From a virus, in the IMG/VR virus record IMGVR_UViG_3300006039_000001: a stretch of 40,646 nucleotides of DNA; one strand, given 5' to 3'. How positions within the stretch are numbered: position 1 is the first letter of the stretch; every line of letters begins with the position of its first letter. Made by a program: the position numbers and the translations under genes. The notes below the pieces were generated by a model. That model was given only the letters and a program-made list of their open reading frames with translations, made no database searches and was not told the DNA's origin. This document shows positions 1 through 40,646 of the stretch, piece after piece.

Positions 1-50
1 CCATCATCCACCCCGACACCGAAGCGACCCTGAAGGGCATCACCGGCTAC
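1..50. repeat. Terminal 50-nt duplication (identical to 40597..40646); a circular-assembly overlap
   Basis: ccatcatccaccccgacaccgaagcgaccctgaagggcatcaccggctac occurs at both contig ends. The capsid ORF reads in frame through the junction. Confidence 0.95.
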
Positions 51-431
51 GTGCCGCTGAACGCCTACCCGTCGCAGATGGCGATCATGGAAGATGAGGT
101 GGGCTACTTTGACGAAATCCGTTTCGTCTCGTCCACCAACGCCAAGGTGTTCGCTAACGGCGGCGCCACTGGCGGCACGAACGTCATCAGCACTGGCGGC
201 TCCAACGCTGACGTGTACGCAACGCTGATCTTCGGCGCTGACGCTTACGGCGTGGTGCCCCTGTCCGGCGAAGCGCTGCGCAACATCGTGAAGTCCTTGG
301 GCTCTGCCGGTTCGGCTGACCCCTTGGACCAGCGCTCCACCAGCGGCTGGAAGGCCACCACGACCACGATCATCCTGAATGACTCGTGGATGTACCGCGT
401 CGAGCACGCCAACACCAGCACGTTGAGCTAA
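1..431 (+). CDS. Major capsid protein, C-terminal part (continues from 40032..40646 across the circular junction; first full codon at nt 3)
   Basis: Open from the window start to TAA at 429-431, in phase with the ORF at 40032. The joined product (MANTTTTLVPNAQAFYNRTMLERA...FRRYSQL...LTEGVTPAG...) looks like the N4-gp56-type HK97-fold capsid family. It lies directly after the scaffold gene. Confidence 0.88.
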   Translation, partial: IIHPDTEATLKGITGYVPLNAYPSQMAIMEDEVGYFDEIRFVSSTNAKVFANGGATGGTNVISTGGSNADVYATLIFGADAYGVVPLSGEALRNIVKSLGSAGSADPLDQRSTSGWKATTTTIILNDSWMYRVEHANTSTLS

Positions 432-450
432 TCGCAGCTCAACCCATCAA

Positions 451-475
451 GAGGGCCCTTCGGGGCCCTTTTTTC
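451..475 (+). terminator. Rho-independent terminator after the capsid gene
   Basis: GGGCCC-TTCG-GGGCCC hairpin (453-468) followed by a T-run (469-474), 20 nt after the capsid stop. Confidence 0.85.
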
Positions 476-488
476 ATTGGAGCGCCAC

Positions 489-839
489 ATGCCCCGAGGT
501 ATCCCAAACGTGAAGACCGAAGACAAAGCCCCCGCCGAACTGTCCGACAAGGACATCCTTGTCCAGCAAGCCAACGCCACATGGAAGCCGCCTGCCGACA
601 AAGAACGCATGGTCAAGTTGACCGTGCAGAAGATCGGCGACGACAAGGCCTCTGACTTCTTCCTGTCTGTCAATTTCAAGGACTACCTGATCAAGTACGG
701 CGAAGAAGTGACCGTGCCTGAATCGGTGGTTCATGTGCTGAAGAACACGTCAATCACCACGATGGTTCAAGACAGCCACACCGAGAAGATGAAGCCGGTG
801 ATGCGCCCCCGCTTCGCCTACAGCACCGAGGCCGCCTAA
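489..839 (+). CDS. Hypothetical virion-module protein (possible head decoration/accessory protein by position only)
   Basis: ORF 477..839. ATG at 489 sits about 6 nt after GGAG (479-482). Normal codon bias; lies between the capsid and adaptor genes. Confidence 0.6.
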   Translation: MPRGIPNVKTEDKAPAELSDKDILVQQANATWKPPADKERMVKLTVQKIGDDKASDFFLSVNFKDYLIKYGEEVTVPESVVHVLKNTSITTMVQDSHTEKMKPVMRPRFAYSTEAA

Positions 840-1490
840 ATGGCGACCGCCTGGAGCATGACTGCGCGGCAGATCGTGCAGGACGCTCTGACGCTGCTGG
901 GCGCGTCAGCCATTGGCGAGGCGGTCACGGGCGACCTGTACCTGTTGAGCATTCGGACGCTGAACGGCGTCATGAAAGAGCTTCCGCTGCATGGCTACGC
1001 CTGGCCGAACCTGAATGTGGCTGCATCGGCACTGGCATGGAGCGGCGGCACGCCCTCATATGTCACGGCCCCGGCTGACTTCTCGTCTGATCTGGTCCTG
1101 AACATCACCGATGCGGCTGGCAATCAACCAAAGCTGACGGCGCTGCAACGCGCTGCTTGGCTTGAGATCCCGAACAGGTCAGCAACTGGCGCTTACCCGA
1201 CCCATTTTTACGTGGACGTGGACAGCAAGGTTTACCTCTGGCCAGTCCCTACTCAAGACCCCGGCCTGCGCGCCTCGTACATCCAAAAGCCGGATGACGT
1301 GGTTGATGCGCAGGCCCCTGATTTCCCCGCCTCTGGTGCGCTGGCCCTTGTCTGGGGCCTGGCTGCGCACATGGCGCCCCACTTCCAAATCGACCCGACC
1401 CCATACGCAGCCACATGGGGCGTGAAGCGGGCCGACCTCCTTGCAAACGGCGTCAGCACGGCGCCGGTCATTTTCGAACTTATTGACTGA
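840..1490 (+). CDS. Head-to-tail adaptor, P22 gp4-like (tentative)
   Basis: The N-terminus TARQIVQDALTLLGASAIGEAVTGDLYLLSIRTLNGVMKEL resembles the P22 gp4 N-terminus (DLVRAALRKLGV...DDLEAMMAEW). The position after the capsid gene matches P22 gene order. Confidence 0.5.
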   Translation: MATAWSMTARQIVQDALTLLGASAIGEAVTGDLYLLSIRTLNGVMKELPLHGYAWPNLNVAASALAWSGGTPSYVTAPADFSSDLVLNITDAAGNQPKLTALQRAAWLEIPNRSATGAYPTHFYVDVDSKVYLWPVPTQDPGLRASYIQKPDDVVDAQAPDFPASGALALVWGLAAHMAPHFQIDPTPYAATWGVKRADLLANGVSTAPVIFELID

Positions 1491-1498
1491 GGCCCACC

Positions 1499-2812
1499 AT
1501 GGCAGAAAACCTCGCATCCGGCAACAGCATCAATTTTCAGTTTGACGCTGACGACTACATCTCGATCGCGGGCAATGCACAGGTGATCGCCAGCGGCCCC
1601 ACAGCCAGCGTCAACACCACAACCACCGGCACGGCCACTTTTGGCCCATACCCTGGCGGCGCGGCTGTGCGCATCATCGCCACCGGTGCGTTGACATACA
1701 CGCGGACGCAACCCACCAGGCTTGGCGCTTCTTTGGAGGTGGACACAAACGCGACCACTGGCGCTCAGTCGATTAACGCTGCATCCCTCCAGGTGCTGGC
1801 TAATAGTGGGGTGGGGTCTGGAATTCTGCCGCTGACGCCGCCCGCCCGAACCGGGCAAGTATGCTTTGAGAACATCACCGTCGCGGCTGACTCAACGACG
1901 ACGCTGTTTCAGCTTTCAGGCCAAGGTCCGGGCGTCATGGTCGGGTTGCAAATGATTTTCGGCACTGTCGCAGGCGGCAAAGACGGGCGCATCAGGATTT
2001 ATGTTGATGGCGAAGTTACCCCATCCATAGACATGCAGATGCACCACCTTGGCACACTGTGGACGCCAACAGGCGGCGGTGCAACTCGGTTCCGCCATCG
2101 GTACATCCAGAGTGGATTCAACAACGATGCTGCGGGCCGGATCTTCACCCAGTTCAACTACCCGATCCCCTTTGATTCAAGTATCAGGGTTGATTACATC
2201 GCGCCATCAACGGGCCTGAATCTGTACGTGCAGGGTAAGTATCATCTGCTGCGCTCGCCGCTCCCGTACAGACTCAAATTCACAGGCCCAACCTATCAGA
2301 ACCGACTGTTGGCAGTCACGCCAACGCAGCTTGATACCCGCCAAGTCAAGTTCTTGGACTTGCCTTCGGGTGCCGGGAATCGCGGGTGGATCGTCGGGTT
2401 CATGTGGGGATCTGACAATTCGCAAGGCGGCTCAGCCCCAATGCTTTACCTCGAAAACAACATCGTTGTTTATCAGGGCACCCAGGCCCGAGATGGCACT
2501 GTTGTGCCTATCTACAACAGCACGGGTGGGGAAGACTTTTTCGAATCCGCCTACTACTACAACAACGGTGAGGGCTCTTTCGGCAATATGTTCGTGTCTT
2601 CGCGGGCGCGTCGGTCTAGTTCTCCGGTTCGTGCACCTGATGAGGCGAACAACATCACGGCGGTGATCGATTTCCTGGACCAGGGGCGTGCAATCTACTT
2701 CGATGACGGCTGCCTGTTTACCGCCGAGCGGGGGCTTGCAGCATTACCGGGCATCAATGGAAACACCATCGATCTGATGTACGGCGTCTGGTACTACGTG
2801 CCTACGCCATGA
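1499..2812 (+). CDS. DUF2961/GH172-like jelly-roll protein; putative virion-associated glycan-binding or depolymerase protein
   Basis: 437 aa. RIRIYVDGEVTPSID, NYPIPFDSSIRV and STGGEDFFESAYYY parallel the DUF2961 signatures (riYwDGe..P, yyPmPF, GTGtEDYF). RBS-like start; translationally coupled to the next gene. Confidence 0.45.
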   Translation: MAENLASGNSINFQFDADDYISIAGNAQVIASGPTASVNTTTTGTATFGPYPGGAAVRIIATGALTYTRTQPTRLGASLEVDTNATTGAQSINAASLQVLANSGVGSGILPLTPPARTGQVCFENITVAADSTTTLFQLSGQGPGVMVGLQMIFGTVAGGKDGRIRIYVDGEVTPSIDMQMHHLGTLWTPTGGGATRFRHRYIQSGFNNDAAGRIFTQFNYPIPFDSSIRVDYIAPSTGLNLYVQGKYHLLRSPLPYRLKFTGPTYQNRLLAVTPTQLDTRQVKFLDLPSGAGNRGWIVGFMWGSDNSQGGSAPMLYLENNIVVYQGTQARDGTVVPIYNSTGGEDFFESAYYYNNGEGSFGNMFVSSRARRSSSPVRAPDEANNITAVIDFLDQGRAIYFDDGCLFTAERGLAALPGINGNTIDLMYGVWYYVPTP

Positions 2813-3213
2813 GCTATCCTCTTCTCGCCCTGGCCATGGCCCTGACCTGCGGCCTTGCACAAGCCCAGACCGCCTCAGTCCCGCCACCGTGGCTCAGCCT
2901 GCCGTTTGCCTGCCTGCCTGCTGTGGCCGGCCCTGGCGCCACTGGTAGCCAGCTCATCCCTGGCGCCAACGCCGTGGGCTGGTTCGTCGCCTGGTGGTGC
3001 CCGGGCGTTGACAAGCCCCAGGTGTTTGCCGTGCGCTGGGACTCGACTATCAAGGTGATGGATGCGCCGGAAGGTCAGGCATTCATGCGCGACCCGCACA
3101 CGGCAACAGCAAACACGCTGCGCCTCAAGGGCGAGGACATCGACGGCCCACGCTTGGCGCCGATCTGGCGGCCCAGCCTGGCCAAGATCGTTGCAGCAAG
3201 GCCGGTGAAGTAA
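2809..3213 (+). CDS. Secreted (Sec signal peptide) protein of unknown function
   Basis: N-terminus MSYPLLALAMALTCGLAQA|QT has a hydrophobic core plus an AXA cleavage motif. ATGA overlap with the upstream gene. Confidence 0.6.
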   Translation: MSYPLLALAMALTCGLAQAQTASVPPPWLSLPFACLPAVAGPGATGSQLIPGANAVGWFVAWWCPGVDKPQVFAVRWDSTIKVMDAPEGQAFMRDPHTATANTLRLKGEDIDGPRLAPIWRPSLAKIVAARPVK

Positions 3214-3446
3214 TGGCAATGCACGGCAACAAAGCCAAGTCCGATGCCTGGCTGAGATTGCAGGCGGCAAAGGATGCGCTCGACAACATCCTGCCTGGCC
3301 CTGCATCGAGGCAGATTCAGCGCAAGCCAATGCCTGTTCCGGCCCTGCTGGTTGACGGCCTGCGCGTTCACTCAGAGCGGGCTCTGCGCATGGCGCAAGA
3401 GGCTGGTCTTGACGTGGACATGACGAACAACTGGCCCAAGCAATGA
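3213..3446 (+). CDS. Hypothetical small protein
   Basis: 77-aa ORF with TAATG and ATGA overlaps to its neighbours. Confidence 0.5.
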   Translation: MAMHGNKAKSDAWLRLQAAKDALDNILPGPASRQIQRKPMPVPALLVDGLRVHSERALRMAQEAGLDVDMTNNWPKQ

Positions 3447-4810
3447 CAGCCTTCCTTGGCCCCAGCTACAACCGCCGCAGTCGTGCTGCATCGGTTCAGC
3501 GCGCGGTCAACCTGATCCCGTCGCCGCTTGAGGTTGGCAACGAGCGTGCGCGTGCATCGTTCAAGGATCTTCCGGGGTTGCGCCTGCTGGTGACGGCTGC
3601 TGGCCCGATCCGTGGCGCCATGCAGAGCAATGGCCGCGCCTTTGTGGTGGCGGGCAACAAGCTGTACGTGGTGTCCACGGCCTGGACTCTGACTGAGCGC
3701 GGCACGCTGGGCACTTCGACCGGCTGGGTGGACTTTGCGGCCAACATGACGCAGGTGTTTTGCACCGATGGCAGCGCTTTGTACTGCCTGACACGCGACA
3801 CCAACGCCTTCCAAAGCGTGGTGGACTACCCAGGCGGCAAACGAATCTCAGTGCTGAACGAGTACCTGCTGTTCGTTCATGCCAACTCGGGACGCTTCGG
3901 ATGGTCGAATGTGGGCGACGGCACGACGCTGGACGCGCTGGACTTTGCGACGGCTGAATCTAGCCCTGACAACTTGGAGGCGGCGATTGTCACCAACGGC
4001 CAAGTGCTTTTGCCGGGGCTCGATAGCAGCGAGATTTGGACGAACGTAGGCGGTGACGAGACCTTTGCCCGCAACGGCTCGGCTGTGATCGAAGCTGGCA
4101 CAACTGCACCGTATTCTGTACGCCGCCTGGACAACTCGGTGTTCTGGGTTGGCTCAAGCGAGCAGACCGGGCAGGGCGTGGTTTTCCGCCTCAACGGCTA
4201 CACGCCGGTTCGCATCTCCACCGAGTGGGTCGAGGAAAAGCTGGCGGGCATTGACTTGTCAGGGGCTCGCGCCTTCACGTTGCAGATCGAGGGCCACGCC
4301 TTCTACTGGCTCAACGTGCCGGGTGTTGCTACATCGCTGGTCTATGACGTGCTGAGCGGCCTTTGGTTCGAAACGGCCGAACTGGTGGATGGCGAGTACA
4401 TCCCGCACCGGGCAGACGTTCACCTGTTCTTCAACAACACCCACGTCATGGGCGATGCAGAGGGCAACTTGTACGCCTTCGACCCGCTGGTGAGCAATAA
4501 CGCGGGTGATGTGCTGGTGCGTGATCGCATCCCGCCAGTGATTGGCACGCCAGATCAGCGCCTGGTGCGCCACGCTGAAATCGAAGTGGTTTGCGACAAA
4601 GGCACAGGCGGCGTGATGCTGCTGCGCTGGTCGGATGACAACGGTGCGAACTGGGGCAACTGGCACGAGGTGAGTCTGGGCGAGATCGGCAACTTCAATG
4701 CACGAGTCCGCAAGCTGGCAAACGGCATGAGCCGCAACCGGGTCTATCAGATGCGCGTCACTGATGACGTGCCGTGGAACCCGGTTGATGTGAATGTGAG
4801 GCTTGCGTAA
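3443..4810 (+). CDS. Tail hub / packaged-DNA stabilisation protein, P22 gp10-like (tentative)
   Basis: 455 aa, similar in size to P22 gp10 (472 aa) with similar beta-rich N-terminal wording (GNKLYVV vs GGKLYKG). Sits downstream of the gp4-like gene as in P22. Confidence 0.5.
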   Translation: MTAFLGPSYNRRSRAASVQRAVNLIPSPLEVGNERARASFKDLPGLRLLVTAAGPIRGAMQSNGRAFVVAGNKLYVVSTAWTLTERGTLGTSTGWVDFAANMTQVFCTDGSALYCLTRDTNAFQSVVDYPGGKRISVLNEYLLFVHANSGRFGWSNVGDGTTLDALDFATAESSPDNLEAAIVTNGQVLLPGLDSSEIWTNVGGDETFARNGSAVIEAGTTAPYSVRRLDNSVFWVGSSEQTGQGVVFRLNGYTPVRISTEWVEEKLAGIDLSGARAFTLQIEGHAFYWLNVPGVATSLVYDVLSGLWFETAELVDGEYIPHRADVHLFFNNTHVMGDAEGNLYAFDPLVSNNAGDVLVRDRIPPVIGTPDQRLVRHAEIEVVCDKGTGGVMLLRWSDDNGANWGNWHEVSLGEIGNFNARVRKLANGMSRNRVYQMRVTDDVPWNPVDVNVRLA

Positions 4811-5205
4811 TGGCTGACGACAAGCTGTTTCCATTTCAGGCCCGGGTGCCGGTGACGATGGATGGGGCCTTGCCTTCGGTCGATTTGCTTCAGTACCTGA
4901 ACAAGCTATTCAAGGTCGTTGGCGGCTACCAAGCGGACACGAACTACCAACTGGCGCAGAACGTCCGCAGCCTGACTGACGCGGTGGGGCTGCATGTGTT
5001 TGAGCGGCCACAACAGCGCCCAAAAGACGTGCGGCCAGGCGACTTCATCGACATCACTGAAGACGTTGGCGGCTACACGGTGAGCCTCCGCGTGGGCGAT
5101 GTCATTGGTGCAGTGATCCCATTCTTGCCCCGCCACAAATCAGTCGATCAGCGACCCGTCAACGACGCGAGCCAGATCCTTGCAACCCGAGTCTTCAGGG
5201 CTTAA
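4810..5205 (+). CDS. Hypothetical tail-module protein
   Basis: 131-aa ORF with a TAATG junction to the hub gene. No recognisable motif. Confidence 0.5.
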   Translation: MADDKLFPFQARVPVTMDGALPSVDLLQYLNKLFKVVGGYQADTNYQLAQNVRSLTDAVGLHVFERPQQRPKDVRPGDFIDITEDVGGYTVSLRVGDVIGAVIPFLPRHKSVDQRPVNDASQILATRVFRA

Positions 5206-5208
5206 CTC

Positions 5209-5568
5209 ATGGCAACTTTCTCACGCGTGCTGCTGTCTGGCAGCACCAGCGGTGCGCCTATTCCTGTCGCGGCCACGGCCACGCCTGGCACGTTGCTGCA
5301 CACGGCCGTCACTGGCGCCACGTCATTCGATGAGGTCTATCTTTGGGCCTCGAATGTGACGGCGGCCACCGCAACGCTGACGATTGAATGGGGTGGCGTC
5401 ACTGACCCCGGAAGCCTTATCACCAAGGCGCTGGACATTCCGGCCAACAGCGGGCCAACGCTCATTGCGGCGGGTCAGTCGATCAATGGCGGCTTGGCGA
5501 TTCGCGCGTTTTCTGGCACTGCCAGCGCCATCAACATCACCGGCCACGTCAACAGGATCACGGCATGA
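5209..5568 (+). CDS. Hypothetical small beta-rich virion-module protein
   Basis: 119 aa, T/A/G-rich (…DEVYLWASNVTAATATLTIEWGG…). Coupled to the next gene by ATGA. Confidence 0.5.
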   Translation: MATFSRVLLSGSTSGAPIPVAATATPGTLLHTAVTGATSFDEVYLWASNVTAATATLTIEWGGVTDPGSLITKALDIPANSGPTLIAAGQSINGGLAIRAFSGTASAINITGHVNRITA

Positions 5569-6458
5569 CCGCGTTTCTGATGGCTGGCGGCGGTGGCATT
5601 TACGTGTCGGCCATCACCACTTCGCCCGGATTCGACGCGATTGCATTGGGTCGGCCTGATCTGCGCGCCGTGGATCGGCTGGAGGCTGAGTTGCTCCAGA
5701 TGCCCCAAGCCAACATCAAGACAGAGCACCGCTTCCGCCCCGGCTTCTACGAGCGGACTATCACCATCCCGCCATGGACCGTTCTGACCGGCGCCGAGCA
5801 TTTGACTGACTACACGGTGAAGCTTGAGCGCGGGACCATCGCTGTCAACACGGACGATGGCGTCAAGGTAATGACAGCGCCATTCCAGTTCGAGGCGAAG
5901 GCAGGCATCAAGCGCGCCGGCCGCGTCTTTGAGGATGAGGTCGTTTGGACCGACGTTTACGCGAACCCGGACAACTGCACCGACATCCCAACGATTGAGG
6001 CCCGGATCTACAGCGCCGAGGTGGAGCTGGGCGAAAACCGGATTGCAAAGGCCATTGACGCGGCCCGCCTTGATTTCGAGGTGTTCTTGTTGCAGATCGG
6101 CAAGACGCAGGCCGACATGGACGCCATTGTCCAAAACGATGCCGACCTTATCCCGATGCCTGAAGGCTTCTGTGTAGCGGTCAGGGAATCCGTGATTGAT
6201 GGCCTTGGCATGTTCGCCACCAAAGAGTTTGGCCCCGGCGAGTTCATCTGCCCGGGCCGGATCAACAGGCGCAGGACGCCAGCAGGCAGGTTCATCAACC
6301 ACTCGCCGACGCCTAACGCAATCGGCAAGAAGCTGGACAACGGCGACATCGTTGCCATTGCAACCAAGCGCATCCAGCAAAACGAAGAGGTGTTCCTTGA
6401 TTACAGGAACTCCATGCGGATCAACTTTGGCATTGCCATTGAAGGGGAATCGACATGA
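5565..6458 (+). CDS. SET-domain protein (putative protein-lysine methyltransferase) with an N-terminal beta-rich domain
   Basis: The C-terminal ~110 aa carry SET signatures: VIDGLGMFATKEFGPGEFI (GxG block), GRFINHSPTPNA (R-F-I-N-H-S-x-x-P-N) and NEEVFLDYRN (EELxxDY). The layout resembles the minimal chlorella-virus vSET. Confidence 0.72.
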   Translation: MTAFLMAGGGGIYVSAITTSPGFDAIALGRPDLRAVDRLEAELLQMPQANIKTEHRFRPGFYERTITIPPWTVLTGAEHLTDYTVKLERGTIAVNTDDGVKVMTAPFQFEAKAGIKRAGRVFEDEVVWTDVYANPDNCTDIPTIEARIYSAEVELGENRIAKAIDAARLDFEVFLLQIGKTQADMDAIVQNDADLIPMPEGFCVAVRESVIDGLGMFATKEFGPGEFICPGRINRRRTPAGRFINHSPTPNAIGKKLDNGDIVAIATKRIQQNEEVFLDYRNSMRINFGIAIEGEST

Positions 6459-7189
6459 GTGGATGGGTTGCGGGCGCCGTGGTTGTTGGCGCGGTGGCTG
6501 GTGGCGCGATTCAAGCCAACGGCGCCAAGAAGGCTGCCGGTATTCAGGCCGCGTCGGCTGATGCAGCGACACAGGCCCAGCTTGACCAATACAACCAGAC
6601 ACGAGAGGACCAAGCGCCATACCGTGCGCTGGCCACCGAGGTGGGCCTGCCCGGCATCCGAAATTTCCTGTCCAGCAACAACAACCAGTTGACGCCAGCG
6701 CAGGTGATGGCCGACCCCGGTTATCAGTTCGGGGTGGATCAGGGAAACAAGGGCATTCAGGGCACAGCCGCAGCCCGTGGCGGACTCTACAGCGGCGCCA
6801 CCTTGAAGGCCTTGAGCAAGTTCAATGGCGACTACGCAACGGGCCGCTACAACGACTCATACAACCGCATGGAGACGAACCGAACCAACCAGTTCAACCG
6901 CTTCGCCACGGCGGCTGGTATTGGCCAGACGGCAAACAACCAGGTGGCGCAAGCCGGCATGAACTTCGCCAACAACGCAGGCGGCAACATGATTGGCGCG
7001 GGCAATGCGCAAGGCGCGGCGGCTCTGGCCAGCGGCAACGCGTGGGGCAACGCCTTGAACCAGGGGATCAGCAGCTACGGGAAGTACATGGGCGGCCAGC
7101 AGGGAATCGACGCCAGCGGCGCGGGCAGCCTGTACGGATCGGGCGCCAACGGCTCATTGAATGGCGTTTACGGGGTCTACGGGGACTGA
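6455..7189 (+). CDS. Putative internal virion/ejection protein (P22 gp7 position)
   Basis: 244 aa with an N-terminal hydrophobic segment (WVAGAVVVGAVAGGAI), then a G/N/Q/A-rich sequence. The size and order 244/447/553 aa mirror P22 gp7/gp20/gp16. Confidence 0.45.
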   Translation: MSGWVAGAVVVGAVAGGAIQANGAKKAAGIQAASADAATQAQLDQYNQTREDQAPYRALATEVGLPGIRNFLSSNNNQLTPAQVMADPGYQFGVDQGNKGIQGTAAARGGLYSGATLKALSKFNGDYATGRYNDSYNRMETNRTNQFNRFATAAGIGQTANNQVAQAGMNFANNAGGNMIGAGNAQGAAALASGNAWGNALNQGISSYGKYMGGQQGIDASGAGSLYGSGANGSLNGVYGVYGD

Positions 7190-7190
7190 T

Positions 7191-8534
7191 ATGGCACAAG
7201 TTGACACCGGCATTTACCAAAACCTCCTGCGCCCCCCAAAGAGCGTGCAGGAGTACGACGCAGAGGCGCAGCAGGCCGAAGGCAACAAACTTGGCCTGCT
7301 GTTGCAGCGTGGCCAGTACGACCAGCAGCAGCGCGGGGTTGCTGACGATGCGGCCTACCGTGACGCGGTGCGCGGCTTCGGTGCTGACTCTGGCGCCAAT
7401 GCGAACATGCTTCGCGTGCGCGGACTTGGCAAGCAGGCCATGGACTATGAAAAGTCCGCACTCGACGCCAGCAAAACCTCTACCGAAGTGGCCAACCTCA
7501 AGAAGACGGGCGCCAAGACCGATGGCGATCTGATGGACGCATCCTTGAAGCGCTACCGCACGGGCCTGGACTTCATCGAGACGCCACAAGGTGCAGCCAG
7601 TTGGCTAAAGGCGCAATATGAAGACCCGGCGCTGTCTGCCCTGATGAATTCGCGCGGGACATTTGAGGAAGCCATCAAGCACATTCCGCAGACACCCGCA
7701 GAGTTCGATCAATGGCGACAAAAGGTTGCCATGGGCATCGAGAACTACAGCAAGAAGCTGCAAGAGGACCGCAAGCAGGACGAAAACGAACGCAACAACA
7801 AAGCGCATCAAGTCATCGCATCCAGGAACGCCAGCACGTCAGAGGGGCAGCTTGGCGTGGCGCAGGGCAACCTTGGTTTGCGCCAGCGCGAGTTCACGCA
7901 TCAGCAAGGCAAGGATGCGATGGGCGACGGCGCCAAGCCACCAGCAGGCTATCGCTACACGGCAGATGGCTCGCTTGAAGCCATTCCGGGTGGTCCAGCA
8001 GACCTTAAGGCTCAGGCCGTCGCCCAGCAAAAGGCCAGCGGCGGATCTGATGTTGATGTTGCGCTTTCAACGCTGCGTGATGCTTATGACCGCCTTGAAA
8101 CTGGCGGCGGCATCACCAGCACAAAGAATGGGATGCTAGGCAATCTGGCCGCATCAACATCATCCTCCGGCATCGGTCAGGCGACAGGCCGAGCATTTGG
8201 CACCAACAACCAATCGGCGCGCAACGACATTGCCATGTCACGCCCGGCGCTGCTGGCGGCCATGATGAAGGCCACCGGCATGAGTGCCAAGCAAATGGAC
8301 TCGAACGCTGAACTGAAGTTGTGGCTGGCCACCGCTACCGACCCGACGCTTGATATTGAGTCGAACCGCAGGGCTTTGGCAAACATTGAGCGCAAGTACA
8401 TCAACGGCGCGCAACCTGCTGCGGCTCCGAAGCCTACCGCGCCAATGGGCCTGAAGGCTGGCGCAGTTGACGGCGGCTACCGATTCAAGGGTGGCAATCC
8501 TGCTGACAAGTCCAACTGGGAAAAGGTGAAGTAA
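7191..8534 (+). CDS. Putative ejection protein (P22 gp20 position)
   Basis: ORF 7161..8534. ATG 7191 lies 1 nt after the upstream stop. The protein is helical and Q/K/A-rich. Confidence 0.45.
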   Translation: MAQVDTGIYQNLLRPPKSVQEYDAEAQQAEGNKLGLLLQRGQYDQQQRGVADDAAYRDAVRGFGADSGANANMLRVRGLGKQAMDYEKSALDASKTSTEVANLKKTGAKTDGDLMDASLKRYRTGLDFIETPQGAASWLKAQYEDPALSALMNSRGTFEEAIKHIPQTPAEFDQWRQKVAMGIENYSKKLQEDRKQDENERNNKAHQVIASRNASTSEGQLGVAQGNLGLRQREFTHQQGKDAMGDGAKPPAGYRYTADGSLEAIPGGPADLKAQAVAQQKASGGSDVDVALSTLRDAYDRLETGGGITSTKNGMLGNLAASTSSSGIGQATGRAFGTNNQSARNDIAMSRPALLAAMMKATGMSAKQMDSNAELKLWLATATDPTLDIESNRRALANIERKYINGAQPAAAPKPTAPMGLKAGAVDGGYRFKGGNPADKSNWEKVK

Positions 8535-10195
8535 TGGCCGGTCCTTGGGAAAAGTACGGCAGCGCACCGGCTGCCGATGATGGGCCGTGGGCGAAGTATG
8601 GCGCCGGGGCGGTTGAGGCCGCCCCGGCGCCAGCCCACGAAGGCCCAAGCAAGCTGCGATCCTTCGCTGAGGGCGCCCTAACCGGCGCGGCTGGCATCGG
8701 CAACACCTTGCTCGCACCGGTGAAGGCTGGCGCCAAGATGGTCGGCGCTGACGGTGTTGGCGAGTACCTTGACCGCATCCCCGAGGCCATGAGCGGCTTG
8801 GCCCGCGACAACGCCGAAAACCCATGGTCGTTTGGCGCTGGCAAGTTGGGCGCAGAGGTTGCCATGACGGCGCCCGTTGGTGGCGTGATCGGCAAGGTTA
8901 TTTCAAAGGCCGCCCCATTGGTTGGCGGTGCCGCGCCAATCGTCAACAAGCTGGCGCAAGCCACAGCAAGCGGCGGCATGCGCCTTGGCGGGCCTGCTGC
9001 AACTACAGCACTCGGGCGCGCTGGCGATATGGGCCTGCGCATGGCTGGCGGGGCGATCAACGGCGCGGCGACTGCTGGGCTGGTTGATCCTTCATCGGCT
9101 GGCACTGGCACCATGATCGGCGGGGCCATCCCTGGTGGCGTGGCCCTGGCTGGCGCTGCGGGGCGCGGCATCCGCAACTCGCTGGCCGTGAGCCCAGAGG
9201 TTGGCAAATTGGCTCAGCGCGCAAAGGAGTTGGGCATTGATGTGCCGGTTGACCGCATCGCCCAGAACAAGCCATTGAACGCGCTGGCAGCATCGCTCGA
9301 ATATGTGCCGCTGAGCGGGCGCGCAGCCACAACCGAGAAGATGGGCAAGCAACTCAACACGGCGCTGGCCCGCACATTCGGCCAGAACACTGACAATCTG
9401 ACTGTCGCGCTTGATCAGGCATCGAAAGACCTTGGCGGCAAGTTCGATACCGTTTTGCAGAGCAATTCGGTCAAGATGACGCCCGCATTCAAGACCGCAT
9501 TGGCTGAGGCCGAAGACCAGGCAGCTAATGAGCTTGGTCCCGAAGCTGCATCGATCATTCACAAGCAAATCGCCCAACTCCAAACCAAGGGCGCAGCCGG
9601 TGAGATTGACGGGCAAGTGGCTTACAACATCAAGAAGTCATTGGACCGCATTGGCAGCGGCAATTCAGATGCAGCCTTTTACGCCAGAGACCTCAAGCGC
9701 AAGCTGATGGACGCCCTGAACGACAGCCTGGGAGCAACCGAGGCCAAGAGCTTTGCGGAAGTCCGCAAGCAGTACGGCAACATGATGGAGATCGACAAGC
9801 TGGTGCAAAACGGTGCCGAGGGCGGCGTTTCTGCGGCCAGGCTTGGGAATCTGCGGAACATCAAGAGCAGCGATTTGCAAGAGCTTGCGGACATTTCGGC
9901 CCAATTCCTCAAGACCCGGGAGAGCCCGCACGGAGCGCTTCAACGATTGGTCATTGGCGGCACTGCTGGGAGCATTGGCGGTGCAGCGGCGGGTCTTGGT
10001 GCGCTGCCTTACTTGGGCGCGGCTGCGGTGGCCGGGAGGGGTGCGAATGCCACCCTGAACAGCAACGCCTTGCGCAACGCCTTGATCAACAGTTCAAAGG
10101 GGGCGCCCAAGCTTGCGAGCGGTGACGTTAGCGCGCTGGCGCAACTTCTCGCCAAGTCCGCCCCCGTCGCGCTCACTCCATCGGGTCGTCAGTAA
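8534..10195 (+). CDS. Putative ejection/internal virion protein (P22 gp16 position)
   Basis: 553 aa with a repeated N-terminal GPWEKYG/GPWAKYG motif and long G/A-rich stretches. TAATG junction. Confidence 0.45.
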   Translation: MAGPWEKYGSAPAADDGPWAKYGAGAVEAAPAPAHEGPSKLRSFAEGALTGAAGIGNTLLAPVKAGAKMVGADGVGEYLDRIPEAMSGLARDNAENPWSFGAGKLGAEVAMTAPVGGVIGKVISKAAPLVGGAAPIVNKLAQATASGGMRLGGPAATTALGRAGDMGLRMAGGAINGAATAGLVDPSSAGTGTMIGGAIPGGVALAGAAGRGIRNSLAVSPEVGKLAQRAKELGIDVPVDRIAQNKPLNALAASLEYVPLSGRAATTEKMGKQLNTALARTFGQNTDNLTVALDQASKDLGGKFDTVLQSNSVKMTPAFKTALAEAEDQAANELGPEAASIIHKQIAQLQTKGAAGEIDGQVAYNIKKSLDRIGSGNSDAAFYARDLKRKLMDALNDSLGATEAKSFAEVRKQYGNMMEIDKLVQNGAEGGVSAARLGNLRNIKSSDLQELADISAQFLKTRESPHGALQRLVIGGTAGSIGGAAAGLGALPYLGAAAVAGRGANATLNSNALRNALINSSKGAPKLASGDVSALAQLLAKSAPVALTPSGRQ

Positions 10196-10298
10196 GCAGG
10201 CCCTTCAAAAAGGCCAGCAGGCACAGCACCCCGAACTTGACGAGTAGAAAAACCGTCATCTAGCCCCCAACCCCGCCCAGCGCGGGAGCCCAAATTCT

Positions 10299-10330
10299 AG
10301 CCGCCCTGGTTCGCCTTGGCGGCTTTTTTC
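10299..10330 (+). terminator. Rho-independent terminator between the ejection genes and the tailspike
   Basis: AGCCGCC…GGCGGCT stem with a TTCG-centred loop, followed by TTTTTT (10324-10329). Confidence 0.75.
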
Positions 10331-10343
10331 ATTCTGAGGCCCT

Positions 10344-12179
10344 ATGGCATCCCTAACACCGAACTTTCACAATCAGTTCTTTGACGCTGGCGCGGTGGCT
10401 GCTGGCTACCTTCTGCACACGCGGGTTGCCGGCACCACGACGCCAAAAGCGACATACACCAACCAGGCCGGCACTATCCCGCACGCCAACCCGATTGTGC
10501 TGACGGCTCAAGGGCAGATCCCGGGGCAATTGTGGCTTGGTGCTGGCGAGTACCGTTTTCGGCTTGAAACGCCAGGCGGTGCGTTGGTTGATGAGTGGGA
10601 TGACGTTGACTCGGTTACACCAGAGATGGCGGCGTTGTCGGCCAGCACTGGCGCCGGCCTAATCGGCTGGATTCGCGGCGCCATTGGTGCGGTGGCGTAC
10701 ACGCTGGGCGAGTGGCTTGGGTGGCAAAAGCCAAACGTGCTGGAATTCATGAGCGCGGCGCAGCGTACCAACTACCTGGCCGGCACAGGCTCGCTCGACA
10801 TGACGGCGGCAGTGCAGGCGGCAGAGGATGCGGCCACGGCGGCGGGGCGCTTGCTCGAGTGGCCGGGCGGCTGCGCGCTCATCACCGACACCATCAGCCG
10901 CGCGACGGGATCGCAGTGGGTTGGTGAGCACCGCAACAAGGGCCTGCCTGGGTTCATCAACGGCACTAAGATCAAGTTTCAGCCAGCCAGTGCGAAGTAT
11001 CTGTGTGCGCCCGCTGGGGCGCCTGCACCCTACCGGGTGGGGTATTCAACCGTTGGCTTCCACATTGAGGGCAATTCGGCTGGCGCCTCCGGCAATTCCA
11101 TTGCTGTCATGGATGTGCACGGGATCAACAAGAGCACGTTTGCTGACCTCACAATTACCGGCTTCCGGCGTGGTTTCCGGCTCTACGCGACGATCGACAA
11201 CGCTTTCGAGCGCGTGGCGATCAACAACACGTATGTCGAGTCCGTTTTGTATGACGGCGGCGTGAGCACCACGGACGTATGGGACAAGTGCTATTTCGCC
11301 AACTCGCCCATTTGGGTGCAGACCAACGGCGCGAACTTGGGCATCAGGTTCGTGAATCCCACAGTCGAAAGCATCACGACCTATGGGATGAACATCGTCA
11401 AGGAAAGTTGGGGCTTTGATGTCGTCAACCCGTACTTTGAAGACGTGCCAAGCGCCAACGTGGCGACGAATGCGGCCTTTCGCATCGGCTATGACGGCAC
11501 CACGTCATCGGGCGCCACCCAGCTGAAGGTGCACGGTGGCATCCTGGGCGGCAGGAATGCGGGCGGTGTGGGCTCTGCGTTCGACGTTGACTCGACGGAC
11601 GGCATCGACATCGGCGGCTTCTACGTGACCCGCTACACCAACGTGGTCAACACCACCGCCAACACGCTGACAAGCCAAGTCGTGGCGCGCGGCTGGACAT
11701 CCACATCCATTTCAACCCAGGTCACAGACGATACCAAGGTCACGGGCTTCTGGGGCATTGGCGTTACGAACTCAGGCACCCGTAACAGGCAGACATACCG
11801 CTTTGCCGGAGACCAGTACATCGGGGCAAGTGCGGCATGTACTGGCGCCATCACAACGGCCTCCGGGTGGTCGCTCACCAAAGACGGTGTGGTGGTTACC
11901 TTGAGTCTGCCCAACGTCGTTGGCGTGGCCTCTGCTGCGCCAAGCTTCACTTTCGGGACGGTGATCCCGGCGAAGTACCGGCCCTCATCGTCGCGCGCCT
12001 ACCCCTGCGTCATCCGGAACAACGGCGCAGATCAGGCAACGCCTGGCATGGTCCTGATCGATTACCTGACCGGCTCAATCACTGTTTACCTCAACGGCAC
12101 TGGCGCTGCCAATTTCACGGCAGGCGCAAGTGCTGGGCTGGGCCAGGGCTGCGGGCTAGAAGTTTCATGGACGGCGTAA
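10344..12179 (+). CDS. Tailspike / tail fibre with a right-handed beta-helix (pectate-lyase-like) domain
   Basis: The N-terminus FFDAGAVAAGYLLHTRVAGTTTPKATYTNQAGTIPHANPIVLTAQGQ is the common phage fibre/spike head-binding motif. SLDMTAAVQAAEDAATAAGRLLEWPGGCALITDTI resembles the start of a Pectate_lyase_3 domain. Confidence 0.8.
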   Translation: MASLTPNFHNQFFDAGAVAAGYLLHTRVAGTTTPKATYTNQAGTIPHANPIVLTAQGQIPGQLWLGAGEYRFRLETPGGALVDEWDDVDSVTPEMAALSASTGAGLIGWIRGAIGAVAYTLGEWLGWQKPNVLEFMSAAQRTNYLAGTGSLDMTAAVQAAEDAATAAGRLLEWPGGCALITDTISRATGSQWVGEHRNKGLPGFINGTKIKFQPASAKYLCAPAGAPAPYRVGYSTVGFHIEGNSAGASGNSIAVMDVHGINKSTFADLTITGFRRGFRLYATIDNAFERVAINNTYVESVLYDGGVSTTDVWDKCYFANSPIWVQTNGANLGIRFVNPTVESITTYGMNIVKESWGFDVVNPYFEDVPSANVATNAAFRIGYDGTTSSGATQLKVHGGILGGRNAGGVGSAFDVDSTDGIDIGGFYVTRYTNVVNTTANTLTSQVVARGWTSTSISTQVTDDTKVTGFWGIGVTNSGTRNRQTYRFAGDQYIGASAACTGAITTASGWSLTKDGVVVTLSLPNVVGVASAAPSFTFGTVIPAKYRPSSSRAYPCVIRNNGADQATPGMVLIDYLTGSITVYLNGTGAANFTAGASAGLGQGCGLEVSWTA

Positions 12180-12231
12180 ATCATGAGCATTGAACAAGCA
12201 AGCGGCGCAGCGGGCGCCTTTGGAGGCATGC

Positions 12232-12495
12232 ATGTCGCCTGAAGCTCAACTCCTTTTCAACATCGTGGCCGGGGTGGCTGGCTGCTTCGGCTCCTTCATC
12301 CTCAAGTCTCAGTGGGATGCGATCAAGGAGGGGCAGAAGGAGCGATCTGACCTGGCTCGCCAGATTGCCAACATCGAGGTGCTCGTGGCTGGCGACTATG
12401 CCAAGCGCGAGGATGTGGACCGCCTGGGCGCGGCCATCTTCCTGAAGCTGGACAAGATCGAAAACAAACTTGACTCGAAGGCGGACAAGCCATGA
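12232..12495 (+). CDS. Lysis-cassette membrane protein (holin/antiholin or i-spanin-like; one N-terminal TM plus a coiled coil)
   Basis: ATG 12232 lies 5 nt after GGAGG (12222-12226). TM segment LLFNIVAGVAGCFGSFIL. Overlaps the endolysin start by ATGA. Confidence 0.5.
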   Translation: MSPEAQLLFNIVAGVAGCFGSFILKSQWDAIKEGQKERSDLARQIANIEVLVAGDYAKREDVDRLGAAIFLKLDKIENKLDSKADKP

Positions 12496-12911
12496 ACCTC
12501 AAGACCATGATCGAGGCCGAAGAAGGCCGCGAGCCCTGCGCCTATCAGGATACCTTGGGCTTTTGGACAATCGGCGTGGGTCGGTTGATCGACAAGCGCA
12601 AAGGCGGCGGCCTGTCTGATGACGAGATCGACTACCTGCTGAACAACGACATCAGGGCGAAGACTGCCGAAGTCCGCGCGGCGCTTCCCTGGTTCGACGG
12701 CCTGAACGAGGCCCGCCAGGCGGTGCTGATCGGCATGGCGTTTCAGATGGGCATCGGCGGGCTGCTGGCGTTCAAGAACACCTTGGCGGCCATCCGTGAC
12801 GCGCGCTGGGAGCAAGCCCAGACGGGCATGCTGTCGTCCCTATGGGCCAAGCAAACGCCGCAGCGGGCGGCCCGCATGGCGCGTCAAATGCTCACGGGGG
12901 AGTGGCAGTAA
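12492..12911 (+). CDS. Endolysin, T4/P22-type lysozyme (GH24)
   Basis: EAEEGREPCAYQDTLGFWTIGVGR contains the catalytic E…D…T triad spacing of T4 lysozyme/P22 gp19. 139 aa. Confidence 0.93.
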   Translation: MNLKTMIEAEEGREPCAYQDTLGFWTIGVGRLIDKRKGGGLSDDEIDYLLNNDIRAKTAEVRAALPWFDGLNEARQAVLIGMAFQMGIGGLLAFKNTLAAIRDARWEQAQTGMLSSLWAKQTPQRAARMARQMLTGEWQ

Positions 12912-13435
12912 TGGACTTCACCACCATCATCAAAACCGTGGCGCCATGGATCGGCACAGCCCTTGGCGGGCCCTTGGGCGGCCTGGCCGTGGAGGCAGCG
13001 GCGAGCGCGCTGGGGGTTTCGACCAAGACCACCGACGCCGTGAAGCAAGCCCTGTCCGGCGTCACGCCTGAGCAAATGTTGGCGCTCAAGCAGGCGGATC
13101 AGAACTTCGCCGTCCAGATGCAGGCCCTTGGCTTCAAGCAGATCACCGACCTTGAGGCCATCGCAGCCGGTGACCGCAAGGATGCGCGGGACTTGCTCAA
13201 GACAACCCGCAGTTGGGTTCCCGCCGCGCTCTCGGGTGGGGTCACTGTTGGCTATTTCGCCATACTGATTGGCCTCATGACCGGCGTGATGCAAGTCAGC
13301 GACTCGCAGGCCATGCTGCTGATGCTGGGTAGCCTGACCACCGCCTGGGGCGTCGTCATGGCGTTCTGGTTCGGCACCACGGCGGACAGTGGCCGCAAGA
13401 CCGAATTGCTTGCCCAATCGAATCCGCCAAAGTGA
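12911..13435 (+). CDS. Holin, 3-TM GTA-holin-like family (tentative)
   Basis: Met at 12911 (TAATG junction). The G-rich N-terminus, central amphipathic region and C-terminal TMs ending …VVMAFWFGTTADSGRK resemble the 'holin of 3 TMs' family (PF11351). Confidence 0.55.
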   Translation: MDFTTIIKTVAPWIGTALGGPLGGLAVEAAASALGVSTKTTDAVKQALSGVTPEQMLALKQADQNFAVQMQALGFKQITDLEAIAAGDRKDARDLLKTTRSWVPAALSGGVTVGYFAILIGLMTGVMQVSDSQAMLLMLGSLTTAWGVVMAFWFGTTADSGRKTELLAQSNPPK

Positions 13436-13647
13436 ATCCGCTCGACATCGCCGAAGCCCGAGAACTCGCCCATTGGGCCGGTATTCGCAGGCTTAAGCCA
13501 GACACCGCCGAATGCTTGGCGCTTCTGATAGCCGAGGTTCGCAGGCAGTGCCGGGTTGATCTTGGGGAGCGCCGGGAGGCTGCTGCCAGTGTGGAGCACC
13601 ACAGGCAGGAGATCGTGAGCGAATGCAAGGCGCATAGGGTTGGGTGA
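13432..13647 (+). CDS. Hypothetical protein at the end of the lysis cassette
   Basis: 71-aa ORF with a GTG start in a GTGA overlap. No TM or lipobox, so not an obvious spanin. Confidence 0.35.
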   Translation: MNPLDIAEARELAHWAGIRRLKPDTAECLALLIAEVRRQCRVDLGERREAAASVEHHRQEIVSECKAHRVG

Positions 13648-13745
13648 CAACCTGTAAACGAGTCGGCGACATTGATGTCGTCGAGTTGGGTGAGGGCGCC
13701 CGGGAGCCCCCAGACCTGCGCGAACGCTTGACCCTCGGGTGCAGT

Positions 13746-14069
13746 TTAGCGCCGCCGAAACCACAGCGCAAACTCTGGCCGCACCCACGGCAGCAACCAG
13801 TCGCCCGGCGCAACGTGCGGCCCGTCAGCCACGGTGCCCACGATCAGCGCGAGACAAAGCAGCTCCATCGCGGCCCAAGGAATTGGCCGCTCACCCCGCT
13901 CCCACTGTCGCCACGTTTGCAGGCCTGCGCGGCAAAGCTCGGCCATTTGCGGCTGGGTCAGGGCGGCCTCGGAGCGCAAGGCCTTGAGCGTCTCGGATTG
14001 CCCGTCAAGCGTTGCAAAAGGGCCTTGCGGCCCCGAGCGGTTGGGGTGGTTTGGCATGTCAGGCTGCAT
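13746..14069 (-). CDS. XRE-family helix-turn-helix regulator (Aca-like position)
   Basis: LKALRSEAALTQPQMAELCRAGLQTWRQWERGERPIPWAAMELL is a classic Cro/CI-type HTH. Alternative start at 14057. Last gene of a three-gene minus-strand cassette. Confidence 0.75.
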   Translation of the reverse strand: MQPDMPNHPNRSGPQGPFATLDGQSETLKALRSEAALTQPQMAELCRAGLQTWRQWERGERPIPWAAMELLCLALIVGTVADGPHVAPGDWLLPWVRPEFALWFRRR

Positions 14070-14211
14070 CGCCTTGGCGACAAGTCGCGGGGCCGCCCCA
14101 TGCTTGGCGAAAGATTCGACGCGCGCCCGCTTCGCTCACGCTGATGACCGTTGTCAAAAAGGCGCCCTGGGCGTTGTGGAAATGCCATTCGTATTTTTGC
14201 TTAGCGCTCAT
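14059..14211 (-). CDS. Small hypothetical protein (50 aa, below the ORF-track cutoff)
   Basis: ATG 14211 is preceded by GAGGAG with a 6-nt spacer. Product MSAKQKYEWHFHNAQGAFLTTVISVSEAGARRIFRQAWGGPATCRQGDAA. The stop overlaps the HTH gene start. Confidence 0.5.
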   Translation of the reverse strand: MSAKQKYEWHFHNAQGAFLTTVISVSEAGARRIFRQAWGGPATCRQGDAA

Positions 14212-14250
14212 GGCGATCTCCTCAGTGGTGGGGCCGTAGCCCCGTTTTGT

Positions 14251-14505
14251 TTACAGGTTTGCGGCGATGGCCGCTTTGATCGTTGCGATCCGGTTGTTCC
14301 GGCTGATTTCCGACGACAGATCAGTCACGCCAATCGACGCGAAAAACTCATCCATGAATGGGTCGGGAATCTGTGGCTCTGTGGCGGACTTTTCGAGCGC
14401 TGCCAGCTCCTGATTGCAGTGCGCCAAGTAGGCATCGCGACCTCCGAAGTAGGTGTTCAGTTCGTCGTCGCTGCGGCGGGCGGTGGTGATGTTTTGACCA
14501 GTCAT
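14251..14505 (-). CDS. Small acidic hypothetical protein (84 aa)
   Basis: First ORF after the promoter-like region at 14568-14596. 12 D/E vs 7 K/R by count. No recognisable domain. Confidence 0.6.
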   Translation of the reverse strand: MTGQNITTARRSDDELNTYFGGRDAYLAHCNQELAALEKSATEPQIPDPFMDEFFASIGVTDLSSEISRNNRIATIKAAIAANL

Positions 14506-14567
14506 TTTGTTTCCTATGCCCTGTGATCCCGAGGCGCGGTGGTCAGCGATGTGCTGTCCATGTAGTT

Positions 14568-14596
14568 AATGTATCTCAGATAGACACATAATGCAA
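14568..14596 (-). promoter_or_regulatory. Candidate sigma70 promoter with overlapping palindromes
   Basis: On the minus strand: TTGCAT (14596-14591), 17 nt, TACATT (14573-14568). Palindromes TATCT-c-AGATA (14572-14582) and TGCAA-n7-TTGCA (14592-14608) overlap it. Locally AT-rich. Confidence 0.5.
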
Positions 14597-14617
14597 GCGG
14601 TATTTGCACTGTTACAT

Positions 14618-14917
14618 CTACCGCCGTGATGGCGGGTAAAGCAACTTCTTTTCCGCCTTGGTCAAAGGCATTGAGCCTCTTTCCTGGTTGCATGGATAGC
14701 AGGCCAAAGCATAGTTGTTGGGCTTGTCGGGGCCGCCGTTGGCCTTGGGTGTCAGATGATCAACTGTGGCGATTTCAAATGGCAGATGACACCCGCAGCG
14801 CCAGCACTTATTCTTGCGATTCTCGCCTGCGGGGTATTGCGCCAGTTTCCATCGCAATGGTTTCAAGGGTGCTGCTCCTTTGCCTGCGTGGCGACCGAAA
14901 GCATCGTCCGTCAGCAA
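14618..14917 (-). CDS. HNH endonuclease
   Basis: CWRCGCHLPFEIATVDHLTPKANGGPDKPNNYALACYPCNQERG is an HNH motif. The only upstream start candidate is TTG at 14917, in the loop of a 9-bp hairpin, so the start is uncertain. Confidence 0.75.
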   Translation of the reverse strand: MLTDDAFGRHAGKGAAPLKPLRWKLAQYPAGENRKNKCWRCGCHLPFEIATVDHLTPKANGGPDKPNNYALACYPCNQERGSMPLTKAEKKLLYPPSRR

Positions 14918-14986
14918 TGACGGACGTGGATTGAAACTCTCTGCTGCGTTCGCGCTGATCTCGGCGGCGCTGGCCTTTGCGGGCGG

Positions 14987-15355
14987 TCATAGTTCGCGCC
15001 CTCTGATGTCCAGCGGTGCGGGCGTGTTGTCTTTGGCACGCTTGACCCTGGCCTTGAGGCGAGCCTCTTCCTTCTTGAGCAGATCAACGCGTGTGATGAG
15101 TTCTCCAAGTTCGTGCGAAACAGACTTGTGCCGACCCCAAGCCATTTGCAAAGTCCTGGCGTTCTTGTGCAAGAACGTGAAGGCATCGATGTCAGCCCCG
15201 CATTGACGACAATTCACAGTGCGGCGATGTTCATCAAGGTCGATCAGCTCGTGATGACACATGTTGTACGGCTTGCCGGATGTCGTGAGCTGAATGGGGT
15301 TGTCTGGAATTTCACCAGGTCGCGCGAACGCTTGAATGACGTTGTTGTCGCTCAT
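14987..15355 (-). CDS. Hypothetical zinc-ribbon/coiled-coil protein
   Basis: ATG 15355 in an ATGA overlap. Contains CHH…CRQC, with a basic coiled C-terminus. Confidence 0.6.
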   Translation of the reverse strand: MSDNNVIQAFARPGEIPDNPIQLTTSGKPYNMCHHELIDLDEHRRTVNCRQCGADIDAFTFLHKNARTLQMAWGRHKSVSHELGELITRVDLLKKEEARLKARVKRAKDNTPAPLDIRGREL

Positions 15356-15756
15356 AACTTCTTCCAAGCGAAAGGCAGGGCCTCGGGCAGCACCCAGAGG
15401 TGCCGCATGTTGGCGACGTTGACCACATCACGGTCAGGCGGAAAGACTTCAACGGCGGTGTGAGCCCAGTAACCGCACTCGCGCTTGATCTGCTGGAGCT
15501 CTTGCCAGGTGATGTTCTGGGCCCAGCGATCGCCTTCCAGCGTGGTGCGGTTGACCGACAGTCGGCACAGCGCAGGAGACGTGGCGGCAAAGGCCTGGAC
15601 CAGGAAGTCGCGCGATCGCCAAACCTGCAGGCGGCTCGAATCAGCCGAGGCCGACTCGGGCCACTCGTTGCGGTTCAGCAAGGTAAGCGCGGTCGGCTGC
15701 TTGGAGTTGTCGCGTTCGAGTTGGCGCCGCTGCGCGCGGGAGGTGATGATGCTCAC
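15352..15756 (-). CDS. Hypothetical protein
   Basis: GTG 15756 in a GTGA overlap with the upstream stop. Conserved-looking C-terminus …ITWQELQQIKRECGYW…NMRHLWVLPE. Confidence 0.55.
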   Translation of the reverse strand: MSIITSRAQRRQLERDNSKQPTALTLLNRNEWPESASADSSRLQVWRSRDFLVQAFAATSPALCRLSVNRTTLEGDRWAQNITWQELQQIKRECGYWAHTAVEVFPPDRDVVNVANMRHLWVLPEALPFAWKKL

Positions 15757-15956
15757 ACCATGCCTTTCTCGGTGGCAAGCCACTCGGGGATGAAGATCGA
15801 CGTGGTGCCGATGCCAGGCGCTTTGTCCGGCCCATCGCACCAGTCGCTCACCTGCGAGATGGGGATCCAGACATCCGCTGGCGCGCCGTGGTTCACCAGG
15901 ATGGCCTTGTCGGTGGCGCGCTTCACGACCACTTCGATTTCAACGGCGTCGCTCAT
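15753..15956 (-). CDS. Hypothetical small protein
   Basis: 67-aa ORF, translationally coupled on both sides. Confidence 0.55.
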   Translation of the reverse strand: MSDAVEIEVVVKRATDKAILVNHGAPADVWIPISQVSDWCDGPDKAPGIGTTSIFIPEWLATEKGMV

Positions 15957-16339
15957 GTCTTGGCCTCGCTAGCAATGGCTGCAATGTGGGCGTCGATGGC
16001 GTCGTCCAAACTCATGTTGTCGTCAGCCATGGCGCACCAGTCGCTGTCCTCTTGCATGTTTCGGAAGGTGAGGCGGATGCCTGGCCAGAACTCCGCCCCT
16101 GCGGGAGATCCATCCAACGCATCACGTACGCACCGATACCGCGCTGCATCCAGCTCCGCAGCATCAAGCCGAACCGCTTGCGCGTCGATGTGGGCGAGTA
16201 GGCGGGCAATGCGGGCGGGGTTGGCTGCATCAGCCCAGTCGCCGACGAAATAGGATGTGGCGCCGCTCGCGTGGAATGTGACATTGGCCAGCGCATCCAG
16301 AATGGCCTTCACGTCGTCTTCCTGTGTGGGGTTGGTCAT
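15953..16339 (-). CDS. Hypothetical protein
   Basis: ATG 16339 in an ATGA overlap with the methyltransferase stop. 128 aa. Confidence 0.55.
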   Translation of the reverse strand: MTNPTQEDDVKAILDALANVTFHASGATSYFVGDWADAANPARIARLLAHIDAQAVRLDAAELDAARYRCVRDALDGSPAGAEFWPGIRLTFRNMQEDSDWCAMADDNMSLDDAIDAHIAAIASEAKT

Positions 16340-17010
16340 GATGTGCATTCCTCGATCTGTTCGATTTGACGAAGCCACGCATCAGCCAGGCCGCGCGGGA
16401 CACCATCAGCAAGGGCTTCCTGCATTTCGACGCAAGAGAAGCGCCCAGCCAGCTCCATGAACTCTGGCCAGCCTTGCAACTTCGAGCCGCGCTTAGGGCC
16501 GTAGATGCGGCCAGCGACCACCGAATAGGCCATGAGGTCGTCCACGTTGCCGGGAAACGGCTGGGCCGGTGGCGTCAGGTTTGGGCTGTAGGTGAACCAG
16601 CGTTCGCGGCTTTGATGGGGTTGGGCGAAGTTCATCGCGTTCATGCGCACCCGGCCGAAGCCGGGGATGTCCAGGGCTGTGACGTTCTCCATCACGGCCC
16701 AATCCCAGGTGCATGCCTCAAGCACATTCATCAAGCCAGGCAACAGGTCTGGAAACTTCGGCGCCCGGATCGCCCGCAACTTGCTGCGAGACTGGCAGGG
16801 GATGCCGCCGATCACGCCATCGAAATGCTGGCCTCGGATCAAGTCCGGCAGGTCGGCGATGTCGTGGGCCAAGTGCTTGCCACCACAAAATGCCTCGTAC
16901 ATGGCCCGCTTGTGCGGCATGAGTTCGCAGCCAGGCACAACTTCATGCCCAGCCTCAATCAAGGCGCGGTCCCAAAGGCCAGCGCTGGTGCAGAGCGAAA
17001 GGATCTTCAC
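16336..17010 (-). CDS. DNA (cytosine-5) methyltransferase, compact
   Basis: ILSLCTSAGLWD (motif I-like), GGIPCQSRS (PCQ catalytic motif IV), MENV (motif VI), QSRERW (motif VIII-like), ADGVPRGLA (motif X-like). GTG 17010 lies after AGGAGGA, in a GTGA overlap. Confidence 0.82.
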   Translation of the reverse strand: MKILSLCTSAGLWDRALIEAGHEVVPGCELMPHKRAMYEAFCGGKHLAHDIADLPDLIRGQHFDGVIGGIPCQSRSKLRAIRAPKFPDLLPGLMNVLEACTWDWAVMENVTALDIPGFGRVRMNAMNFAQPHQSRERWFTYSPNLTPPAQPFPGNVDDLMAYSVVAGRIYGPKRGSKLQGWPEFMELAGRFSCVEMQEALADGVPRGLADAWLRQIEQIEECTS

Positions 17011-17792
17011 GCATCCTCCTTCGTCTGTGCCAATTGGGGCTGTGGTGGCTGTGGGAGCGGCATCCAATGGGTCACGGATGTCCCGATGTAATCAAGACGC
17101 TCGCCCTCTGCTGGGTCTTCCCACCATCCGGCCGGCTCAAAGGTGCCTTCATCCGTTTCGTCCGCCCCATCATCCCAGCACGTTGCGTCAACCGTGTGCA
17201 GCGGCGCGTAGTGAGCGCGCGCCGTTCGCCAGTTGCCCAAGCTATTTTTGAATGCCGCCAGCACCGGCTTTCCGGGCGCGGGCAAACGATCCTCAACGCT
17301 CACCCACCCCGCATGGGCTTGCGCTGCCTGCTCATGGTCCCGGTTGCTCCACCAGCCCACAAAGCCGTAGCTGTCGATGAGCCCGCGCGCCAGCTTCTCC
17401 TTGTGGATCAGGCTGTAGCCGTTGATGAGGTAGCCCTGGGCTTGCAGTTCGGACAGCTTGCGCTTGGCGACGGGGATGAACTCGGGTTGCGCTGCCTGCT
17501 GTGCTGCCTGGTTCGCTGCAAGCCATTCGCCCATCATCAAAGCAATGTCGGCCCAGCCATCGGCGTGGCGCTCGATCAACCAGTACGCGGTTTGTCCGTC
17601 CATCCCAGCCCAATCCTGGCTGTTTGCTGGACGTGTCGGCTCGGCAGCGGGTAGTGCTTGCGCTGCCCGATAGCAAGCATTCCAACCATCGCGGTAGGAC
17701 GGGTCTACGTGCGAGGCCTGCGGGTGGTACGGCAAATATTCGTTGCCGACCTTGAAATCGGCGGCCAGCTTGGCCAGTGTGTCGTTGGTCAT
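17007..17792 (-). CDS. DUF551-domain protein
   Basis: C-terminus WVSVEDRLPAPGKPVLAAF…THWMPLPQPP matches the phage DUF551 pattern. ATG 17792 lies 1 nt after the upstream stop. Confidence 0.7.
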   Translation of the reverse strand: MTNDTLAKLAADFKVGNEYLPYHPQASHVDPSYRDGWNACYRAAQALPAAEPTRPANSQDWAGMDGQTAYWLIERHADGWADIALMMGEWLAANQAAQQAAQPEFIPVAKRKLSELQAQGYLINGYSLIHKEKLARGLIDSYGFVGWWSNRDHEQAAQAHAGWVSVEDRLPAPGKPVLAAFKNSLGNWRTARAHYAPLHTVDATCWDDGADETDEGTFEPAGWWEDPAEGERLDYIGTSVTHWMPLPQPPQPQLAQTKEDA

Positions 17793-17793
17793 G

Positions 17794-18018
17794 TCAATAC
17801 TCGACTTTCTCAAGTTTGAATTCGTGATCGCACTTTGGGCAGGCGACCTCATGCCCCTTCAGTGAATCCCATTTGTTCGTGAAGATGGCCCGGGAGCAGG
17901 TGTGTTCGTCGTCGTGGTCAGCAAGGTCGAACGTCTCCTTGCAGCTTGGGCAATCGACGTAGAGTGACCAATCCAGTCGGGCGGTTTGGCCCTGGATTGG
18001 TGTGTCGGTGGTGGTCAC
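17794..18018 (-). CDS. Zinc-ribbon protein
   Basis: 74 aa with CPSC…CPKC pairs. Confidence 0.6.
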   Translation of the reverse strand: MTTTDTPIQGQTARLDWSLYVDCPSCKETFDLADHDDEHTCSRAIFTNKWDSLKGHEVACPKCDHEFKLEKVEY

Positions 18019-18281
18019 GTTGCTTTCCTTGTCTGGGCGCGAAAGGCCCGCAAAATGAGACGTGCGAGGCGATCTTGAACGCGGACCAGATGCTCATCGC
18101 TATTCCAGTGGAAGCCCGGGTAATACATCATCCCGTTCTCGTACTCAGCTTTCTCTGGGGGGTACTTCTTGTTCATCAAGGCCCGTGATTCGGCCTCTGC
18201 TGCTGATTTGGCCGTCAGGTAGCAACGGCCTTTCGTCGGGGCCCGGAAGACAGGCCGATCAATGCGCTCAATTGCCGCCAT
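18015..18281 (-). CDS. Hypothetical protein
   Basis: 88-aa ORF, coupled to its neighbours. Confidence 0.5.
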   Translation of the reverse strand: MAAIERIDRPVFRAPTKGRCYLTAKSAAEAESRALMNKKYPPEKAEYENGMMYYPGFHWNSDEHLVRVQDRLARLILRAFRAQTRKAT

Positions 18282-18678
18282 GCTCGCCCCCAGCCTTGCT
18301 GCCGCCCACCGTCAGGCCGTTCTGGATGGCGTCCAGCGCGGCTGCCATCGGCGAATCACCCTCACCGCATGCCCCAGCGAAGCCCTCTCCGTCCGGCTCT
18401 GGTATCTGCGTGTGAGCGCGCCAGGGGTGGCCGAAGCCCAAGGTGTCGGGCGGGTGGAGCGTGATCGTGTGCGCCACGACCAGATCCTCAAGAGCAGGCG
18501 CTGCCACCTGCCCCGCAGCTTGCAGGCGCTCGGCCTGGGCGCGGAGTTCTATCTCAATAAAGTGCAGGCGCCGCAACTCGGTAGCCGCCTTGCGTCCTGT
18601 GTGGTTTGTGATCCGGCCCTGGCAATACTCGGTATCGAGGTCGTAGGCGAGCTTTTCTGCTTCGGCTTGCTGGCTCAT
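18268..18678 (-). CDS. Hypothetical protein
   Basis: ATG 18678 in an ATGA overlap. 136 aa. Confidence 0.5.
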   Translation of the reverse strand: MSQQAEAEKLAYDLDTEYCQGRITNHTGRKAATELRRLHFIEIELRAQAERLQAAGQVAAPALEDLVVAHTITLHPPDTLGFGHPWRAHTQIPEPDGEGFAGACGEGDSPMAAALDAIQNGLTVGGSKAGGEHGGN

Positions 18679-19262
18679 GAGCGTGGCTCCTTGGTGGCGA
18701 GTGCGTGCATTTGTTCGGCACAGGGGCGACAGCGGCACGCCCGCTTATCCAAATCGGGGTGACTGGTTTCACATGAAATGCACTTCGACATGTAGCCACC
18801 CGGCGCATAGCCATAAGCCTTCAAGTGCAGCCAATCCCCCGCGCCCTCTGCCACGGCTTGCTGCGCCTGGGGCTGGCGGGATGCTTGCAGGGCTGCGCTG
18901 ATTTGTTCAGCAAGCGGGATCAATGCCCCGATGAAGTTGCTGTAGAGCAAGCTGCCGCCGTAGCCCGTGACATAGCGGGTCAGGCCATCGTCATCAACAG
19001 CAGTTGTCAGGTCATCGATCAGGTAACGAATCTGCGCATGCACATTCGTCAACAAGGTGAGGTTGCCCACCGCATCCACTGCCGTTGCTGGCGAGCTTGC
19101 GGCCTGAGCGCGCAGTGCTTCGCGGGCGTAGGCCATGGCGTGGTCATGCATTTGCTTGGCCGTGAAGTATTCAAAGTCAGGTTCGTCGTCTACGCCCAAG
19201 TACTTCATTGGCTCAGGCAAAGGCGGCAACTGCGCGCTGGCGCGGGGTGTGGGATTGGTCAT
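18675..19262 (-). CDS. Hypothetical protein with a C-terminal Cys cluster
   Basis: Starts MTNPT at 19262. C-terminus CISCETSHPDLDKRACRCRPCAEQ. Confidence 0.5.
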   Translation of the reverse strand: MTNPTPRASAQLPPLPEPMKYLGVDDEPDFEYFTAKQMHDHAMAYAREALRAQAASSPATAVDAVGNLTLLTNVHAQIRYLIDDLTTAVDDDGLTRYVTGYGGSLLYSNFIGALIPLAEQISAALQASRQPQAQQAVAEGAGDWLHLKAYGYAPGGYMSKCISCETSHPDLDKRACRCRPCAEQMHALATKEPRS

Positions 19263-19270
19263 GGTTGCTT

Positions 19271-19414
19271 TCAATTGCAAACGGGGCAAGGCAGGAGGTA
19301 GTCGCAATCCGGGTCCATGGTGTCGCCATGGCAGTGGTCGCAGACTTCCTCGTCGTATTCATCGGCGTCATCAATGAACCGTTCGGCCTCGTAAGGTGAT
19401 TGGGCGGTGGTCAT
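19271..19414 (-). CDS. Small acidic zinc-binding protein (47 aa, below the track cutoff)
   Basis: ATG 19414 in an ATGA overlap. Product MTTAQSPYEAERFIDDADEYDEEVCDHCHGDTMDPDCDYLLPCPVCN. Confidence 0.5.
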   Translation of the reverse strand: MTTAQSPYEAERFIDDADEYDEEVCDHCHGDTMDPDCDYLLPCPVCN

Positions 19415-19617
19415 TGCGCGAGCCCACGAGCTTCAGCAATGGATCGGCGGACAACGGTTACCTCGCGGAGCACCAGGCCGATGGCGACATCTGAGACGAT
19501 GACGCGATCCGTGCGGGCGCAGTAGGCTTCAACCTGATCTTTCGTCGCCCACTGGAGAACGCGCATCGGGCTGTTGATGCCTTCCATGACATCAAATCGA
19601 TTGCTTTGGGTGTTCAT
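19411..19617 (-). CDS. Hypothetical protein (first gene downstream of the 19.65-kb divergent promoter region)
   Basis: 68-aa ORF with normal codon bias. Confidence 0.55.
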   Translation of the reverse strand: MNTQSNRFDVMEGINSPMRVLQWATKDQVEAYCARTDRVIVSDVAIGLVLREVTVVRRSIAEARGLAQ

Positions 19618-19632
19618 GTTGCTGCCTTGCTG

Positions 19633-19684
19633 TTGCGTTGTTTGATGAGTTTGATTATGATAACAAAATCAAAACTAATTGCAA
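19633..19684. promoter_or_regulatory. Candidate divergent overlapping promoters with TTTGAT half-site repeats
   Basis: Plus strand: TTGCGT (19633-38), 17 nt, TATGAT (19656-61). Minus strand: TTGCAA (19684-79), 16 nt, TATCAT (19662-57). TTTGAT occurs at 19641 and 19650, with inverted ATCAAA at 19668. AT-rich. Confidence 0.4.
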
Positions 19685-19723
19685 GTGCCACAATGAACAT
19701 TTCTGAACAACGGAATCAACCAA

Positions 19724-19924
19724 ATGACAACAGCAAAAAATCGCCCTCCAAGCGATCGAGGCCAAGGACGAAAGCCGATCAAGGTGGGGGTCGAGACGGT
19801 AGTGGTGGGGGTACGAATGCTCCCGGAGCAGAGGGACAGGCTGAAAGTGCTTGGTGGCTCAAACTGGGTACGAGACATGATCGACAAGTCCAAGCCGAAA
19901 TCAGGCGCCAAATCCAAGAAATGA
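19724..19924 (+). CDS. Ribbon-helix-helix-like small DNA-binding protein
   Basis: 66 aa. VVGVRMLPEQRDRLKVLGGSNWVRDMIDKS fits a beta-strand/helix/G-turn/helix RHH layout with basic tails. ATGA overlap with the nuclease gene. Confidence 0.55.
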   Translation: MTTAKNRPPSDRGQGRKPIKVGVETVVVGVRMLPEQRDRLKVLGGSNWVRDMIDKSKPKSGAKSKK

Positions 19925-20391
19925 AATGTGCGGCGCTGTCTGTGCCTCAAGCGAAGATTGGACGAGTGCCGTGCGTCTACATGATTGCCAACACTGTGAA
20001 CGGGCGCGCATACATAGGCATGACTACTGACTTGCGCCGTCGTGTGTCCCACCACAAAACAACCCTTCGATGCAGCAGGCACATTTGCAAGCCTCTGATG
20101 CGCGAGTGGCACTTGTTTGGCGAATCGGCTTTTAGGTTCTTTCCCATCATTCCGGATCTCAAAAGCGTTCGCTTTTCTCACCACTTCGCCGAGGCTCAAG
20201 CTATATCTGCGCATGAAGAGGATGAGTGCTACAACAGGATTGCAGCAAGGGAGCGGACGCACAATAGGCAAGGCGAACGGCTCAAGGCGCATACGCTCAA
20301 GATGACTGAATCGGAGTGGCATGTGTTTGGTGAGCTTGGTGGGCTTGACTGGCTGCGAAAGCTGATCGAGCGCGCAAAGCCGCCGAAGTAG
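19921..20391 (+). CDS. GIY-YIG nuclease with a C-terminal RHH-like domain
   Basis: VYMIANTVNGRAYIGMTTDLRRRVSHH is the GIY-YIG motif. The C-terminus LKMTESEWHVFGELGGLDWLRKLIERAKPPK resembles the upstream protein. Lower GC than its neighbours by eye. Confidence 0.78.
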   Translation: MKCAALSVPQAKIGRVPCVYMIANTVNGRAYIGMTTDLRRRVSHHKTTLRCSRHICKPLMREWHLFGESAFRFFPIIPDLKSVRFSHHFAEAQAISAHEEDECYNRIAARERTHNRQGERLKAHTLKMTESEWHVFGELGGLDWLRKLIERAKPPK

Positions 20392-20397
20392 CCATGC

Positions 20398-20838
20398 TCA
20401 CCCCTCCACCGCAGGAGCGGCCAGTGCGGACTCGGGCACATCGAAGAAACCAAGTTGCCCCTTCCATGGAGTGAAGGGCAATGGCTTGGGATCGCGCAGC
20501 ACGAAGCCGCATTCGCCCATGAACCACGGCGACTCGCTAGCGGTCACGCAATCCACAATTTCCACGCTGCCGATGATTCCGCCGCGTTCCAGGGCGCCAA
20601 AGTCGAAGCCCAGATCGCGCAATGTCACGGTTCTGGTTTTTGCGCCATCGCGAGGGGTGTCTCGAATGGCTTGCACGGCGAACTCGATCGCGTCCTCATG
20701 CTCACCACGGGACATCCCCTTGGCTGCATGAATCAGCACGCGGCCACGCACCTTCGTTGACCAGCAGCGGTTCTCAATGTCCTTGCCTGCCTTGAGGATC
20801 AAGCTTGCCCAAGGTTGGCGAATTGAAAGCGCCTTCAT
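20398..20838 (-). CDS. ASCH-domain protein
   Basis: MKALSIRQPWASLILKAGKDIENRCWSTKVRGRVLIHA is the typical ASCH/PUA-like N-terminus. ATGA-coupled start at 20838. Confidence 0.72.
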   Translation of the reverse strand: MKALSIRQPWASLILKAGKDIENRCWSTKVRGRVLIHAAKGMSRGEHEDAIEFAVQAIRDTPRDGAKTRTVTLRDLGFDFGALERGGIIGSVEIVDCVTASESPWFMGECGFVLRDPKPLPFTPWKGQLGFFDVPESALAAPAVEG

Positions 20839-21242
20839 TGCGAAGTCCTTATGCTCGTCACAAGGGCGACCTTGCACTTGTTCAATTCGGCCCGCAATTG
20901 GTCGCGCTCCGCGAAAAGCCGCTTGATCGTAGTCACCGGGCTCGCGTCCTCCCAGCCGATCACTTCGCGGATTTCATCCAGGATCGCCGCCTTGTTGTCC
21001 AAAGCAGCCCTGAGCGCATCCCGCTCCGCTACAAGCGCGGACTCGCGGGCGGTGGCGTACTCGGTGAGCTTCGACAAGGTGAACACAGGCACGCTGCGTT
21101 CATCGGGATTGCCAACAGCCACCGAATAGGCCTGGGCGAAAGTCTCCGAAGTCTCGAAACGCTCCAAGTCGCTCGGGTACATGTGCGCCGATGGCTCGGG
21201 CAGGCTCACCGCATCTGCGGCTGGGGTGGTGGGGGTCGTCAT
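20835..21242 (-). CDS. Hypothetical coiled-coil protein
   Basis: 135-aa ORF, coupled to its neighbours. Confidence 0.5.
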   Translation of the reverse strand: MTTPTTPAADAVSLPEPSAHMYPSDLERFETSETFAQAYSVAVGNPDERSVPVFTLSKLTEYATARESALVAERDALRAALDNKAAILDEIREVIGWEDASPVTTIKRLFAERDQLRAELNKCKVALVTSIRTSQ

Positions 21243-21448
21243 TGGGCTGCCTCATTTGCTGGTGATACGTCGCTTTCTGGCGGGGCATTGCAAAACTCGA
21301 CATTTGTGAATCCGCGCTTCAAGAGTTCGGCCCGCAGCTTTCGGCCGCGCCGGTTGTTTGGAACCATGTGCAGTTCATTCAGATCCCTGTTCCGGCCACC
21401 TACTCGGAAGGCCAGTTCAGGCGTCGTTTGCCGTGTACTCATCTTCAT
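21239..21448 (-). CDS. Small basic hypothetical protein
   Basis: Start at ATG 21448 or 21442; AAGGA lies 5 nt before 21442. The upstream gene ends at 21472. Confidence 0.45.
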   Translation of the reverse strand: MKMSTRQTTPELAFRVGGRNRDLNELHMVPNNRRGRKLRAELLKRGFTNVEFCNAPPESDVSPANEAAQ

Positions 21449-21471
21449 CCTTCGCGGCATAGCCGCACTAG

Positions 21472-21762
21472 TTAGGCGAACATGCAGAGGCATTCATGGT
21501 CAGGCGACCAGCGAACCCCGCAGCGCGCCAGGAAAATCACGTCGTCGTCAGTAGCCAGCAGCGCAAGTGCCTCGCAGTCCGTAGCCAGGAAAATCTCGTC
21601 GTGCTGGGCGTTGCTGACCATGTCGCAACCCGGCTTGACCGGCGCCAACTCATTCAGGCGGATGAACGCTGAAACATCGGGGCACGGGTGAGGCGGCGTT
21701 TCGATGCGCTCAAAACGCAAGAACTCATCTTGGAATTTCTCGAATGCTTCATCCAGATCCAT
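21472..21762 (-). CDS. Hypothetical protein
   Basis: ATG 21762 follows GGAG (ttggagattgagcATG). 96 aa. Confidence 0.55.
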   Translation of the reverse strand: MDLDEAFEKFQDEFLRFERIETPPHPCPDVSAFIRLNELAPVKPGCDMVSNAQHDEIFLATDCEALALLATDDDVIFLARCGVRWSPDHECLCMFA

Positions 21763-21923
21763 GCTCAATCTCCAAAAGTGGCGGGGCGCCCGGACTAATC
21801 TGGTAGTTGATGCGCCCCAGGGGTTAGGTGTTGGGGGAGCTTTGCCAGTCACCAGCCTTTAAGGCCTGCTGGGTGGCGATCACTGGACAGGTGTGACAGT
21901 GGCTTGGTGCCCCTGTCCAGGAA

Positions 21924-23186
21924 TCAGGGAACGCACTTGTCGGCGTGAGCCTTCAAGGCATCGCGGATCATGGGAAGGTCGATCAGTGGCCAGTACGTGG
22001 ACGCCTTGACCTTCGAGCGGTAGGGCAAGCCCAGGGTGTCGGTGATGAAATTGACGGTCAAGCCCAGGCCCCCGAAGCGCGCGCAGATCGCGCCCAGCTT
22101 CAGGCAAGCAACGCCCTCGATCAATTCAGCGTCAGGAGGCAAAGGCGCGTCAACCGCTGCTGATTCGGCGATGGCCATGCGCGCGGCGTTGTTCTGGGTG
22201 ACCAGACTGGCAGGCGCGGGCGGCACCGGGGCCGGTGGCTCACCTGCTGGCGGCGGTGTGCGCAGCGCTTCGAGTTCGGCGCGCTGGCGGTCGATCTCCA
22301 TTTGCTGCTCGGCCAGGACGCGTGCGGCTTCGGCCTGTTGGGCAGCAAGGGCGGCGGCTTGCTCATCCATGACGCGCTGGCGCTCGGCTTGCTCGTTGGC
22401 AATGCGTTGGCGCTCAACACGTTCGGCGGCATCGGCCTTGGCCTTCTGCTCGGCAGCTTCTGCGGCCAGCTTTGCGGCGGCTGCGCGCAGGGCAGCCAAC
22501 TCGGCGCGCTCGGCGGCCAGCTTTGCGGCCTCGGCCTCAGTGTGCAAGGCGGCTTTGTGGGCCATGTCCAGCTTGGCCAGTGTGGCGGTGCGGGCAGCCA
22601 GTGCCTGGGGCAGCATGTCCTGAAAGACCTCTTCGGTCGGCACTGCTGCGGTCAAATCTGCCAGAGCCTGGGCTATCTCGACTGACGACTTGCCAGCCGC
22701 GCCCATGGCCACCATGTTGATCTCGGCGACAGCTTCTTGCAGCTTCATCGTGCGCTCAATCTCGGCATCGATCTTGGCCTGCTTGATCGCCTCCTTGCGG
22801 GCCTCTTCTGCCTTGATGAGCTGGTCAATGGGGCGCTCACCGATCAGCAGTTGCTCGGTCAGCCAGGCGGCGCGGGCGTCGATGTCCTTGCCCAGGGTGA
22901 GCACGGGGGCCTTGGCCTGTTTGCGCAGGCGCTCGACGGCCAGGCGTGGCTCGCGCCAGGCGGCGCGGTGCGCCACGGCCTCGACCATCCCTTTGCCGGT
23001 GGTCACGTCATAGACCAGATCAGGCGGGAAGCGCTCGGCCAGTTCAGCCAGGCCGGCCGACACTTTTTCGAACTCGGTCAGCGCAGATTCAACCTGCGTG
23101 ATGTTTTGGCGGATTTCGAGGTTCGACTTGGTGGCCTTCGGTGCGGTCACAAATTCGACGTCGTCGGCAAGTTCTTCGTAGCTCAT
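21924..23186 (-). CDS. Long coiled-coil protein downstream of ERF (DUF1351-like N-terminus, tentative)
   Basis: 420 aa with an A/E/Q/R-rich central coiled coil. The N-terminus …KGMVEAVAHRAAWREPRLAVERLRKQAKAPVLTLGKDID… resembles DUF1351 wording. ATGA-coupled to ERF. Confidence 0.5.
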   Translation of the reverse strand: MSYEELADDVEFVTAPKATKSNLEIRQNITQVESALTEFEKVSAGLAELAERFPPDLVYDVTTGKGMVEAVAHRAAWREPRLAVERLRKQAKAPVLTLGKDIDARAAWLTEQLLIGERPIDQLIKAEEARKEAIKQAKIDAEIERTMKLQEAVAEINMVAMGAAGKSSVEIAQALADLTAAVPTEEVFQDMLPQALAARTATLAKLDMAHKAALHTEAEAAKLAAERAELAALRAAAAKLAAEAAEQKAKADAAERVERQRIANEQAERQRVMDEQAAALAAQQAEAARVLAEQQMEIDRQRAELEALRTPPPAGEPPAPVPPAPASLVTQNNAARMAIAESAAVDAPLPPDAELIEGVACLKLGAICARFGGLGLTVNFITDTLGLPYRSKVKASTYWPLIDLPMIRDALKAHADKCVP

Positions 23187-24022
23187 GCTGGGGCTCCTGT
23201 GCTGGGTTGGGCCTGCGCGACCTTGGCGTCACGTGCGGCGGTGAGTTGGTCTTCCATGTCCTGGTCGTTGTTCTCGCGTGCTTTGCCCAGGGCGTACTCC
23301 ATGATCTTTTTCAACTCGCGGACGGTGCGGGCGCCTTCGATGTTCTCGATCTGATCTTTGAGCCACTGGGCACGGCGGGCCTCCGCGGTGGCATCGCCAG
23401 CCCCGGCGCCGTCATCGTCTTCCATGTCTTTGGTGCTCAGGCCGGTAACGGCCAGGAGGCTGTAGCGCTGGAAGTAGGTGCAGGTGCTGGCGATCTGCTG
23501 AATGGCGTTTTTCTTGCCACTGTTGTCGGGTGCCCCGAACATCTCGACGCGCTCGGAGTGCCCCATGACGTGGGTGACGATGCACGTCACGGTGACTCGC
23601 GAGGGCTCCTGCTTGATGTCCCAGCGGAAACTGAGTTGATGGCGCGCCATTGCTGGGCCCACCACGTCGGTCACGTCGGAAAGCTCGGCATGCTTGTAGC
23701 CAACGAACCCGCCCGCGTCGGTCTCGTAACCCACCTGCTTGCGCTTGAAGATCTCAAGCGGCTCAGCCTTGAATGCCGTCATGGCCACGACAAAAGCCTT
23801 GCGGGCCTCGTTCGCTTCCCAGCGCTCCTGCAGCTCCATCAGCTTTTCCAGGCGGGCCAGGTCGGCGCCTTGCTGTACAGCCATCTGCAACAGCAGTGCA
23901 GGTGTTGCGGGCTGGGCAGCATTGGCCAGGGCCTGCGCCGCAACCGTGGCGGGGGCAGGGTGCCGTGAAGGCGCTGCCGCTTCGAGCAATTCAGGCTCGA
24001 CCATCGTGATAGGTGAATTCAT
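23183..24022 (-). CDS. erf: ERF-family single-strand annealing recombinase
   Basis: …GYKHAELSDVTDVVGPAMARHQLSFRW…CIVTHVMGHSE…PDNSGKKNAIQQIASTCTYFQRYSLLAVTGL matches the ERF superfamily core. ATG 24022 follows GAGGA. Confidence 0.85.
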   Translation of the reverse strand: MNSPITMVEPELLEAAAPSRHPAPATVAAQALANAAQPATPALLLQMAVQQGADLARLEKLMELQERWEANEARKAFVVAMTAFKAEPLEIFKRKQVGYETDAGGFVGYKHAELSDVTDVVGPAMARHQLSFRWDIKQEPSRVTVTCIVTHVMGHSERVEMFGAPDNSGKKNAIQQIASTCTYFQRYSLLAVTGLSTKDMEDDDGAGAGDATAEARRAQWLKDQIENIEGARTVRELKKIMEYALGKARENNDQDMEDQLTAARDAKVAQAQPSTGAPA

Positions 24023-24029
24023 GGTGTCC

Positions 24030-24314
24030 TCAGAACTTCGGCGCAAGGGCCGCAAGGGATCGAACAACGGAAGGGGCGAAGTGATAGGCAGCAGTGAGAA
24101 CCAAGCCAATGGAGCCCAGCCAGATCGCGGCAACAATGGCGCTAAGGGCGCGAGACATGCGCGGCGGCTTGCGCGTGGCGCGGGTGTTAGGGACGATCAC
24201 GGCGTTACCCTGGTCATCGCGGCTCATGGCCCAGTTCCCGCCGATGGGGTGGACGTTGGAATGGGTGGCCAGAGCGTTGTGGCGCTCGCTGCGGAAGTCT
24301 TTGGTGTCAACCAT
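24030..24314 (-). CDS. Membrane protein (C-terminal TM), unknown function
   Basis: ATG 24314 lies 6 nt after AAGGA. TM segment ALSAIVAAIWLGSIGLVLTAAY. Confidence 0.5.
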   Translation of the reverse strand: MVDTKDFRSERHNALATHSNVHPIGGNWAMSRDDQGNAVIVPNTRATRKPPRMSRALSAIVAAIWLGSIGLVLTAAYHFAPSVVRSLAALAPKF

Positions 24315-24343
24315 GACGAGTCCTTGTTGGGTGATGAGGCGCA

Positions 24344-24523
24344 TCAACGGCACCCCGCGATGATTGAAACGACAGTGGCCACCAGGGCGACGGCATACAG
24401 CGCTTGGTCTTGCACTTCGCGGTCGGCGGGCAGCATCGATGCCGCACGGGTGACCAGGGCGGGAATTCGCACGCCCACGGTGATCGAGACTTGCCGCTCG
24501 GCGGCCTGGAAAACCTTACGCAT
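24344..24523 (-). CDS. Small membrane protein (59 aa)
   Basis: ATG 24523 lies 6 nt after GGAGG. C-terminal TM ALYAVALVATVVSIIAG. Confidence 0.5.
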   Translation of the reverse strand: MRKVFQAAERQVSITVGVRIPALVTRAASMLPADREVQDQALYAVALVATVVSIIAGCR

Positions 24524-24671
24524 GGGCGGCCTCCGTGATTTCGAGGGACTGGACCGTGCAACCGGGATAACGGGCCATGACGCGAGCGCGGGCATGGTTT
24601 GCATCGGTGCAAGGGACGTAGGCCACGACATTCCAGCCGTGGGCGTCGATGAGTTCAACGCGGGCGCTCAT
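24516..24671 (-). CDS. Small hypothetical protein (51 aa)
   Basis: ATG 24671 in an ATGA overlap. MSARVELIDAHGWNVVAYVPCTDANHARARVMARYPGCTVQSLEITEAAHA. Confidence 0.45.
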   Translation of the reverse strand: MSARVELIDAHGWNVVAYVPCTDANHARARVMARYPGCTVQSLEITEAAHA

Positions 24672-25144
24672 GCGGCCGCCTTGGGTGTGAAGCGCAGGCC
24701 GTAGTACATGGTGAGTTCGAGCATTTCCCGCTCGAATGCGGCCATGCCGTGCTTGCGCAAAATGAAGTCGTGCGCGCACTGCACGGCCTCCGCCAGCTCG
24801 ACGCTGGGCCAGCCCAATGCGTCAGCCAAGTAGCGGCGCTCACGCATCAGGGCACCCACTGGCACCGTCTCCAGGCTCGGGTCGTACACGTCAGCAAAGT
24901 GGCAGCCGATGGTGCAGGTGTCGCCGTTCGGGCTTCGGTACCAGGTCCGGCAGGCCATCGGGCGATCAGCATCGACGGGCGTTTCAGACGCGCGGCCCTG
25001 GGCCCGGATGTGCGCCAGCGAGCGATCAAAGAAGGCTTGATTGCGGGCCAGGGCCTGCGGGTCAGCAGCCACAAGGCAGATCGAATTGAGCACTGCGGCC
25101 ATCGTGGGATGCACGTGGGCGTGGCGTTGCAATGCGGCGCTCAT
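24668..25144 (-). CDS. Hypothetical protein
   Basis: ATG 25144 in an ATGA overlap. 158 aa. Confidence 0.55.
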   Translation of the reverse strand: MSAALQRHAHVHPTMAAVLNSICLVAADPQALARNQAFFDRSLAHIRAQGRASETPVDADRPMACRTWYRSPNGDTCTIGCHFADVYDPSLETVPVGALMRERRYLADALGWPSVELAEAVQCAHDFILRKHGMAAFEREMLELTMYYGLRFTPKAAA

Positions 25145-25467
25145 GCCACTGCATCCAGGTGACGGGTCATCAGTGCCTGCGCGATCAGATCGCAAGGCGC
25201 CAGCTGAAAGCCCTCGGCCTGCAGCGTGCGCATGCCTTCGGTCAGCGTGGTGTCAATCTTGGCCGTGTCATCCATGGCCGCGCAACCGACTTGAAAGAAG
25301 GCGGCAGCGCGCTGCGCATCCTTCAGCTTCAGGTAAGCCGGGGTCTTGGTGATGTCGGCGGGCGCTTCAACAGCGCACGATGCAACCAGCGATTGATAGT
25401 GCTGGAACGCTTCTTCTGCTTTGACCAGGTCTGCCTGGGCCTTCTGGGCGGGGTGCTTGGTGTCCAT
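25141..25467 (-). CDS. Hypothetical protein, first gene of the leftward early operon
   Basis: 108 aa. GGAG lies upstream of ATG 25467. Confidence 0.6.
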   Translation of the reverse strand: MDTKHPAQKAQADLVKAEEAFQHYQSLVASCAVEAPADITKTPAYLKLKDAQRAAAFFQVGCAAMDDTAKIDTTLTEGMRTLQAEGFQLAPCDLIAQALMTRHLDAVA

Positions 25468-25518
25468 CGCTCCATCTCCATCGTTTGGTGAAACACCGTG
25501 TGGTGTGTCGATGGATGG

Positions 25519-25611
25519 ACTTTGCCACGCCTTCCCGATGCTGTCAACAACTTCCGTTCACTTTTCAGAAAATACTTGTTGTTGACAAGTCGGTGCCGTG
25601 TGATCTAAAGT
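25519..25611. promoter_or_regulatory. Divergent early promoters built on a 10-bp inverted repeat
   Basis: TGTCAACAAC (25542-51) and GTTGTTGACA (25578-87) each contain an outward-facing TTGACA -35 hexamer. Weak -10s: TAAAGT (25606-11, rightward) and CAAAGT (rc of 25519-24, leftward). The spacer between the repeats is 26 nt and AT-rich. Confidence 0.55.
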
Positions 25612-25617
25612 AGGGCC

Positions 25618-25809
25618 ATGAACTTTGAACACATCAAGTCAGAAATCGCCCGGATTGATGCGGCAGGGAAGATCCCGGCGCTGGCATCCGAAACCGGGCT
25701 CAGCCCCACAGGCTTGCGCAAGATCGCGTCTGGCTTCACGGTCAGTCCGCGTCTGTGCACTCTTGAGGCCATCAACCGCGCTATCAAGCGCAAGGAGTTT
25801 CGAGCATGA
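25618..25809 (+). CDS. Cro-like HTH regulator, first rightward early gene
   Basis: 63 aa. IPALASETGLSPTGLRKIASG is a helix-turn-helix. The ATG lies ~7 nt after the putative -10 with no SD, so the mRNA may be leaderless. Confidence 0.6.
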   Translation: MNFEHIKSEIARIDAAGKIPALASETGLSPTGLRKIASGFTVSPRLCTLEAINRAIKRKEFRA

Positions 25810-25913
25810 GACGCTTTCTATGCATCTTCATCATCCCGCTGATGGCGATTTCCGTGATTGGCATGTATGCCGACGATGCGGTCGACTGGCTGTTTGCCCG
25901 AGTGGATGCCTGA
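25806..25913 (+). CDS. Tiny membrane protein (35 aa)
   Basis: ATGA overlap. MRRFLCIFIIPLMAISVIGMYADDAVDWLFARVDA. Confidence 0.4.
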   Translation: MRRFLCIFIIPLMAISVIGMYADDAVDWLFARVDA

Positions 25914-26039
25914 ATGAGCCTCGTCGCCTACATCGTACTGGGCCTTGGCCTCGCTGCTGTGATCGGCCTGCTGTATGCCGCTGCCTTTTGGCAAAAGGTC
26001 GAGAACGTCAACCCTGATGAGCCCGAGTGGCTCAAGTGA
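25914..26039 (+). CDS. Tiny membrane protein (41 aa)
   Basis: ATG immediately after the upstream TGA. MSLVAYIVLGLGLAAVIGLLYAAAFWQKVENVNPDEPEWLK. Confidence 0.4.
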   Translation: MSLVAYIVLGLGLAAVIGLLYAAAFWQKVENVNPDEPEWLK

Positions 26040-26051
26040 CCAATGGTTTCC

Positions 26052-26151
26052 AGCCCGAGCGCTTCCCCCACCAGCGCGGCCACGGCCTTGAGCCGGCTGC
26101 ACCTCCTCCCTGCGCGGTTGATTTGCGCTGGTGAGGCGCTCGGGCTTTTTT
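26052..26151 (+). terminator. Long composite hairpin plus U-tract (candidate early terminator/regulatory RNA)
   Basis: AGCCCGAGCGC (26052-62) pairs with GCGCTCGGGCT (26136-46). CACCAGCGC (26069-77) pairs with GCGCTGGTG (26125-33). TTTTTT follows at 26146-51. Confidence 0.55.
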
Positions 26152-26264
26152 ATTCCTGGCATTCATGCCAGAATGTCCACAGACCAGCCTAGGGGGCACC
26201 CGAAAAGCCGATTCATCACCGGCCTGGCTTGCGTCTCTTTTAGTGATGCCCAAGATGAGGGTTT

Positions 26265-26480
26265 ATGCTGAACTGCATTAAAAACACCGCCTTCGATACA
26301 GCCAATTATGTGTCTGTCATCGACTGGAAAGCTTCTGTAGCATCGGTCGAGTTGGGCCGTGCTGCCAGTGCTCGCCGTGAGCGCGCCATGGCCTCCGAAG
26401 ACCTGAATGTGCGCCTTGCTGCAACTGGGTTCATTCCCGGAATGACTGGCGCCCAACAGAACCAAGGGCCGCGCAAATGA
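26265..26480 (+). CDS. Hypothetical protein
   Basis: 71 aa. GAGGG lies 4 nt before the ATG. ATGA overlap with the next gene. Confidence 0.5.
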   Translation: MLNCIKNTAFDTANYVSVIDWKASVASVELGRAASARRERAMASEDLNVRLAATGFIPGMTGAQQNQGPRK

Positions 26481-26986
26481 AGAAGCCCCGCAAAGCCTAC
26501 AAGCCCAAGGGCATGAACCGCGATCCCATGAATGCCGCGCGGACCATGCAGGCACTGATGACCACCGGGCAGTTGAAGCTCATCGTGGTCCCGATGAAGG
26601 ATGCCTGCAAGGTACTTGGCACAACCTTCGACATCGACGACTGGCGCAACTTGGCCGACGCATCAAACGTCGCGCACGAGTTGAAGGGCATGGGTATCGC
26701 CTCAGGCCCACAAGCCGACGAGGTGTTCTCAGCCTTTCACGATGCTCTGGTGGCGCTGCACGAGCGTCATGGCGAGCGCGGCACCTGGACGCCTCGCGCG
26801 TCCGAGTTGCAGGCCGTGCGCGACGGGGTGTGGCTGCACGAGTTCCAGCTCAAGCACTGCTCCATGCTGGAGTTCCAGAACGCCTGGCAGGCGGTGGTCC
26901 GCAAGTCGCGCGATGCGCATATCAAGGGCCACGCGGCTGACGTTGTGAAAGTGCGCGCCGCAGCGCGAGAGGCGGTTGCAGCATGA
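26477..26986 (+). CDS. Hypothetical protein
   Basis: 169-aa ORF, coupled to its neighbours. Confidence 0.55.
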   Translation: MKKPRKAYKPKGMNRDPMNAARTMQALMTTGQLKLIVVPMKDACKVLGTTFDIDDWRNLADASNVAHELKGMGIASGPQADEVFSAFHDALVALHERHGERGTWTPRASELQAVRDGVWLHEFQLKHCSMLEFQNAWQAVVRKSRDAHIKGHAADVVKVRAAAREAVAA

Positions 26987-28380
26987 GCGCCGTCCTTGAC
27001 TATGGGCGCTTCATTGGCAGCAAGCTATCCACGGTTCCGTCCACCGGGATAGCCGGCGCCGTTGTGTTGCCGGAGTCGCTTTTTCCACATCAAGCGATGC
27101 TCACCAAGTGGGCACTCAAGCGGGGCCGGGCCGCGATCTTCGCCGACACGGGCCTGGGCAAGATGCGCATGGAGTTGGCATGGGCTGACGCGGTGCACAG
27201 ACACACCGGCAAGCCGATCATGGTGCACACGCCGCTGGCCGTGGCCCAACAGATCGCAGCAGAAGCCCGAAAGATCGGCATTGTTGCCAAGGTCTGCCGC
27301 GAAGCCTCCGACTTGATCGACGGCATCAACATCACGAACTATGACCGACGCCACAAGTTCGACACCAGCATCTTCGCTGGCGTGGTGCTGGACGAAAGCG
27401 GGTGCATCAAGCATCACGATACCCGCACATTCCACGACCTGACGGCGGCATACCGGGACACGCCTTTCAAGTTGCCATCGAGCGCAACGCCTGCGCCCAA
27501 CGATTGGGCCGAGCTTGGCACGCACGCCGAGTTCCTGGGTGTTTGCACGCGCCAGGAAATGCTGGCCGAATTCTTCACGCACGATGGCGGCGACACCAGT
27601 GTTTGGCGGCTCAAGGGCCATGCCCGGCACATCTTCTGGCGCTGGGTGGCCACCTGGGGCGCCATGATCCGCAAGCCATCAGACCTCGGGTTTGATGATG
27701 GCGCCTACAGCCTGCCGCCGCTGCACCTGCACGAGCACCAGGTGGATTACGAGCTGCCTTTGAATGGCATGCTGTTCGCTGCTGAGGCTCAGACCTTGAG
27801 CGAGCGCCGCGCGGCACGCAAGGCATCCATGGAAGACCGTGTGGCGTCATGCGCCGAGATGGTCAAGGGTGAGCCTGGTGAGCCGTGGGTGGTGTGGTGC
27901 GACCTCAACGCCGAAGGCGATGCCCTCACCAAGGCCATCCCGGGCGCCGTGCAGATTTCGGGAGCCGACGACACCGACACCAAAGAGCGCATCTTGGCCG
28001 ACTTTGCCGAAGGCCGCGCCCGCGTGCTGGTCAGCAAGCCGTCAATCTGCGGATGGGGTCTCAACTGGCAGCACTCCGCCCGCATGGCATTCGTGGGCGT
28101 CACCGACAGCTACGAGGCGTTCTATCAGGCCGTCCGGCGTGAGTGGCGTTTCGGCCAGACCCGTGACGTGCACGTCCACATCTTCGCCAGCAAGGCAGAG
28201 GGCGCCATCGTGGCCAACCTCAAGCGCAAAGAGCGCGAGGCGGGGCAAATGGCCGAGGCCTTGAGCGCCGAAACCCGTGATGCCGTCATGGCTGAAGTCG
28301 TCGGCCTGGTCCGCGAAACCAACAACCACAACGCCGCGCAGCCCGTCGCTGTGCCTTCATTTCTTCGGAGCGCCGCATGA
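26983..28380 (+). CDS. Superfamily-2 (SNF2/DEAD-like) helicase
   Basis: FADTGLGKM (Walker A/motif I), VVLDESGCIK (DExx motif II) and a C-terminal helicase domain …WGLNWQHSARMAFVG…QAVRREWRFGQ (motif VI). Confidence 0.82.
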   Translation: MSAVLDYGRFIGSKLSTVPSTGIAGAVVLPESLFPHQAMLTKWALKRGRAAIFADTGLGKMRMELAWADAVHRHTGKPIMVHTPLAVAQQIAAEARKIGIVAKVCREASDLIDGINITNYDRRHKFDTSIFAGVVLDESGCIKHHDTRTFHDLTAAYRDTPFKLPSSATPAPNDWAELGTHAEFLGVCTRQEMLAEFFTHDGGDTSVWRLKGHARHIFWRWVATWGAMIRKPSDLGFDDGAYSLPPLHLHEHQVDYELPLNGMLFAAEAQTLSERRAARKASMEDRVASCAEMVKGEPGEPWVVWCDLNAEGDALTKAIPGAVQISGADDTDTKERILADFAEGRARVLVSKPSICGWGLNWQHSARMAFVGVTDSYEAFYQAVRREWRFGQTRDVHVHIFASKAEGAIVANLKRKEREAGQMAEALSAETRDAVMAEVVGLVRETNNHNAAQPVAVPSFLRSAA

Positions 28381-28784
28381 ACAAGCGAGAGCGCATTGGC
28401 AAGGAAAACCCGCTGTTCAAGAGCGGAAAAACGCATGACGCCAATGGCTACGTGTGGCTTTCATCCAAAGCCCACGGCGCCGACTACCGGAAGCGCGAGC
28501 ACCGGGCCGTGATGGAGCGCGTTCTTGGTCGGCCACTTGGCCCCAATGAAGTCGTGCACCACAAGAACGAGGACAAGGCTGACAACGATCCGGCGAACCT
28601 TGAAGTTCTTACCCGCGCTGATCACGCCCGCGAGCACCACGCCAAAGGGCGCGCCTTGATCTGCATCGGGTGCAACAGGGCCAAGTGGTACAGCCCAGCA
28701 AACATCGCTCGGATCAAAACCGAAGCCTACAAATGCCGCCCATGCAGGTATGGGCGCGACTGGAACAACGGAGCCAAGAAATGA
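28377..28784 (+). CDS. HNH homing-type endonuclease
   Basis: EHRAVMERVLGRPLGPNEVVHHKNEDKADNDPANLEVLTRADHAREH is the HNH_3 pattern. ATGA overlaps with both the helicase and the methyltransferase. Confidence 0.88.
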   Translation: MNKRERIGKENPLFKSGKTHDANGYVWLSSKAHGADYRKREHRAVMERVLGRPLGPNEVVHHKNEDKADNDPANLEVLTRADHAREHHAKGRALICIGCNRAKWYSPANIARIKTEAYKCRPCRYGRDWNNGAKK

Positions 28785-29665
28785 ACTGCATCGACCAAGT
28801 GATTACTGATCAATACGCGCTTTATCACGGGGATGCCGTGGAAGTCCTGCGCGGCCTGCCAGATGCCAGCATCGGCTACAGCATCTTCTCGCCGCCGTTT
28901 GCCAGCCTTTACACCTACTCCAACAGCCCCCGCGATATGGGTAATGTCCGCAACGATGACGAGTTCTTTGCGCACTTCGACTACTTGATCGCCGAGCTGC
29001 GCCGCGTGATGATGCCTGGCCGCAACGTGTCGTTTCACTGCATGGACATGCCCGCCAGCAAAGAGCGGGACGGCTATATCGGCTTGAAAGACTTCCCCGG
29101 CGATCTGCTGCGCGCGTTCCAGAAACACGGCTTCATCTTCCACAGCAAGGCCACGATCTGGAAAGATCCCGTCACGGCCATGACCCGCACCAAGGCGCTG
29201 GGCTTGCTGCACAAGAGCATCCGTGAGCGCTCGGAAATGTGCCGCATGGGCATCCCCGACTACCTCATCACGGTGCGGGCGCCTGGTGAGTCGCCGCACG
29301 TCACCCACACCAGCGAAGAATTCCCTGTTGACCTTTGGCAGCAGGTGGCCAGTCCGGTGTGGATGGACATCAATCCGTCCGACACCCTGCAATACCAGTC
29401 AGCCCGCGAGCACGACGACGAGCGCCACATCTGCCCGCTGCAGCTCCCCGTCATCGAGCGCGGGATCATGCTGTGGACCAACCCGGGCGACACGGTTCTC
29501 TCTCCCTTCATGGGTATCGGGTCGGAGGGCTACAAGGCCATCCAGATGGGGCGCAAGTTCGTCGGGGCTGAACTCAAGGCCAGCTACTACGGCCAGGCCG
29601 TCAAGAACATTGCCGGGGCCATAGCCACGAAGACCAGCGATCTCTTTGCAGAGGTGGCAGCTTGA
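28781..29665 (+). CDS. DNA N6-adenine/N4-cytosine methyltransferase (beta-class, PF01555-like)
   Basis: IFSPPFASLYTYS (motif IV S/DPPF/Y) precedes VLSPFMGIGSEGYKAIQMGRKFVGAELK (motif I FxGxG). Confidence 0.88.
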   Translation: MNCIDQVITDQYALYHGDAVEVLRGLPDASIGYSIFSPPFASLYTYSNSPRDMGNVRNDDEFFAHFDYLIAELRRVMMPGRNVSFHCMDMPASKERDGYIGLKDFPGDLLRAFQKHGFIFHSKATIWKDPVTAMTRTKALGLLHKSIRERSEMCRMGIPDYLITVRAPGESPHVTHTSEEFPVDLWQQVASPVWMDINPSDTLQYQSAREHDDERHICPLQLPVIERGIMLWTNPGDTVLSPFMGIGSEGYKAIQMGRKFVGAELKASYYGQAVKNIAGAIATKTSDLFAEVAA

Positions 29666-30072
29666 GCATCTTCACCCGCAAACCTGACTTCATCATCGGC
29701 GACGACTACCTGCGCCGCTGGTGGCTGATCCCGCGCAATCGATTCTTCAACGTCTATCTCCATTGCATTCGCAAGGATGACGACGACCGCGCGCTGCATG
29801 ACCACCCATGGTGGAACGTGTCGATCCTGCTCAAGGGCTCCTACCGCGAGCACATGCCGCACGGCTCCCGCGTTCTGAGCGCAGGCAGCATCCGCGCGCG
29901 TGGCGCCCTGGCTGCGCATCGCCTGGAGGTCGTCAGCGGACCGGTGTGGACCATCTTTATTACCGGCCCACGCATCCGTGAATGGGGCTTCCATTGCCCG
30001 CAGGGTTGGCGCCATTGGCAGGACTTCACGAACCAGGCTGATCGCGGCCAGGTTGGAAGGGGTTGCGAGTGA
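29662..30072 (+). CDS. Cupin-like protein with an HDHPW motif, unknown function
   Basis: 136 aa. YLRRWWLIPRN…ALHDHPWWNVSILLKGSYRE…AHRLE fits an HxH…E…H cupin-like pattern. Confidence 0.5.
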   Translation: MSIFTRKPDFIIGDDYLRRWWLIPRNRFFNVYLHCIRKDDDDRALHDHPWWNVSILLKGSYREHMPHGSRVLSAGSIRARGALAAHRLEVVSGPVWTIFITGPRIREWGFHCPQGWRHWQDFTNQADRGQVGRGCE

Positions 30073-31079
30073 GCGACACGCCAGCACCCTACCCAGCCAG
30101 CACCCAGTCAAAGGGCTGGCGGTTTGAGGTCAACACGGAGCAGGTGAAGAAATCCGAGACGTGGCTGCGCGCGCGCACGGGGTATGTCCGGGCGCACCTG
30201 CTGCTTCTGTGGACTGAGGCGTGGGAGCAGTCGCCGTGCGGCTCCTTGCCTGCTGACGACGAGTTGATCGCTCTGATGTTGGGCATGGAGTCTGGCGACT
30301 TCGCGGCCAATCGGGCGGTGCTCATGCGCGGCTGGTGGCTCGCTGCTGATGGGCGCCTCTATCACGACATCATCGTCGCCCGGGTTCTGGACATGATCGA
30401 GAAGCGCATGAGCAACGCCGAGCGTGCGCGTAGGTCACGCGAAACAAAGGCGCAGTCACATGGTGCTAACGCATCAGTCACGCGTGACGCACAAGTGACT
30501 GATGAGCACGCGCCCCGTGAGTTCGACACCAAGAACCAAGAACCAAGAACCAGTAATACAACACCTGACGGTGTTGTAGGCGCCGCAAGCGCCGCAGCCC
30601 CCGGCAAGCCGGCGGCCAACAAGCGTGGCAAGCGACTTCCTGACGAGTGGACTTTGCCAAAGGCCTGGGGTGACTGGTCATTGTCCGAGTACCTGCACTG
30701 GACGCCGGAGATTGTGCGATTCGAGGCCGCGAAGTTTGCTGACCACTGGCGAGCCAAGGCTGGCAAGGATGCGGCAAAGACCGACTGGCCCGCCACCTGG
30801 CGCAACTGGTGCCGCAGCGAGATTTGCCAGCGTGCACACCCGCCGCCTGGCCAAGGCACCGAAGGCAACTACGCCCGCCAGATGCGCGAGCGAGTCGAGG
30901 AAGCAGCCGGGTCTTTGGCCCACGTCATCGCAGCAAAGGCGCCCGGATCACCGAGGACGCCAACACCATGGGAAGTAGCAATTGAAAACAATTCACGAAC
31001 CACTGCCATCGGAATGGATCGACCAGGTGTTCTCGAAGCTGACGGTCAGGTACGGCCGCGACTTTCTGAGCCGGTATGA
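30069..31079 (+). CDS. Replication initiator-like protein (DUF1376-like N-terminus, DnaT-like C-terminal domain)
   Basis: N-terminus …AHLLLLWTEAWEQSPCGSLPADDELIALMLG…. C-terminal domain RLPDEWTLPKAWGDW…FADHWRAKAGKDAAKTDWPATWRNWCR. GTG 30069 in a GTGA overlap. The linker coding region carries a repeat array. Confidence 0.6.
   Translation: MSDTPAPYPASTQSKGWRFEVNTEQVKKSETWLRARTGYVRAHLLLLWTEAWEQSPCGSLPADDELIALMLGMESGDFAANRAVLMRGWWLAADGRLYHDIIVARVLDMIEKRMSNAERARRSRETKAQSHGANASVTRDAQVTDEHAPREFDTKNQEPRTSNTTPDGVVGAASAAAPGKPAANKRGKRLPDEWTLPKAWGDWSLSEYLHWTPEIVRFEAAKFADHWRAKAGKDAAKTDWPATWRNWCRSEICQRAHPPPGQGTEGNYARQMRERVEEAAGSLAHVIAAKAPGSPRTPTPWEVAIENNSRTTAIGMDRPGVLEADGQVRPRLSEPV
30434..30575. repeat. 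Iteron-like GTCAC/GTGAC array, (CAAGAAC)x3 and an AT-rich dyad; candidate replication origin inside the initiator gene
   Basis: GTCAC at 30434, 30455 and 30477. GTGAC at 30484 and 30495, and GTGAG at 30517. Palindrome GTCACGCGTGAC at 30477-88. ATCAGTCAC (30473-81) is inverted at 30495-503. Three tandem CAAGAAC at 30530-50. ACAACAC-n6-GTGTTGT at 30558-77. Confidence 0.4.
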
Positions 31080-31449
31080 GGGTCAGGACCTGAACGTGGT
31101 CAAGGCTGACTGGGCCGAGGAAATGGCGGGCCTTCAAAACCGCCCCGAGGCCATCCAGTACGCGCTTGACCACCCGACAGCCAAGCCGCCCAACGTGGTC
31201 GAGTTCATCGAAGCATGCCGCCGCGCGCCCACCAAGGCCCTGTTTGCCATCGCCCCACCCACGGCCAACCCGGATGTGATTCAGCGGGCCATGCGCAAGG
31301 CGCAGGAAGCGTTCAGGCACAAGGGCGACGTGCTGGACCCCATCCGCACGCTGCGCCGCCGTGAGCGCGAAGGCGACAAGAGCCTGACCCAGTTTCAGCG
31401 GGATTTCTGGCGCCGCGCACTCAAGGGCGAGATGGGCGGGCAACGATGA
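30982..31449 (+). CDS. Hypothetical replication-module protein
   Basis: 155 aa with a TTG start (no in-frame ATG near the 5' end; a stop lies 2 codons upstream). Overlaps the initiator 3' end by 98 nt. Confidence 0.45.
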   Translation: MKTIHEPLPSEWIDQVFSKLTVRYGRDFLSRYEGQDLNVVKADWAEEMAGLQNRPEAIQYALDHPTAKPPNVVEFIEACRRAPTKALFAIAPPTANPDVIQRAMRKAQEAFRHKGDVLDPIRTLRRREREGDKSLTQFQRDFWRRALKGEMGGQR

Positions 31450-31967
31450 AGGCCGCCATCAAAACGCTGGATGACCTGCTGGCCCGATGCGTTGAGATTG
31501 GCGACTGCATGGAGTGGACCGGCAGCCGCCAGCCTACCGGCACCCCATCGTGCAAGTTTGGCCGCCAAATGACCAACGCCGGCCGCGTGGCTTACACCAT
31601 GCACCACGGGTTGGAATTGAGCGCCATCAAAGGGCTTGCTGTGTGGGCTGGTTGCAAGAATCAACTCTGCATCGCTCCGAAGCATTTGAAGATCGGAACC
31701 AGGCCACAGATGCTGGTCTGGCGTGGCATTGAGGGATTGTGCAAGCGCTCGCCGGCCACCAAGGCACGGGACGTTGCCAGCAGGCATGCCCGCGGCGTTC
31801 GCTTCACGCCTGATGAAATCAAGGCGATCCGAATCGCGGAAACGAGCCACATCGATGAGGCCGAGAAGCACAACGTGCACAAATCGACCATCGCCTACAT
31901 CCGCAGTGGCCGCCTCTACCGAGACACCGTGAAGGGCGCCAGCATTTTCACCATGGGGGCCGCATGA
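31446..31967 (+). CDS. HNH-like zinc-binding nuclease-fold protein with a C-terminal HTH-like region
   Basis: CMEWTGSRQPTGTPSCKF…VAYTMHHG…GCKNQLCIAPKHLKIGT follows the C.eW.G…H…C.N..C..P.HL pattern of HNH-family phage proteins. Confidence 0.55.
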   Translation: MKAAIKTLDDLLARCVEIGDCMEWTGSRQPTGTPSCKFGRQMTNAGRVAYTMHHGLELSAIKGLAVWAGCKNQLCIAPKHLKIGTRPQMLVWRGIEGLCKRSPATKARDVASRHARGVRFTPDEIKAIRIAETSHIDEAEKHNVHKSTIAYIRSGRLYRDTVKGASIFTMGAA

Positions 31968-32158
31968 CCCGCCAATTTGTCAACTGCCCAGGCTCCGAGG
32001 CCCACGCCGCACGCCTTGAGCACATCAAGACCTTGGGCACCATAGGCGCTGGCCGCCAGTACCTGAACCAGGTCCGTGCAGAGCATGGTGATTTCTGGGC
32101 CAGATACTTGGAAGACGATTTCACGCAATGGCTCAAGGCCAGGAAGGCGGTCGCGTGA
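31964..32158 (+). CDS. Hypothetical small protein
   Basis: 64 aa, ATGA-coupled. Confidence 0.5.
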   Translation: MTRQFVNCPGSEAHAARLEHIKTLGTIGAGRQYLNQVRAEHGDFWARYLEDDFTQWLKARKAVA

Positions 32159-32484
32159 GCAACATCGATCCCAACAAAGCCGTTGAGTTCCTGATCACGA
32201 ACGCCGCGAAGTTTGCCCACGCCAAGGCCGCTCGCGTATACCTGGAGGAATTCCGCAAGTCGAAGAAAGCTTTGCTGATGTCGCAGAGCGCCGAGCGCGC
32301 CGCCAACGCCCGCGAACAGTTCGCCTACGCGCATCCCGAGTACCAGCAGCTGCTTTGCGATCTGCGCACGGCCATTGAGGTTGAAGAAGAGTTGCGCTGG
32401 CAACAGGTGGCCGCCCAGTTGCGCGTGGAAGTTTGGCGCAGCCAGGAGGCCACCAATCGCGGCCAGGAGAGGGCGACACGATGA
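32155..32484 (+). CDS. Hypothetical helical protein
   Basis: GTG 32155 in a GTGA overlap. 109 aa. Confidence 0.5.
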   Translation: MSNIDPNKAVEFLITNAAKFAHAKAARVYLEEFRKSKKALLMSQSAERAANAREQFAYAHPEYQQLLCDLRTAIEVEEELRWQQVAAQLRVEVWRSQEATNRGQERATR

Positions 32485-33599
32485 AGCCAGCCTTCTACAA
32501 CGAGATCGACCCCTTCGCCGCCGCCTGGCTGCGCGAACTCATCAAAGCCGGCCACATCGCCCCGGGCATCGTGGACGAGCGAAGCATTGAAGACATCAAA
32601 CCGCGAGACCTCGATGGATTTTCACAATGCCACTTCTTCGCCGGGATCGGCGTCTGGTCCCTTGCTCTGCGCCGAGCCGGATGGCCTGATGACCGACCTG
32701 TTTGGACCGGTTCCTGTCCTTGCCAACCTTTCAGCGCGGCAGGCCAAGGAGTTGGGTTTGATGACGAGCGGCACCTCTGGCCTCACTTCCATTGGCTCAT
32801 CCAAGAGTGCCGCCCTGCAAGCGTCCTTGGTGAGCAGGTTGCAAGCAAGGACGCAGATCCTTGGATCGACCTTGTTCAAATTGACTTGGAAGCCCTGGGT
32901 TTTGCCTTCGGGGCGGTCGCTTTCCCGTCTGCGAGCGTCGGTGCCCCGCACATCAGGGACCGTACCTACTGGGTGGCCCACGCCCAAAGTCGCGGACACC
33001 AACGGTCCCGGGGACTCGGCGAATCGACAGGGCGGAATGGCGCTACACACGGCGGCGCAGCTCTCATCCTGGCCCACAACCACCAGCACGGACGCGGTGC
33101 GCTGCCCCTCGCAGGGCTTCACGACGCCCAACGTGACGTTGAACCACGCGGCGGTGCTGGCGGGTTGGACAACACCAGACAAGACCATGACGCAGCACAA
33201 GTCAGTGCCGCCAGTGTTGGGCAATCGCAAGCCGACCGACCCGCAAATCTCGCTGGCGGATCAGGCATTTCACCTAGCGGGCTGGCCGACACCGACCACG
33301 GTGCTGAACACCGGAACACCGGAGCAATTCATCGCGCGCAAATCGCGTACGCAGAAGACGGTAGGGACGATTACGGACCTGTCGGTGGCGGTGAAGCTGG
33401 CGAACGGCCCGGCCCGACTAACGGCCCATGGCGTGATGCTGACTGGCTCTTGTGCCGGGATGGAAAGTGGCGGCCAGTTGAACCCGGCACATTCCCGCTG
33501 GCTCATGGGGCTCCCGCCCGAGTGGGACGTCTGCGCGGTTATGGCAATGCAATCAATGCCTACCAGGCGCAAATCTTCATTGAAGCGGTGATGGCATGA
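32481..33599 (+). CDS. DNA (cytosine-5) methyltransferase (frame A); the middle third is of doubtful coding status
   Basis: FFAGIGVW (motif I), GSCPCQPFSAAG (motif IV), LGEQV (motif VI-like), GAPHIRDR (motif VIII), C-terminal LRGYGNAINAYQAQIFIEAV (motif X). The middle ~140 aa are low-complexity with poor third-position GC. Confidence 0.7.
   Translation: MKPAFYNEIDPFAAAWLRELIKAGHIAPGIVDERSIEDIKPRDLDGFSQCHFFAGIGVWSLALRRAGWPDDRPVWTGSCPCQPFSAAGQGVGFDDERHLWPHFHWLIQECRPASVLGEQVASKDADPWIDLVQIDLEALGFAFGAVAFPSASVGAPHIRDRTYWVAHAQSRGHQRSRGLGESTGRNGATHGGAALILAHNHQHGRGALPLAGLHDAQRDVEPRGGAGGLDNTRQDHDAAQVSAASVGQSQADRPANLAGGSGISPSGLADTDHGAEHRNTGAIHRAQIAYAEDGRDDYGPVGGGEAGERPGPTNGPWRDADWLLCRDGKWRPVEPGTFPLAHGAPARVGRLRGYGNAINAYQAQIFIEAVMA
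32689..33591 (+). CDS. Nested +1-frame ORF (frame B) with WPTP repeats and an LNP…WLMGxP motif; either an overprinted gene or the frameshifted methyltransferase TRD
   Basis: 300 aa from ATG 32689 (ORF open from 32587). GSTLFKLTWKPWVLPSGRSLSRLRASVPRTSG, GWPTPKVAD / GWTTPD / GWPTPT, SGGQLNPAHSRWLMGLPPEWD. Third-position GC ~79% in its middle vs ~57% for frame A (hand count). Confidence 0.55.
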   Translation: MTDLFGPVPVLANLSARQAKELGLMTSGTSGLTSIGSSKSAALQASLVSRLQARTQILGSTLFKLTWKPWVLPSGRSLSRLRASVPRTSGTVPTGWPTPKVADTNGPGDSANRQGGMALHTAAQLSSWPTTTSTDAVRCPSQGFTTPNVTLNHAAVLAGWTTPDKTMTQHKSVPPVLGNRKPTDPQISLADQAFHLAGWPTPTTVLNTGTPEQFIARKSRTQKTVGTITDLSVAVKLANGPARLTAHGVMLTGSCAGMESGGQLNPAHSRWLMGLPPEWDVCAVMAMQSMPTRRKSSLKR

Positions 33600-33787
33600 G
33601 ATGCCAAGCCTGTCAGCGCCCGATGAATTCCCCCGCATACACGCAGCAGACGCGAGGCCGGCTGATCTTCTACGGCCCCAAGTGCGCCCGCAAGGCTGGG
33701 CTGATCGAGCGCAAAGAGCGCCACAAGCCCGCCCAGGCGCAGCCAGCGGCGGACCCAAACCAATTGGCCCTGGAGTTCAACCAGTGA
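33596..33787 (+). CDS. Small zinc-finger protein
   Basis: 63 aa, MRCQACQRPM…GPKC, ATGA-coupled. Confidence 0.5.
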   Translation: MRCQACQRPMNSPAYTQQTRGRLIFYGPKCARKAGLIERKERHKPAQAQPAADPNQLALEFNQ

Positions 33788-34437
33788 AGCGCAGCACCCC
33801 CATGAAGCGCACACCGCTCAAGCGCGCGGGCCCGGCCACCACCACGGTCAAGCCGCTCAAGCCCAAGACATGCAGCAAGGCCAAGGGCGGGTGCGGCGAA
33901 GTTTTCACCCCCACCAGGGCGATGCAGGGCCCATGCGGGCCAGCGTGCGCCATGGCGTTTGTTGCCAAGGCAAAGGCCAAGAGCGCGGCAAAGGCCAAAT
34001 CTGACGAGCTCAAGGCAGACCGCGCAAAGCTGGAGGCCATGAAGTCCATGGGCAAGCTTCGCGGCGAGGTGCAAACCGCATTCAACCTGTTCATCCGCCT
34101 GCGGGACAAGGACAAGCCCTGCATTTGCTGCGGCAAGCCCCTGGGCGACCCGCGCTACGGCGGGGCCTATGACGCTGGCCACTGGCTTTCGCGCGGCTCA
34201 TCGCCAAACCTTGCCTTCGATGAGCGCAACGTCAACGCCCAGCGCAAGGGCTGCAACAGGCCGGGCGGCACCACGCGCGCCAAGTTCCGCGCAGGAATGA
34301 TCGCCCGATGGGGCATTGCCGTGGTCGAGGCGCTTGAGGCCGACCAGGCCGTGCGCCACCACACAAAAGACGAACTGCGCGCCATGCGTGCGGAATACCG
34401 GGCGAAAGCCAAGCAACTGATGGAGACATGCGTATGA
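33784..34437 (+). CDS. ninG: NinG/Rap-like recombination endonuclease
   Basis: …CSKAKGGCGEVFTP…PCGPACA…FNLFIRLRDKDKPCICCGKPL…YDAGHWLSRG…NLAFDERNVNAQRKGCNR matches the lambda NinG family layout. GTG 33784 in a GTGA overlap (alternative ATG 33802). Confidence 0.78.
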   Translation: MKRSTPMKRTPLKRAGPATTTVKPLKPKTCSKAKGGCGEVFTPTRAMQGPCGPACAMAFVAKAKAKSAAKAKSDELKADRAKLEAMKSMGKLRGEVQTAFNLFIRLRDKDKPCICCGKPLGDPRYGGAYDAGHWLSRGSSPNLAFDERNVNAQRKGCNRPGGTTRAKFRAGMIARWGIAVVEALEADQAVRHHTKDELRAMRAEYRAKAKQLMETCV

Positions 34438-34847
34438 TTGAGGCAGTAGATTTCCACCACGTACCAGAGCGCCAGCGCGAGATTGACGCCAAGCTGGTGA
34501 ACTGGGCGCGGTGGTGCGCCCCAGGCCGCGCCAATTGGGGCATCCAGCCGATGTTCAGGGGTTACCGCCCATACCTCTACCCGGAGATCCCCGCCAGCAC
34601 GCCTATCGATGTAGTCCAGGCCGTCGAGGTTCAGAAGACCATGGCCCACGTCCAGCCATCCAATCGGCACGCCCTGCATTGGTTCTACATCTACCGCGAC
34701 AACCCATCGAAGATGGCCCGCAACCTGGCGGTGTCGAGAGATGGATTGCTTGGCATCGTCACTGATGGCCGCGATATGGTTAAAAACCGCTTGACTGTTG
34801 ATAAACCCATGTGTATATTGCCAGCCAACGTGAGCTTATTTGCATAG
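34434..34847 (+). CDS. Late-gene regulator, antiterminator Q-like (tentative)
   Basis: EIDAKLVNWARWC… plus C-terminal …NRHALHWFYIYRDNPSKMARNLAVSRDGLLGIV resembles Q-type/late regulators. The gene is followed directly by a strong promoter and a terminator upstream of the structural genes. Confidence 0.5.
   Translation: MIEAVDFHHVPERQREIDAKLVNWARWCAPGRANWGIQPMFRGYRPYLYPEIPASTPIDVVQAVEVQKTMAHVQPSNRHALHWFYIYRDNPSKMARNLAVSRDGLLGIVTDGRDMVKNRLTVDKPMCILPANVSLFA
34791..34819 (+). promoter_or_regulatory. Near-consensus sigma70 promoter (candidate late promoter, PR'-like)
   Basis: TTGACT (34791-96), 17 nt, TATATT (34814-19), embedded in the AT-rich 3' end of the Q-like gene. Confidence 0.7.
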
Positions 34848-34899
34848 GGCGTTGGCATCCAATAGGAGGATGCGGCGCCTCTAGTCAAGCCCACCAAGA

Positions 34900-34936
34900 A
34901 CCCGCCCCGGAGCAATCTGCGGCGGGTTTTGTCGTT
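34900..34936 (+). terminator. Rho-independent terminator ~80-110 nt downstream of the late promoter (tR'-like)
   Basis: ACCCGCC (34900-06) pairs with GGCGGGT (34921-27), followed by TTTTGTCGTT. Confidence 0.7.
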
Positions 34937-35308
34937 CTGCGCCATCCTTGACATGCGGGGGTTGGCCAGTCCGAGGCTGGCGAGTGACCCCAGTGAGCGG
35001 ATGACCTGCATGACCGGCCACCTGGGCGATGCGCTTGCCGGACGCGCACTCTCTAGCCCACACAAGCGAACTACGAGCCTTAGAGCGTCATAGCTTGGGC
35101 AGAACTCGGGTGCAATACCGCCGGATGCGTAACCGGCAACCTTTCCATGCTGGGCCGATCCTCCAAATCCTGCTTTTGCTGTACTGACAGGATCTGCGCC
35201 CAGCGCCCACACCGCGCGCTGACTGAGCGAATCAGCAGCATGCCCCGATGCTTTGGTAAGGGCAGATCCTCCGGCTCTCCCCGGTTTCACGCGCGGCAGG
35301 CGGGATCT

Positions 35309-35659
35309 ATGTTGAAAAACAATCAAACGAAATCAATGAATTCAAAAGGCGGCACGCGGCCTGGTGCCGGTCGCCCCAAGGGTGTGCCAAACAAGGTAAC
35401 CGCCGAGTTCAGAGACACCGTGCGTGAGTTGCTTGAGAACAATGCCGCCAATGTCGGCAGGTGGTTGACGCTGGTTGCAGAGGGTGACGGCACGGATCAC
35501 GGCAAGCCGGACCCGGGCAAGGCGCTGGACTTGCTTGCCAAGTTCGCCGAGTTCGCTGCGCCAAAGCTGGCTCGCACCGAGGTGACAGGAGAAGGTGGCG
35601 GGCCAGTGCAGACAGAGCGCACAGTTCGTTTTGTGAAGCCTGAGCAGGATGGCAAGTAG
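35309..35659 (+). CDS. Terminase small subunit (tentative)
   Basis: 116 aa. The N-terminus GGTRPGAGRPKGVPNK is typical of small terminase DNA-binding N-termini. Overlaps the TerL start. Confidence 0.6.
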   Translation: MLKNNQTKSMNSKGGTRPGAGRPKGVPNKVTAEFRDTVRELLENNAANVGRWLTLVAEGDGTDHGKPDPGKALDLLAKFAEFAAPKLARTEVTGEGGGPVQTERTVRFVKPEQDGK

Positions 35660-36950
35660 TGATTGGGAGTTGCCCGCAAAGCTGGCATTCCTGTTTGAGC
35701 CCCATCGCTACAAGGTAGCGCGTGGTGGTCGAGGTAGTGGCAAGAGTTGGAGCTTCGCGCGCGCCCTGCTGATCAAGGGCTATGAAAAGCCCATCCGTGT
35801 GCTGTGTACGCGGGAAGTGCAGAAGTCGATTAAGCAATCGGTTCATCAACTGCTGAAGGATCAGATTTCAGCGTTAGGGCTTGATTCTGAATATGAAGTG
35901 CTGGCCACTGAGGTTAGGGGCAAGAACGGAACGCGGTTCTATTTCTCCGGGCTGTCCGACCAAACCGCCGACAGCATCAAGTCGTTTGAGGGCGTTGACA
36001 TCGTATGGGTCGAAGAAGGCCAGACGATCACGTCTCGTAGCTGGAAGATCCTGATCCCCACCATCCGCAAGGATGGGTCCGAGATCTGGGTTAGCTACAA
36101 CCCCGAGTTGGAGAGCGACGAGACGCATCAGCGCTTTGTGATGACGCCTCCGCCTGATTGCATGTCGGTGGTGGTGAACTACTGCGACAACCCATGGTTC
36201 CCGGAGGTGCTTGAGAAGGAGCGCCTTCACGCCAAGGCCACGTTGTCGGCTGAAGAGTACGGAAACATCTGGGGTGGTTTGTGCTTGCCTGCTGTGGCTG
36301 GCGCCATCTACTTCAATGAGATTGCGAAGGCTGAGGCAACTGGCCGTATCGGGCGCTTCCCGATGGATCCGAAGCTCAAGGTGCATCGCATCTGGGACAT
36401 GGGTTGGAACGATTGCATGTCGATCATCCTGGCCCAGCGGCAGGGGCCAACGATCACCATCGTGGGGTATGTGACCGGCACGCACCGCACAACTGCGAAC
36501 TACATCGCAGAGTTCAAGACACCGGCCTACAAGGGTTGGAACTGGGGCGCCGACTACCTGCCGCACGATGGGTTTGCCAACAGCAGGCAGACAGGCAAGG
36601 CTGATGCGGACGTGCTGCGCGGCCTGGGTTGTCAGGTGATCCAGACGCCAAGCATGGAAGTGGAGGCGGGGATTCGTTCGGCGCGAATGATCTTCCCTCG
36701 GATTTACATCGACAAGCAGGCAACGGAGTCGCAAGACCCCGAGTTGCCTGGCTTGGTTGAGTGCTTGAAGCGCTACAGGCGCCGGATTAACCAGCAGACG
36801 CAGACGCCGGAAGGCCCGCTTCATGACATCCATAGCAATGGCGCGGATGCGTTTAGGTACTTGGCAATCAATGCCGACCAGCTGGATAACGAGGACTACG
36901 GCGGCGTGATCGATCAACCAATGGCAGACAGCGACGGCATCTTTTTCTAA
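35649..36950 (+). CDS. terL: Terminase large subunit (PBSX/Terminase_3-type)
   Basis: ARGGRGSGKSWSFARALL (Walker A), VDIVWVEEGQ (Walker B), plus a C-terminal nuclease half. 433 aa. Confidence 0.93.
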   Translation: MASSDWELPAKLAFLFEPHRYKVARGGRGSGKSWSFARALLIKGYEKPIRVLCTREVQKSIKQSVHQLLKDQISALGLDSEYEVLATEVRGKNGTRFYFSGLSDQTADSIKSFEGVDIVWVEEGQTITSRSWKILIPTIRKDGSEIWVSYNPELESDETHQRFVMTPPPDCMSVVVNYCDNPWFPEVLEKERLHAKATLSAEEYGNIWGGLCLPAVAGAIYFNEIAKAEATGRIGRFPMDPKLKVHRIWDMGWNDCMSIILAQRQGPTITIVGYVTGTHRTTANYIAEFKTPAYKGWNWGADYLPHDGFANSRQTGKADADVLRGLGCQVIQTPSMEVEAGIRSARMIFPRIYIDKQATESQDPELPGLVECLKRYRRRINQQTQTPEGPLHDIHSNGADAFRYLAINADQLDNEDYGGVIDQPMADSDGIFF

Positions 36951-39016
36951 TGGATACATCCTCGATTTCCACCCACCTCGAAGGGCAATTGCAGCGTTGG
37001 CGCGATGCCAGGCGCGAGCAAGAGCGCAAGATGGTGGAGTGGTACTCCGATTACATGCGAATTGCGCGTGAGGATGACACCAAGGGGAGCGGCGCAGCCA
37101 AGTCACGCCAGGCCAAAGGCATCTTCATCGGCAGCACCCGCAACAAGGTGCGCGCAGCACGGGCCAAGATCGTTGATTCGATGTTTGGCGCGAACAAGTT
37201 CCCGTTTGACACCGAGCCGGTGAACGAGCAACTAAAGCAGTTCTCCGACACGTTCGAGACCATCTTGGAGCAACAGCTTTCCGAGATGAAGGCCGAGAAG
37301 CTGCTGCGTAACGGCGTGGACGAAATCTCGATCTACGGGACTGGCTTCATCTTTGGACCGTTCACGGAGACTAAGAAGAAGAAGGATGTGCAGCGTCAAG
37401 TTGACCCAGTGACGGGCGTTGCCCGCATGGCCACGGTCGAGCACGAGTACCCATGCCCACGCTTCGACCTGGCGCAGTCAATCGAGGTCTACCCAGACCC
37501 AGCCGCCACCGACGAGCAAAAAGGCGGCGGCGTCTTCTGGTGCTCCATGTCCACGGTGGACGAGGTAAAGAAGTGGCGCAAGGACCCGCGCTATTCGAAT
37601 GTCGATGAGGCCCTGTCTATCGGCACGTCCAGCGGTGACGGCCAGACCGAGGGCCGCGAGTACCTTGAGCAGGCTAGGCGCAATCTGGAATTCTGGTACG
37701 ACAAAGAGTCGGGCCGGATGCGCATTGCCCGGTTCTTTGGCAACGTGCCGGCCGAGATGATGCGTTCGCCCGATGAGGTTGGCGGCACGGATGAAACATC
37801 AGCGCTGCTGGGTGATGACATCGCGGTCATGGCCATCGTCGTTGGTGGCGTGTGCGTGCGCTGCGAGCCCATGCCGTGGGAAAAGCGCCCAGCCGCGCGA
37901 TGCGTGTACGAGGAAGTTGCCCACGAAATGTGGGGTGTTGGCGTGGCCGAGAACAACGCGCCCACGCAGAAGATCACCAATGCCGCGGTGCGCCTGTTCC
38001 TGGAGGGCAAGGGTCACGCGCTGATGGCCCAGCGCAGCGTAGACCGCTCCAAGTTCCTGCCAACCGAGGACTTCAAGCAGTTCCCTGGCAAGACCTACCA
38101 GTTCAAGCCGAACCTGACGCCTGAAGAGCGTCAAACGGCCATCATGTTCCACCCAACGCCGGACGTAACAGACGGCTGGCAGGCGGTGATTGAGATGGCC
38201 GAGCAGTTCAGCGACGATGACACGGCCATCACCAAGTACACGCAGGGCAACGACAGTAGCAACCTGAACAAGACTGCTACCGGGATCAGCATGATCATGG
38301 GCGCCTCCGCCCTGCCTCTGAAAGAGGTCTTGCAGAACATCGATTCCATGTGGATCGAGCGCATTGTTGAAGACCTCATTGCCTGGGATCTTGAGTTCCT
38401 GGAAGTCGAGCATGTGCAAATGCTTCACGGCGATGAGGTTGCCCAGGTGTGGCAGCAGATCAAGGAGTTCGGCCAAAGCCACTTCATGACCTGGAAGGCC
38501 ACGGGCGCGGCTACGTTCATGGCCAAAGAGGTCTTGCTGAACAAGCTGATGGGCTTCATCAACCTGGTTGGCGCGAACCCGACCATGGCGGCGCTGGTGG
38601 ACATGCGCGAGTTGCTTGAGCAGGCATGGGACCTGACCCAGATCGGCAAGGAGAGCCCGATCCTCAAGGAGGAAGACCTGACCATGGAGAGCTTGCCGCC
38701 TCAAGTGCAGCAAATGATCCAGCAGTTGCAGGAAGCCGCCCAGATGGGTGAGCAGGCGCAGCAGCAGATCGAGCAGTTGAAGCAAGAGGCCATGGCGGCC
38801 ATTGAAGACCATCAGCAAGAGATCAATCGGCTGACGTTGGCGCTTCAAGACAAGAGCGAAGAGACGCGGGTGAAAGAGTTCGACGCTGAAACCAAGCGGA
38901 TCGACGTTGAGGGCAACCTCGAAAACCAACAGCTTCAAACGCTCGCACAGGTCGAAATGGCCGATATGAGCGCAAACCAGCAAGAACCAGCCGAGAACGA
39001 TGGATCTGAAGAGTAG
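36950..39016 (+). CDS. Portal protein with a C-terminal Q/E-rich coiled-coil extension
   Basis: 688 aa, immediately after TerL (TAATG junction). The C-terminus QQMIQQLQEAAQMGEQAQQQIEQLKQEAMAAIEDHQQEINRL… recalls the P22 portal barrel. Confidence 0.85.
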   Translation: MDTSSISTHLEGQLQRWRDARREQERKMVEWYSDYMRIAREDDTKGSGAAKSRQAKGIFIGSTRNKVRAARAKIVDSMFGANKFPFDTEPVNEQLKQFSDTFETILEQQLSEMKAEKLLRNGVDEISIYGTGFIFGPFTETKKKKDVQRQVDPVTGVARMATVEHEYPCPRFDLAQSIEVYPDPAATDEQKGGGVFWCSMSTVDEVKKWRKDPRYSNVDEALSIGTSSGDGQTEGREYLEQARRNLEFWYDKESGRMRIARFFGNVPAEMMRSPDEVGGTDETSALLGDDIAVMAIVVGGVCVRCEPMPWEKRPAARCVYEEVAHEMWGVGVAENNAPTQKITNAAVRLFLEGKGHALMAQRSVDRSKFLPTEDFKQFPGKTYQFKPNLTPEERQTAIMFHPTPDVTDGWQAVIEMAEQFSDDDTAITKYTQGNDSSNLNKTATGISMIMGASALPLKEVLQNIDSMWIERIVEDLIAWDLEFLEVEHVQMLHGDEVAQVWQQIKEFGQSHFMTWKATGAATFMAKEVLLNKLMGFINLVGANPTMAALVDMRELLEQAWDLTQIGKESPILKEEDLTMESLPPQVQQMIQQLQEAAQMGEQAQQQIEQLKQEAMAAIEDHQQEINRLTLALQDKSEETRVKEFDAETKRIDVEGNLENQQLQTLAQVEMADMSANQQEPAENDGSEE

Positions 39017-39242
39017 AGCCGCCGAACTCACCCAACAAATGGAGGCCATGCGTAATGCGTGGCCTTTTTTATTGCCTGTCATCCAAGAGATGCAGGCGAG
39101 CAAGACACAAACCCTGATCGCAGCCGAGAACCCCGAGGCGCGAGGCGCCATCAAGGCGCTACAGGGGTTGATTGACCTGCCCGAGACGGTGAAAGCCGAG
39201 CTTGAGCAGATACGGCAGCAACTGGAAGACCTTCCCGAATAG
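39000..39242 (+). CDS. Hypothetical small helical protein
   Basis: 80-aa ORF overlapping the portal 3' end by 17 nt. The start is uncertain. Confidence 0.4.
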   Translation: MDLKSRAAELTQQMEAMRNAWPFLLPVIQEMQASKTQTLIAAENPEARGAIKALQGLIDLPETVKAELEQIRQQLEDLPE

Positions 39243-39307
39243 GCGGTTAGACCGGGCGTTGCATTCGTGGACTCTGACGATTAGTCACCCACAGCGAGAG
39301 TAGGCAA

Positions 39308-40015
39308 ATGAGCGAACTGAACGAGCAGCAAGAGCAGCAAGAAGAGACGCAAACCGAGCTTCCTGAAGAAGGCGCGGCCCTTGAGACCAATGAGGTTGTC
39401 GAGACTCCCGAAGCCAAGGAAGAGCAGCCGCAGGAAGACGTTGAGACGCTGAGAAAGCGCCTCGCTGATACCCAGCGTTGGGCGCACCAGCTCAACGAAG
39501 AGAAGCGGCAGCGCCAGCAACAGGAAGAGGCCAACAGGCTGAAGACGTTGCAGGACGGTTTGGACCCTGAAGCGGTCAATTTCGTGGATCGAGCAATCGA
39601 ACTGCGGGAAATGAAGACGCGCCAGGACCTTGAGCGGAAGAACCGAGAAGCCAGCGAGGCCGTGTATGAAGCGGTCCCCAACTTCGATGCCCTGGTGGGC
39701 AATCCGATCTTTGATGCTGAGTTAGCGAAGCAGGCGCAGGCGTTGGTGGCGGCGGGCAAAGACCCGATGAAGCCGACATTGGCCGTCGCCGCTGTTCTTG
39801 AAGCAAAACGTCAGTTTGACACGAGCCAAGCGCGGACGGATGCGGAAGCAGCCGAGAAAACCCGCAAAACCTCAAAGATGGCGGCCATGAACGTCCCCGG
39901 ATCTGGTGCTGCGGCTCACGCCAAAGCCAAGAGCCCCGAGGAGGAAGCGGCCGCTGTGTGGAATATGAGCGCTGAAGAATTCGCAAAGGCGAAGGCCAAG
40001 GCGCGTGGCTTCTAA
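39308..40015 (+). CDS. Scaffolding protein
   Basis: 235 aa with a highly acidic N-terminus (EQQEQQEETQTELPEE…) and a helical/coiled-coil body. Lies between the portal and capsid genes. Confidence 0.65.
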   Translation: MSELNEQQEQQEETQTELPEEGAALETNEVVETPEAKEEQPQEDVETLRKRLADTQRWAHQLNEEKRQRQQQEEANRLKTLQDGLDPEAVNFVDRAIELREMKTRQDLERKNREASEAVYEAVPNFDALVGNPIFDAELAKQAQALVAAGKDPMKPTLAVAAVLEAKRQFDTSQARTDAEAAEKTRKTSKMAAMNVPGSGAAAHAKAKSPEEEAAAVWNMSAEEFAKAKAKARGF

Positions 40016-40031
40016 CGAAAGGAATTGAGCC

Positions 40032-40646
40032 ATGGCAAACACTACTACCACCCTCGTCCCGAACGCACAAGCGTTCTACAACCGAACCATGCTGGAACGT
40101 GCGCAACCCGCTGACGTTCACGGCCGTTTCGGTCAAACTCGCCCCATCCCCAAGGGCAGCGGCAATGCTGCGAAGTTTCGCCGGTACTCGCAACTGGCTG
40201 CGGCCACCACGGCACTGACCGAAGGCGTCACGCCAGCCGGCTCCAGCCTGTCGGTGACTGACGTTTCGGCCACGTTGGCTCAGTATGGCGATTTCGTCAC
40301 GCTGACCGACATGCTGTCGATGACCACGCTGGACCCGCTGCTGACCGAAACCGCTGACGTTTTGGGCGACCAGGCTGGCACGACCATTGACCAAGTGCGT
40401 CGTGACGTGCTGGTTGCTGGCACAGCTGTTGCGTACTCCAACGGCGCCAACCGCGCAGCCGTCAACACGGTGATCACGGCTGGCATCCTGAAGCAGGTTG
40501 TGCGTGCCCTGAAGCGCCAGAACGCCAAGAAGCTGAAGCAGGCCATGGCCGCCAACGGCAACATCGCCACCAGCGGCTTGCGTGCTTCGTTCGTGGCCAT
40601 CATCCACCCCGACACCGAAGCGACCCTGAAGGGCATCACCGGCTAC
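40032..40646 (+). CDS. Major capsid protein, N-terminal part (runs off the window end; continues at nt 51 after the 50-nt overlap)
   Basis: ATG 40032 after AAGGA. No stop before the window end. In phase with 3..431 through the duplicated 50 nt. Confidence 0.88.
   Translation, partial: MANTTTTLVPNAQAFYNRTMLERAQPADVHGRFGQTRPIPKGSGNAAKFRRYSQLAAATTALTEGVTPAGSSLSVTDVSATLAQYGDFVTLTDMLSMTTLDPLLTETADVLGDQAGTTIDQVRRDVLVAGTAVAYSNGANRAAVNTVITAGILKQVVRALKRQNAKKLKQAMAANGNIATSGLRASFVAIIHPDTEATLKGITGY
40597..40646. repeat. Terminal 50-nt duplication (identical to 1..50)
   Basis: Exact match to the first 50 nt of the window. Confidence 0.95.

Follow-up and report, generated by a model that had tools for sequence, protein, structure and literature searches.

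A mobile phage cassette joins exchangeable small genes, candidate inhibitors of host defence, to an Aca10-like regulator

Results

Layout and extent of the cassette

We analyzed a 40,646-nt stretch of DNA from an uncultivated phage (the window), which contains an autonomous minus-strand unit at 13689-14636. The unit consists of a promoter, a 55-nt leader, an 84-aa gene (ORF84), a hairpin followed by a GAGGAG ribosome-binding site (RBS), a 50-aa gene (ORF50), and a gene for a helix-turn-helix (HTH) protein (Table 1). A first-pass annotation, made from the sequence alone, had described a cassette at 13746-14617, and rereading of the sequence revealed that all of its parts lie at the coordinates assigned to them. 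The extent was too short, however, as a blastn block shared with a related metagenomic locus, L001, extends leftward to 14636 and rightward to 13689, giving a conserved cassette of ~0.9 kb. The left end of this block contains the hairpin CCGCC-atcac-GGCGG (14621-14635) and also encodes the end of an upstream HNH ORF, namely its last six codons and TAG stop. We found no canonical terminator in the window's 3′ tail; in the sister loci L005, L006, and L009, a canonical GC hairpin and T-run directly follow the HTH stop.

Table 1. Coordinates of the cassette features in the window
Feature	Position	Strand	Remarks
Cassette 3′ tail, common to L001	13689..13745	-	blastn block extends to 13689
Aca10-like HTH_31 regulator, 103 aa	13746..14057	-	Pfam HTH_31 36.3 bits, cut-off 27
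Cargo gene 2, ORF50, 50-aa basic protein, candidate anti-defence	14059..14211	-	Homologues in L003, L013/P0013
Conserved inter-slot junction	14212..14250	-	A-rich tract; hairpin GGGGC-UACG-GCCCC 14230-14243; RBS GAGGAG 14218-14223
Cargo gene 1, ORF84, 84-aa acidic protein, candidate anti-defence	14251..14505	-	Homologues in sister cassettes
Conserved 5′ leader	14506..14561	-	Predicted transcription start near 14561
Sigma-70-type core promoter (predicted)	14568..14596	-	TTGCAT 14596-14591, 17 nt, TACATT 14573-14568
Putative operator, 21-bp imperfect inverted repeat ATGTGTCT-atctg-AGATACAT	14569..14589	.	Fills -35/-10 spacer, overlaps -10
A/T-rich box TGCAAATA	14601..14608	-	Upstream of -35, starting 12 nt before it
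Left end of conserved block	14618..14636	-	90.5% identity to L001, whose upstream gene differs

The promoter contains a conserved inverted repeat

The TTGCAT-17-TACATT promoter proposed in the first-pass annotation is present, and its hexamers and 17-nt spacing are kept in eight related loci. Variants of the -35 hexamer among these relatives are TTGACA, TTGACT, and TTGATA, with L002 reading TTGACA-17-TACATT and L009 reading TTGACT-17-TACATT. Since the -35 hexamer of the window matches at only 3/6 positions, a consensus scanner did not call its promoter. The box TGCAAATA is kept in the window, L001, L003, L006, L009, and L012, and is replaced by TTCAAATA in L002; it may resemble an UP element.

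Comparison of five promoter variants (the window, L001, L003, L006, and L009) revealed that the arms of the 21-bp repeat are invariant, while its centre is variable. The pattern ATGTGTCT-N5-AGATACAT was found once in the 40.6-kb window, where 0.01 occurrences are expected. In L004, a diverged recognition helix in the HTH protein is accompanied by a different repeat at the equivalent promoter position. The inverted repeat by itself is modestly non-random, as 233 of 5000 shuffles scored as well. We infer that the HTH protein binds the repeat at 14569-14589. Two operator palindromes had been named earlier; they do overlap the promoter, but as named they capture only a fragment of the conserved repeat. 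TATCT-g-AGATA is not conserved, reading TACCT in L001 and L006, and TGCAA-n7-TTGCA, whose left arm is the TGCAAATA box, is perfect in no related promoter but that of the window.

The leader and the inter-gene junction are constant

In all loci, conservation of the leader stops at the start codon of the first, variable gene, even where HTH identity is 60-72%. It contains two small hairpins (14541-14559 and 14518-14535) and an AGGA RBS (14512-14515). Because the predicted fold is weak and no better than that of shuffled sequences (z = -0.9), and no compensatory pairs emerged from RNAalifold, we put forward just two small recurrent hairpins and no structured RNA element. The first of these was kept in per-locus folds, with some compensatory changes. 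The leader had no match in Rfam, and its DNA motif had none in IMG/VR. A leader 19-mer had 34 matches among genomes and metagenomes, every one short and due to chance. We dismissed a possible 15-codon upstream ORF in the leader because its ATG is absent in L004 and L007.

The junction between the two small genes is a second constant module, which separates unrelated gene pairs in L001, L002, L003, L005, L009, and L012. The loop of its hairpin is UACG, UUCG, CACG, or UGCG depending on the locus, and on the plus strand the hairpin has an intrinsic-terminator-like score. The RBS of ORF50 is strong, as noted in the first pass, with GAGGAG 7 nt ahead of the ATG.

The HTH protein is related to Aca10

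The HTH gene had been given a start at 14069. Since 10/10 family members begin MxNHPNR, we reassigned it to the ATG at 14057, which is coupled to the ORF50 stop codon as TGAcATG, a junction that is also conserved. The N-terminal arm of the protein (MPNHPNR-GP-GPF) and its Trp-rich C-terminal extension of ~35 aa are both conserved, and its gene has a dN/dS of 0.09-0.10. A search of 5.8 billion proteins yielded nine clusters of the family, every one from uncultivated phages. The family does not occur in 185,579 species genomes or in GenBank phages, where DNA and protein searches gave no match for either the cassette or the HTH protein. A protein-pattern scan recovered one IMG/VR locus (L008), with no match in species genomes or JGI metagenomes.

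Searching the PDB with the family profile revealed that the best relative is Aca10 (7XI5; E = 2.1e-7), with Aca3 second (E = 0.019); the terminal gene of the cassette is thus homologous to a validated Aca. By BLASTP, the regulator is 39% identical to Aca10 over 49 of its 65 aa, within the HTH core (E = 8e-8). In a published collection of Aca10 homologues the threshold was 50% identity over 80-100% of Aca10 (PMC9410906), which the regulator does not reach. Like Aca10, the regulator falls in Pfam HTH_31, and R61, invariant in the family, aligns with Aca10 R44, which is critical for DNA binding (PMC9410881). The regulator is longer than Aca10 (103 versus 65 aa) and has the N-terminal arm and Trp-rich extension as extra segments. 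We propose, from these comparisons, that it is a new Aca10-like protein.

The first-pass annotation had suggested comparison with Aca families, especially Aca2/DUF1870. There is an Aca relative, but it is Aca10. Aca2/YdiL (PF08965; 7VJO) is similar in being an Xre-type HTH autorepressor of acr operons that is longer than a minimal HTH, yet the regulator is not a member: it scored 18.2 bits against a gathering score of 23.8, the match covers the HTH only, and the PDB match to Aca2 has an E of 0.86.

Both small genes are conserved and under purifying selection

ORF84 encodes a net-acidic protein, as described in the first pass (net charge -5, pI 4.6), with homologues of 88-89% identity in the sister cassettes L009-L011. 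Homologues of ORF50 are present in L003 (66% identity) and L013/P0013 (82-84%). The dN/dS values (0.21 for ORF84, 0.11-0.18 for ORF50) reveal purifying selection. Since homologues exist and dN/dS is 0.11-0.21, we conclude that both are real genes.

The earlier statement that neither protein is recognizable also holds. We found no match for ORF84 in Pfam, PHROG, PADLOC, NCBIfam, or the PDB and no fold match for its AF2 model (four helices, pLDDT 67). The AF2 model of ORF50 (pLDDT 91), a beta-beta-alpha-beta fold, had no significant match in the PDB or BFVD, and its sequence matched no family in Pfam, PHROG, PADLOC, or NCBIfam. A beta-beta-alpha likeness of ORF50 to the GIY-YIG N-terminus had an E above 0.06 and was not relied on. 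By sequence and fold, neither protein resembles a known Acr or anti-defence protein; the libraries searched revealed no relation of the cargo to known AcrIC proteins, and PADLOC gave no defence-system match for it.

Distant relatives of ORF84, of 73-84 aa, have the motif EL-x-x-Y-x-GGR ... AIxAN in common; P0016-P0019 are among them. P0014 and P0015, large repeat proteins recovered with ORF84 in a HMMER full-database search, proved upon reading to be compositional artefacts. The ORF84 family was not found in an IMG/VR search.

Sister loci exchange their cargo

The promoter and leader (~90% identical) are retained in 13 related metagenomic loci, and so are the HTH gene and the hairpin between the cargo genes. 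Between these constant parts, the cargo is reshuffled among at least 14 unrelated small-protein families: the 15 proteins of eight complete cassettes form 13 families by BLASTP, and L049 gives one more. ORF84 is partnered with ORF50 in the window but, in L009, with a 68-aa protein; the 74-aa family of L003 is partnered with the ORF50 homologue in L003 and with another protein in L005. Thus, in the guilt-by-association comparison suggested by the first-pass annotation, the HTH gene does recur beside variable small genes, and it does so in varied mobile-element contexts.

This variability bears on the toxin-antitoxin alternative raised in the first pass, namely a type II system of the HigBA2 type in which a small upstream toxin is neutralized by the HTH antitoxin through its N-terminal arm. 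HigA2-type antitoxins (5JAA/5J9I) likewise have an HTH after a short conserved N-terminal segment and are encoded last in a small operon, and the regulator gave weak PDB matches to HigA-2 (E = 0.13-0.8, all insignificant) and scored far under cut-off with two antitoxin models of NCBIfam, MqsA and Y4mF. However, since the near-invariant HTH protein, including its arm, pairs with at least 14 unrelated upstream proteins, it has no cognate toxin partner. No cargo protein matches any toxin family, one is a homologue of a known Acr (see below), and in L012 a cargo gene is truncated while the HTH gene is intact. A toxin-antitoxin pair is therefore very improbable.

The cassette also appears to be mobile. 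Outside it, the loci and the window have only scattered fragments in common. Its neighbours vary by locus and include lysis genes, NinG, NinB, terminase, and methylase; in L003, L006, and L049 it adjoins homologues of the window's 32-34.6 kb genes. Its position differs among related, mosaic phage backbones, and most relatives lack it. These last two observations argue against a developmental circuit, in which a Cro-, antirepressor-, or RstR-like protein would regulate other phage promoters. Such a role would suit an Xre-type HTH and the sub-threshold NCBIfam matches to RstR (23 bits, cut-off 80) and XafT/VC1465 (NF040522; 39.6 bits, cut-off 70). But both matches cover the HTH part only, that to XafT spanning 44 of 111 profile positions (2-45), and the single copy of the operator-like repeat in the window lies at the cassette's own promoter. 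Also counting against this role, the early control region of the window presumably lies elsewhere, at 25.5 kb, where the first-pass annotation placed it. We regard a developmental role as very unlikely.

Sister cassettes carry an AcrIF7 homologue

L006 and L048 each have one cargo gene, directly upstream of the regulator gene, and it encodes a full-length AcrIF7 homologue (6M3N, E = 2.5e-11; also 7JZX and 7VZM), with about half of its residues identical to AcrIF7. It sits behind a promoter and leader 93% identical to those of the window, with a regulator of the same HTH family. These cassettes thus carry a homologue of a validated Acr in the slot that ORF84 and ORF50, which have no such match, occupy in the window. 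They differ from the acrIF7-aca1 loci of Pseudomonas aeruginosa phages (6M3N/7JZX) in that their regulator is not Aca1, and the window itself lacks an AcrIF7 gene. Some AcrIF7 subclusters are without Aca1, and alternative Acas have been raised as a possibility (PMC10155984). The regulator family described here may be such an alternative for AcrIF7 homologues without Aca1.

Discussion

We favor, with a probability of roughly two in three, reading the cassette as an acr-aca-type accessory operon that is mobile, that represses itself, and whose cargo most likely consists of defence inhibitors. The AcrIF7 homologue in the sister slot, the Aca10-related HTH protein, and the variable cargo all support the acr/aca-like interpretation of the first-pass annotation. 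Because the layout is of the anti-CRISPR type and AcrIF7 occupies the same slot in a sister copy, ORF84 and ORF50 are good candidate immunity inhibitors. Points against this reading are the weak -35 hexamer of the window, the modest non-randomness of the repeat, the lack of likeness of ORF84 and ORF50 to known Acr or anti-defence proteins, and the fact that, of at least 14 families of cargo, a known Acr makes up only one. So are the low identity of the HTH protein to Aca10 (39%, in the HTH core), its extra segments at both termini, and the absence of its family from species genomes and GenBank phages.

A rival reading is a generic repressor-controlled moron, whose cargo would serve a purpose other than counter-defence, such as excluding superinfection, host takeover, or lysogenic conversion. 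A moron would suit the lack of any recognizable function in the cargo proteins and the basic nature of ORF50, typical Acrs being acidic. In sister loci, however, an AcrIF7 homologue lies in the same slot behind the same promoter, and extreme cargo turnover around an unchanging regulator is the mark of arms-race genes. We therefore consider a generic moron unlikely, though a credible minority reading.

An operon of the acr-aca kind has a close parallel in acrIC7-acrIC6-aca10 of Pseudomonas citronellolis (PMC7913775, PMC9410881), where two small cargo genes also precede an HTH_31 repressor gene. The Aca10 operator IR2 is 21 bp long and lies between and overlapping the promoter hexamers (PMC9410881), as does the putative operator here, and both promoters have an A/T-rich TGCAAAT-like box at or upstream of -35. 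The likeness is one of geometry, since the Aca10 operator, AATACGCTCA-T-TGAGCGTATT, differs in sequence from ATGTGTCT-N5-AGATACAT (IR1 of Aca10 is ATTTGCAAAT; PMC9410881), and the strict Aca10 form ATACGCTCATTGAGCGTAT is not what the window carries. The 55-nt leader and the inter-cistronic hairpin junction of the window were not found in published descriptions of Aca10 loci (PMC7913775, PMC9410881).

In a model that accommodates these features, the constitutive sigma-70 promoter would fire upon entry of the phage DNA, producing a transcript of the conserved hairpin-bearing leader and the two small cargo genes. The last gene, encoding the Aca10-like protein, would be translated by coupling to the preceding cargo gene through TGAcATG. 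As the HTH protein accumulates, it would bind as a dimer to the 21-bp repeat between -35 and -10 and shut off the promoter. ORF84 and ORF50 would most likely inhibit a host defence system, and as the sister cassette carries an AcrIF7 homologue, CRISPR-Cas is the precedent target. The leader, the hairpin junction, and the HTH gene may act as constant flanks between which cargo is exchanged by recombination among related phages; such a modular design could explain cargo swapping.

In a bolder version of this model, counter-defence genes would be exchanged through a platform with two slots that also exerts control at the RNA level, through the leader, the YNCG-loop junction hairpin, and TGAcATG. 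The regulator, extended by its N-terminal arm and Trp-rich C-terminal domain, would then target the mRNA leader as well as the DNA operator, as Aca2 reportedly does, and ORF84 and ORF50 would found new anti-defence families. We consider this combination a long shot.

New anti-CRISPR and anti-defence proteins are found mainly through guilt by association with Aca genes. Anchored to an AcrIF7 homologue, the rare regulator family described here flags at least 13 further small-protein families, ORF84 and ORF50 included, as candidates, and the constant leader, junction, and regulator could be used to search for more cargo.

Architecture of the cassette and its relatives

The cassette lies on the minus strand at 13689-14636, and every part that a first-pass annotation had described (a promoter, two small ORFs and an HTH gene) was found there.

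Table. Features of the cassette
Feature	Position	Strand	Remarks
GC hairpin CCGCC-atcac-GGCGG	14621-14635	-	also codes the final six codons of the HNH gene
TGCAAATA box	14601-14608	-	sequence reading
Promoter	TTGCAT 14596-14591, 17 nt, TACATT 14573-14568	-	sequence reading
Leader, ~55 nt, 3′ end AGGAAAcaaaATG	between TACATT and ORF84	-	sequence reading
ORF84 (84 aa, acidic)	14251-14505	-	first cargo gene
Junction, 39 nt: hairpin GGGGC-UACG-GCCCC and GAGGAG RBS	between ORF84 and ORF50	-	
ORF50 (50 aa, basic)	14059-14211	-	second cargo gene
HTH gene	start 14057, end 13746	-	last in cassette

The promoter was not called by a consensus scanner because its -35 hexamer agrees with the consensus at 3/6 positions. 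At the left end, the upstream HNH endonuclease ORF runs into a conserved block (14618-14636), which supplies its final six codons and its TAG stop. The window and the related locus L001 have this block in common, despite a different upstream gene in L001. The native HNH 3′ end appears to have been replaced by cassette insertion or recombination.

Nothing similar to the cassette was found in GenBank phages, and the HTH family forms 9 clusters among 5.8 billion proteins. The contigs of these clusters, together with contigs of cargo homologues (cargo being the variable genes between promoter and HTH gene), gave 13 related loci. DNA comparison revealed three constant blocks: promoter plus leader, the inter-gene hairpin junction, and the HTH gene. 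Promoter and leader (window 14501-14636) share 90-93% identity with L001, L003, L006, L009 and L048, and conservation breaks off precisely where the first cargo gene begins, at its ATG. L008, an IMG/VR locus with the most divergent cassette, lacks both. There (150-205), 45 nt containing the hairpin GGCCCGC-gagt-GCGGGCC and an AGGAG RBS separate a DNA methylase gene from the first cargo gene, which may therefore be co-transcribed with it.

The leader is kept even in loci with 60-72% HTH identity. Shuffled leaders folded equally well, RNAalifold detected no covariation, and Rfam gave no match; folds of individual loci retained a 5′-proximal hairpin that shows a few compensatory changes. Between unrelated gene pairs, the junction hairpin retains its GC stem and a YNCG loop (UACG, UUCG, CACG or UGCG). 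We read leader and junction as constant flanks permitting cargo exchange; possibly they also serve mRNA stability, and an RNA-binding role by analogy with Aca2 would be speculative.

On the opposite strand, the junction hairpin was flagged by the scanner as terminator-like: at 14227-14246 (+), with TTTTGTTTA after it, it receives an intrinsic-terminator score. The A-rich tract before the junction hairpin is kept in sister loci. On the plus strand, the hairpin could halt read-through from the convergent lysis operon short of the first cargo gene and the promoter.

The HTH regulator resembles Aca10

Pfam assigned the last protein to HTH_31 (36.3 bits, cut-off 27), in agreement with its annotation as an HTH protein. 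Its start had been placed too early: alignment of ten family members indicates the second ATG (14057), and MxNHPNR opens all ten. The ORF50 stop and HTH start therefore form TGAcATG, a junction shared by eight related loci irrespective of the preceding gene.

Searched against all PDB sequences, the family profile gave a single clear match, 7XI5 (E 2.1e-7), followed by weaker ones to Aca3 (E 0.019), C.BclI (E 0.053), HigA-2 (E at least 0.13) and Aca2 (E 0.86). 7XI5 is Aca10 of Pseudomonas citronellolis, which represses the acrIC7-acrIC6-aca10 operon and depends critically on R44 for DNA binding (PMC9410881); Aca10 belongs to HTH_31 (PMC9410906). By BLASTP, the window protein is 39% identical to Aca10 across 49 residues, and R44 aligns with an invariant arginine of the family. 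However, this identity falls below the 50% level for collecting Aca10 homologues, and the window protein (103 aa versus 65 aa) has both an N-terminal arm showing strong conservation and a C-terminal extension rich in Trp. Judged by sequence, it is Aca10-like, yet not a strict Aca10. The Aca2/DUF1870 relationship suggested earlier did not hold, as Aca2_YdiL fell below threshold (Pfam 18.2, cut-off 23.8) and the nearest relative was Aca10. The best NCBIfam match, VC1465/XafT, was also rejected, being sub-threshold and covering the HTH part alone.

A putative operator overlaps the promoter

A conserved 21-bp repeat, ATGTGTCT-N5-AGATACAT (14569-14589), lies across the spacer and the greater part of the -10 hexamer. 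Across five promoter variants its arms are invariant and 2/5 central bases vary. IR2 of Aca10 is likewise a 21-bp repeat between and overlapping the hexamers. Taken locus by locus, the repeats are no more than modestly unlikely (depending on the locus, between 35 and 791 of 5000 shuffles do equally well); the operator reading carries weight because the repeat recurs at one position and because L004, with a diverged recognition helix, shows at that position a 19-bp repeat of different sequence, ACCGCTACA-a-TGTCGCGGT. We infer that the HTH protein binds this putative operator. An operator had been expected at the promoter, but the conserved repeat is larger than the palindromes proposed: TATCT-g-AGATA is unconserved (TACCT in L001 and L006), and TGCAA-n7-TTGCA, although perfect in the window, is perfect nowhere else.

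The 40.6-kb window holds one copy of the repeat (0.01 expected), which argues for autoregulation by the HTH protein without a genome-wide role. The single copy also speaks against the HTH protein being part of the phage's own circuit.

Cargo turnover between cassettes, and purifying selection on ORF84 and ORF50

The 15 cargo proteins of eight complete cassettes fell into 13 BLASTP families. Families are reshuffled among cassettes: L009-L012 carry ORF84 homologues (88-89% identity) followed by an unrelated 68-aa protein, L003 has an ORF50 homologue preceded by a different first gene, and in L013 an ORF50 homologue comes first in another small-gene cluster. L049 contributes further cargo (1-393), a very acidic protein of >130 aa, far larger than the others, that matched no Pfam or PHROG family.

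In L012 (395-690), a premature stop shortens the ORF84 homologue, leaving 54 aa, and the downstream 68-aa gene and HTH gene are intact; this is cargo decay inside an otherwise intact cassette. The three-gene L013 cluster (1640-2483), led by the ORF50 homologue (82-84% identity), belongs to a phage of lower GC content, where it adjoins a terminase. It is preceded by a related promoter and leader (TTGACG-17-TACATT, then ...CATGGACA... and AGGAAACGAnnATG), the palindromes differ (TACAAC/GTTGTA), and the contig stops short of where any regulator would be visible.

ORF84 (dN/dS 0.21) and ORF50 (dN/dS 0.11-0.18) are under purifying selection and are therefore both genuine genes, as annotated, with homologues in relatives; the 50-aa one escapes the usual ORF cut-off. 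Neither matched Pfam, PHROGs, PADLOC or NCBIfam, and the structure searches proposed for them returned no significant fold match, either for the four-helix ORF84 model (pLDDT 67) or, in PDB and BFVD, for the confident beta-beta-alpha-beta unit of ORF50 (pLDDT 91). A full HMMER scan with ORF84 recovered four distant relatives of 73-84 aa with EL-x-x-Y-x-GGR and a C-terminal AIxAN motif in common; two repeat proteins were judged spurious.

Sister cassettes carry an AcrIF7 homologue

When sister-cassette cargo was compared with PDB sequences, seven proteins had no match. The sole cargo gene of L006 encodes a full-length AcrIF7 homologue (6M3N, E 2.5e-11; residues 7-71 of 74 align with AcrIF7 residues 7-68 of 69) that also matches 7JZX and the AcrIE4-F7 fusion 7VZM. 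Protein, promoter and HTH are repeated without change in L048, from a second sample, where promoter and leader match those of the window at 93% identity. The AcrIF7 gene normally precedes aca1 and encodes a validated inhibitor of type I-F systems. A survey found AcrIF7 subclusters without Aca1 and raised alternative Acas as a possibility (PMC10155984). The window HTH family fits such an alternative Aca for AcrIF7.

In both AcrIF7-bearing loci (L006 1166-1480, L048 436-750), the HTH C-terminal extension is locally different (…VGPSDGALSAAKFAWLILSPWVRPEF…), consistent with a compensated frameshift pair. Since it occurs in two independent samples, it is not an assembly error.

A toxin-antitoxin module, the alternative offered by the first-pass annotation, is disfavoured by cargo turnover, the absence of toxin homology in the cargo and the AcrIF7 cargo of sister cassettes; together with the single operator copy, these also disfavour the phage-circuit explanation. 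The acr/aca-like reading is instead supported, with corrections: the regulator is Aca10-like and not of the Aca2 type, the putative operator is larger, and the HTH protein starts later. We infer that ORF84 and ORF50 are candidate inhibitors. An extended regulator, a direct link to AcrIF7 and a two-slot layout around a conserved junction set the cassette apart.

Genomic setting

Whole-locus blastn revealed mosaically related phages in which the cassette position varies. In the window, as in L001, it has an HNH gene on one side and the lysis genes on the other. In L006 and L049 it adjoins homologues of genes that the window has at 34.0-34.6 kb, and in L003 homologues of those at 32.0-33.8 kb; NinB, a terminase and a methylase are among the further neighbors. 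The gene after the HTH gene is convergent in 8/8 HTH-anchored loci (L001-L008), L012 and L049 agreeing, and a canonical terminator directly follows the HTH stop in L005, L006 and L009. A 465-aa ORF in the window (26983-28380) encodes a helicase with 59-63% identity to its counterparts in EBPR podovirus 1 and in a Manatee Spring Caudoviricetes contig; this suggests a podovirus from an environmental or wastewater source, possibly one infecting Betaproteobacteria.
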